A DNA stretch of 8,238 nucleotides, from the IMG/VR virus record IMGVR_UViG_2548876694_000021; one strand, written 5' to 3'. How positions within the stretch are numbered: the first letter of the stretch is position 1; each line of letters starts with the position of its first letter. Source of the DNA: a virus (taxonomy: Duplodnaviria; Heunggongvirae; Uroviricota; Caudoviricetes). Shown here piece by piece: positions 1-8,238 of this stretch. A program made the translations under genes and the position numbers. The notes beneath the pieces are model-generated. The model ran no database searches. It was not told the DNA's origin and worked only from the letters and a program-made list of their open reading frames with translations.

Positions 1-30
1 GGGCGATTAACATCGCCTTTTGCTGCTTCA
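1..30 (-). CDS. hok: Hok/Gef-family type I toxin, 5' end only (first 10 codons MKQQKAMLIA; gene runs off the left edge)
   Basis: ATG at 30..28 on the minus strand, preceded by AAGGAG (reverse complement of 41-46). The peptide start MKQQKAML matches my recollection of Hok/RelF-type toxins. Only 30 nt are visible, so this is family-level only. Confidence 0.4.
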
Positions 31-250
31 TAGCCTGCTTCTCCTTGCCTTTCGGCACGTAAGAGGCTAACCTAGATTTGCCGTTCATAGATTGAGCCTC
101 AGATTAATGTTAAGCGTCTTGCAGGACGCGTAATGTTAACTGGGGCTTTTCTCTATCTGCCGTTGGTGTTCATGCCCGAGGCAGATAGCCTCAAGCACCC
201 GCAGCTATTCTACTTAACTTCCCATTACCTCGCCAATATGAAATCGGTCA
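31..250 (-). promoter_or_regulatory. Putative hok mRNA leader (mok-like upstream start codon at 89..87; expected target region of a Sok-type antisense RNA)
   Basis: Minus-strand sequence upstream of the hok-like ATG reads ...AGCCTCTTAC...GCAAGGAGAAG...ATG, resembling hok leaders as I recall them from plasmid R1. An upstream ATG (89..87) sits in mok-like position. Extent and the antisense RNA are not resolved. Confidence 0.3.
153..188. repeat. 9-bp perfect inverted repeat (CTATCTGCC ... GGCAGATAG) with an 18-nt loop
   Basis: Read directly: 153-161 is the reverse complement of 180-188. It lies within the putative hok leader and could be one of the mRNA folding elements. Confidence 0.6.
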
Positions 251-635
251 GAAAGACAGACGTCCCATAAGGACAACAACGGAAAAAGAGATTTTGCTTG
301 ATGCTATTTACCTCTGCACCATGAAGTTGCGCCAAAATCCCAGTGGTGATAACAGGAATTTGGTTGTTGGTGATTGGGGAAAGAAGTACGTTAGACTGTG
401 GGTTAGTTCATTGACATGATAGTTACCTGCCTTCAATTTCCTAAGCAAGCGATGTAAACGATAATCAATATCAAATGTATTGACAGGTAAAATAATAACG
501 ATGTACCTTTGCTGATAACATATATCAGTCTTAAATCATAATGGAGGTAGATAAAATAACTAAACACACACAACAAATTTTTTATCAGTGACATAGCATA
601 TCTTAAGCATCCTTTAATGCTCATGGGGAGAACGC

Positions 636-1409
636 ATGACTAAACATATGGACATTCATTGTCAAACACGCATATTTAACTCAATTAACCATGACACCAA
701 ATATAAAATATGTATTTTTACTCCAAAAAACATTAAAAAAAATAATGCAACTCTTTATATACTTGATGGGAATAGTGCCAACAATTACATTTCTGATATT
801 CTGCCTGTTATTGATGCACTACCCAATCCACCAGTGTTAGTTACACTTGGTTATGAATCTTGGAATAACCTTAGCATTCATCGCCGTGCTTACGATTATA
901 CTCCTGATGGTGAAAATGCTATTGTTGATAACTCTAAACCAGCATGGATCTACTTTACTGGTGGAGGAAGCCAGTCTTTCCGAGAATTATTACTAACTCA
1001 GATCATGCCATGGGTTAGTACTATTGCTCCGAACAGTTCCAGAATCGGTATATGTGGGCACTCGCTAGGTGCTATTTTTGTGCTTGATTGCTTAAAAAAT
1101 AATTCATGCTTTAACTATTATTATATATCTGCACCATCACTTCTATGGCAGAATGAAAGAATCATCAAGATAATTAAAGATGATATATCAGAATCAAAGC
1201 ACACTAAAAGTATATGCTTGCTTAACGGAAATCTTAGCCTTGATTACTCCGCATCTTTATATCCTGAAGCCATCAAAGCGGAATCTGTTTTGAGAAATAT
1301 TTTGACAGAAAAATACAGTAATTTTTCTATTGTACAATTTCCAGAGCTCAATCATCAGGAGACTTTCTCTGCTGCACTCTGGAATAGCATTATTCATTTC
1401 AGCATATAA
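636..1409 (+). CDS. Esterase-family alpha/beta hydrolase (Fes/IroE/esterase-D-like fold, GHSLG nucleophile motif); AT-rich cargo gene
   Basis: 257-codon ORF with GGGGAG 5 nt upstream of the ATG. Contains ...LYILDGNSA... and ...IGICGHSLGAIFVLD... (a GxSxG serine-hydrolase motif), typical of the putative-esterase family. No signal peptide is evident. Composition is strongly AT-rich, unlike the phage genes to the right. Confidence 0.75.
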   Translation: MTKHMDIHCQTRIFNSINHDTKYKICIFTPKNIKKNNATLYILDGNSANNYISDILPVIDALPNPPVLVTLGYESWNNLSIHRRAYDYTPDGENAIVDNSKPAWIYFTGGGSQSFRELLLTQIMPWVSTIAPNSSRIGICGHSLGAIFVLDCLKNNSCFNYYYISAPSLLWQNERIIKIIKDDISESKHTKSICLLNGNLSLDYSASLYPEAIKAESVLRNILTEKYSNFSIVQFPELNHQETFSAALWNSIIHFSI

Positions 1410-1760
1410 CAGAAAATATGTAATCACTTTATCAATCTAGCTAACATAACTGATATCAATCCTAATGGGTCTTTGAACATATTAAAAGATAACTTCTCAT
1501 TTGTACATTGTTGTGTTCTTAGACCCATTTCAAAAATACTATTTTTTAGATACTAATAATTACATCCATTTAGCTATCTTCTAAATACTCCTCTCAGTTT
1601 CTTCATTGGAGCTGATTCAACTCCGGCAATGCATACTAGGATCATTTTATAAGCATACAAACAACATCCAGACTGTGAATTATTGCTATTCATTTTCTAT
1701 GTATCTGCTCTTTTCCCATCCACTGAAACACCAGAATCCAAAGGTTTCATGTTATTTTCA

Positions 1761-2174
1761 CTATTCCATCATTACTCCTGTGTAAAATATCAAAACTCGC
1801 TGCATCACTTCACTGTTACGGCACTCACTACAAATTATGTTCAATTGCCTGTCATAGCGGCGTATTTCTCCGTCTGGTAATGACCAGATAAGGTCAGGAT
1901 CAACCACAACCGGTTTCTTCAGTTTTGCCCTCGATAGTTTTTTGCGGGCGTTTTGCCAGTCCTTACGAGCCTGTTCAGATGGGAATAACCCGTAACCAGA
2001 GTTGTATACATCGCCACTGGCAACCAGCTCTCTGGCAAGAACGCTCATCAGATATCTTGTCGCACCTGTCTTGGCTTCCAGTTGCCGTAACGTCTCGCGC
2101 CCACTCCGGCGTACTAGCTCAACAACCTGCCCTTTAATTTTTTCCCGCTCTTCCTGTGTAAATACTTTTGCCAT
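1761..2174 (-). CDS. Hypothetical phage protein (137 aa), last gene of the leftward early operon
   Basis: The ORF track starts at a TTG (2189); the ATG at 2174 (MAKVFTQEE...) has GGAG 6 nt upstream and is the more likely start. Basic, helical-looking protein with no recognised domain. Its 3' end lies in AT-rich DNA. Confidence 0.55.
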   Translation of the reverse strand: MAKVFTQEEREKIKGQVVELVRRSGRETLRQLEAKTGATRYLMSVLARELVASGDVYNSGYGLFPSEQARKDWQNARKKLSRAKLKKPVVVDPDLIWSLPDGEIRRYDRQLNIICSECRNSEVMQRVLIFYTGVMME

Positions 2175-2189
2175 AAGCGCCTCCGGCAA

Positions 2190-2960
2190 TCACTTTTCCG
2201 ATACAACACGGCGGGAAGAATCAGTAATCTGTCGAACAATATCCCGGTGCTTGTTCAGCTCCCGCAGCGCGGCGCAGACTCGCTCCCACTTCTGAACATC
2301 ACTTTTCGCCCTGCGCAGCGCCAGGTTTGCCCTGCGAAGGGACGGAAAAATCAGCTCATCTGCTTGCGTTTCGGTAAACGATGGCAACGGCTGCACAATG
2401 TCCGCCACAGTTTCTGTTTTAATTTCTTCCTGTGTTGCGGCTTCCCGGACTGGTAACGCAGCACCTGCTGGCTGAGGAAAGGCCTTACCATCACTTTCCG
2501 TTACCAGCGCGGCTTTCGGCTCTGCTGGTAAATTATCGCCCGGCATGCAGTAACGAAATTTACCGTTCTGATTAACGCGTGCCAGCCGCCCCGTTGCGGT
2601 TACCACCGCCAGCGTGGAAGCAACCTTGCGAGTACTGACACCGAACTTACCCGCCAGTTCCTCACACGTTTTAGCCCCATCCTGACCGATAAACTCAATC
2701 ATCATGTCTGCGGTAACTTTTTGTTCGACCTCCCCGGTCAGCATATCCTGTGCTTCAGATTTTACTGGCCGCTCTTCGGTTACCCGGGATTCACCTTCGC
2801 CAGCCAGAAACCAGGTGTGACCCGTTTTATCAACAACGCCATTTTTTTTGAGTTCCCACAGTTCGTTAAGAACTTCTTCACGGCTGATATCAAGCCGCGC
2901 CGCCAGTTCAACAGAATTGGCTTTTCCCATCGCTTTCAGTGCATGCAATACAGTTTCCAT
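2190..2960 (-). CDS. Phage protein with two winged-helix-like segments (resembles DUF1627-type proteins found downstream of replication genes in lambdoid prophages)
   Basis: 256-aa ORF with GAGGT upstream of the ATG at 2960. The N-terminus ([40 protein letters not shown]) and a second segment ([31 protein letters not shown]) both look like winged-helix DNA-binding units. The family assignment is from memory. Confidence 0.65.
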
Positions 2961-2985
2961 CGAAAATTTACCTCGTCAAAAATTC

Positions 2986-3726
2986 TCACATACCCTGACG
3001 TCCAACGTTTGACCGCCAGCTATCCCAGTTAAACGTCACCCATCGACCACCGTTCATGGTCATGCGGTCCATAATCCTCTCACCAAGAAGTGTACTCATT
3101 GCGGCATGATTCAGGTTTGTTAACATCCCGACACTGCACAGTGATGCTGTCCGGCGATCAATTATCTGGTGTAATACCACCTGCTCGTTTTTCGTCTCCC
3201 GCTGAACGCCTATTTCATCCAGGACCAGCAAATCAACACTGCAAAGCTCCTGTAAAAATTTTTCCCCGGATTTGCCGTTGTCGTAGCTGTCATGCAACAC
3301 GCTCATGACATCAGACACGGTGACGATAATCACGCTGCGCCCCTTCGCCATCAGCCGGTTACCCATCGCCGCTGCAAGGTGATTTTTCCCGGTGCCGGTT
3401 TTACCGCTGAACACAAAATTCGTGCACCCGGTCATCAGTTCGTCAGCTATGGATTTGGCCTGGCTCAGCGCGTATTTTTGCCCGTCGTTCTGCACCTGAT
3501 AATTCGCAAACGAGCATTTGCTGTGCAGAGGCTGGATGCCCGAACGATTCAGGATTTTTTCCACCCGCAACTGGTGATTCTGGCGGTTAATCTCCTCGCT
3601 GCGTTTTCGTCCTTCAGCAAGTTGCCATTCCCGCCACTCCTCCACCGTCCGGTACGGTGGAACCGACGCCTGTGGTGCAAGTCTGCGAATACGTTCAAGA
3701 ACCCCGGCTGCCGCAATGTTTTTCAT
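2986..3726 (-). CDS. DnaC-like AAA+ helicase loader (IstB-like ATPase)
   Basis: Walker A (FVFSGKTGTGKNHLAAAMG) and Walker B (DLLVLDEIG) motifs. The start ATG overlaps the stop of the upstream initiator gene (ATGA at 3723-3726), indicating translational coupling. Confidence 0.88.
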   Translation of the reverse strand: MKNIAAAGVLERIRRLAPQASVPPYRTVEEWREWQLAEGRKRSEEINRQNHQLRVEKILNRSGIQPLHSKCSFANYQVQNDGQKYALSQAKSIADELMTGCTNFVFSGKTGTGKNHLAAAMGNRLMAKGRSVIIVTVSDVMSVLHDSYDNGKSGEKFLQELCSVDLLVLDEIGVQRETKNEQVVLHQIIDRRTASLCSVGMLTNLNHAAMSTLLGERIMDRMTMNGGRWVTFNWDSWRSNVGRQGM

Positions 3727-4847
3727 GCCACATCACCCCTGAATCCCGGCGGAATTTCGGTATCCGGTTCAGAAATATGATTCACACAACGCTGGTTGTT
3801 CGTGCCGCTTACCGGGAGCAACCAGGGGTTTTCAAAATTCCGGTCCGGCCCAAAAAACGTCGTCGCTCGCTGAACAAATTCCGTTCCCGCTTTCCCGGTC
3901 GCCGCCAGGTATCTCGCGTAACGCCTCACACCATCCAGCATGGTCTCTGGTGGCACCCCCTCGCGCAATCTGGCCTTCCAGGCACTGAAAGCGGATTTCT
4001 TCGGGTTTGCCCCAGCACGCAACGGGTATTCCCGCCAGACCTGTTCGAACACATCCGGATAATCCACTCGTCCCACAGACTGCCCGGTGCTTTCCGGGAC
4101 TACCCGATCGGCTTCCCGCTGAATGGCGGAATCGGCTTCAGGCTGCTGCAGTTGGTGTGATTGCTCCGACCCTGCGGTCATCACCTGCTGCACAGCGCCC
4201 GAATCGGCTTTCAGCGCATACGCTGAATCGGCTTCCGGTGTCGTGCCTGCTGGCTGACCAGGATTGACGGTCTGAACATCCCCTGCCTGGTTCGTGGTGT
4301 TTTTTTTGCCATGAACCATAGTGTTTTTGTCCTGTTCCTGTTCTTTCTCCTGCTCCTGTTCCTGTTCTTGGCTTCGAAGCCCCTTAAAAGCCCCTTCGAA
4401 GCCCCTTACCGAATTTCGGCTATTATTCCGCCTCACATCCAGATGGAAATCCGTTTTATATCTGTCGTAAAACACTGACAGAAAAGCGTTTTCAGGTAAT
4501 GATGCATACTCATTCCTGACACCTGCACAACGGTTATCGCCAGGCTTCAACGTTTCCCCAACCTGCCAGGCTGCCATTTCATGGACCCAGACCATCTCTG
4601 CATCATGGTCATAGCTACAAAAACCAGCTTCAACAGCCCTTTTAAGCCCCTTTGAAGCCCCTTCCAGACCAAGCCCGGTTTCATGAGCAAGGTATAAAAC
4701 TGGCAGGTAATACAAACCCAGCATATTTGCGTGAGGGGATGTCATCAGGTAAAAAGCAACAACTTGCGCTTCTGCACCCGCCTTTCTAAGTTCTCTCCCC
4801 GTTTCTCCCAGCCAGAATCGCGGAGAAACTTTTGCGTAATCACGCAT
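3723..4847 (-). CDS. Phage replication initiator / replisome organiser with a DnaT-like C-terminal domain
   Basis: The ORF extends to 4958, but the ATG at 4847 (MRDYAKVSPRFWLGE...) has GAGGTAG upstream and is the likelier start. The C-terminus ...VNHISEPDTEIPPGFRG resembles the C-terminus of primosomal protein DnaT as I recall it. There is a central QEQEQEQEKEQEQ linker. Iteron-like repeats lie inside the gene. Confidence 0.8.
   Translation of the reverse strand: MRDYAKVSPRFWLGETGRELRKAGAEAQVVAFYLMTSPHANMLGLYYLPVLYLAHETGLGLEGASKGLKRAVEAGFCSYDHDAEMVWVHEMAAWQVGETLKPGDNRCAGVRNEYASLPENAFLSVFYDRYKTDFHLDVRRNNSRNSVRGFEGAFKGLRSQEQEQEQEKEQEQDKNTMVHGKKNTTNQAGDVQTVNPGQPAGTTPEADSAYALKADSGAVQQVMTAGSEQSHQLQQPEADSAIQREADRVVPESTGQSVGRVDYPDVFEQVWREYPLRAGANPKKSAFSAWKARLREGVPPETMLDGVRRYARYLAATGKAGTEFVQRATTFFGPDRNFENPWLLPVSGTNNQRCVNHISEPDTEIPPGFRGDVA
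4331..4366. repeat. Imperfect hexanucleotide tandem repeat (CCTGTT)n, encoding the Q/E-repeat linker of the initiator
   Basis: Read directly: cctgttcctgttctttctcctgctcctgttcctgtt. On the coding strand it gives QEQEQEQEKEQEQ. Confidence 0.7.
4375..4407. repeat. Iteron-like direct repeats, cluster A: three copies of AAGCCCCTT at about 11-12 bp spacing
   Basis: Copies at 4376-4384, 4387-4395 and 4399-4407. The spacing is close to one helical turn. They lie inside the initiator gene next to the linker. Confidence 0.5.
4635..4680. repeat. Iteron-like direct repeats, cluster B: two exact AAGCCCCTT copies plus flanking degenerate copies
   Basis: Exact copies at 4644-4652 and 4655-4663 (11 bp apart). 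Degenerate copies at 4635-4643 (agccctttt) and 4671-4680 (aagcccggtt). Confidence 0.45.
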
Positions 4848-4925
4848 GGCTACCTCATCTGGTGCCGAACCTTCCTCCGGATATAATCTGTGGTTCCCAA
4901 TCGACAGAACCAGAGGAGGTTCGAC

Positions 4926-5381
4926 ATGTATTTTTTGAAAAGCCTTTATCAGGCTCATGTATTAAATGTTGCAGCAACAAACCGCTGGTGTAACAGCCCC
5001 GAAATGCTCCCGGATTACAGAGCCTGGCTGCGCGCCGAAACATACCTTCGTCTCGACATATTGATTAGCGAACTTCAAAAAGAGACTGCATCCATTCATA
5101 ACCTTCAGGGTATCGATGCTGTTCGCATTCTGGTATCGCGCCATAGTGCTCTCTCAATAATTGAAGTGCGTCATCTCTCTTTTTCTGAACTGATTTTCTT
5201 GCTTCAACCAGCTCTGGAATCAGCGAATATCCCACCGGAAGTGATCCAATACCCACCTCATGTTGACGAGCAGTTACAAGATGTGCCATACAACCAGCGT
5301 GCTGGATTGACTCCCTGCTCAGAGGCTGAATGGGATCACTCTCTGCTGAAGAAATACCAAGATTTGTATAATCCTCAATAA
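4926..5381 (+). CDS. Hypothetical protein (151 aa), antisense to the early operon; mutually exclusive with the minus-strand ORF 5065-5574
   Basis: AGGAGG at 4913-4918 sits 7 nt upstream of the ATG at 4926, inside an otherwise non-coding 217-nt gap of the minus-strand operon. Seven of the eight Arg codons I decoded by hand are CGT/CGC. No recognised domain. Confidence 0.42.
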   Translation: MYFLKSLYQAHVLNVAATNRWCNSPEMLPDYRAWLRAETYLRLDILISELQKETASIHNLQGIDAVRILVSRHSALSIIEVRHLSFSELIFLLQPALESANIPPEVIQYPPHVDEQLQDVPYNQRAGLTPCSEAEWDHSLLKKYQDLYNPQ

Positions 5382-5574
5382 GCCCGGCACACGCTTCTGC
5401 ATCAGCCAGCTTTATTCTGGTTTCCTTGCGCTGTTCTCTGGCTGACAAACGCCAGAGCAGCGCATTAGCTTTATGTATCAACCACTCTGCCAGCTCCACA
5501 TCAGATAAACCGCCACGCCAGATGTGCGGACTGTTTTCGTAAACGCTCAGTGTCAATTTTTTGTCATTACTCAT
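5065..5574 (-). CDS. Hypothetical protein (169 aa), co-directional with the early operon; alternative to the plus-strand ORF 4926-5381
   Basis: ATG at 5574 lies 13 nt after the YdaT-like stop, with only a weak GGGT SD. Several Arg codons decoded by hand are AGA/AGG/CGA. The protein (MSNDKKLTLSVYENSPHIWRGG...) looks globular but I do not recognise it. Confidence 0.38.
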   Translation of the reverse strand: MSNDKKLTLSVYENSPHIWRGGLSDVELAEWLIHKANALLWRLSAREQRKETRIKLADAEACAGLIEDYTNLGISSAESDPIQPLSRESIQHAGCMAHLVTARQHEVGIGSLPVGYSLIPELVEARKSVQKKRDDALQLLREHYGAIPECEQHRYPEGYEWMQSLFEVR

Positions 5575-5587
5575 ATTTATTACCCAA

Positions 5588-6013
5588 TTAATGCACAGCC
5601 AGAGTGTTTCCTGCCGGGCCACCACGATTCATCTGATCGAACAGAACGATCGCTGATGCAACGAAATCATCAATATCTTTCACCAGCCGTTCCTTCGTCT
5701 CTACCAACTCCCGAAAATAAGCGGAACTGTGGCTGCGCATTCGGGCCACCAGCGGAGGCGGCATCGCTTTTTCGATCGCTGGTAACAACGCCTGAATTTT
5801 TTTAACCGCATCAGGAGTGTCTTTCTCCACCCAGCGGAAAATTTTCTGAGTATTGCGAGCCATGGCTTCCGGATGGCTGTCGTCATACAGTTCCGGGAAC
5901 GTCATTCCCAGCTCGAAATACGCTTTGGTAATTTTCGCAGCCGGTACTTTTTCGCCGTCCGGATGCGCCCAGGCATTCATCGCCATGCGGATGTGTTCAT
6001 GCTTGATTTTCAT
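5588..6013 (-). CDS. YdaT-like protein (Rac-prophage YdaT family; proposed CII-type regulator)
   Basis: 141 aa starting MKIKHEHI and ending ...TLAVH, matching my recollection of YdaT-family proteins. GGAG lies 8 nt upstream. Its start overlaps the end of the Cro-like gene by 17 nt. Confidence 0.7.
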   Translation of the reverse strand: MKIKHEHIRMAMNAWAHPDGEKVPAAKITKAYFELGMTFPELYDDSHPEAMARNTQKIFRWVEKDTPDAVKKIQALLPAIEKAMPPPLVARMRSHSSAYFRELVETKERLVKDIDDFVASAIVLFDQMNRGGPAGNTLAVH

Positions 6014-6269
6014 GAATCAACTCCGGCGCATTTGATGTGTTAACCTTACATCCAACAGGTAAACCGTCGGTTGGGTTAGGATAAATATCTGGGCGGATTT
6101 CATGCGGGGTAACTTCCCACTTCATTAGTTGGCATAACGGAATTACCTGCTTTGGGGGAACGCCAAAGCTAAACCATTGCCAAACAGTCTGTTGAGCGAC
6201 CCCCATATAACGACCTATTTCAGCCTGAGTGTATTTCTGCCTAATTTTTTCGCGAGTGCTATCTAGCAT
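5997..6269 (-). CDS. Cro/YdaS-like HTH DNA-binding protein (first gene of the leftward early operon)
   Basis: GAGGAGG SD upstream of the ATG at 6269. HTH segment QAEIGRYMGVAQQTVWQW and a ...TPHEIRPDIYPNPTDGLP... motif typical of YdaS-like Cro proteins. It is divergent from the repressor gene. Confidence 0.8.
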   Translation of the reverse strand: MLDSTREKIRQKYTQAEIGRYMGVAQQTVWQWFSFGVPPKQVIPLCQLMKWEVTPHEIRPDIYPNPTDGLPVGCKVNTSNAPELIHENQA

Positions 6270-6297
6270 TTTGCCCTCCTCTAAAAACTATAAGCAA

Positions 6298-6341
6298 AGC
6301 CTACAATAAAAAACTGTATGCAATCAACAGTTTTTTATTGT
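6298..6341 (-). promoter_or_regulatory. OR-like operator (15-bp inverted-repeat arms, 9-bp spacer) overlapping a leftward PR-like promoter
   Basis: ACAATAAAAAACTGT (6303-6317) and ACAGTTTTTTATTGT (6327-6341) are perfect reverse complements. On the minus strand a TTGATT -35-like hexamer (6327..6322) and a TAGGCT -10-like hexamer (6303..6298) sit upstream of the cro-like gene. Confidence 0.6.
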
Positions 6342-6377
6342 GGTGCTTTTAACAGTATTTACCTGTAAAATTGAATA

Positions 6378-6779
6378 ATGATGAGCGCCCTAGAAGTATC
6401 TATGTACAGAATCAGCAAGCTTCTTCAGGAAACTGGATGGAGCCAGGCTGAGCTTGCCCGTAGAATTGGTGTGACACAACAAACTGTTCAACAATGGGTC
6501 AGCGGTAAGGCTACACCTAAAGCCTCAAGTTTGGATAAACTGGTTGAGGTTTCAGGGCATCCATTGCATTGGTTTTTATTGCCTCCTGAAGAGTGTGAGC
6601 AAATTTTCACCCCTGACACGATGAAAATTGGTCCTCGCCAACGCGAACTGCTCCAAGCTTTTAGTGCGTTTCCTGAGGAAGACCAAGAAAAAATGCTTCA
6701 AGAAATCAAAGACAAGAAAAAATCAATGGAAGAAACCATTGCTAGGTGGCTGGCGGCACAAAAAAGCCGCCGGGCGTGA
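6378..6779 (+). CDS. Prophage repressor, XRE/DicA-type HTH; PaaR-like first gene of a three-gene repressor-antitoxin-toxin operon
   Basis: HTH segment SQAELARRIGVTQQTVQQWVSGK. No LexA-type S24 peptidase domain. The C-terminal part (GPRQRELLQAFSAFPEEDQEKM) resembles DicA/RacR-type repressors as I recall them. It is divergent from the cro-like gene. Confidence 0.85.
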   Translation: MMSALEVSMYRISKLLQETGWSQAELARRIGVTQQTVQQWVSGKATPKASSLDKLVEVSGHPLHWFLLPPEECEQIFTPDTMKIGPRQRELLQAFSAFPEEDQEKMLQEIKDKKKSMEETIARWLAAQKSRRA

Positions 6780-6806
6780 CCACAGTACAAGAAGAGGAGT
6801 TATGCC

Positions 6807-6998
6807 ATGGGTACAGCCCTTTCTCCGATAGTTTCAGAATTCGAAACTACCGAACAAGAAAACAGTTACAACGAATGGTTGCGCACTAAAGTAACGTCAA
6901 GCCTTGCAGACACTCGCCCCGCAATTCCACATGACGAGGTAATGGCTGAAATGGAAAATCTTATTGCTCAAATTGCTGTAACTAACAAGAGCGAGTAA
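6807..6998 (+). CDS. paaA: Type II antitoxin partner of ParE (PaaA-like, 63 aa)
   Basis: GAGGAG lies 7 nt upstream of the ATG. Small acidic protein (…SEFETTEQENSYNEWLRTKV…HDEVMAEMENLIAQI). Its stop overlaps the toxin start (TAATG at 6996-7000). It resembles PaaA2 of E. coli O157 prophages as I recall it. Confidence 0.72.
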   Translation: MGTALSPIVSEFETTEQENSYNEWLRTKVTSSLADTRPAIPHDEVMAEMENLIAQIAVTNKSE

Positions 6999-7285
6999 TG
7001 TTACCCATTTTATGGCTACCGTCTGCTCGCGATGATTTGCGCCAGATCATAACTTACATCGCCAAGGAGAACCCACCGGCAGCACGTAGACTAAAAATAC
7101 GCATTGAAACATCGGTATTACCTCTATCTGAGCATCCGTACTTATATCCACCAAGCGAACGGGTTTCTGGATTGAGAGAGATCGTGACCCACCCTAACTA
7201 CATAATCCTGTACAGAGTAGCTGCTTCAAGCATTGAGATTGTAAGCGTGACACATTCTCGGCGACAATTTCCCTTCTCTATCTGA
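6998..7285 (+). CDS. parE: ParE/RelE-superfamily type II toxin (ParE-like, 95 aa)
   Basis: The MLPILWLPSARDDLRQI...EHPYLYPPSERVSGLREIVTHPNYIILYRVAASSIEIVSVTHSRRQF pattern is characteristic of ParE toxins. It is translationally coupled to the antitoxin gene. Confidence 0.85.
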   Translation: MLPILWLPSARDDLRQIITYIAKENPPAARRLKIRIETSVLPLSEHPYLYPPSERVSGLREIVTHPNYIILYRVAASSIEIVSVTHSRRQFPFSI

Positions 7286-7303
7286 GTTGAACAATTTTCA
7301 TAC

Positions 7304-7326
7304 TCCCTCTTTCGAGGGATTTTTTT
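7304..7326 (+). terminator. Putative Rho-independent terminator after the toxin gene
   Basis: Stem TCCCTC (7304-7309) / GAGGGA (7314-7319) with a 4-nt loop, followed by a T-run (7320-7326). Confidence 0.5.
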
Positions 7327-7336
7327 GCCCAAAACA

Positions 7337-7380
7337 ACAATTAAAAACTGTTGACACAAAACAGTTTTTAATTGTAGATT
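7337..7380 (+). promoter_or_regulatory. OL-like operator (15-bp arms, 9-bp spacer) overlapping a rightward PL-like promoter
   Basis: ACAATTAAAAACTGT (7337-7351) and ACAGTTTTTAATTGT (7361-7375) are perfect reverse complements and differ from the OR-like site by one base per arm. A consensus -35 TTGACA (7351-7356) is followed 18 nt later by TAGATT (7375-7380). Confidence 0.6.
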
Positions 7381-7561
7381 ACATACACCAACCACCCACC
7401 CCGCCCCACAGAACGCCGGGCAATACTTCGAGTTACCAGGCAGTGGTCAGGGGGTAAGTAGCCAGCCCGAGGCGTATGAACATGACGGCAGGGTTCAACT
7501 TTAATAACTATGCAGCAGGTTTTTGTTCCGCTACCCGGCGTTAAGGGGAAATGAGGTCAAC

Positions 7562-7717
7562 ATGGATACTATCGATCTTGGCAACAACGAATCTCTGGTG
7601 TACGGCGTGTTTCCCAACCAGGACGGTACATTCACCGCGATGACGTATACCAAAAGCAAAACGTTTAAAACCGAAAATGGTGCCCGTCGCTGGCTGGAAA
7701 GAAACTCAGGTGAGTGA
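7562..7717 (+). CDS. Small early protein (51 aa), YdfA-like (DUF1391) by recollection
   Basis: GAGG lies 5 nt upstream of the ATG at 7562; the ORF track begins at an upstream TTG (7523). Protein MDTIDLGNNESLVYGVFPNQDGTFTAMTYTK... Confidence 0.6.
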   Translation: MDTIDLGNNESLVYGVFPNQDGTFTAMTYTKSKTFKTENGARRWLERNSGE

Positions 7718-7718
7718 T

Positions 7719-7847
7719 ATGGATTTCGACACAATCATGGAAAAGGCTTACGAAGAATACTTCGAAGGCCTTGCCGAAGGCGAGGAAGCTCTCAGCTTCA
7801 GTGAGTTTAAACAGGCGCTTTCCAGTTCGGCAAAATCTAACGACTAA
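7719..7847 (+). CDS. Small acidic protein (42 aa), YdfB-like by recollection; not in the supplied ORF track
   Basis: ATG at 7719 lies 1 nt after the preceding stop, with GGTGAG upstream. Translates to MDFDTIMEKAYEEYFEGLAEGEEALSFSEFKQALSSSAKSND with stop at 7845-7847. Called by hand. Confidence 0.5.
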   Translation: MDFDTIMEKAYEEYFEGLAEGEEALSFSEFKQALSSSAKSND

Positions 7848-7858
7848 CGGAGTTAAAG

Positions 7859-8173
7859 ATGGAATTTAAAGATTTACTAAAAGAAATCCAGGAAATTGCA
7901 GCACATGCACTTCACCAACGTCTGAACGAAGTTGAATTAGAATCTGCAACGAAGAAATACATTGATAATATGGCTCGTAATGTGCGCGATGCGTTTACCG
8001 GATTGTACTCTGTTTCGGTAACAAACAACCAGAATACTGAAGAAACTGCAAAGCGGATTGCCTCGGTGATGGGTTTTCATGTCGAGGAAAAGTATTCAAA
8101 AAAAGAATTCTGGAAAACTACAAAAAAATTGCAGAGCGAGAACTGTCATCTCCTGCGGCAATCGCTGAGGTAG
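7859..8173 (+). CDS. Hypothetical protein (104 aa)
   Basis: GGAG lies 6 nt upstream of the ATG. No recognised domain. Somewhat AT-richer than neighbouring genes. Confidence 0.6.
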   Translation: MEFKDLLKEIQEIAAHALHQRLNEVELESATKKYIDNMARNVRDAFTGLYSVSVTNNQNTEETAKRIASVMGFHVEEKYSKKEFWKTTKKLQSENCHLLRQSLR

Positions 8174-8229
8174 CCTGAGTTTAACGGACACTCCTTCCTG
8201 AAATAGAATGGCATCAGAAGGAGCTAATA

Positions 8230-8238
8230 ATGAGCAGA
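8230..8238 (+). CDS. Start of a further gene (MSR...), truncated by the window end
   Basis: AAGGAG (8218-8223) lies 6 nt upstream of the ATG at 8230. Only three codons are visible. Confidence 0.3.

Follow-up and report, generated by a model that had tools for sequence, protein, structure and literature searches.

In the hok/sok locus (parB) of plasmid R1, the full-length hok mRNA is locked by pairing of tac with fbi, ucb covers the Shine-Dalgarno (SD) sequence of mok, and 3' trimming leads to pairing of tac with ucb and of the mok SD with dcb (PMC9841398, PMC1635323). The 11-nt 5' tail of the antisense RNA Sok recognizes a loop found only in this refolded mRNA (PMC9841398, PMC1635323). The element names used here (tac, ucb, dcb, and fbi) follow PMC9841398; GAGG is also the mok SD of R1. 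For phage-borne loci, the nearest characterized relative of the locus described here is hokW-sokW-mokW of VT2-Sakai (Sakai prophage Sp5, AP000422), whose HokW is only 44% identical to R1 Hok at the protein level. HokW is toxic and is neutralized by sokW, partly dependent on RNase III and Hfq; sokW is lost after mitomycin C treatment, and deletion of the locus resulted in a two-fold lower release of Sp5 (Takada et al. 2021, PMC8621323). In E. coli K-12, HokD has been reported to be toxic. As summarized in bioRxiv 10.1101/2025.08.07.668861, the chromosomal hokA, hokB, and hokC loci that were tested showed no postsegregational killing.

Here, we analyzed a stretch of 8,238 nucleotides of viral DNA (the window; IMG/VR record IMGVR_UViG_2548876694_000021), at the left edge of which a preliminary description had proposed a partial hok/sok-like type I toxin-antitoxin locus. 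RF01794 ("sok") was the sole Rfam match in a scan of the whole window. It covered positions 200 to 26 on the minus strand (107.1 bits, E value 3.1e-24) and spanned model positions 1 to 157 of 157, against a gathering score of 59. This match greatly exceeds chance expectation and, together with a 51-aa Hok/Gef open reading frame in the identical genomes, bears out the proposal, and the locus is partial only in that the window stops 10 codons into hok. Thus, window positions 1 to 236 are read as belonging to an intact type I toxin-antitoxin locus (hok/mok/sok) that falls into the hokD/hokW subgroup and of which they make up the 5' two-thirds, with a probability that we put at about 0.93 from sequence comparison. 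Such a locus is ordinary, known, and already annotated, the gene being named hokD in RefSeq. Since the match is to the hok-sense strand and the hok start codon forms the end of the model, what the model represents is the leader of hok mRNA, to which Sok is antisense. As a separate observation, RF01794 is named "sok antitoxin" and yet models the hok mRNA leader in its refolded form (tac/ucb and SD/dcb), not the Sok strand.

Window bases 1 to 450 are 100% identical to many chromosomes of Shiga toxin-producing E. coli (STEC), and 8,166 of the 8,238 window bases are 100% identical to O121:H19 chromosomes. The leftward extension beyond the window was therefore made through 100%-identical RefSeq chromosomes, for example that of O121:H19 strain 16-9255 (L004, in which position x corresponds to window position p = 11167 - x). 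Judged by sequence identity, the host element is a lambda-like STEC prophage of the Sakai Sp4 type. The same slot in O157 Sakai ("prophage Sp4, lambda-like phage") carries a 213-nt mok-hok open reading frame annotated as ECs_1080, "phage maintenance protein." The hok locus is flanked on one side by an oppositely oriented esterase (alpha/beta-hydrolase) cargo gene and on the other by DUF968, rusA, and Q late-control genes. Both the neighboring cargo island and the separate type II module in the immunity region that the preliminary description had mentioned were found, the former as this esterase gene and the latter as a RelB-family antitoxin and RelE/ParE-family toxin pair. The coordinates of the main features are collected in Table 1.

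Table 1. Features of the hok/mok/sok locus and its surroundings in the window. mRNA numbering: nt n = window position 201 - n.
Feature	Window position	Strand	Basis or remark
hokD, first 10 codons (MKQQKAMLIA)	1..31, ATG 31-29	-	gene runs off the window
hok SD, AAGGAG (mRNA nt 155-160)	41..46	-	read from sequence
mok reading frame (ATG at mRNA nt 113-115)	1..88, ATG 88-86	-	translation; layout as in mokC, mokW, and ECs_1080
mok SD, GAGG (mRNA nt 101-104)	97..100	-	8 nt before ATG 88-86
hok mRNA promoter, -35 TTGGCG (236-231), 18-nt spacer, -10 TAGAAT (212-207)	207..236	-	promoter scan
hok mRNA 5' leader (mRNA nt 1-169)	32..200	-	RF01794 full-length match, 107 bits
tac, GGGUGCUUGAGG (mRNA nt 1-12)	189..200	-	partner fbi (full-length mRNA) or ucb (shortened mRNA)
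5' hairpin, stem 188-180 / 161-153 (mRNA nt 13-21 / 40-48)	153..188	-	in RF01794 consensus
ucb (mok anti-SD), AAGCCCC (mRNA nt 53-59)	142..148	-	pairs with mok SD region or tac by fold
dcb, AGCCUC (mRNA nt 133-138)	63..68	-	pairs with GAGGCU in shortened mRNA; stem also in RF01794 consensus
sok promoter, -35 TTGCCT (45-50), 17-nt spacer, -10 TAACCT (68-73)	45..73	+	read from sequence
Predicted Sok antisense RNA, 71-77 nt	80..150/156	+	ends by homology to sokW and sokC
Hypervariable patch round the invariant mok ATG, 96-89 and 85-75 (19 nt)	75..96	-	alignment of phage-borne loci
Esterase / alpha/beta-hydrolase cargo gene	636-1409	+	adjoins hok locus
RelB-family antitoxin and RelE/ParE-family toxin pair	6807-7285		beside repressor-like gene, immunity region

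The start of a minus-strand gene behind an SD, noted previously, was confirmed, and the leader motifs said to precede its ATG were found on the minus strand as AGCCTCTTAC at 68-59 and GCAAGGAGAAG at 48-38. In the mRNA, the hok AUG occupies nt 170 to 172. Only hok codons 1 to 10 lie inside the window, and the remainder was deduced from identical genomes. In O121:H19 strain 16-9255, which is identical to the window, the full hokD product is 51 aa long (MKQQKAMLIALIVICLTVIVTALVTRKDLCEVRVRTGQTEVAVFTAYEPEE), in agreement with the length of about 50 aa anticipated for a Hok protein. The E2865 copy, which is one residue off (I34V), matched Pfam HOK_GEF over profile positions 1 to 42 of 42 (E value 1.2e-23). 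Residues 6 to 24 (AMLIALIVICLTVIVTALV) form a single, N-terminal, unbroken hydrophobic stretch, as read from the sequence. RefSeq annotation of the locus comprises the toxin open reading frame only. In addition, hok codon 47 (L004 11274-11276, beyond the window) is TAC for Tyr with G as the next base, which gives the motif UACG. For the hokC, hokD, and hokE mRNAs, A-to-I editing by TadA has been described to recode that Tyr to Cys and to boost toxicity (preprint 10.1101/2025.08.07.668861).

An upstream mok-like ATG had also been noted, and it can now be specified as the ATG at 88-86, which lies 19 codons upstream of hok, in frame, with the reading frame open through hok. The resulting product is 70 aa long in the identical genomes. 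Another ATG, at 173-171, was considered as the mok start and rejected, as it is followed by a stop after 6 codons. In-frame mok is normal for this subgroup because mokC and mokW are annotated alike, although mok of R1 lies in another frame than hok. Among 78 phage-borne loci from IMG/VR, mok is a 70-aa in-frame open reading frame in 67. Nine of the 78 carry the allele ATG--CGACACATAGAGATT, in which a 2-nt deletion puts mok out of frame and leaves a 19-codon leader open reading frame whose TGA stop overlaps the hok ATG (ATGA). An out-of-frame mok that ends at the hok ATG fits the view that it is translation reaching the hok start that matters, not the Mok protein.

Upstream of the leader, the hok promoter was the sole sigma-70-like site returned by the promoter scan, with G200 as the predicted +1. 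The hok -10 and +1 (GGGTGCTTGAGG) are kept in the paralogs and in K-12 hokC. Just upstream of this promoter, window positions 251 to 275 (minus strand, the hok-sense strand) hold a terminator-like hairpin, TGTCCTTATGGGACG, with a T-rich tail; it might insulate hok against read-through from the phage early-right operon. The 5' leader is 100% identical in the O121, O26, O103, O145, and E2865 chromosomes and 99% identical in Sakai. When the leader was compared with hok/sok loci, as the preliminary description had proposed, it could be aligned to the hok/sok family along its entire length, and all but about 11 of its bases match VT2-Sakai hokW-sokW. The 9-bp inverted repeat recorded there is exact (153-161, CTATCTGCC; 180-188, GGCAGATAG) and corresponds to the 5' hairpin of RF01794. 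A long hairpin at mRNA nt 60 to 98 exceeds its counterparts in hokC and the Rfam consensus by 16 to 18 nt. Outside the window, fbi (CCUCAACGCACCC) was read in L004 at mRNA nt 375 to 387, followed by an intrinsic terminator.

The R1 scheme was reflected in the predicted folds. In the minimum-energy fold of the 418-nt mRNA (-175.6 kcal/mol, z = -8.7), nt 1 to 12 (tac) pair with nt 375 to 387 (fbi), and the ucb region (nt 54 to 61) pairs with nt 99 to 106, hiding the mok SD. When the mRNA was cut in silico at nt 360 to 375, tac nt 1 to 8 instead paired with ucb (nt 53 to 59) and GAGGCU at nt 101 to 106 paired with dcb, leaving nt 117 to 124 unpaired as an apical loop. Thus, in these models, folding alone reproduces the known switch from full-length to truncated hok mRNA. 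Applied to 11 paralogous leaders of the O121 chromosome, RNAalifold recovered both the tac/ucb stem, in which one pair showed a compensatory change from U-A to C-G in 3 of the 11 paralogs, and the 5' hairpin, in which 4 of the 9 pairs showed compensatory changes.

The putative sok promoter matches the consensus weakly and was not flagged by a generic promoter scan, but all long-hairpin paralogs have kept it. To obtain their "pro-less" sokW mutant, Takada et al. altered the same -10 hexamer with primers YO-421/YO-422, which change TAGGTTAG to CCGGCTCG on the hok-sense strand (PMC8621323). Both the annotated K-12 sokC and VT2-Sakai sokW place the 5' end of the predicted Sok at G80, opposite the third base of mok codon 3. 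The 3' end would fall at 150 by homology to sokW, giving 71 nt, or at 156 by homology to sokC. The predicted Sok fold consists of a single-stranded 5' tail at about 80 to 93 and then a long hairpin at 94 to 146, with a folding energy of -31 to -33 kcal/mol (z about -5.2). Sok is predicted to cover both the mok SD and the mok start codon.

Between +1 and the hok ATG, the only differences of the hokW locus from the window are two single-base changes and changes at 8 of the 11 positions that follow the mok ATG. Both loci have the same leader architecture with an extended hairpin for Sok (predicted in the window), the same sok -10, an in-frame 70-aa mok, and a 51-aa Hok, and both are carried by a lambdoid prophage. 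The change after the mok ATG, which falls in the patch described below, alters the first 6 nt of Sok in the hokW locus. HokW also differs from the HokD of the window at its C terminus (VFVDYESEK versus VFTAYEPEE) and at residue 34, and it belongs to another prophage and slot. K-12 hokC/mokC/sokC (gef) is of the same subgroup: its mok extends hok by 19 codons in frame, and the start of its Sok lies opposite the third base of mok codon 3. It differs in being chromosomal, where the locus of the window is phage-borne, and in the length of sokC (59 nt), the predicted Sok hairpin of the window being about 16 to 18 nt longer; nucleotide identity is about 70 to 75%. R1 hok/sok shares tac, fbi, ucb, dcb, and the mok SD GAGG, and its folding switch is also predicted here, as is an antisense Sok whose 5' tail is single stranded. 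R1 hok/sok is, however, plasmid-borne, has a Sok of 64 nt, and has mok in the different frame mentioned above.

The Hok protein of the K-12 copy of hokD (relF, in the cryptic prophage Qin) differs from that of the window by one residue (I34V). The DNA of this copy is identical to window positions 1 to 45, which reach from the hok SD to the tenth hok codon, and beyond the window end it is 98% identical to the E2865 copy through fbi and the terminator. K-12 Qin also shares the neighboring DUF968 (ydfU) gene. However, the 3' end of relE is fused just upstream of the hok SD in K-12, and therefore K-12 hokD has no hok promoter, tac, ucb, mok start, or sok. An Rfam scan gave no RF01794 match in the K-12 Qin region, whereas hokC and hokW do match. 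Since the K-12 gene is a truncated fusion from which the leader is absent, the window holds the complete form of the locus. The breakpoint of the relE-hokD fusion was located at window position 45, immediately 5' of the hok SD (L002 3245-3289 versus window 1-45). An origin of K-12 relBE-hokD by simple deletion from such a prophage was considered and rejected: no DNA similarity exists between relBE and the RelB/ParE-type pair that this prophage carries, and the latter pair is on the strand opposite hok. Only ydfA, hokD from the SD onward, and ydfU are shared between the K-12 Qin region and this prophage.

Alternatively, the locus could have decayed into a silent remnant that makes neither toxin nor antitoxin, as in the case of the five hok loci of K-12. 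K-12 hokD has lost its entire leader, IS186 lies beside K-12 hokC, a leader-only relic without hok is present in the same O121 genome as a copy of the locus described here, and the chromosomal hok loci assayed for killing were reported to be inactive. Because those loci mediated no killing, intact sequence is not proof of activity. Nevertheless, every known element of the locus is present and foldable. The 174-nt leader is 99 to 100% identical across six STEC serotypes, with the hok ORF and fbi intact at this slot in each of these genomes, and the near-twin hokW-sokW is functional. We thus regard decay as very unlikely for this copy.

A plus-strand open reading frame of 45 aa at 133-270, annotated as a hypothetical protein in Sakai (ECs_1079), could in principle be encoded instead of, or besides, the RNA elements, and we consider this more improbable still. 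The frame exists, but it runs antisense across the conserved hok leader and promoter, where the conservation is explained by RNA structure with compensatory changes. Furthermore, it has been dropped in the current RefSeq annotation of the O121, O26, O103, O145, and E2865 chromosomes, and it is probably no gene. An intact hok/mok/sok locus stands as the preferred reading.

For such a locus, a mechanism can be proposed by homology with R1 hok/sok and Sp5 hokW-sokW, folding being the support for it here. The promoter at 236-207 would give an mRNA of about 418 nt starting at G200, carrying the 70-aa mok frame with the in-frame 51-aa membrane toxin HokD, and the plus-strand promoter at 45-73 would give the Sok RNA of 71 to 77 nt (80 to 150/156). 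The full-length mRNA would be silent, with tac bound to fbi near the 3' end and the mok SD sequestered by ucb. Slow 3' trimming would then remove fbi and allow the tac/ucb pairing and the mok SD/dcb hairpin to form, the loop of which would be the landing site for the 5' tail of Sok. As long as Sok is present, the Sok-mRNA duplex would stop translation of mok, and hence the coupled translation of hok, and would be cleaved by RNase III. When the unstable Sok is no longer renewed, upon prophage loss, transcription shut-off, or induction, Hok would be made and the inner membrane depolarized.

The most likely role of the locus would be to aid host lysis and phage release upon induction, as measured for hokW-sokW; this role is transferred from a relative whose Hok C terminus (...VFVDYESEK in HokW) differs from that of the window (...VFTAYEPEE). 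Prophage maintenance and the exclusion of other phages are alternative roles that may apply. Phage exclusion has been reported for R1 hok/sok against T4.

The locus is not the only one of its kind in its host genomes. On the O121:H19 chromosome, 12 RF01794 matches scored above the gathering score, among them five of the hokD type with in-frame mok and one leader-only remnant. This remnant (L016, NZ_CP022407 1251032-1251202) keeps the segment from tac to the sok -10, is diverged from dcb on, and has no hok open reading frame; it may be an orphan sok or mere decay. More generally, STEC chromosomes carry 4 to 6 copies of the hokD/hokW subtype each, which differ almost only in the Sok recognition tail. 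When the O121 paralogs were aligned, nearly everything was invariant except the bases on either side of the mok ATG.

The extent of this variation was determined in 78 IMG/VR loci whose Hok is 96 to 100% identical to that of the window. The sample was drawn with Hok alone as the query, as the Mok-Hok protein used as the query biased it to the patch allele of the window itself. In the 78 loci, 18 alleles of the 19-nt patch were found. Among 61 distinct long-hairpin loci, the mean pairwise distance was 0.327 in the patch, against 0.023 elsewhere in the transcript and 0.011 at the third positions of hok codons. In these phage-borne hokD/hokW loci, the variability of the patch is thus about 14 times that of the remaining hok transcript, and the most variable 19-nt window of the transcript starts at nt 105 to 108. 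In other words, loci that are otherwise 97 to 100% identical carry at least 18 very different versions of the patch.

The patch is complementary to the predicted 5' tail of Sok and makes up the apical loop region in the target hairpin of Sok; the Sok 5' tail and the target loop are a known recognition determinant (PMC1635323). Its variability, taken together with this role in recognition, fits a diversification of specificity such as has been described for the Sib/Ibs type I toxin-antitoxin family, in which variable target-recognition domains offer a parallel (PMC2943612). Tentatively, and with less than even confidence, we suggest that the 19 bases round the mok ATG could be a swappable specificity cassette and that co-resident hok/sok copies in STEC could be mostly insulated from one another. 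The patch allele of the window (AACGGCAAATC) stays with this prophage slot in O121, O26, O103, O145, E2865, and Sakai. Avoidance of shared alleles among co-resident copies would be a direct prediction of such diversification, but it was not significant in six STEC chromosomes: an allele is shared in 3 of 53 locus pairs (one in O145 RM9872 and two in Sakai), and about 5.7 would be expected from the allele frequencies in the phage sample. The newest large survey of Hok is without an analysis of Sok, mok, or the mRNA, and the hypervariability of the Sok tail may be new.

The identification itself adds little, as hokD is named in RefSeq, ECs_1080 is annotated in Sp4, and the near-identical hokW-sokW has been characterized. 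However, a hokD locus can be seen here in its complete form, whereas the textbook K-12 hokD is a 5'-truncated relE fusion starting at window position 45. In addition, exact base positions can now be given for the mRNA elements, mok, and the predicted Sok RNA, where RefSeq marks the toxin open reading frame only. If the patch is indeed a specificity cassette, the loss or induction of one prophage would not be covered by the Sok of another. Near-identical copies that differ in the Sok tail therefore provide a modest lead, namely, a testable hypothesis on the cross talk of co-resident prophage toxin-antitoxin modules.

Follow-up and report, generated by a model that had tools for sequence, protein, structure and literature searches.

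The window, an 8,238-nt stretch of lambda-like prophage DNA, carries a lone gene (636-1409, + strand) for a leaderless IroE-family serine esterase of 257 aa. This is gene ECs1077 of E. coli O157:H7 Sakai, located in prophage Sp4 (WP_000160654 type; phrog_8493), and it has been annotated only as a hypothetical protein or an alpha/beta hydrolase. The explanation we favor, with about even confidence, is that the gene is a phage moron encoding a functional cytoplasmic esterase of the IroE branch, which acts on the ester of a catecholate siderophore and has an iron-related role in the lysogen. The key points of this hypothesis are the intact catalytic residues, the purifying selection, the missing export signal and the possible Fur sites. 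Placing ECs1077 in the IroE branch gives an anonymous ORF a directly testable role, as a possible connection between what prophages carry and how a major pathogen handles iron. The finding reveals no new kind of system; ECs1077 is plausibly an iron-related accessory gene. No match to ECs1077, WP_000160654 or NP_309104 was found in the searchable literature, nor was any prophage-borne siderophore esterase, and in PHROGs the protein matches only a family of 'unknown function'.

The 257-aa ORF predicted by the sequence-only reading is found at 636-1409 (+). An in-frame TAA (615-617) precedes it, and a Shine-Dalgarno sequence, GGGGAG (625-630, +), which is invariant across alleles, lies 5 nt ahead of the ATG at 636. 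The gene is indeed antisense to the phage early operon, and the two motifs that had been picked out, GHSLG (G141-H142-S143-L144-G145) and LDG (within LDGN, L43-D44-G45-N46), are both present and fall on invariant columns of the family.

By sequence, the closest solved structure is IroE (2gzr; phmmer against solved structures, E 2.8e-24, residues 8-253 of 257), followed by BesA, PfeE and the fungal EstA/EstB; the significant PDB sequence matches are without exception siderophore esterases. A Foldseek search of the PDB with the AF2 model (pLDDT 79, pTM 0.84) returned siderophore esterases at every one of ranks 1-30 (PfeE, IroE, EstA/B, BesA and IroE-like proteins; E 1e-17 to 1e-14, TM 0.7-0.8), with Fes next (E about 1e-10 to 4e-10) and then esterase D and feruloyl esterases. 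These matches bear out the earlier assignment to a Fes/IroE/esterase-D type of alpha/beta hydrolase, and the subfamily is narrower than that guess: it is IroE-like, and a Fes-like enzyme can be set aside since the N-terminal lid domain is missing and 257 aa leaves no room for one. An exhaustive HMMER search of 1.84 billion representatives recovered only IroE-type relatives at ~30% identity. The nearest natural relatives are IroE proteins, one of which (P0020) belongs to a catecholate siderophore locus, where entE/B/A-like genes and two TonB-dependent receptors adjoin it. The Pfam profile that had been suggested as a check, PF00756, scored 15.2 bits, below its gathering score of 22, and nothing in NCBIfam, including its IroE models, matched at E <= 1. 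The window protein has diverged too far for these profiles to recognise it, and so it is assigned by comparison with PDB sequences and folds. These comparisons place it among the IroE-like siderophore esterases (Pfam PF00756 clan; ESTHER A85-IroE-IroD-Fes-Yiel), as a predicted member of the single-domain IroE/PfeE/BesA type. Nothing that was found overturned the sequence-only reading outright.

The catalytic residues can be located by comparison with IroE, whose catalysis has been described as a Ser189-His287 dyad (PMC10515146, PMC2661963, PMC7034887). S143 aligns with IroE chain residue 149, which is Ser189, and H240 with residue 247, which is His287 (chain index + 40). In a 30-sequence family alignment D44, R84, D87 and G141-H142-S143-x-G145 are invariant columns, and S143, H240, D44, R84, D87 and the GHSxG elbow are kept in every allele. 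From these alignments S143 and H240 are proposed as the catalytic residues, and R84 and D44 as the oxyanion pair; the latter two are each offset by 46 from R130 and D90 of IroE, in agreement with the IroE numbering. In IroE, according to what Larsen et al. reportedly described in 2006, Arg R130 forms the oxyanion hole and is anchored by Asp D90. The Ser-His-Asp triad that had been anticipated is not to be expected: Ser143 and His240 could be placed, but the canonical acid position is occupied by Asn/Ser197 and the position of the PfeE/BesA Glu by Ser201, which agrees with the dyad described for IroE. In the triad-type siderophore esterases (PfeE, BesA and EstB) the catalytic Glu follows strand beta7, at E217 of PfeE, in a G-S-x-E motif (RGSAE in PfeE, VGSLE in BesA), where the window protein has NGNLS (S201) and IroE has EGSAT. 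A conserved D203 lies near S201, in a loop of low confidence in the model (pLDDT about 59), and residue 199 is D or E in other alleles. The 'MEG' Glu that is conserved in the family is Asn or Ser in the alleles of the window protein, and this change, together with Ser201 at the triad Glu position, means that activity could be low or altered.

The family alignment also shows that ~55 N-terminal residues, including the PLGPNIADKGS motif, are missing from the window protein. Its first 40 aa have a maximum Kyte-Doolittle 15-residue mean of -0.07, so that the N-terminus is not hydrophobic, in agreement with the cytoplasmic enzyme that had been predicted. Since the ~55-residue anchor is absent, the protein should be cytoplasmic. 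We considered whether the N-terminus had been lost through annotation. Four IroE N-termini compared by tblastn with window 1-900 gave noise only (E > 0.5), and because there is no upstream remnant and an in-frame stop stands at 615, 21 nt before the ATG, a truncation by annotation was rejected. In the AF2 model the protein begins at the first beta-strand of the hydrolase fold. The 2gzr crystal construct begins only 11 residues ahead of the point where the window protein starts to align on IroE, and the missing segment therefore lies largely outside the solved catalytic domain.

IroE (iroA locus; E. coli CFT073, Salmonella; PDB 2GZR/2GZS) resembles the window protein in having one alpha/beta-hydrolase domain without a lid, and the two are 26% identical in the structural alignment (TM 0.78-0.83). 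Both keep the Ser-His dyad positions, the LDGN Asp and the RAYDYTP Arg, and both lack the PfeE/BesA Glu three residues past the conserved Gly. However, IroE is periplasmic and carries the ~55-residue N-terminal anchor or signal and PLGPNIADKGS, neither of which is found in the window protein, which is predicted to be cytoplasmic. The window gene is also prophage-borne, lies outside an iroBCDEN cluster, has a GC3 of 0.28, is about 70% diverged from IroE and has Asn/Ser in place of the 'MEG' Glu of the IroE clade. BesA, the bacillibactin esterase of Bacillus (PDB 2QM0), has the same fold and family (sequence E 2e-12, Foldseek E 3e-15) and an identical GHSLG elbow, and is likewise leaderless. It is listed among the cytoplasmic esterases that hydrolyse ferrisiderophores (PMC8891985). 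By analogy, BesA would be the closest guide to how the window protein would work, although identity is about 20%, its G-S-L-E acid position is Ser in the window protein, and it belongs to a siderophore regulon whereas the window gene is a lone phage moron. The ferric-enterobactin esterase PfeE of Pseudomonas aeruginosa (PDB 6GI0-6GI5), encoded beside the receptor gene pfeA, gives the top Foldseek E (6e-17) over the same domain, and its GHSxG and C-terminal His align with those of the window protein. PfeE is periplasmic, with a proposed Ser/Glu217/His258 triad (PMC11852561). The enterobactin and salmochelin esterases Fes and IroD share with the window protein the cytoplasm (predicted here), the general reaction and a related catalytic domain. 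Fes differs by an extra lid domain at its N-terminus and by its Ser-His-Glu triad (PMC10515146), and it matches through its C-terminal domain only (target-normalised TM 0.46-0.47).

Upstream of the gene, 383-635 (+) is a conserved control region, predicted to hold the promoter and 5' UTR. Against the 90% allele it is 87% identical over its full length and 90% identical in 500-635, a level that equals that of the coding sequence and exceeds the 75-77% of the downstream spacer, and the blocks 462-485, 496-528 and 531-556 are invariant in five alleles. Two candidate Fur sites were found in it. The first is a Fur-box-like 19-mer, GTAAACGATAATCAATATC (454-472, +), which agrees with GATAATGATAATCATTATC at 15/19 positions as a consensus match and lies just upstream of a perfect TTGACA (480-485). 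No other site in the 8.2-kb window matches as well, and 2000 dinucleotide shuffles of 383-635 gave it P = 0.0035. Read as a 15-mer in the 7-1-7 form, 459-473 reaches 12/14 (P = 0.012) by consensus counting in AT-rich DNA; the 90% alleles score 14/19 at 454-472. The second is a perfect palindrome, CTGATA-N5-TATCAG (512-528, +), 11/14 to the Fur 7-1-7 core, again a consensus match in AT-rich DNA. A promoter scan placed a sigma-70-like promoter over the palindrome (-35 ATAACA at 515-520, -10 CATAAT at 537-542, + strand), and the whole stretch 512-542, with the Fur-like site at 513, is invariant in five alleles. The stronger Fur-like site precedes the -35, and this is not where a repressing site usually lies.

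On the other side of the gene, 55 nt past the stop codon, the sense strand has a long hairpin (1464-1529, +) of -23.2 kcal/mol, with z = -3.9 on the + strand versus z = -1.6 on the - strand. The 90% allele forms the same fold (-28 kcal/mol, z = -4.9) despite a 12-nt insertion. Comparison of alleles showed two G-U/A-U switches and no compensatory pairs, so that the hairpin is backed by thermodynamics and conservation only. A U-run begins about 12 nt past the stem, and the hairpin is therefore not a textbook intrinsic terminator; it is probably a 3'-end or terminator structure of the moron transcript.

From these features we infer the following mechanism. As independently expressed cargo in a variable slot of an Sp4-type prophage, the gene would be transcribed in the lysogen, probably from its own conserved promoter and possibly under Fur control, and the transcript would probably end at the downstream hairpin. 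Ser143 in the GHSLG elbow would be activated by His240 without a carboxylate partner, as in IroE, and the oxyanion would be stabilised by Arg84, itself held by Asp44. The enzyme would act in the cytoplasm like BesA and Fes, unlike the periplasmic IroE and PfeE. Its most likely substrate would be the ester backbone of a catecholate (DHB-serine or threonine) lactone siderophore, for example enterobactin or an imported relative, and iron release or siderophore turnover in the lysogen would be the likely outcome. In its strongest form, which we put forward as a tentative and rather doubtful proposal, ECs1077 would be a Fur-controlled lysogenic-conversion gene for iron that alters catecholate siderophore processing in STEC lysogens, through Fes-independent iron release, the use of a foreign trilactone siderophore or the linearisation of enterobactin before export. 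If this is true, carriage of an Sp4-type prophage would change how lysogens acquire iron in the gut. A cytoplasmic Fes is already present in O157, which would make the function redundant unless its specificity differs.

The best surviving rival, a possible explanation to which we give a minority share of our confidence, holds that the protein is an active IroE-fold esterase with a non-siderophore substrate and a benefit to the lysogen unrelated to iron. Candidates are another cytoplasmic ester, a lactone or a depsipeptide, in the form of a metabolite, a toxin or antibiotic, or an acylated sugar. Against this rival, siderophore esterases make up the whole of the best 30 structural matches and of the significant PDB sequence matches, but the wider PF00756 fold includes esterase D and feruloyl esterases, which appear lower among the fold matches. 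Likewise, the nearest relatives are IroE proteins, one of them in a catecholate siderophore locus, and candidate Fur-like sites stand upstream; yet residues of the IroE clade are changed in the window protein (GYQT->GYES, WGHSYGG->CGHSLGA, MEG->LNG, HG->HQ), and it is about 30% identical or less to every characterised siderophore esterase. Two observations count against the siderophore reading as well: no siderophore synthesis or transport gene is adjacent, and specificity is unreadable at about 30% identity. Even with a substrate other than a siderophore, the protein stands as an isolated branch of its family, with about 30% identity to anything among the 1.84 billion representatives.

The gene sits in a stretch of foreign composition. 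GC is 0.29-0.35 across 401-1800 (300-nt windows) compared with 0.47-0.62 over the replication genes, and the esterase gene itself has a GC of 0.344 and a GC3 of 0.279, against 0.48-0.53 and 0.48-0.61, respectively, for four neighbour genes. The island had been drawn at 400-1900; its low GC stands, but its extent does not. Comparison of the window with island-free prophages, which had been recommended for setting the boundaries, defined a variable slot at ~220-1794; the module common to diverged island variants starts at 383, and 1761-1900 is already part of the DUF977 gene. The low-GC module itself is 383-1795 and has a single gene inside it. Between the hok/sok module and the island, 220-382 is a left junction or scar that varies from one island variant to another; a pseudogene scrap lies within it at 291-374 (-), annotated by PGAP as an incomplete hypothetical protein (L001 11992-12075). 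The match to the island-free prophage L006 stops at window 219, and the diverged island variants (L003, L022-L025) match over 1/40-248 and resume from 383. To the right, an AT-rich spacer (1410-1794) extends from the esterase gene to the end of the conserved phage sequence, homology to island-free prophages starting again at 1795. The sequence-only reading had described long non-coding DNA at 1410-1760, and the spacer has no ORF kept across alleles. Its identity is 75-77% with indels, compared with a dS of 0.32 for the gene; apart from the hairpin it appears to evolve at about a neutral rate. A 63-aa ORF at 433-624 (-) and downstream ORFs of 59 and 65 aa were rejected as genes because they are not kept across alleles, which leaves the esterase, as described before, a lone gene with no obvious partner. 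An Rfam search of the window matched sok alone (26-200), with nothing in the island. Only short chance repeats were found on its flanks, giving no sign of transposition or site-specific insertion, and its origin looks like a recombinational module swap.

In this lambda-like STEC prophage of Sp4 type, the slot is bordered by the replication/DUF977 genes on one side and by the hok/sok-nin-Q region on the other. The neighbours of the island are hok/sok and phage DUF977, DUF1627 and DnaC-like genes, with no siderophore synthesis or uptake cluster. With its foreign GC3, absence from related phages, opposite orientation and predicted expression signals of its own, the esterase gene has the makeup of a phage moron. 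In this it resembles the EHEC prophage morons stx, sodC and pchA on Sp4, likewise single foreign genes that a lambdoid prophage carries and related phages lack. SASA esterases of the NanS-p type are also among the EHEC prophage morons; their fold and chemistry are unlike those of the window protein. A SASA-family esterase, a different prophage-borne one, is encoded 6 kb away in the same prophage. Sp4 bears other virulence-linked cargo as well (PMC2323221).

The slot holds other cargo elsewhere (L006 and L007, for example), and this raises the question of whether the gene belongs to a defence hotspot, serving anti-phage defence or exclusion either directly or through a surface property linked to a siderophore receptor. 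Phage vB_EcoS-683R6 has a full IetAS defence system in this slot, immediately behind its DUF977/LygF (Ren-like) gene. PHROGs names the family of the neighbouring gene 'Ren-like exclusion protein', and the esterase gene is a lone, foreign, lysogen-oriented moron. However, in E. coli strain 1436 the slot is filled by eight small genes of unknown function, and location by itself is weak evidence. None of the 5027 models of PADLOC-DB 2.0 matched the esterase, the 63-aa ORF or the DUF977 protein at E <= 1, the fold is that of a small-molecule esterase, there is no nuclease, NTPase, sensor or membrane effector partner, and the island has no second gene. We regard a defence role as improbable. The ECs1077 island shows the anatomy of a moron cleanly, in a slot where another phage has a defence system.

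The distribution of the gene bears out its earlier designation as accessory cargo: 471 of the 2549 genomes that match the query region carry it, most of the 2549 matching through the adjacent DUF977 gene only. ECs1077-type genes are found in 471 of 5426 complete E. coli genomes (about 9%). The gene is absent from deposited phage genomes, where four weak protein matches are iroE in mis-filed bacterial contigs or are distant, and GTDB species representatives contain no close relative beyond E. coli. Most copies are >99% identical. Three alleles, 7.5-10% apart and located in prophages with different replication modules, have a dN/dS of 0.17-0.25, which indicates a functional protein; the window allele differs from the diverged alleles by 58-74 substitutions, and the other two groups differ from each other by about 36-39. 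Of 19 IMG/VR loci, 18 have an intact reading frame; the frameshifted copy (L026) shows that at least one lineage can do without the gene. It is very improbable that the gene is a decaying or catalytically dead iroE-like relic, which lost its 5' end at phage capture and hitch-hikes with successful STEC prophages: the absent N-terminal anchor and PLGPNIADKGS, the loss of the family's conserved Glu, the one frameshift and the near-identity of most copies, as expected from recent spread, would fit such a relic, but selection at this strength over 58-74 substitutions, the retention of all catalytic residues and of the frame in all loci except one, the conserved RBS and promoter region, and a missing segment largely outside the solved catalytic domain speak against it.

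The carriers encountered are STEC lineages such as O157:H7, O121 and O111. The prophage of ECs1077 also carries PchA, SodC, EspK and TccP.

The window is a piece of a lambda-like prophage in which Pfam and PHROGs identify, all on the minus strand, a DnaD/O-like replication protein (3723-4958), a DnaC-like loader (2986-3726), a DUF1627 protein (2190-2960) and a DUF977 'Ren-like/LygF' protein (1761-2189). The longest ORF of the O-like gene is 411 aa, compared with 363 aa in the RefSeq call. At about 4300-4370 (-) this gene codes for an acidic run of low complexity, QEQEQEQEKEQEQDK, at a place where the AT skew also makes a strong excursion; the stretch could be a linker or an origin region inside the replication initiator gene. 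The left edge of the window (1-250) holds a hok/sok type I toxin-antitoxin module, the hokD CDS ending at about 31 and adjoining sok (26-200, minus strand; Rfam, 107 bits). A 45-aa ORF at 133-270 (+), ECs1079 in strain Sakai, overlaps the hok leader in antisense and is probably no gene. A type II toxin-antitoxin pair (6807-7285, +; RelB-type antitoxin of 63 aa, RelE/ParE-type toxin of 95 aa) lies within the immunity region, directly downstream of an HTH repressor-like gene (6378-6779).

GC content is 0.29-0.35 over approximately 400-1800, compared with 0.47-0.62 in the replication genes. The sole long ORF there, 636-1409 (+), encodes 257 aa with a GC of 0.344 and a GC3 of 0.279 (0.48-0.61 in neighbouring genes); its start is well defined by an in-frame TAA (615-617), the Shine-Dalgarno GGGGAG (625-630), invariant among alleles, and the ATG at 636. 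The sequence-only reading had described a low-GC island with one 257-aa gene at 400-1900. The composition drop and the single gene hold, but the right edge overshoots and must move left, since the 3' end of the DUF977 gene takes up 1761-1900.

Direct comparison makes the siderophore-esterase (IroE-type) identity of the protein unambiguous. Pfam PF00756, a profile that the earlier reading named as a check, matches at 15.2 bits, below the threshold of 22; NCBIfam and PADLOC profile searches gave no match. With phmmer against PDB sequences, IroE (2GZR) ranks first (E 2.8e-24, residues 8-253), followed by BesA (2e-12), PfeE (8e-10) and fungal siderophore esterases. An AlphaFold2 model built from a 30-sequence family alignment (pLDDT 79, pTM 0.84) matches PfeE, IroE, EstA/EstB, BesA and an IroE-like Shewanella protein at ranks 1-30 (E 6e-17 to 8e-14, TM 0.7-0.8), with Fes (about 4e-10) and then esterase D and feruloyl esterases below, in agreement with the Fes/IroE/esterase-D type originally proposed. 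When 1.84 billion cluster representatives were scanned exhaustively with HMMER, nothing but fragments of the protein's own E. coli cluster exceeded 50% identity, and the best hits after these share about 30% (E 1e-25 or weaker); the lineage is isolated. One of the nearest relatives, P0020, is a member of the enterobacterial IroE group, and its gene adjoins two genes for TonB-dependent receptors and a set of entE/B/A-like genes. The prophage of the window encodes another, unrelated esterase, of the SASA carbohydrate esterase family (616 aa), in its late region downstream of tRNA genes (4413-6263, -, in the numbering of locus L001).

IroE is a lidless alpha/beta hydrolase with an atypical Ser189-His287 dyad (PMC10515146, PMC2661963, PMC7034887). 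The GHSLG and LDG(N) motifs noticed earlier are found in the window protein, and on alignment to 2GZR its S143 and H240 fall at chain residues 149 (Ser189) and 247 (His287), so both enzymes have the dyad positions. Columns D44 (LDGN), R84, D87, G141, H142, S143 and G145 are invariant in the family alignment. Work by Larsen et al. in 2006 reportedly has the oxyanion hole of IroE formed by Arg130, with Asp90 as its anchor; we take R84 and D44 to be their counterparts. PfeE (RGSAE), whose proposed triad is S157/E217/H258 (PMC11852561), and BesA (VGSLE) carry a Glu three residues past the conserved Gly after strand beta7, which is absent from both IroE (EGSAT) and the window protein (NGNLS); the latter is therefore a dyad-type enzyme or uses a non-canonical acid. 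The 'MEG' Glu conserved in the IroE clade is replaced by Asn197 in the window protein and by Ser in other alleles; position 199 varies between N, D and E, and D203 is conserved. This loop has low confidence in the model. The lack of a canonical acid is a caveat that leaves the IroE-type assignment standing.

All 26 IroE-clade sequences in the alignment have an extra N-terminal segment of about 55 residues, a hydrophobic stretch followed by a PLGPNIADKGS motif, whereas the window protein and its alleles are leaderless, starting just ahead of the first beta-strand in both alignment and model. The N-terminus is hydrophilic, and no remnant of the segment is encoded upstream of the gene. IroE and PfeE are periplasmic (PMC11852561), and Fes and BesA are cytoplasmic enzymes (PMC8891985). 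For the window protein a cytoplasmic location is predicted, as the sequence-only reading also had it.

Allele-to-allele identity is 90% upstream of the gene (500-635), similar to the CDS, and 75-77% with indels in the downstream spacer, which diverges at about the neutral rate. Among the upstream blocks that are invariant are a perfect TTGACA (480-485) and a perfect palindrome, CTGATA-N5-TATCAG (512-528), that overlaps a predicted -35 (515-520) and -10 (CATAAT, 537-542). No other stretch of the window matches the Fur consensus as well as 454-472 (15/19; P = 0.0035 when the upstream region is dinucleotide-shuffled), and the 7-1-7 form matches at 459-473 (12/14; P = 0.012) and 513-527 (11/14); these sites are only suggestive of Fur. 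Downstream, a hairpin at 1464-1529 is stable on the sense strand only (-23.2 kcal/mol, z = -3.9; opposite strand z = -1.6). The 90% allele, with a 12-nt insertion, still forms this hairpin (-28 kcal/mol, z = -4.9); the insertion gives the diverged alleles a longer stem than the window allele's shorter form, and no compensatory changes were found in it between alleles. The hairpin may serve as a terminator, as an element of RNA stability or in some other role. A predicted promoter, one gene and a 3' hairpin, antisense in the early operon, make up the classic anatomy of a moron. Also antisense to that operon, between the O-like gene and a YdaT-like gene, a 163-aa ORF (4890-5381, +; RefSeq 'ECs1072 family phage-associated protein') may be a second small moron.

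The best-supported reading, to which we give about an even chance, is that the gene is transcribed in the lysogen from its own promoter, possibly under Fur control, and that its product, an IroE-type serine esterase working in the cytoplasm, would cleave the backbone esters of a catecholate siderophore, for example enterobactin or an imported relative, with a putative benefit to the lysogen. The analysis establishes the protein's family, fold, catalytic residues, purifying selection and location signal and the gene's cargo status, while substrate, regulation and benefit are inferred. An esterase acting on a non-siderophore substrate is rather unlikely, though the strongest of the alternatives. 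The siderophore reading offers a hypothesis that is testable, and cheaply so, tying a STEC prophage to iron metabolism.

At 99% identity or better, the 1.7-kb segment is present in 457 of the complete E. coli genomes; coverage reaches at least 80% in 471 of 5426, and the hits in about 2080 more are confined to the DUF977 end of the query. In O157:H7 the esterase gene lies in the prophage adjoining yccA, which in strain Sakai is Sp4, whose further cargo includes PchA, SodC, EspK and TccP (PMC2323221). There the gene is ECs1077, a 'hypothetical protein' (RefSeq 'alpha/beta hydrolase'; PHROGs phrog_8493, 'unknown function'), and we found no mention of it in the searchable literature. ECs1077 is a divergent, leaderless, phage-borne addition to a known enzyme family, already generically annotated, and the kind of system is not new.

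The island was delimited against its diverged versions and two island-free relatives, E. coli strain 1436 (L006) and phage vB_EcoS-683R6 (L007; ON470595.1). Homology to L006 stops on the left at 219, where nothing of L007 matches, and homology to both resumes at 1795. The diverged islands (84-86% DNA identity) share 383-2396 or more and occupy the same slot, but in prophages with another replication module (lambda-P/DnaT type). No repeats flanking the island were found. This makes the island a cargo module of about 1.4 kb (383-1795) that is exchanged by recombination. Between sok and the island, PGAP calls an N-terminal fragment of a hypothetical protein (291-374, -), and the stretch 249-382, for which the 90% island variants have other sequence, looks like a scar of recombination. 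In L006 eight small genes occupy the slot, and in L007 a complete IetAS defence system (359-3752; PADLOC, IetS E 1e-298, IetA E 9e-143), whose genes the record labels no further than 'S8 family peptidase' and 'cell division protein FtsH'. The site downstream of DUF977/LygF is thus, in Rac/Sp4-like lambdoid phages, a hotspot for cargo and defence genes, and the esterase, as first supposed, is accessory cargo and no core phage gene. This position is the sole point suggesting a defence or exclusion function, which we consider improbable.

The 19 loci in IMG/VR comprise one frameshifted copy and, among intact genes, three allele groups (about 100%, 92.5% and 90.5% DNA identity). Pairwise Nei-Gojobori dN/dS is 0.17-0.25; the window and the diverged variant L022 differ by 42.5 synonymous and 31.5 non-synonymous changes (dS 0.32, dN 0.054), and every allele retains the key residues. 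The protein is under purifying selection, and the dN/dS speaks against a decaying relic, the least probable explanation. Of the 19 loci, just one has a pseudogenised copy: in L026 (IMGVR_UViG_2695420643_000015), at 6001-6770, the gene is 97% identical and a frameshift produces seven in-frame stops.

Follow-up and report, generated by a model that had tools for sequence, protein, structure and literature searches.

The five AAGCCCCTT repeats found in the window (the whole stretch of 8,238 nucleotides of phage DNA that was analysed) are probably iterons for the winged-helix N-terminal domain encoded by the gene in which they lie and, together with the tract encoding the adjoining linker, probably form the replication origin of a prophage. 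The two repeat clusters are almost certainly protein-binding sites, a judgement drawn from sequence comparison, because the 9-mers are retained letter for letter in many phyla despite change in the protein; that the initiator binds them and that replication fires there is what we infer. An origin inside the initiator gene had been proposed in an earlier note on this DNA, and repeat conservation, constrained synonymous sites and the inversion of one cluster argue in its favor. By analogy, the arrangement is best read as an iteron-type origin built on the logic of lambda O and pSK41 RepA.

All five exact copies are on the + strand and inside one gene (Table 1), with a start-to-start spacing of exactly 11 bp in either cluster and a start-to-start distance of 267 bp between the clusters, which confirms the three-plus-two arrangement previously described. 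Under a first-order Markov model of the window, 0.085 exact copies were expected in both orientations (Poisson P(≥5) = 3.5e-8), while the count allowing one mismatch was not significant (5 found vs 2.1 expected); as all five matches are exact and clustered, the exact-match statistic is the relevant one. Cluster A covers codons E62 G63 A64 / K66 G67 L68, predicted from the structural model to be the first half of the recognition helix (aa 60–73), and the codons of its degenerate third unit (69–70, CAA AGG) also have reduced synonymous variation in homologues. Cluster B uses all three frames, encodes the peptide RGFEGAFKGL, and is positioned directly before the inter-domain linker. The repeated peptides GLEGASKGLK and GFEGAFKGLR noted earlier are indeed encoded by the minus-strand open reading frame. 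A half-unit in phase with cluster B is conserved regardless of the orientation of that cluster, and in an anchored alignment of 40 loci the AGCCAAGA columns were near-invariant and the first Q codon was mostly CAA, high-GC hosts included.

Table 1. Coordinates of the putative origin features and associated genes in the window.
Feature	Position	Strand	Description
DnaC/IstB-like AAA+ helicase loader	2986..3726	-	Pfam IstB_IS21 3.5e-19, Bac_DnaA 3e-8
Replication initiator gene	3723..4847	-	374 aa; RefSeq WP_072097015.1, 'DNA-binding protein'
T-run and inverted repeat with 12-bp stem	4288..4322		Adjoins linker tract; non-conserved part of gene
(CAR GAR)n hexanucleotide-repeat tract	4323..4370	-	Encodes QEQEQEQEKEQEQDKN linker; coding strand purine-rich
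Half-unit in 11-bp phase with cluster B	4366..4374	+	Coding strand AAGCCAAGA, codons S159 Q160 E161
Putative iteron cluster B	4377..4407	+	Three exact AAGCCCCTT units (4377-4385, 4388-4396, 4399-4407), 11 bp apart
N-terminal winged-helix domain, aa 1-135	4443..4847	-	Coding region
Degenerate third unit of cluster A	4634..4642	+	CAGCCCTTT, 2 mismatches, 10 bp from next unit
Putative iteron cluster A	4644..4663	+	Two exact AAGCCCCTT units (4644-4652, 4655-4663), 11 bp apart; coding strand AAGGGGCTT

The gene belongs to an E. coli O121/O157-type prophage, and its start at 4847, as annotated in RefSeq, agrees with the MRDY... start of homologues. In the protein, a (QE)n linker connects a putative origin-binding domain at the N terminus to a 'replication initiation protein' domain at the C terminus. 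The N-terminal part was assigned to PHROG 25210/1701 and the C-terminal part to PHROG 3729 (E 1e-133, 'replication initiation protein'), with 'DnaD-like helicase loader' or 'replisome organizer' as further PHROG labels on the family. Neither the whole protein nor the N-domain matched Pfam, even at E ≤ 10 (Phage_rep_O, Phage_rep_org_N, and RepA_N were all absent), no NCBIfam family was found for the N-domain, and a PDB sequence search with the family profile returned no match. A Foldseek search with a first, low-confidence model of the N-domain found nothing significant; the N-domain was then modelled confidently as a winged helix (pLDDT 94) with the topology H1-S1-H2-H3-S2-S3 and structural matches to known winged-helix DNA binders. 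In a complete-looking lambdoid prophage with the gene order cI-like, cro/YdaS, cII/YdaT, initiator, and DnaC-like loader, the gene occupies the lambda O position of the replication module, and the start of the loader, directly downstream, overlaps the initiator stop by 4 nt. This position, the adjacent loader, the winged-helix fold, and the PHROG 3729 domain bear out the identification of the gene as an initiator. The C-terminal half (3736–4327) is 96% identical to otherwise unrelated phages that lack the N-terminal half, and across the family a conserved unit of N-domain, iterons, and (QE)n linker is joined to unrelated C-domains. What comes next is, depending on the member, a gene for a DnaC-like loader, for a DnaB-like helicase, for a Toprim primase-helicase, or for an unknown partner.

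Comparison of the repeats across homologous genes had been suggested as a check in the earlier note, and in a set of 44 protein-selected genes, ranging from Enterobacteriaceae to Myxococcota, almost every member carried pairs of the 9-mer at the same two positions. Cluster A had at least two copies, at gene positions +184/+195, in 40 of the 44 homologues and cluster B at least two in 43, and neighbouring copies in a cluster were nearly always spaced at 11 bp; when all fetched loci were pooled, this spacing occurred in 245 of 255 cases, a count that includes 120 viral loci selected with the 11-bp pattern. Cluster B was inverted in 33 of the 44 loci, direct in six (enterics, including the window), and mixed in four. 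Inversion changes the encoded GASKGL to APSKPL, yet the exact 9-mer and the 11-bp phase are retained. Nearly all homologues have a dipeptide-repeat tract after cluster B, as do the distant low-GC families, and the gap from the last iteron to the S-Q tract of the S-Q-(EQ)n linker was exactly 3 nt in 32 of 43 loci. The six iteron codons of cluster A had the six lowest synonymous entropies among 78 conserved codons (44–45 sequences, Mann-Whitney p = 2.6e-5), and the top codon was used in 94% of cases at iteron codons compared to 57% at other conserved codons (45 sequences, GC3 0.26 to 0.89). As the units are read in three frames, the synonymous sites are frozen, and the cluster can be inverted in place with the 9-mer retained, alignment of these genes shows selection acting on the iteron DNA and not on the peptide.

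The repeats co-occur specifically with the N-domain, a DNA-binding fold. Among 80 viral loci that the DNA motif alone had picked out and that carry a gene for a recognisable homologue, 324 of the 327 exact copies fell between −150 and +700 relative to the start of that gene, and none of the exact copies in two complete phage genomes of 45 and 44 kb (5 and 3 copies) fell outside the initiator gene and the DNA just upstream of it. In Acinetobacter phages, extra copies occur in non-coding DNA upstream of the initiator gene. Initiator families so divergent that BLAST no longer links them also carry the 9-mer. When the profile of the window's family was compared directly with those of these low-GC families, the alignment was co-linear, but with a probability of 3.8% (E 0.011), and the proposed homology rests on transitive PHROG matches. 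One further locus (L132), with ~32 scattered, non-coding copies beside a terminase gene, was set aside, as these look like unrelated hairpin-forming repeats.

Two general features of an iteron-type theta origin are present: short, helically phased copies within the gene of the candidate initiator, conserved together with the N-domain and under selection as DNA. In the proposed mechanism, initiator molecules would bind the 9-bp units and, with the 11-bp spacing close to one helical turn, would line up on one face of the DNA. Initiator oligomers may bridge the two arrays, and strain from the bound arrays might open nearby DNA. The leading candidate for such opening is the hexamer-repeat tract, with its purine/pyrimidine asymmetry, together with the T-run, both next to cluster B (4288–4370). 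Gene order and domain families suggest that the variable C-terminal domain would then pass to the downstream DnaC-like loader and through it to host DnaB.

The hexanucleotide-repeat tract is a candidate flexible linker and/or unwinding region, and the T-run with its inverted repeat a candidate part of the unwinding element. On the + strand, 73% of positions 4288–4376 are pyrimidine, the AT skew at the linker tract reaches −0.72 to −0.81, and the most AT-rich 30-mer of the gene (4298–4327, GC 0.30) lies within the T-run/inverted-repeat region. The visibly AT-richer DNA between the clusters reported in the earlier note is marginal: the spacer (4408–4643) has a GC of 0.462, which is below the mean of the gene (0.533) and about equal to the mean of the window (0.46), and 4410–4530 alone is lower (0.41). 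Scans for promoters and terminators were at chance level.

Several observations count against an origin at this site. A conserved, strongly AT-rich block was sought across 42 loci and none was found, with the averaged GC dipping by 0.04–0.08, and scans of 4150–4960 for DnaA boxes, IHF sites, and GATC clusters found none. Codon usage in the QE tract is mixed across homologues, so the tract is bound only to purine richness, which any Q or E codon provides, and not to one DNA sequence. Compared to classical iterons, the AAGCCCCTT units are short (9 bp) and few (2–3 per cluster). No small plasmid carrying the module as its sole replicon was found, the records recovered being only prophage-bearing or mislabelled. 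In two divergent homologues (L046 and L042) the predicted recognition-helix residues have changed while the cluster B 9-mer has not.

Among known systems, lambda offers a close parallel in layout. As in lambda O, where ori-lambda is in the middle of the gene, and in the Stx phages 933W and P27, repeated sites are inside the initiator gene at the boundary of the N- and C-domains, and the gene follows cro/cII and precedes a helicase-loader gene in a lambdoid early-right operon (PMC7466680). The likeness to lambdoid initiators drawn in the earlier note stands for the placement of repeats within the initiator's own gene near the inter-domain linker and does not extend to the protein, which has no sequence relationship to Phage_rep_O; as it is not a lambda O homologue, the comparison is an analogy of design and not of family membership. 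Lambda iterons are about 19 bp. The window has 9-bp units with an 11-bp period in two clusters of 2–3, 267 bp apart, and weak GC dips, whereas lambda has one array of 4–6 longer iterons followed by a pronounced AT-rich tract (PMC7466680). The loader also differs, with a DnaC/IstB-type AAA+ protein in place of lambda P.

In the staphylococcal plasmid pSK41, the N-domain of Rep (RepA_N) binds 'Rep boxes' central in its own gene, the origin DNA encodes a dispensable linker, and it is through the C-terminal domain that Rep makes contact with a replication protein of the host (PMC5703833). The window protein shares this plan, with sites at a low-complexity linker between a conserved N-domain and a variable C-domain, though by sequence (Pfam and the family-profile search of PDB) it has no RepA_N domain. 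Replisome organisers (SPP1 G38P/oriL, lactococcal TP901-1 and Tuc2009) likewise bind repeats in their own coding sequence and then recruit a helicase loader or helicase, but the window protein lacks Phage_rep_org_N, and the repeat sequence and host range differ. The Eru4 module of Stx phages (Shigella phage 75/02 Stx, POCJ13) is a direct homologue, with N-domain DNA 74.6% identical and the same iterons, and has an initiator-like gene followed by an AAA+ 'helicase/DnaC' gene downstream of cI/cro (PMC8951638). Unlike the window, cluster B of 75/02 Stx is inverted and has two units. The Eru4 proteins have been described as of unknown function, with no origin named (PMC8951638); no discussion of origins was found in the Eru literature, and a full-text literature search for the 9-mer in an iteron or phage context turned up nothing but primers and unrelated matches. 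YdaU of the Rac prophage was considered as a link to oriJ and rejected, as it shares only the C-terminal IPPGFRG tail, with the N-domain and iterons absent.

It is unlikely that the initiator or another phage protein binds the sites as an autoregulatory roadblock or copy-control (handcuffing) element while the true origin is elsewhere. Selection has clearly acted on the sites as double-stranded DNA motifs, no convincing AT-rich element adjoins them, and in plasmids such as P1 or pSK639 the iterons serve in autoregulation as well (PMC5703833). However, they are within a coding region and not at a promoter, the N-domain/linker junction is where the origin is found in lambda and pSK41 (PMC7466680, PMC5703833), and the two complete phage genomes have no other motif cluster; regulation and origin function are, moreover, not mutually exclusive.

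Less probable still is that the repeats are junctions for recombinational exchange of initiator domains, or sites for a host factor, and are not bound by the initiator. Cluster A is in the middle of a conserved domain, away from any junction, even though cluster B and the (QE)n tract fall exactly at the mosaic breakpoint, where the shared 3736–4327 region meets an N-terminal half that is not shared. Both the strict 11-bp phase and the inversion in place are hallmarks of sites bound by protein and not of recombination homology. A universal host factor could explain the same 9-mer in BLAST-undetectable initiator families, but the N-domain is the motif's only constant partner across loci, as the neighbouring genes differ, and to our knowledge no motif-binding factor is common to Proteobacteria, Myxococcota, Planctomycetes, and the hosts of low-GC phages.

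Pairing of RNA or single-stranded DNA, with cluster A and the inverted cluster B forming a long-range stem, is very improbable: the clusters are reverse complements over ~20 nt in most homologues, but in the window and other enterobacterial members they run in the same direction and are unable to pair, with the 9-mers equally conserved, and mixed arrangements occur as well. That the repeat is a by-product of a required peptide motif, G-x-E-G-A-x-K-G-L, has scarcely any likelihood left and is refuted for practical purposes by the comparative data, for although both window clusters encode similar peptides and cluster A is within a structured, conserved helix, the units fall in three different reading frames, only the iteron codons have frozen synonymous sites, the 33 inverted loci encode APSKPL, and the Acinetobacter phages have further non-coding copies upstream of the gene.

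Tentatively, the 9-bp unit with 11-bp phase and the hexanucleotide-repeat linker may be the origin signature shared by a very large and ancient superfamily of phage initiators, though this is doubtful. Its reach might then extend from Proteobacteria, Myxococcota, and Planctomycetes to the BLAST-undetectable initiators of low-GC phages (about 31% GC), and the DNA site would have stayed fixed while the protein diverged. Since cluster A is in the codons of the predicted DNA-reading helix, site and reader may hold each other fixed; the invariance of the site could instead reflect a reader other than the initiator.

If the repeats do function as iterons, the gene is a clean natural case of overlapping protein and DNA codes, with binding sites inverted in place within a coding region, and the pattern (AAGGGGCTT-NN)2-3 with an adjoining dipeptide-repeat linker would be a simple signature with which to annotate origins in thousands of prophages. 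The initiator family, which has neither a Pfam model nor a described origin, includes that of the Eru4 phages, and a defined origin would offer a concrete target for studying or blocking the replication of Stx prophages. Replication presumably raises toxin-gene dosage after induction. The family is common. It supplies the replication module of Shiga-toxin phages of the Eru4 class (PMC8951638). Among 5,426 complete E. coli genomes, 477 have the N-domain region, most of them O157:H7 and other STEC, and the family is also found in Klebsiella, Acinetobacter, Ralstonia, and numerous prophages from the environment.

The window contains five exact copies of the unit AAGCCCCTT; every one is on the + strand and inside the initiator gene. 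They form two clusters (A and B) 267 bp apart, with a spacing of exactly 11 bp within each. Under a first-order Markov model, 0.085 exact copies would be expected (P(≥5) = 3.5e-8). An earlier note had described two clusters of 11-bp-spaced repeats in the initiator gene, encoding the peptides GLEGASKGLK and GFEGAFKGLR, and both the arrangement and the peptides were recovered. The AT-richer DNA that it placed between the clusters is borne out only weakly: the interval 4408–4643 taken whole (GC, 0.462) equals the window average, and only 4410–4530 is lower (GC, 0.41).

Repeat units and genes located in the window
Feature	Coordinates	Strand	Remarks
AAGCCCCTT units, cluster B (starts)	4377, 4388, 4399	+	
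AAGCCCCTT units, cluster A (starts)	4644, 4655	+	
Degenerate unit	4634–4642		
DnaC/IstB-like AAA+ protein	2986–3726	-	Start overlaps initiator stop
Initiator gene	3723–4847	-	374 aa; RefSeq 'DNA-binding protein'
ECs1072-family gene	4926–5381	+	Orientation opposite
YdaT-family gene	5588–6013	-	cII position
cro/YdaS-like gene	5997–6269	-	
cI-like HTH repressor	6378–6779	+	
DUF1627 protein			Also among window genes

Homologous initiator genes were gathered by protein similarity alone, without use of the DNA motif, from five phage records (Shigella, Klebsiella, Acinetobacter, Escherichia, and Ralstonia phages) and 41 genome loci (Enterobacteriaceae, Acinetobacter, many Burkholderiales, Xanthomonadales, Neisseriaceae, Myxococcota, a planctomycete, a spirochaete bin, and Gemmatimonas). 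Nearly all homologues carry two units at +184/+195 of the gene and two or three at about +428 to +462, with at least two units in cluster A in 40 and in cluster B in 43 of the 44 loci compared.

Four independent observations from these sequences show that what is conserved is the DNA sequence itself. Within cluster B, one 9-mer is read in three frames (A-AGG-GGC-TT, AA-GGG-GCT-T, and AAG-GGG-CTT), since 11 is not divisible by 3. In a codon alignment of the N-terminal domain (45 sequences; third-position GC, 0.26 to 0.89), six iteron codons are near-fixed (GAA 39/40, GGG 39/41, GCT 37/40, AAG 40/40, GGG 37/40, CTT 39/44) and have the six lowest normalised synonymous entropies among 78 conserved codons (Mann-Whitney p = 2.6e-5), with a top-codon fraction of 0.94 compared to 0.57 for the other conserved codons; invariant neighbouring residues (e.g., T57, G58, L59, A74) are encoded freely by four or five different codons. 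In 33 of the 44 loci, cluster B is found inverted in place: the coding strand there reads AAGCCCCTT and the peptide is APSKPL instead of GASKGL, with no change to the exact 9-mer, to its 11-bp phase or to its distance from the linker; the direct cluster B of the window is a minority, enterobacterial arrangement. Acinetobacter phages possess an extra unit pair in non-coding DNA directly upstream of the start codon. A role at the RNA level was excluded because the motif is strand-independent, and so, for the window, was a role through base pairing between cluster A and cluster B in inverted form, because both clusters share one orientation.

Several loci fetched for comparison depart from the common layout. 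The extra (third) pair of Acinetobacter phage YMC/09/02/B1251 (L005 2037–2056 / L050 5611–5630) is inverted relative to cluster A, for an arrangement of R R, start, F F, then R R R, and the deposited initiator start of this phage is too far downstream (5916 instead of ~5647). Two contigs from one Burkholderiales MAG hold expanded arrays, with five tandem direct units and an F-R-R-R group 1.2–1.5 kb upstream of the initiator gene in L040 and five inverted units in L049. In Labilithrix luteola (L046), cluster A is missing and five to six units are present.

The motif is largely specific to the initiator gene. All exact copies in two complete phage genomes, those of Acinetobacter phage YMC/09/02/B1251 (45 kb; 5/5) and Escherichia phage Fraca (44 kb; 3/3), are at the initiator gene. 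A reverse test, in which IMG/VR was scanned for AAGGGGCTTNNAAGGGGCTT independently of any protein, matched at least 120 loci; among the matches listed, 80 of 120 encode a BLAST-detectable N-domain homologue, and 324 of the 327 exact copies in those 80 fall between −150 and +700 of the gene start. One viral locus, L132 (2780–6600; IMGVR_UViG_3300028920_002952), contains ~32 exact 9-mers in both orientations, scattered over a mostly non-coding stretch of ~4 kb next to a terminase gene; some of them form AAGGGGCTT-AT-AAGCCCCTT hairpins. As an initiator homologue is absent nearby, these probably belong to an unrelated repeat family.

Among the matches listed, the remaining 40 viral loci, in which BLAST detects no N-domain, are mostly low-GC (~0.31) phages; their AAGGGGCTT pairs, again spaced by 11 bp, lie within other initiator-like ORFs, 210–270 aa long (IMG/VR loci L055, L057-L060, L063, L067, L070, L071, L075, L089, L091, L092, L097, L101, L102, L110, L113, L118, L125, L126, L128, L129, L131, L136, L141, L149, L150, L167, L170, L172). 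One family reads 'MAKRFTDTEKWKKPFIRGLQGAYKLLW ... KPLTSPLQGAKDKDKDKD' and a second '...IEGAxKGLxRGLI ... IEGASKGLxSPxGKGIGNG'. Both have two clusters 180–300 bp apart, the second followed by a dipeptide (hexanucleotide) repeat linker, and show orientation flips (e.g., RGLQGAY vs RSLKAPY). Across the listed loci the linker is (DK)n, (DM)n, (GK/GI/GN)n or (SN)n. The second family matches the same PHROGs as the window's N-domain, and direct profile-profile comparison of the window's family with the low-GC families was co-linear but statistically weak. Should they be true relatives, recognisable protein similarity would have been lost while the DNA site persisted.

The N-terminal 135 residues of the initiator had no sequence relative in Pfam, NCBIfam or PDB and belong to PHROG 25210/1701, labelled 'DnaD-like helicase loader'. 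With a shallow alignment, AlphaFold gave a poor initial model (pLDDT 60), while the model with diverse homologues added (pLDDT 94.1, pTM 0.88) has a predicted topology (H25-36, S45-47, H50-57, H60-73, S77-80, S85-88) that is clearly a winged helix. The assignment is to a generic winged helix only, because the plasmid initiator RepA (4pta), the first match for the poor model, was absent from the top 60 of the good model. By its position in the model, helix 60-73 is the predicted recognition helix, and cluster A covers its codons 62–68. This helix cannot be the whole story of specificity, because homologues from Labilithrix and Neisseriaceae in which its residues are altered and cluster A is lost keep the 9-mer in cluster B.

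A half-unit AAGCCAAGA (codons S-Q-E), in 11-bp phase, always follows cluster B and leads into a (QE)n tract, past which the proteins are unrelated. The C-terminal half in the window (3736–4327) matches PHROG 3729 ('replication initiation protein') and has 95–96% identity to Escherichia phages Tritos, Evi, and vB_EcoS-689R5, which lack the window's N-domain; it is a separate mosaic module with its breakpoint at the (QE)n tract beside cluster B. The gene directly downstream varies. In the window, as in the Shigella, Klebsiella, and Acinetobacter phages, it encodes a DnaC/IstB-like loader; Fraca has a Toprim primase-helicase at this place, Caballeronia and Cupriavidus have a DnaB-like helicase, and others a protein of unknown function. 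The module follows the design of lambda O, in which a conserved N-domain that binds the origin is joined through a linker to a C-domain fitted to the helicase system. The C-terminal tail RCVNHISEPDTEIPPGFRG (3723–3790), shared with Rac YdaU of E. coli K-12 (L052 3120–3977) and weakly similar to the DnaT C-terminus, is probably the contact for the DnaC-like loader. The ydaU gene has five mid-gene copies of a AGATGTTCAA-type repeat, unrelated to the 9-mer and possibly its own iterons.

In the proposed mechanism, the units would be binding sites for the N-domain; at one unit per helical turn, the bound proteins would line up along a single face of the helix. Protein contacts may link the two arrays, the DNA would then open close by, and the DnaC-like loader, together with host DnaB, would be recruited by the C-domain. 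The proposal is weakest on the unwinding site. No strongly AT-rich block was found near the clusters or across the loci compared, and no DnaA box, IHF site or GATC cluster in the region around the clusters. The best candidate is 4288–4370, adjoining cluster B (73% pyrimidine on the + strand; AT skew to −0.81; GC, 0.30 at 4298–4327); in the QE tract codon usage is mixed, and purine richness and repeat character are conserved rather than one sequence. Directly after the linker tract, on the strand antisense to the initiator gene, is an inverted repeat with a 12-bp stem and a T-run (4288–4318), which scored as terminator-like. In position it recalls the palindrome beside the AT-rich tract of ori-lambda, but it is in a non-conserved part of the gene.

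Overall, the repeats are very probably selected double-stranded DNA sites tied to the initiator and quite likely its binding sites; that they constitute a replication origin is somewhat less assured, though still probable, and this reading of the earlier note is supported as far as sequence analysis reaches. In lambda and lambdoid Stx phages the origin (iterons and an AT-rich tract) is mid-O (PMC7466680), and the four Rep boxes bound by pSK41 Rep lie in the centre of its gene, in DNA that encodes a dispensable linker (PMC5703833). The window's putative origin has in common with both the logic of an origin inside the initiator gene, but falls outside both families in sequence-membership tests and differs in unit length, phasing, two-cluster split, and helicase partner. 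A direct relative of the window's module is the Eru4 replication module of Stx phages (Shigella phage 75/02 Stx), whose proteins are described as of unknown function with no origin named (PMC8951638). The motif had no relevant match in the full-text literature covered, which omits most papers from subscription journals. No origin is known to have been described for this initiator family, which is common in STEC and other pathogens, and the evidence for overlapping codes is unusually clean.

Of the window, 8,166/8,238 bases have 100% identity to a lambdoid prophage of E. coli O121:H19 with the usual order of integrase, exonuclease, dicB, immunity region, replication region, Q antiterminator, lysis genes, and terminase. 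An initiator start at 4958 (long ORF) was rejected, as RefSeq and all homologues start at MRDY (4847). The ECs1072-family gene, of unknown function, sits between the YdaT and initiator genes, a place where Shigella and Klebsiella relatives have no such gene. Given its opposite orientation, either transcription of the rightward operon would have to run through an antisense gene, or the initiator is transcribed from a promoter of its own, in the AT-rich 4848–4950. The immunity region also carries a RelB/RelE-type toxin-antitoxin pair (6807–7285, +), located directly after the cI-like repressor gene. In the O157:H7 PV15-279 prophage version (L001 1–2121), a DUF977 gene downstream of the replication module is truncated by an IS66-family element (ISEc8), and the initiator differs from the window's in its C-terminal half, with the N-domain and all five iterons 100% identical.

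Follow-up and report, generated by a model that had tools for sequence, protein, structure and literature searches.

The lambda oop transcript is a 77-nt non-coding RNA that exerts antisense control of cII. The sieB/esc locus of phage P22 joins a prophage exclusion gene with an antidote encoded in the same DNA. In IS10, translation of the transposase is inhibited by fold-back of its mRNA, through an upstream segment that is complementary to the Shine-Dalgarno (SD) sequence and start codon, with the element's own promoter located between the two arms, so that translation would be restricted to RNA made from that promoter.

Long antiparallel overlaps between coding sequences are rare in bacteria and contested in both bacteria and phages; most of those put forward are short and young, with a narrow taxonomic range. 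Antisense overlapping genes described in E. coli O157:H7, namely asa, ano, oloz0137, oloz4542 and oloz5029, span ∼60–100 codons, are partly or wholly embedded in a far more widely conserved 'mother gene' and are accompanied by expression data (PMC6294744, PMC5960689, PMC9927249). Full-length homologues of these genes are confined to Escherichia/Shigella. In the olg1/gene 10 pair of Pseudomonas phage Fc02, the second lytic-operon gene overlaps, in antisense, a gene on the lysogenic strand; both products have been shown to give superinfection exclusion (PMC9936078).

The window considered here, the whole stretch of 8,238 nucleotides that was analysed, belongs to an E. coli O157-type lambdoid prophage (Sakai Sp4) that is carried by ∼450 complete E. 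coli genomes. Between its YdaT/cII-like gene and its replication initiator lie two long ORFs on opposite strands, as the first-pass annotation had described. The plus ORF (4926–5381) encodes 151 aa from an ATG at 4926 to a stop ending at 5381, or 163 aa in its longest form from GTG 4890; the minus ORF (5574–5065) encodes 169 aa from an ATG at 5574 to a stop ending at 5065, or 186 aa in its longest form from GTG 5625. They overlap tail to tail over 317 nt (5065–5381), in agreement with the earlier estimate, and the layout bears out that the plus ORF converges with the early operon and lies antisense to it. Within the overlap, first codon positions of the plus frame lie opposite first positions of the minus frame, and plus positions 3 and 2 lie opposite minus positions 2 and 3, respectively.

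In the early operon the minus gene follows the YdaS/cro-like and YdaT/cII-like genes. The latter, its immediate upstream neighbour (5588–6013, minus strand), matches PF06254 (E = 1.2e-9) and the cII-like activator family phrog_163 (E = 4.3e-46). The downstream neighbour, a replication initiator or DnaD-like helicase loader (3723–4847, minus strand), matches phrog_1701 (E = 2.4e-148) from residue 38 of its longest ORF onwards, and its start at 4847 is the PGAP start in the closest genome. Both neighbours are outside the cassette defined below. The 217-nt gap between the minus stop and the initiator start contains the start of the plus gene. Annotation pipelines drop one frame of such a pair by rule, and here they keep different members: PGAP calls the plus ORF only, and PHROGs holds the minus ORF. 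The GC profile does not clearly mark the cassette by composition, and Rfam 15 covariance models match no family in 4848–5587, the significant match in the window being sok at 26–200.

The plus gene, ECs_5703 in Sakai, is a member of the ECs1072 family (NF033230), with a score of 105.7 bits (E = 2.1e-30; residues 4–145 on profile positions 3–141 of 142) against a membership cut-off of 70 bits. PGAP annotates it under this family name in 100%-identical genomes, and the ORF is intact in all lineages examined apart from a single contig, where an A-run is short of 1 nt through a deletion. An AlphaFold2 model from an alignment of 9 sequences is predicted with high confidence (pLDDT 89.5, pTM 0.85), including the residues encoded in the overlap, as an all-alpha protein that corresponds to no known fold.

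The minus ORF matches phrog_8304 over its full length (E = 3.9e-120; residues 1–169 on profile positions 1–169 of 169). Among 1.84 billion representative proteins its family falls into 22 clusters when grouped at 50% identity; the majority are 136–197 aa long, with matches that reach into the overlap-encoded part. The AlphaFold2 model is poor (pLDDT 62.5, pTM 0.34), with values of 35–77 across the overlap-encoded part. Because the ORF is absent in two loci (L007/L008) and frameshifted in others (L009/L010 and L046), the gene is dispensable in some lineages; relatives of L046 have an intact form of 192–197 aa.

Start signals and codon usage had figured largely in the first-pass annotation. Its strong plus-strand start in a gap of the minus operon stands, with AGGAGG at 4914–4919 followed by the ATG, except that the spacer is 6 nt and not the 7 nt given. 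The E. coli-like arginine codons of the plus ORF are confirmed by count (4 CGC, 3 CGT, 1 AGA), as are the rare ones of the minus ORF (5 AGA, 1 AGG and 1 CGA among 12), which the initiator gene, with its AGA, AGG and CGA codons, likewise uses. The SD of the minus ORF, whose weakness had been counted against it, is indeed weak in the window (tGGGtaataaatATG), but this is a peculiarity of the E. coli copies; the homologues mostly have AGGAGG- or GGAG-type SDs placed 4–6 nt before a conserved ATG. Neither protein had been recognisable from the letters, and Pfam, PADLOC, PDB and fold searches with both gave no accepted match; the PADLOC-DB 2.0 defence models, for instance, contain 0 families that match either protein at E ≤ 1. 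Weak matches of the plus protein to phrog_5286 (E = 0.016) and of the minus protein to phrog_1744 (E = 0.024), together with one to SEY1 in the PDB search (E = 0.0067), were treated as noise. A type II toxin-antitoxin module was considered and rejected, as no such Pfam, NCBIfam or PADLOC domain is present and the genes are convergent rather than co-directional. The sole mention of ECs1072 found in the literature is a microarray table entry, and a search there for transcript, ribosome-profiling or proteomic support for either ORF found none.

Comparison with other genomes places the two ORFs in a cassette of ∼730 bp (roughly 4860–5590) in temperate phages of Enterobacterales. In E. coli the pair sits between YdaT and the initiator, in Salmonella between Cox/HTH genes and ASH/exonuclease VIII genes, and in metagenomic contigs after a cI-like or cro-like gene. 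Judged by this comparison, the pair moves as a unit between unrelated prophage contexts. Loci retrieved through the minus member also carry the plus one: the three found with the non-overlapping part of the minus protein (L082–L084) all have an intact plus ORF, and so do both of those found through minus-protein matches (L085 and L086). The slot can also hold another pair (type B), distinct in sequence, that shares the leader and the phase and overlaps by 179–236 nt; in phage vB_Apl-pPE4 both type B genes were annotated by the depositors. An hhalign comparison of the two types rejected homology of their plus proteins (probability 0.14%). Contigs representing one genome per species yielded no relative in a protein-pattern scan; a leader-pattern scan of them gave 72 stretches, nearly all due to chance, of which only one (L090) encodes a plus homologue.

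The overlap itself is a conserved feature. It measures 260–323 nt in 11 loci, with the same relative phase and both ORFs intact; the pair persists down to ∼31–38% protein identity, and both frames are open in lineages whose proteins are only ∼31–55% identical to those of the window. The conserved dual-coding core corresponds to ∼5127–5381, whereas the minus tail at 5065–5126, the last ∼20 residues in the window, is not conserved. When the synonymous codons of the window overlap are shuffled, the partner frame is open in 0.15% of cases with the plus protein fixed and in 2.2% with the minus protein fixed. Calculated for each lineage given the fixed partner protein, the probability of openness is 0.0015–0.37 for the minus frame, which is open in at least nine lineages, and 0.002–0.06 for the plus frame. 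Double openness exceeds chance, also in independent divergent lineages. A natural control is provided by L007, which has lost the minus gene and retains an intact plus protein: minus-phase stops appear at plus codons 69, 89 and 116, whereas 11 other lineages have no minus-phase stop beyond approximately codon 71.

Substitution patterns differ between the private and shared parts of the two genes. In the private N-terminal parts of both ORFs, substitutions are dominated by the third codon position, with dN/dS of 0.06–0.40 over the 46 private plus codons and, for close pairs, 0.06–0.12 over the 64 private minus codons. Inside the overlap no codon position dominates, the substitutions being distributed evenly among all three, and pS drops by about half in each frame, from ∼0.6–0.9 outside to ∼0.3–0.47 inside. 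Constraint on synonymous sites of the plus frame is confined to the overlap. Over four disjoint pairs, codon identity at conserved residues is higher in the overlap than outside it, at 0.57 versus 0.32 for the plus frame (p = 8e-5) and 0.68 versus 0.55 for the minus frame (p = 0.03); the latter p-value is a modest one. Both nulls based on synonymous recoding, one for each direction, are rejected (z = 16 and 19, the former for the minus frame), and across 8 lineages the overlap contains 0 stops against ∼18 and ∼23 expected under these nulls. For the private parts, which serve as a control, the corresponding z values are 2.1 and 7.2, and 10 and 24 stops occur; the value of 7.2, from the minus private part, is itself off the null. 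Suppression of synonymous change could in principle result from RNA structure instead of a second protein.

The comparison of lineages shows each private N-terminal part to be under ordinary purifying selection and the shared part to be constrained in both frames. The locus combines openness in divergent homologues, purifying selection outside the overlap, and synonymous suppression inside it in both frames. The plus ORF, already regarded as a serious gene candidate in the first-pass annotation, is supported by conservation in its private part and in the overlap. That annotation had also allowed for conservation favouring only one of the frames; instead it backs both, each in its private part and the two jointly where they overlap. 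It is likely, in our judgement, that both ORFs are genuine protein-coding genes, and that they form one conserved, mobile prophage cassette with an opposite-strand overlap, expressed along the lines of the model given below.

A narrower role for the minus gene has to be weighed against this. Only its first ∼65 residues might matter as protein, the remainder being an open frame that is kept for translation and not for its sequence; ribosomes would thereby be held on the early mRNA, so that the replication genes escape Rho-dependent polarity or antisense RNA is stripped off. The low confidence with which the C-terminal part is modelled would fit, as would the variable end of the protein (148–197 aa in total across lineages, with the last ∼20 window residues unconserved) and the recurrence of its conserved N-terminal motif in other early-operon proteins that have unrelated C-terminal parts, although the hhalign match behind this recurrence (probability 88%) spans 27 residues only. 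Per-codon conservation in 5127–5381, however, is about the same for the minus frame (3.3–5.8 of 8 lineages) as for the plus frame (3.3–6.4), and at 5337–5366 the minus frame is the better conserved. Ten minus residues in the shared part (Y69, L72, S75, E78, I82, S86, E88, I90, P113 and Y116) do not vary across 16 sequences. Moreover, a minus-frame z of 16 over the recoding null requires constraint at the level of the protein sequence, beyond avoidance of stops alone, and we consider this narrower role unlikely.

A reading in which the plus ORF is the sole gene, as in PGAP, and the minus ORF a fortuitous antisense shadow is quite improbable, given that the 64 minus codons lying outside the plus ORF evolve with third-position dominance and low dN/dS. 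It would explain why PGAP annotates, and NCBIfam models, the plus gene alone, why a confident fold is predicted for the plus protein and not for the minus, and why the minus ORF has a weak SD and rare arginine codons in the window and is lost or frameshifted in three lineages. Against this stand the conserved minus ATG with good SDs before it, a family of 22 clusters that are mostly near full length, the openness of the minus frame in at least nine lineages against a probability of 0.0015–0.37 in each, the stops that appear in L007 where the N-terminal part is gone, and the restriction of plus-frame synonymous constraint to the overlap. The reverse, with the minus ORF as the sole gene, accords with its operon direction and full-length phrog_8304 match and is barely tenable in view of a plus ORF that is intact across lineages (the one contig with a 1-nt deletion aside), L007 included, with 46 private codons under selection, a confident AlphaFold2 model, a nearly invariant leader and SD, and a low probability of openness given the minus protein.

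On the reading that both genes are real, the plus protein, with its confident fold, probably occupied the shared DNA first. Overprinting would then be the probable origin of the C-terminal two-thirds of the minus protein, which are modelled poorly and vary in length.

The plus gene is preceded by a conserved leader with an inverted repeat (4862–4927, plus strand), which is nearly invariant across loci in an alignment of 16. Its 5′ arm, GTG.CGAACCTTC (4862–4874), begins 15 nt from the initiator start and is complementary to the 3′ arm, GGAGGTTCG.CAT (4915–4927), a segment that includes the SD together with the A and T of the start codon. RNAalifold predicts a 12-pair helix in which 96.9% of cells are paired, compared with 34–50% in slid controls, with a single compensatory pair. 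The folding energy of the leader in the window is −26.3 kcal/mol for the plus-strand RNA and −31.8 kcal/mol for the minus-strand RNA. Its G-U pairs hint at the plus strand, whereas the minus-strand RNA folds better, and assignment of the hairpin to one strand was dropped on account of this conflict. Between the arms lies a −10-like element, either TATAAT at 4882–4887 or TAATCT at 4884–4889, from which we infer a plus promoter of the extended −10 type; a consensus scan of 4700–5750 reported no sigma-70 promoter and no plus-strand terminator. In other prophages unrelated ORFs follow this leader; altogether it is found ahead of at least five unrelated ORF families, and in three loci (L088, L119 and L124) an extended form stands in front of unrelated ORFs.

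A hairpin with a T-run behind it (5491–5539, plus strand) is a tentative terminator for transcripts of the plus gene; it lies ∼150 nt past the plus stop and within the first codons of the minus gene, which encode an SPHIWxGGL motif. In L003, L082 and L083 a TTTTT run follows the stem CAGCCCGC/GCGGGCTG, and the folding energy is −17 to −19 kcal/mol. The window version is weak, at −9.3 kcal/mol, and was not flagged by the consensus scan.

These elements suggest how the two genes could be expressed. The minus gene would be translated from the early lytic operon transcript, in the order cro/YdaS-like gene, cII/YdaT-like gene, minus gene and replication genes. The plus gene would form an autonomous unit directed against this operon, equipped with its own promoter, an SD of great strength and, in several lineages, a terminator made of a hairpin and a U-run. 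RNA started at this promoter would not contain the 5′ arm of the leader and could be translated, while read-through RNA containing both arms would have its SD and AUG sequestered. The first-pass annotation had suggested that a real plus gene might be a lysis-lysogeny or defence gene expressed in the lysogen. On the present model the plus protein would be made in the lysogen, under repression of the operon; once the prophage is induced, convergent transcription and the fully complementary RNA may switch the plus gene off as the minus protein is made, such that the two products would be expressed in opposite states of the life cycle. The cassette could then be a two-sided life-cycle module with a portable leader, in which a lysogen-expressed protein and an early lytic protein are mutually exclusive through antisense, a proposal that we regard as rather doubtful. 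If it is true, the plus product might be, for example, an exclusion or abortive-infection factor, with the minus product acting with or against it, for example as an antidote, and the leader would be a portable platform, insulated from read-through, that installs varied antisense accessory genes at one point of the early operon.

The pair would be among the better comparative examples of a long antiparallel coding overlap, because it is conserved across genera to about one-third identity and both frames are measurably constrained. Its presence in the well-studied prophage Sakai Sp4 makes it experimentally tractable. The conserved leader places diverse unannotated genes antisense to early operons, and therefore gene content in such regions may be systematically under-called.

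Comparison with the described systems shows likeness in layout combined with distinct features. The two protein families, NF033230 and phrog_8304, exist as separate entries, and neither resource records that a single stretch of DNA encodes members of both, one on each strand. Like lambda oop, the plus gene starts beside the initiator and reads back toward a cII-like gene, in the same position and direction; no sequence or Rfam similarity between oop and the plus locus was found. The esc product of P22 is made in frame from the same strand, unlike the antisense arrangement of the present cassette. With IS10 the likeness is restricted to the layout of the leader, without relation in sequence, and here, unlike in IS10, the hairpin also occurs in the RNA of the opposite-strand operon, where it is more stable. 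The asa, ano and oloz genes share with the pair the opposite-strand coding ORFs, the pathovar and the routine retention of a single frame by pipelines. They differ in that the present ORFs are similar in size, each with a private N-terminal part, are co-conserved across genera to ∼31–38% identity and move as a cassette, the support for them being evolutionary throughout. The olg1/gene 10 pair of Fc02 is alike in its layout beside the lysis-lysogeny switch and in the opposite life-cycle expression expected of the two genes; the sequences are unrelated, Fc02 is a Mu-like phage of another host, and the pair described here is known from sequence comparison.

The two ORFs, on the plus strand at 4926-5381 and on the minus strand at 5574-5065, have exactly the coordinates, lengths (151 and 169 aa) and 317-nt overlap given in the first-pass annotation, and its remarks on arginine codons, E. 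coli-like in the plus ORF and including several rare ones in the minus ORF, are correct. The AGGAGG that it placed before the plus ATG is also present, but with a spacer of 6 nt, not seven. As it stated, the Shine-Dalgarno (SD) sequence of the minus ORF is weak in this copy; homologues keep the minus ATG, and most have a good SD in front of it, such as AGGAGGatatATG in Salmonella. The databases, too, are split over which ORF is the gene, since PGAP annotates the plus ORF and not the minus, as "ECs1072 family phage-associated protein" (NF033230, 105.7 bits), and PHROGs includes the minus ORF, as phrog_8304. In the Sakai genome the plus ORF now carries the tag ECs_5703, ECs_1072 having disappeared. 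Codon position 1 of the plus frame lies opposite position 1 of the minus frame, plus 3 opposite minus 2 and plus 2 opposite minus 3, so that a synonymous third-position change in either frame alters the second position of its partner.

The window represents the early region of a lambdoid prophage from E. coli of the enterohaemorrhagic type. The segment 4700-5750 is identical (100%) in E. coli E2865 and other Shiga-toxin-producing genomes, is 99.7-99.8% identical in prophage Sp4 of O157:H7 Sakai, and is present in ∼455 of 5426 complete E. coli genomes. The minus-strand operon runs from a YdaS/cro-like gene (5997-6269) through a YdaT/cII-like gene (5588-6013), the minus ORF (5065-5574) and a DnaD-like replication initiator (3723-4847) to a DnaC/IstB-like ATPase (2986-3726). 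In the opposite direction lie a cI-like repressor (6378-6779) and, immediately 3' of it, adjacent RelB-like (6807-6998) and RelE/ParE-like (6998-7285) ORFs, which PGAP calls a type II toxin-antitoxin pair in an identical genome. At the left end of the window, positions 26-200 (minus strand) score strongly against the Rfam model of the sok antitoxin RNA (RF01794, 107 bits, E 3e-24), which indicates a hok/sok-type type I toxin-antitoxin locus. The longest form of the initiator ORF starts at 4958 and would cross the leader and first codons of the plus gene; this extension (4848-4958, minus strand) is probably untranslated, as 4847 is where both the PGAP gene and the PHROG match begin, and its apparent conservation (IKAFQKIHVEPP) mirrors that of the leader and plus N-terminus.

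That both frames are open is more than chance would produce. When the plus protein is held fixed and its synonymous codons are shuffled or resampled, 0.85-4.4 stops are expected in the minus frame over the real overlap, and the probability of none is 0.0015-0.37 per lineage; the reciprocal test, in which the minus protein is fixed, expects 2.2-4.7 stops in the plus frame and leaves it open with a probability of 0.002-0.06. Every locus found by searching with the minus protein's non-overlapping part (L082-L084), or by way of minus-protein matches (L085, L086), has an intact plus ORF, and the minus ORF is intact in most lineages retrieved through the plus protein. In locus L007, where the minus gene is lost and the plus protein intact, the minus phase has stops at plus codons 69, 89 and 116, compared with none beyond about codon 71 in 11 other lineages, so the plus protein's own constraints do not hold the antisense frame open.

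Outside the overlap each frame behaves as an ordinary gene. Differences at codon positions 1, 2 and 3 number, for example, [4,2,10] and [2,3,7] in plus codons 1-46 (dN/dS 0.06-0.40; pS ∼0.9 in distant pairs) and [3,3,9], [4,1,10] and [5,1,16] in minus codons 1-64 (dN/dS 0.06-0.12 in close pairs). Inside it, the three positions take even shares of the substitutions ([13,14,18], [8,9,9], [9,17,12]) and pS is about halved in both frames. Among residues conserved between lineages, in four disjoint pairs, codon identity rises from 0.32 outside to 0.57 inside the overlap in the plus frame (p = 8e-5) and from 0.55 to 0.68 in the minus frame (p = 0.03). With eight plus proteins fixed and their synonymous codons redrawn independently per lineage, minus-frame conservation is 4.29/8 against 2.98 ± 0.08 under this null (z = 16), with no stops against ∼18; the reciprocal test of plus-frame conservation gives 4.53 against 2.90 (z = 19). 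On the private parts of the genes the statistic gives z = 2.1 (10 stops) and z = 7.2 (24 stops), showing the null to be reasonably calibrated for the plus gene; some residual signal is seen in the minus N-terminal part, far below that of the overlap. A per-codon map shows no conservation of the final ∼20 minus residues (5067-5126; 1.5/8) and similar conservation of both frames across 5127-5381, where the stretch 5337-5366 favours the minus frame: its YxNLGxSS is better conserved than the plus HSLLKKYQDL, which is variable. This map puts the functional overlap at ∼255 nt, in agreement with overlaps of 260-269 nt in other lineages.

Full-length homologues of both ORFs extend to ∼50% identity in protein searches and to ∼31-38% in retrieved loci. 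The pair is a mobile cassette. Its two ORFs, convergent and with their relative phase unchanged, are found as a unit in different settings: in E. coli they separate YdaT from the initiator, in Salmonella they lie between Cox/HTH and ASH/exonuclease VIII genes, and elsewhere they are 3' of a cI-like repressor or immediately after a cro-like gene. In each setting the minus ORF is co-directional with the early operon, against which the plus ORF runs. Intact copies of both occur in the window and in L002/L042, L087, L003, L004, L082-L086 and L172-L174; where both are intact the overlap is 260-323 nt, and a minus protein of 192-197 aa in Salmonella relatives implies even longer overlaps. The exceptions are L007/L008, in which the minus ORF is absent, and L009/L010 and L046, in which it is frameshifted. 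The L009/L010 frameshift (3587-3895 and 3333-3692 in both) comes from two independent metagenomic samples and that in L046 (4071-4771) is separate; the overlap-encoded part remains open in both cases, and recent decay, an error of assembly or programmed frameshifting could each account for the frameshifts. The plus ORF of one metagenomic contig (L175) has lost 1 nt from an A-run. L176, an 867-kb chromosomal contig, has an intact plus homologue (1526-1981) whose antisense frame is open for 152 codons, nearly the whole ORF, the usual minus N-terminal domain being absent.

A second overlapping pair, likewise convergent but distinct in sequence, occupies the same slot, behind the same leader, in other E. 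coli prophages (L162 2568-3201; L163 2568-3237; L177 2575-3208) and in phage vB_Apl-pPE4. Here a different 151-aa plus ORF, unannotated by PGAP, overlaps an annotated minus gene of 130-137 aa by 179-236 nt in the same phase, and the probability of the plus frame being open given the minus protein is 0.0003-0.005; in vB_Apl-pPE4 the depositors annotated both genes. By hhalign, the plus proteins of the two pairs have no detectable relation and the minus proteins share only a 27-residue N-terminal motif (probability 88%). This motif, SPHIWxGGLSDxELAxWL (residues ∼6-25, window 5500-5560), recurs in other early-operon proteins that are otherwise unrelated, and two genes carrying it stand in tandem (L085 4558-5085; L086 1866-2246).

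The ∼70 nt before the plus ATG (leader, 4862-4927) are nearly invariant in all loci, reading TGGTGCCGAACCTYC ... TGnTAnnCT ... GAACC-N-AGGAGGYTCGAC-ATG. The ends pair as a 12-pair helix over the SD and the AU of the start codon, with 96.9% of alignment cells paired against 34-50% in slid controls; the one compensatory pair is a U-to-C change accompanying AUG-to-GUG in L007. Between the arms lies a -10-like hexamer, often preceded by an extended TG, in which T and A are invariant and the last T nearly so; in E. coli it is a perfect TATAAT. The layout resembles that of fold-back inhibition in IS10. RNA of the operon strand folds into a hairpin no less stable (-31.8 vs -26.3 kcal/mol for the plus strand), and a consensus scan of 4700-5750 returned no promoter, so the promoter and fold-back control are inferences. 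In prophages of Salmonella, Trabulsiella and Xenorhabdus and in other E. coli prophages (L088, L119, L124, L161-L163, L177, L178) the leader also stands before ORFs unrelated to the plus gene. These make up at least four further families (80-151 aa), always reading against the early operon, one of them with an N-terminal membrane helix; ∼64 further E. coli genomes match the leader segment alone. It matched no Rfam family and nothing in the literature. In several lineages a strong hairpin and T-run lie ∼150 nt past the plus stop, coincident with the minus motif SPHIWxGGL; the window's version is weak. The DNA encoding the full motif forms a GC-rich hairpin, and a T-run comes after it on the plus strand.

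An AlphaFold2 model of the minus protein (pLDDT 62.5, pTM 0.34) has long helices; residues 20-60 are modelled best, and much of the stretch encoded in the overlap is modelled poorly. The plus gene is probably the older occupant, the C-terminal part of the minus gene probably having arisen by overprinting. Searches of Pfam, NCBIfam, PADLOC and the PDB assigned no function to either protein, and a literature search returned no paper on the family, ECs1072 appearing once, in a microarray table. Sequence comparison points to a deeply conserved, cassette-borne, convergent dual-coding pair. The antisense overlapping genes described in EHEC (PMC6294744, PMC5960689, PMC9927249) differ in being short, young ORFs within older genes. 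The closest described situation is that of phage Fc02, in which exclusion is conferred both by a gene on the lysogenic strand and by gene 10 of the lytic operon, which overlaps it (PMC9936078).

Follow-up and report, generated by a model that had tools for sequence, protein, structure and literature searches.

In the CP-933P prophage, PR was mapped by 5' RACE in an intergenic region equivalent to the one analysed here, and paaR2 was shown experimentally to be leaderless (Jurenas et al. 2021, PMC8630535). PR, PRM and PL of that prophage have been mapped or assayed, both of its regulators act on all three with repression demonstrated, and PaaR2 was reported to octamerise (PMC8630535). The structure of CP-933P YdaT and the motif of the YdaT box have been published as well (PMC9986795). 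Counterparts of PL, namely PL933P (PMC8630535) and dicBp (PMC10448788), are active and repressed, and DicA, DicC and dicBp of Qin form a bistable switch that is relieved by an antirepressor (PMC10448788). Phage 434 has three operators at OR and another three at OL, all of them 14-bp dyads of the form ACAAT-N4-ATTGT. A literature search found no published description of the immunity type reported below, and nothing relevant for its box sequences, the protein accession or the term 'PaaR1'.

An immunity region ordered as in CP-933P and Qin

The window, that is, the whole stretch of 8,238 nt that was analysed, matches E. coli O121 at 100% and constitutes the immunity region of a lambdoid E. coli prophage. 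Of 5,426 complete E. coli genomes, 510 carry at least 80% of the segment 5900-7700, O121 and other Shiga-toxin-associated lineages among them. The elements follow the order ydaT, ydaS/cro, OR, repressor, paaA, parE, terminator, OL, ydfA...dicB, as in the CP-933P and Qin switches. On the minus strand, 5588-6013 encodes YdaT, the CII analogue (PDB 3c4r/8bt1, 1e-83), and 5997-6269 a Cro-like regulator of the YdaS family (Pfam YdaS, 8e-10) with the recognition helix AQQTVWQW, as read from an alignment; an exact YdaT box, TTGATTTTCATGAATCAA, is found at 6003-6020. On the plus strand, the gene of the 133-aa repressor (6378-6779; 434-like HTH, disordered linker and PaaR2-like helical C-terminus) is followed in the same operon by genes for a PaaA-type antitoxin (6807-6998; Pfam PaaA2, 5.6e-19; PDB 3zbe, 1.4e-20) and a ParE toxin (6998-7285; Pfam ParE, 2.9e-17; PDB 5cw7, 3e-36), and an intrinsic terminator with a GC-rich stem and T7 (7304-7326, plus strand) stands 3' of parE. 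The proteins of the region carry generic annotation only.

The divergent repressor and cro genes are separated by a 108-bp intergenic region in which three boxes overlap the predicted PR and PRM, and a second operator set, two boxes around TTGACA-18-TAGATT at 7337-7380, lies beyond the repressor operon. Rfam gave no match in or near the operators. The initial annotation had proposed a lambda-type OR/PR and OL/PL layout for the 39-bp sites at 6303-6341 and 7337-7375. The gene order shared with CP-933P and Qin, together with a sequence frame conserved in five genera, supports their assignment as putative OR/PR and OL/PL control regions with outward-pointing promoters, the left one directed toward cro and the right one toward the small early genes.

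The 39-bp palindromes as pairs of candidate operator boxes

As first described, the two sites are near-identical 39-bp palindromes, each a perfect 15-bp inverted repeat around a 9-bp spacer: ACAATAAAAAACTGT-ATGCAATCA-ACAGTTTTTTATTGT at 6303-6341 and ACAATTAAAAACTGT-TGACACAAA-ACAGTTTTTAATTGT at 7337-7375. The reported difference of one base per arm was also seen, an A/T exchange at arm position 6 that is mirrored, and the spacers differ too. That first reading missed the ACA...TGT dyad within each single arm; the conserved unit is a 15-bp box, ACA-N9-TGT, with the half-site ACARK. The half-site pattern gave four exact occurrences and one copy with three mismatches at 6352-6366, and 0 of 200 shuffles contained five matches. 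When further copies were sought in 41.8 kb of the host prophage, ACART-N6-YTGT was found at these five places only; ACA-N9-TGT makes five boxes at OR and OL against about two expected across the whole window.

OR holds three 15-bp boxes (starts 6303, 6327 and 6352) whose centres are 24 and 25 bp apart. O_R1, ACAATAAAAAACTGT (6303-6317), fills the spacer between the PR -35 and -10 and is invariant in 19 haplotypes; O_R2, ACAGTTTTTTATTGT (6327-6341), lies directly upstream of the PR -35, its centre at about -44 from the predicted PRM start; the weaker O_R3, ACAGTATTTACCTGT (6352-6366), sits in the PRM spacer, its last T being the first T of the PRM -10. A box occupies the O_R3 position in every lineage examined, with one column variable among E. 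coli haplotypes. OL holds two 15-bp boxes (starts 7337 and 7361), O_L2, ACAATTAAAAACTGT (7337-7351), directly upstream of the PL -35, and O_L1, ACAGTTTTTAATTGT (7361-7375), which fills the PL spacer. A third OL box was not found, and its expected position is taken up by the operon terminator; two boxes at OL, against the three described for CP-933P and 434, are a point against the box model.

The view that each side has a single long dyad instead of three short operators is not supported. OR consists of three boxes and OL of two, each box its own dyad; paired boxes in relatives are not mirror images; natural E. coli variants whose repressor is identical or nearly so lose the 39-bp symmetry at OL; and the third box at 6352-6366, which overlaps the repressor's own promoter, had been overlooked. 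We read the palindromes as O1 and O2 that are exact mirror images in this lineage, each palindrome combining two 15-bp boxes in the style of phage 434, to which the cro-side operator adds a third, and the whole as a well-known kind of switch with a new specificity.

Predicted promoters

Both sites carry, as had been claimed, a -35-like hexamer in the spacer and a TAG..T -10-like hexamer at the arm edge. The predicted PL (7351-7380, plus strand; TTGACA at 7351-7356, 18 nt, TAGATT at 7375-7380) matches 10 of 12 consensus positions and lies upstream of ydfA, ydfB ... dicB, and its hexamers are conserved in relatives as TTGAC and TAG.TT. The predicted PR (6298-6327, minus strand; -35 TTGATT at 6327-6322, 18-nt spacer, -10 TAGGCT at 6303-6298) has the same geometry and lies upstream of the cro-like ydaS gene and ydaT. 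It matches the consensus at 7/12 positions, a weakness that counts against the box model, and is absent from the list given by a promoter scan of the window; its hexamers recur in all lineages as TTGAyn and TAnnnT. PRM (6343-6378, plus strand) is predicted from a -10 TAAAAT at 6366-6371 and a weak -35 GTGCTT at 6343-6348; no convincing -35 was found there, which likewise counts against the box model, and the repressor ATG at 6378 is preceded by no Shine-Dalgarno sequence. Because this ATG follows the PRM -10 by six nt, the repressor mRNA is predicted to be leaderless. The gap is conserved in all helix classes, and a CP-933P-type IMG/VR copy (L014) shows the same geometry, GATAAT-N6-ATG. The conserved PL leader folded no better than shuffles (z = +0.89).

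Conservation across genera and among E. coli haplotypes

A scan of species-representative genomes with a single repressor sequence found one locus only, in Arsenophonus, and no sequenced phage in the phage collection had this repressor at >60% identity; the wider sampling came from a protein search, contig look-ups and IMG/VR scans. Identity to the E. coli repressor is 80% in Salmonella, 67% in Raoultella and 48% in Arsenophonus. The box centres lie at about -68/-44/-19 (or -67/-43/-18) from the repressor ATG in E. coli, Salmonella, Raoultella and Pluralibacter, Arsenophonus retains two of the three OR box offsets, and at OL a TTGAC -35 is flanked by two boxes in each of them. Five genera share the box/-35/box/-10 frame.

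For a footprint test within E. coli, 40 loci were picked by repressor identity (97-100%) and aligned with MAFFT, yielding 19-20 haplotypes. Haplotypes that share the repressor differ in spacers and flanks and hardly at all in the boxes: at OR, variable columns number 1 of 45 in the boxes and 24 of 65 elsewhere in the intergenic region (Fisher p=6e-6), and at OL, 2 of 30 and 52 of 111 (Fisher p=3e-5), p-values that overstate independence because loci of one lineage have common ancestry. All five promoter-distal bases of the O1-O2 spacer are variable among haplotypes. Outside the boxes, little of the intergenic region is conserved except the promoter hexamers, the ribosome-binding site and the O_R2-O_R3 stretch. 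The invariance of box positions 1-3 is partly circular because ACA...TGT was the search pattern, whereas the box locations, the bases at positions 4-5 and the conservation test, whose loci were selected by protein identity, are independent of it.

Repressor, Cro-like protein and helix/box covariation

By phmmer, the best solved relative of the repressor HTH is the phage 434 repressor (E=3e-5; about 30-35% identity over 55 residues), which aligns its TQQ with that of the recognition helix TQQTVQQW, and Q34 and Q35 are invariant in two homologue sets of 17 and 24 proteins. The 434 repressor is also among the structural fold matches (TM 0.77). Foldseek returned generic Xre-type HTH matches only, and none for the C-terminal helices, so we base the 434 link on sequence. 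The structure model consists of HTH, linker and helical hairpin; Pfam gives HTH families only, with no LexA/S24 peptidase domain in the 133 aa. The C-terminal approximately 98 aa are 42% identical to PaaR2 (E=1e-20) and the N-terminal DNA-binding region does not align with it; the repressor appears to be a chimeric relative of PaaR2.

Box positions 4-5 covary with the recognition-helix type of the repressor. In a common frame, helices of the form ...QQW pair with ACA[AG][TG] boxes, ...SVQKW with ACAC[TC], ...TVQRW with ACACA/ACTCA and ...TIQKW with ACAAC. The Cro-like proteins of all ACA-box lineages likewise carry QQ at the opening of the recognition helix. PaaR2 and YdaS of CP-933P are without QQ, and the repeats there are of the GTTTAGT type.

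Proposed switch and alternative readings

Anatomy, conservation, helix/box covariation and homology are what the sequences show; from them we infer a switch in which protein-DNA binding, transcript starts, the order of site filling, activation and looping are predictions. The short repressor of this lambdoid prophage and the Cro-like protein encoded divergently from it would most probably both act on ACA-N9-TGT boxes, one dimer per box, through ACARK half-sites around an A/T-rich centre. The dimer geometry is not simply transferable from 434 because the boxes here are 15 bp and those of 434 are 14 bp. O_R1 would lie in the spacer of a PR that reads leftward to cro and ydaT; O_R2, directly upstream of the PR -35, would adjoin the weak -35 of PRM; O_R3 would fall in the spacer of PRM, whose start would be the repressor ATG of a leaderless mRNA; and the two OL boxes would surround a PL that reads rightward to ydfA...dicB. 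Repressor at O_R1 and O_R2 and at O_L1 and O_L2 would keep RNA polymerase off PR and PL; at O_R2 it would be positioned to stimulate PRM, and at high concentration it would also occupy O_R3 and repress its own gene. Cro on the same boxes would shut PRM. The PaaR2-like C-terminal helices probably give higher oligomers, perhaps with OL-OR looping across about 1 kb, and the paaA-parE toxin-antitoxin pair would be carried within the repressor operon.

A different reading, which we consider improbable, makes a single operator of each 39-bp palindrome: a symmetric tetramer or octamer of the repressor would bind it whole and clamp the -35 hexamer, in place of lambda's several operators. At OR as at OL, one arm mirrors the other exactly, and the single base by which OR and OL consistently differ is exchanged symmetrically in the two arms, as such a unit would have it and as independent dimer sites do not predict; yet mirror identity is gone in Raoultella, Pluralibacter and Arsenophonus, and in three E. 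coli loci with an identical or near-identical repressor (L094, L090 and L065) the OL arms are asymmetric, the spacer is 10 bp or the boxes are direct-like. Compared as mirror copies, O1 and O2 tend to match better than as direct copies, relatives included (OR mirror/direct mismatches 0/7, 1/2, 4/6, 2/7, 3/4 and 3/4), but the OL spacer is 8 bp, not 9, in Raoultella, the IMG/VR relative L124 and Arsenophonus. The third conserved OR box lies outside the dyad, every arm is an ACA...TGT dyad, and some single boxes are perfect palindromes in Salmonella and Pluralibacter, all of which disfavour whole-palindrome binding, although the C-terminal domain does resemble that of PaaR2, for which octamers are reported (PMC8630535).

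We are equally doubtful that the exact 39-bp symmetry was selected and not accidental, with a PaaR-type dimer-of-dimers or an OL-OR-bridging octamer binding the box pair as a unit; selection of this kind would extend to the mirrored OR/OL difference and to the mirror tendency of O1 and O2 in other genera. If that were true, the switch would contain a two-fold-symmetric unit with the -35 hexamer at its centre, an architecture distinct from the side-by-side cooperativity of lambda and 434. Without selection, template-switch 'quasipalindrome correction' in replication may have perfected near-mirror boxes.

The preferred reading, one dimer per box for both regulators, has a further competitor in which the boxes serve one regulator alone, or mainly a different protein of host or phage, and the second regulator has its sites in another part of the intergenic region. 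The present results do not separate repressor from Cro binding, but QQ stands at the recognition-helix start of both proteins in every ACA-box lineage and of neither in CP-933P, and the intergenic region conserves little beyond the boxes and the other elements listed above, which makes such a division of sites very unlikely. Least credible, and rejected, is the idea that the palindromes are nucleic-acid structures (hairpin terminators, cruciforms or recombination sites) and not protein operators: the 39-mers do fold as 15-16-bp hairpins (-14.3 and -16.6 kcal/mol, z ~ -6) and a scan picks out the OL dyad as resembling a minus-strand terminator, but the stems are nearly pure A/T, the predicted transcript starts are external to both dyads, the operon is already served by its own GC-rich terminator at 7304-7326, and in relatives stability is reduced (-5.6 to -12.1 kcal/mol) with boxes and promoter frame retained.

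The overall design of the proposed box-based switch is expected, not surprising, to a specialist. Its operator boxes could be used for predicting homo- and heteroimmune prophages, and as reporter or induction targets for a switch that would also control the ParE toxin and the dicB/ydfA host-killing operon. The natural helix/operator series, whose QQ, QK and QR classes share a constant scaffold, should be useful for studying the evolution of HTH specificity, and a PaaR2-type oligomerisation tail is found joined to unrelated DNA-binding heads.

Comparison with known systems

CP-933P/Sp12 of E. coli O157:H7 (paaR2-paaA2-parE2, ydaS-ydaT) has the same gene order and orientation as the present locus. 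The two share PaaA and ParE homologues, a PaaR2-type repressor C-terminus, the -10-N6-ATG geometry and a homologous PL leader that starts just downstream of the -10, and YdaT here hits the solved structures of its CP-933P counterpart at E ~1e-83, the printed alignment being nearly identical. In contrast, the N-terminal DNA-binding domain of the CP-933P repressor is unrelated in sequence, and the Cro-like proteins show no BLAST similarity. The CP-933P operators, which were read from the IMG/VR copy L014, are 18-bp GTTTAGTAA-type repeats, four at OR, with three 'operators' per side, whereas 15-bp boxes, three and two, are found here; the GTTTAGTAA-type repeats, footprinted for PaaR2 and YdaS, are seen in L014 and absent from the window. 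Because DNA-binding domains, Cro-like proteins and operators differ, CP-933P and this prophage are predicted to be heteroimmune.

DicA of Qin (E. coli K-12), a short repressor that is not cleavable, has the same architecture as the one described here (28% identity, E=6e-12). Qin likewise has a PL-like promoter upstream of ydfA-ydfB...dicB, and the TTGACC -35 of dicBp is flanked by two boxes in the same box-TTGACC-box layout. The Qin boxes differ in sequence, being of the TTGTTAGT...ACTAACAA type, its repressor operon is without a toxin-antitoxin pair, and DicC takes the place of a YdaS-type Cro.

With phage 434, the locus shares a repressor whose recognition helix opens with T-Q-Q, a Cro with QQ, operators with outer bases ACAA/ACAG...TTGT/CTGT around an A/T-rich centre, uncontacted in 434, and three OR sites, which in 434 are common to repressor and Cro. 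The 434 operators are 14 bp, ACAA-N6-TTGT, and the boxes here 15 bp, ACAR-N7-YTGT; 434 has three OL operators where two boxes were found here, and in place of the RecA-sensitive peptidase domain typical of 434 the present repressor has a short helical PaaR2/DicA-like tail.

Lambda differs in its 17-bp operators, LexA-like cleavable repressor, three OL sites, and rexAB downstream of cI where a toxin-antitoxin pair is located here. The layout is nevertheless alike: lambda has divergent PR and PRM with three operators about 24 bp apart, a leaderless cI and a distant OL at PL, as in the arrangement predicted here, and its site for the CII-type activator lies between cro and cII, like the YdaT box of this locus.

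Predicted operator boxes and promoters of the immunity region

The cro-side (OR) and early-left (OL) palindromes are both perfect 15-bp inverted repeats with a 9-bp spacer, reading, as arm / spacer / arm, ACAATAAAAAACTGT / ATGCAATCA / ACAGTTTTTTATTGT at 6303-6341 and ACAATTAAAAACTGT / TGACACAAA / ACAGTTTTTAATTGT at 7337-7375. Their arms differ at a single position, mirrored in either arm, confirming the near-identical 39-bp palindromes with one differing base per arm proposed in the initial annotation. The -35-like and -10-like hexamers that it described are also present at both sites, in identical geometry and on opposite strands. The predicted rightward promoter PL comprises TTGACA (7351-7356) and TAGATT (7375-7380), separated by 18 nt on the plus strand (10/12 in the promoter scan), and the predicted leftward promoter PR comprises TTGATT (6327-6322) and TAGGCT (6303-6298), likewise 18 nt apart on the minus strand (7/12; absent from the promoter-scan listing).

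The further proposal of a single long dyad per side is not supported, since each arm is itself an ACA...TGT unit and the paired boxes of relatives are not mirror images. ACA at the start and TGT at the end are found in both arms of the palindromes and in a weak copy at 6352-6366 (ACAGTATTTACCTGT); with this 3-mismatch copy and four exact ones, the half-site pattern has five matches, a number reached in none of 200 shuffles. The window contains six ACA-N9-TGT copies (about two expected), of which five lie in OR or OL, and a search for further copies over 41.8 kb of the prophage found ACART-N6-YTGT only at the OR and OL boxes. The operator unit is most likely the 15-bp box and not the 39-bp dyad.

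O_R1 (6303-6317) occupies the PR spacer, its end giving the T of the -10, and O_R2 (6327-6341), with its centre about 44 bp 5' of the repressor ATG, adjoins the PR -35. O_R3 (6352-6366), which has a G/C-containing centre and ACAGG as one half-site, occupies the spacer of the repressor promoter PRM and gives the first T of TAAAAT (6366-6371). On the other side, O_L1 (7361-7375) occupies the PL spacer and O_L2 (7337-7351) adjoins the PL -35. PR, PRM and PL therefore each hold a box between -35 and -10, with a second box directly upstream in PR and PL; OL and OR are 1,034 bp apart.

Conservation and symmetry of the boxes

A protein search gave repressor homologues spanning 98% to 42% identity, whose loci were taken from assemblies and IMG/VR. 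Three ACA-N9-TGT boxes lie at OR in Salmonella (repressor 80% identical), Raoultella (67%) and Pluralibacter, with centres whose offsets from the repressor ATG equal those of the window, -68/-44/-19 (-67/-43/-18 by alternative counting), and Arsenophonus (48%) retains two of the three. In all these lineages a TTGAC -35 at OL is flanked by two boxes spaced 23-24 bp apart, with TAGATT, TAGCAT or TAAATT after them, and the spacer at OL is 8 bp in Raoultella, its IMG/VR relative L124 and Arsenophonus; TTGAyn and TAnnnT are also retained on the cro side. The paired boxes of relatives show 1 to 4 mirror mismatches per 15, while several of their single boxes are perfect or near-perfect palindromes, such as ACAGTAAATTACTGT. 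Hairpins of the box pairs reach -14.3 and -16.6 kcal/mol in the window and -5.6 to -12.1 in relatives.

Within the E. coli immunity type, 40 loci with 19 distinct upstream regions were picked solely on repressor identity (97-100%). Variable columns at OR numbered 1/45 in boxes and 24/65 in other intergenic sequence (Fisher p=6e-6), and those at OL 2/30 and 52/111 (p=3e-5), both p-values being indicative only because the compared loci share ancestry. The O_R1-O_R2 spacer varies across the 19 haplotypes at each of its five promoter-distal bases (6318-6322), while the flanking boxes are invariant and the four spacer bases completing the PR -35 are nearly fixed; 6318-6322 is a sharp mutational or recombinational hot spot.

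In the E. coli lineage of the window, O1 mirrors O2 exactly, at OR as well as at OL. Independent dimer sites predict neither this mirroring nor the mirrored OR/OL difference, and the chance of an exact mirror is roughly 0.002 per pair, an estimate that assumes about nine free positions per box, with OR and OL mutually dependent. Such mirroring may reflect the two-fold symmetry of two dimers bound as a pair, the way A-tracts are oriented with respect to the -35, an origin by inverted duplication, or template-switching during replication, a known mutational process in E. coli that perfects quasipalindromes. The symmetry is not essential, because three natural variants break it at OL. Two of them fall among the loci with 97-100% identical repressors: L094, represented by four identical contigs with a 100% identical repressor, combines a 10-bp spacer with one arm mismatch, and L090 has one arm mismatch. 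The third locus, L065, shares the recognition helix and OR boxes of the window and has two direct-like boxes at OL. The longer spacer in L094 gives a 19-nt -35/-10 spacing at PL, which may weaken this promoter.

A chimeric repressor that probably reads the boxes

The N-terminal 67 residues of the 133-aa repressor (6378-6779, plus strand) form an Xre-type five-helix HTH whose closest solved sequence relative is the phage 434 repressor (E=3e-5), the recognition helix TQQTVQQW aligning with TQQSIEQL of 434. Over its C-terminal ~98 residues the repressor shares 42% identity with PaaR2 (E=1e-20), with which the N-terminal DNA-binding region gave no alignment. This repressor is therefore a chimeric PaaR-family protein with a 434-like DNA-binding head. 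In its AlphaFold model (pLDDT 82), residues 4-67 are the HTH, 68-85 a disordered linker and 86-132 a helical hairpin; a fold search returned generic Xre HTH domains, including 434, and nothing informative for the tail, and no peptidase domain was found. The ATG at 6378 lies six nucleotides past TAAAAT without a ribosome-binding site, a -10-to-ATG geometry kept in all helix classes and in CP-933P, and this start is supported by the conservation of residues 1-9 among homologues. In L063 (1975-2779) and L062, paaA-parE is preceded by two tandem repressor genes, the first of PaaR2 type (METREIRRLRL...) and the second with a 434 head and a PaaR tail (helix GITQQSVQRW), an arrangement that could represent double immunity or a recombination intermediate.

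When upstream regions were aligned at the PRM -10, all helix classes showed three boxes in the same frame, with half-site positions 4-5 tracking the helix: ACA[AG][TG] with ...TVQQW, ACAC[TC] with ...SVQKW, ACACA or ACTCA with ...TVQRW, and ACAAC with ...TIQKW. The two Gln residues and ACA are constant across classes, and the Cro-like recognition helix AQQTVWQW also starts with QQ; in CP-933P, both repressor and Cro lack QQ and the repeats are unrelated. This covariation is the strongest indirect evidence that these HTH proteins read the boxes.

Genomic setting

Matches to the window at 100% occur in E. coli O121 str. RM8352 and in many further genomes, and at least 80% of 5900-7700 is covered at one place in 510 of 5,426 complete E. 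coli genomes. The RM8352 copy sits within a lambdoid prophage, with terminase, lysis genes, Q, replication genes, ydaT and ydaS on one side and ydfA, ydfB, dicB, exonuclease and integrase on the other. The YdaS-family Cro-like regulator (5997-6269, minus strand) has no BLAST similarity to CP-933P YdaS. YdaT (5588-6013, minus strand) matches solved CP-933P YdaT structures (E ~1e-83) with a near-identical printed alignment. The published YdaT operator TTGATT-N6-AATCAA is present as an exact copy (TTGATTTTCATGAATCAA, 6003-6020) that spans the ydaS stop and ydaT start and is likely a PRE-type activator site, as in CP-933P. Downstream of the repressor lie a PaaA-type antitoxin (6807-6998), a ParE toxin (6998-7285) and a GC-rich terminator closing the operon (7304-7326).

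An immunity-cassette mosaic boundary lies directly downstream of the PL -10. The untranslated leader 3' of PL (~7383-7500) is kept across genera and in CP-933P, which is heteroimmune by prediction; its invariant core is AAGTAGCCAGCC.GAGGC.TA.GAACATGA.GGC in an alignment with L014 (a CP-933P-type copy from IMG/VR) and the compared loci L002, L013 and L001. It had no match in Rfam and its RNA folding is not unusual (z=+0.89); it may be nut-like, or act as a signal for processing or termination.

Elsewhere in the window, 26-200 (minus strand) is a strong match to sok antitoxin RNA (107 bits, E=3e-24; Rfam RF01794) and hokD is annotated next to this match in the O121 genome; the prophage therefore bears a hok/sok type I toxin-antitoxin locus besides paaA-parE. 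An alpha/beta hydrolase gene (636-1409, plus strand), annotated likewise in RM8352 and opposite in strand to its neighbours, seems to have been inserted as a moron between the replication and Q regions. Direct repeat families inside the O-like replication gene (4107-4238, 4330-4412 and 4627-4679; GCTTCGAAGCCCCTT..., ATCGGCTTC... and TCCTGTTCCTGTTCTT x2) resemble iterons, or an origin located within the initiator gene as in lambda.

Proposed switch and comparison with known systems

By analogy with lambda, 434 and CP-933P, repressor dimers would occupy O_R1/O_R2 and O_L1/O_L2 cooperatively and block PR and PL, the dimer at O_R2 would assist a weak PRM, and O_R3 would be occupied by Cro or at high repressor concentration. 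The PaaR2-like tail may form tetramers or octamers that loop OL to OR. Because the repressor lacks a cleavage domain, its relief is presumably by antirepressor or instability, as reported for DicA. A literature search found no paper on this repressor or these boxes, and no sequenced phage in the phage collection searched carries a repressor more than 60% identical to it.

In CP-933P of E. coli O157:H7, PaaR2, YdaS and YdaT are the analogues of CI, Cro and CII; PR and a leaderless PRM were mapped by 5' RACE, leaderless translation of the repressor was proven, the intergenic region was footprinted by both regulators, and PL, downstream of parE2, is repressed ~100-fold by either (PMC8630535). The window has the same gene architecture, and gene content and repressor tail would place it in the PaaR-PaaA-ParE / YdaS-YdaT subclass. 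However, PaaR2 starts MQKKE and has GTTTAGTAA-type repeats as operators, whereas the repressor of the window starts MMSALEVSMYRISKLL and its boxes differ. Because neither the operators nor the N-terminal domain of CP-933P were found, the window is predicted to be a heteroimmune relative of CP-933P.

The 434 operators are 14-bp dyads, ACAAT-N4-ATTGT, three each at OR and OL, with the outer 4+4 bases conserved, the outer 5+5 contacted and an uncontacted centre that influences affinity (PMC1636474). The window shares the head domain and box type of 434, and its boxes resemble a 434-kind site plus one extra central base pair; unlike 434, it has boxes of 15 bp, a different number of OL sites and no cleavable C-terminal domain. 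DicA of Qin has the overall build of this repressor at 28% identity, and the dicA-dicC and dicA-ydfA regions of E. coli K-12 Qin (L173, 1370-1390 and 1878-1935) contain boxes of the type TTGTTAGT...ACTAACAA, likewise arranged as box/-35/box (ATGTTAGCTATAGCATACAA - TTGACC - ATGTTAGTCATGGCTAATCTTG), so the design is shared by at least three specificity types. The switch is a member of the lambdoid class and would work like those of lambda, 434 and CP-933P.

Follow-up and report, generated by a model that had tools for sequence, protein, structure and literature searches.

E. coli O157:H7 carries two paralogous toxin-antitoxin (TA) systems whose antitoxins do not cross-neutralize (PMC4803016). 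One of these, paaR2-paaA2-parE2 of prophage CP-933P/Sp12, has been placed within the immunity region of its prophage, where the TA pair is embedded and addictive, and PaaR2 acts as an analog of CI (Jurenas, 2021; PMC8630535). PaaR2 has no peptidase domain and represses both PR and PL; the same study showed the OR/OL/PL architecture, the bistability of the region and the co-transcription of the repressor gene with the TA genes, and it mapped the leaderless start of paaR2 by 5' RACE (PMC8630535). The locus stabilizes a plasmid, i.e., it is addictive (PMC8630535). ParE2 activity was not detected in either transcriptional state, and the TA pair was proposed to have inserted into the immunity region (Jurenas, 2021; PMC8630535). 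It was subsequently stated outright that the TA pair "replaces rexA and rexB" (Prolic-Kalinsek, 2023; PMC9986795), and the YdaT binding site was defined as 5'-TTGATTN6AATCAA-3' (PMC9986795). ParE toxicity, neutralization by the cognate PaaA and plasmid stabilization are reported for the O157:H7 systems (Hallez, 2010; Jurenas, 2021; as given in PMC8630535 and PMC4803016), and ParE2 is described, from Hallez (2010) as cited in PMC8630535, as colocalizing with the nucleoid and inducing the SOS response. A homolog of paaR2-paaA2-parE2 is located on CP-933M of strain EDL933 (Jurenas, 2021; PMC8630535), the counterpart of which in strain Sakai is Sp4 (PMC2884950).

The stretch of DNA analyzed here (the window; 8,238 nucleotides) belongs to this second prophage type. 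Positions 1-8166 match E. coli O121 strain RM8352 at 99.99% identity, the closest match to the window as a whole, and prophage Sp4 of E. coli O157:H7 Sakai at 98.97%. The five proteins of the immunity region are 100% identical to ECs_1067-ECs_1071 of Sp4: the toxin is ECs_1067 (labeled "plasmid stabilization system protein" in Sakai), the antitoxin is ECs_1068, the repressor is, residue for residue, ECs_1069 ("phage repressor protein"), and the YdaS-like and YdaT-like proteins are ECs_1070 and ECs_1071, respectively. Gene order and prophage context are also those of the Sp4/CP-933M copy, from which the window shows no difference of substance, and RefSeq annotates the same three genes of the TA operon in the identical DNA of O121 RM8352. 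A sequence-only reading of the window had likened the locus to the paaR-paaA-parE modules of O157:H7 and expected the family to be a known one, and the identity of these proteins bears this out. Because the locus is identical to the Sp4 genes, Sp4 is CP-933M, and a homolog is stated to lie on CP-933M, the locus is, judged by sequence, the other paralog of paaR2-paaA2-parE2; it is presumably the paaR1-paaA1-parE1 of Hallez (2010), a name reached through secondary sources. Very probably, the locus is the operon that maintains lysogeny in a lambdoid prophage with the Sakai Sp4/EDL933 CP-933M immunity type; it carries the three-component TA module paaR-paaA-parE (Table 1).

Table 1. Features of the immunity region, in window coordinates.
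Feature	Position	Strand	Remarks
ydaT-like gene (CII analog)	5588..6013	-	141 aa; Pfam YdaT_toxin E = 1.2e-9
ydaS-like gene (Cro analog)	5997..6269	-	90 aa; immunity-specific; HTH; Pfam YdaS_toxin E = 8e-10
Predicted YdaT operator (OM-like), TTGATTTTCATGAATCAA	6003..6020		In the ydaS/ydaT overlap, at the expected PRE position; putative function
Predicted PR, toward ydaS-ydaT	6298..6327	-	-35 TTGATT (6327-6322), 18-nt spacer, -10 TAGGCT (6303-6298); read by eye
OR, 39-bp palindrome ACAATAAAAAACTGT-N9-ACAGTTTTTTATTGT	6303..6341		Inverted repeat I4, direct repeat D1; putative repressor binding
Predicted PRM -10 TAAAAT	6366..6371	+	6 nt upstream of the repressor ATG
paaR (type 1) repressor	6378..6779	+	133 aa; DicA/CI-like; N-terminal HTH and conserved C-terminal PaaR domain
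paaA (type 1) antitoxin	6807..6998	+	63 aa; Pfam PaaA2
parE (type 1) toxin	6998..7285	+	95 aa; Pfam ParE_toxin; PDB ParE2
Intrinsic terminator of the repressor-TA operon	7304..7326	+	Stem TCCCTC/GAGGGA, 4-nt loop, then T7
OL, second copy of the operator palindrome	7337..7375		Repeats D1, I1, I2; predicted
PL-like promoter inside OL, TTGACA-18 nt-TAGATT	7351..7380	+	Consensus scan 10/12; points into ydfA-ydfB-...-dicB
PL leader common to heteroimmune relatives	7392..7561	+	Right-hand boundary of the immunity cassette; homology resumes here

The repressor, antitoxin and toxin genes are co-oriented, and the open reading frame list gives them exactly the coordinates on which a tight operon had been proposed. 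The antitoxin stop codon (TAA, 6996-6998) shares 1 nt with the toxin start codon (ATG, 6998-7000), which yields the claimed TAATG overlap at 6996-7000; 27 nt separate the repressor stop codon from the antitoxin ATG, and a terminator scan found no terminator-like sites on the + strand between the three genes. Co-transcription is expected here by analogy with the paralog. This arrangement resembles the cI-rexA-rexB operon of phage lambda, where the accessory genes likewise follow the repressor gene within the interval from OR to OL, and are likewise co-transcribed with it in lysogens on a leaderless PRM transcript with a terminator before OL/PL, features that are predicted for the present locus. 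The rexAB-equivalent slot assigned to the TA pair by the sequence-only reading agrees both with its position between the repressor gene and OL and with what has been stated for the sister locus (PMC9986795). RexAB itself, however, works by exclusion/abortive infection; PaaA-ParE is instead a type II TA pair, addictive in the paralog.

A role in phage defense is known for many accessory genes of prophages and for some TA systems of type II. With its rexAB-like place (flanked by the repressor gene and OL, in the orientation of the repressor gene) and an expression tied to lysogeny, the pair could be primarily anti-phage, excluding superinfecting phages or aborting infection as a functional analog of RexAB rather than serving as an addiction module. 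This is unlikely, as PADLOC defense models gave 0 matches to the antitoxin and the toxin (the repressor gave only generic HTH matches), neither protein is related in sequence to RexA or RexB, and the terms "abortive" and "superinfection" are absent from PMC8630535, the study that found plasmid stabilization for the paralog. Addiction is the reading followed below.

The repressor matches Pfam HTH_3 (E = 2.3e-12) and, weakly, Phage_CI_repr (E = 7.4e-5). It scores 51.5 bits against the DicA model of NCBIfam (NF007257), below the 101-bit cut-off, and is 28% identical to DicA of E. coli K-12; it appears as a DicA-like protein that is not DicA. Lambda CI has an S24 peptidase domain, the RecA-stimulated self-cleaving domain, whereas Pfam and NCBIfam searches found none in the 133-aa repressor. 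The protein is, as far as its domains tell, a repressor that works like CI but stands outside the CI/LexA family. Its identity to PaaR2 is 34% overall, with good alignment confined to the C-terminal ~50 aa.

The two operators that were claimed to flank the operon are recognizable as 39-nt palindromes that are 79% identical to each other (direct repeat D1). In OR, the 15-nt arms are 100% complementary around a 9-nt spacer. At a tolerance of 1 mismatch, the window contains 9 copies of the half-site AAAAACTGT where 3.6 are expected, and 6 of the 9 fall in the two operator regions; for instance, OL has perfect half-sites at 7343-7351 and 7361-7369, and additional half-sites on the OR side, with 1 mismatch each, lie at 6283-6291 and 6352-6360. 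Neither PR nor PRM was called by the consensus promoter scan, and the -35 element of PRM is poor. Both can nonetheless be tentatively assigned because their geometry is shared with PL and with the mapped promoters of CP-933P; in the case of PR, the geometry relative to the palindrome appears to mirror that of PL. The sequence upstream of 6378 contains no Shine-Dalgarno motif. Since CP-933P has the same geometry (GATAAT-6 nt-ATG) and the start has been mapped there, the repressor mRNA is probably leaderless. The PL leader (7387-7561) was also considered as a structured RNA, a candidate that was rejected (folding energy z = 0.87; no Rfam match even at E <= 1).

On the opposite strand, the YdaT-like protein is 86% identical to YdaT of Sp12/CP-933P. 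The YdaS-like protein is only 17-22% identical to CP-933P YdaS and, because of this low identity, seems to be a YdaS-like protein of different specificity. The motif TTGATTN6AATCAA occurs at 6003-6020 as an exact match, the sole one in the window vs. 0.05 expected. In the annotation of the identical O121 DNA, O-like and DnaC-like replication genes lie beyond ydaT, while ydfA, ydfB, dicB, an exonuclease, an excisionase and an integrase lie beyond the toxin gene. The region thus presents divergent repressor and cro-like genes, an operator region shared between them and a related operator over PL, with repressor binding predicted, as well as a predicted YdaT site between the cro-like and cII-like genes, as for an analog of CII.

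These features also carry the claim that the regulator of the TA pair is the phage immunity repressor itself: the gene opposes the divergent ydaS/ydaT across a palindrome that covers the predicted PR, and a second palindrome covers PL. Alternatively, PaaR could control no more than its own TA operon, as the separated DNA-binding part of an antitoxin that has been split, a possibility considered in the literature (PMC8630535) and consistent with the missing DNA-binding domain of PaaA and with the need of beta-proteobacterial PaaA-ParE pairs for some regulator. Such a role is very improbable for a repressor that occupies the dicA/cI position and whose palindrome is found both over the predicted PR and over a PL-like promoter 1 kb away. 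Furthermore, repression of PR and PL has been demonstrated for PaaR2 (PMC8630535), the beta-proteobacterial pairs have no PaaR homolog immediately upstream, and the TA family is found behind repressors with three different HTH domains. PaaR is consequently treated here as the immunity repressor.

The antitoxin matches Pfam PaaA2 (E = 5.6e-19; 68.3 bits vs. a cut-off of 27), NCBIfam NF050103 (E = 1.6e-26) and the PaaA2 structure (PDB 3zbe_A; E = 1.4e-20), and its gene is preceded by a GAGGAG Shine-Dalgarno sequence 8 nt upstream. PaaA2 is the sole Pfam domain found in the 63-aa protein; no DNA-binding domain was found. The toxin matches Pfam ParE_toxin (E = 2.9e-17; 63.5 bits vs. a cut-off of 23) and ParE2 (PDB 5cw7_B; E = 3e-36 over residues 1-93), and the identification of a ParE-like toxin with its antitoxin, made from the letters alone, is upheld by these matches. 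The classical parDE systems (RK2, Caulobacter, Vibrio) share with this pair the toxin fold of the ParE/RelE superfamily and a labile proteic antitoxin encoded upstream. In contrast to PaaA, ParD has its own ribbon-helix-helix DNA-binding domain and autoregulates, whereas the regulation of paaA-parE falls to a separate repressor. That the toxin is a ribosome-dependent mRNA interferase of the RelE type, and not a DNA-damaging toxin of the ParE type, is scarcely credible on a RelE_StbE match (NCBIfam) of 28.4 bits that barely passes the 27.9-bit cut-off and the RefSeq name "RelB family" for the antitoxin, when set against the 63.5-bit ParE_toxin match and 65-67% identity to ParE2, which is described via PMC8630535 as colocalizing with the nucleoid and inducing SOS.

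Compared with the sister locus of CP-933P/Sp12 (PDB 5CW7, 3ZBE), the order of the three genes is the same, as is their place between OR and OL/PL. The divergent ydaS-ydaT pair, the YdaT site and the -10 to ATG geometry are likewise shared, and both repressors are without a peptidase domain. PaaA is 62-70% and ParE 65-67% identical between the two loci. At the DNA level, homology to Sp12 begins at 6714, inside the C-terminal domain of the repressor, and continues through the TA genes to 7551 (69.5% identity). In contrast, no sequence relationship links the HTH domain of the repressor or the Cro-like protein to their CP-933P counterparts (34% and 17% identity, respectively). The operators also differ, with one 39-bp AAAAACTGT-type palindrome per site here and four 18-bp GTTTAGTAA repeats in CP-933P, and the antitoxin/toxin junction is a 1-nt overlap (TAATG) here, but a 1-nt gap in Sp12. 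Because repressor HTH domain, Cro-like protein and operators all differ, the two prophages should be heteroimmune, and because of the different operator architecture, details of regulation may differ from those of CP-933P.

From this anatomy and from the PaaR2 experiments, the repressor would bind OR (6303-6341) and OL (7337-7375) and thereby keep PR (ydaS, ydaT and the replication genes) and PL (ydfA...dicB) off. A weak PRM would produce a leaderless repressor mRNA that, as in the paralog, also covers paaA and parE and stops at the terminator (7304-7326); since this transcript extends from the repressor gene through both TA genes, the pair would be made whenever the prophage is lysogenic. PaaA, a short and disordered protein by homology, is likely to wrap around and neutralize ParE in the manner seen in PaaA2-ParE2 structures. 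Upon loss or replacement of the immunity region, ParE would be freed because PaaA, as in the paralog, is predicted to be protease-labile and ParE to be stable, and, by what is known of the paralog, it may then cause DNA damage and SOS induction, probably through a topoisomerase as putative target. YdaT, bound at 6003-6020, could activate a PRE-like promoter that reads back into the operon. In this manner the module would act as an addiction device that stabilizes the immunity region of the prophage, a function that has been shown for the paralog.

The 2.3-kb segment 5588-7900 recurs at 100% identity in E. coli O121 and further Shiga toxin producers, and 494 of 5426 complete E. coli genomes contain 80% or more of it. 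The segment with repressor and OR was found in 510 of these genomes (508 at >=95% identity) and an intact repressor-antitoxin junction in 518 (508 at >=90% identity). About 9% of the complete E. coli genomes have the locus, and the strains listed (O157:H7, O121, O103, O45) are mostly Shiga-toxin-producing. All of the ~508 genomes with this repressor type retain the repressor-antitoxin junction. A megablast search of 50,697 phage records with the locus returned matches to the flanks only (ydaT, ydfA), and no phage with this TA type.

The sequence-only reading had stated that, in the Qin prophage of K-12, dicA is followed directly by ydfA, which would make the TA pair an insertion. The gene order in Qin is as stated: dicA (1647934-1648341) is followed by ydfA (1648508) with no TA genes between them. 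Qin has the same overall layout (dicC-dicA/ydfA-dicB), a DicA-like repressor whose C-terminal domain is related, and a ydfA-ydfB operon that is 97% identical from position 7525 of the window, but it has no TA pair and its repressor is merely 28% identical. The flanks are conserved (85-91% DNA identity in ydaT; 93-98% in the PL leader and ydfA) in phages Tritos and vB_EcoS-689R5 and in prophage Sp11, which have different repressors and no TA genes. Homology to these three ends at 6019-6024 and resumes at 7392-7397. Tritos, 689R5, Sp11 and Qin all differ over the whole immunity cassette (6025-7391), beyond the ~0.5 kb of the TA genes. None of them offers a clean empty site, and among the 5426 complete E. 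coli genomes this repressor type was never seen without the TA genes. A recent, simple insertion of the TA pair is therefore rejected, and the insertion claim stands only in a loose sense; because the whole cassette is replaced and no TA-less allele occurs, an ancient acquisition or a cassette exchange fits better. PaaA-ParE pairs with 47-60% toxin identity exist in beta-proteobacteria and in one planctomycete metagenome-assembled genome, and no PaaR homolog was found immediately upstream of those pairs. Such pairs fit the idea, already proposed (PMC8630535), that a phage immunity operon long ago captured a cassette of two genes.

The TA family follows at least three types of repressor DNA-binding domain, all with the common PaaR C-terminal tail: the type of the window, that of PaaR2 and a third, 166 aa long, from strain FDAARGOS_401, with operators of its own and TA proteins 84% and 88% identical to those of the window. 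Strain OkiPb01712 combines a ydaS, OR, repressor (91% identity) and OL of the window type with a type-2 TA pair (90% and 92% identical to that of Sp12), switching to type 2 near position 6800 and back near 7240; from these switch points, it is a product of cassette exchange between heteroimmune regions. In N17 and Nord58, the repressor is 98% identical, and the TA proteins just 90% and 85%. A search of phage proteins for the TA pair found Escherichia phage Evi as the only phage, with a toxin of type 2. The deposited genome of Evi contains paaR2-paaA2-parE2 at 98-100% identity, with parE2 unannotated.

Neither cassette exchange nor a role in defense is described in PMC8630535, PMC9986795, PMC4803016 or PMC2884950. 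It is conceivable, though improbable, that paaA-parE is a portable guard of immunity regions that travels with the PaaR C-terminal domain, recombines between heteroimmune prophages and diversifies into types that do not cross-neutralize, so that each type penalizes replacement by a competing phage, or that the cassette is additionally a Rex-like abortive-infection system.

Much of what the locus displays has been published: the family, the three-gene layout, a CI-analog as regulator, the OR/OL/PL architecture, the rexAB slot, addiction and the insertion hypothesis. That the immunity repressor is itself the regulator of the TA pair was shown for the sister locus in 2021 (PMC8630535) and stated in 2023 (PMC9986795), and the exact sequence, to judge by the protein identities, is already known as the Sakai Sp4 copy. 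Small additions beyond PMC8630535, PMC9986795, PMC4803016 and PMC2884950 are the diversity of repressor types, the exchange in OkiPb01712, the TA divergence of N17 and Nord58 and the parE2 of phage Evi. As a discovery, a TA pair in a prophage lysogeny operon is of small value when the genetics and structures of its sister locus have already been worked out. The value that remains is comparative, in that the locus differs from the CP-933P copy in its Cro-like protein and in the HTH domain of its repressor, and has a simpler operator. Because of these differences, its presence in ~9% of complete E. coli genomes and the fact that it never occurs without the TA pair among the 5426 genomes, the locus may serve as a natural second system for asking whether an immunity region is shielded from replacement by its TA pair and whether TA types and immunity types can re-assort.

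In E. coli OkiPb01712, the ydaS gene, right operator (OR), repressor (91%) and left operator (OL) are of the window type, and the intervening toxin-antitoxin genes are a paaA2-parE2 cassette with 90%/92% identity to that of Sp12, the CP-933P-type prophage. The cassette has thus apparently been swapped between heteroimmune prophages. A third immunity type is carried by E. coli FDAARGOS_401. The repressor of this strain has 166 aa and an N-terminal HTH domain unlike those of the other types, its operators differ (ATAGCA...TGCTAT-like), and the C-terminal ~45 aa of PaaR are retained. Downstream of this repressor lies a PaaA/ParE pair with 84%/88% identity to that of the window. The sister locus paaR2-paaA2-parE2 is additionally present in the deposited genome of phage Evi, at 98-100% identity to Sakai Sp12, and the record leaves its parE2 ORF unannotated.

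Features of the window and of the comparison loci (coordinates are those of the DNA named)
Feature	DNA	Position	Strand	Source or remark
sok antitoxin RNA	window	26-200	-	Rfam RF01794, 107 bits (gathering score 59)
Alpha/beta hydrolase gene, 257 aa	window	636-1409	+	RefSeq WP_000160651.1
ECs1072 family phage-associated protein gene	window	4926-5381	+	annotation in identical O121 DNA
186-aa ORF	window	5065-5625	-	overlaps ECs1072 family gene
PL-ydfA leader	window	7392-7561	+
Window-type immunity region with CP-933P-type paaA2-parE2	E. coli OkiPb01712, NZ_AP042676.1 (L020)	2108-3018		window ~6800-7240
Third immunity type with PaaA/ParE pair	E. coli FDAARGOS_401, NZ_CP023531.1 (L021)	1683-2682
paaR2-paaA2-parE2	Escherichia phage Evi, LR597642.1 (L017)	2916-3779		deposited phage genome
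parE2 ORF	phage Evi (L017)	3501-3779		no annotation in record

The heteroimmune relatives Tritos, 689R5, Sp11 and Sp12 share the PL-ydfA leader at 93-98% identity, and the operators next to it are wholly different among them. The leader folds no better than its shuffles (z = 0.87), and an Rfam search gave no match.

At the left end of the window, the sok match and the hokD annotation that adjoins its position in the identical O121 DNA indicate that the same prophage also has a type I hok/sok system. Type I and type II toxin-antitoxin systems lie a few kb apart in this prophage. The hydrolase gene sits between the hok/sok region and DUF977, on the strand opposite to the early-right genes around it, and looks like a moron-type cargo gene. 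The ECs1072 family gene has the O-like gene on one side and ydaT on the other and is antisense to the replication operon; the ORF that overlaps it had no match in a Pfam search.

Stand-alone two-gene PaaA-ParE modules occur at loci L008-L015, in beta-proteobacterial genomes and MAGs and in one MAG titled Blastopirellula marina (antitoxin 57-64% and toxin 47-60% identical to the window proteins). No PaaR-like gene was found directly upstream of these pairs. Such modules indicate that the PaaA-ParE pair predates its association with prophage repressors and is more widespread than that link.
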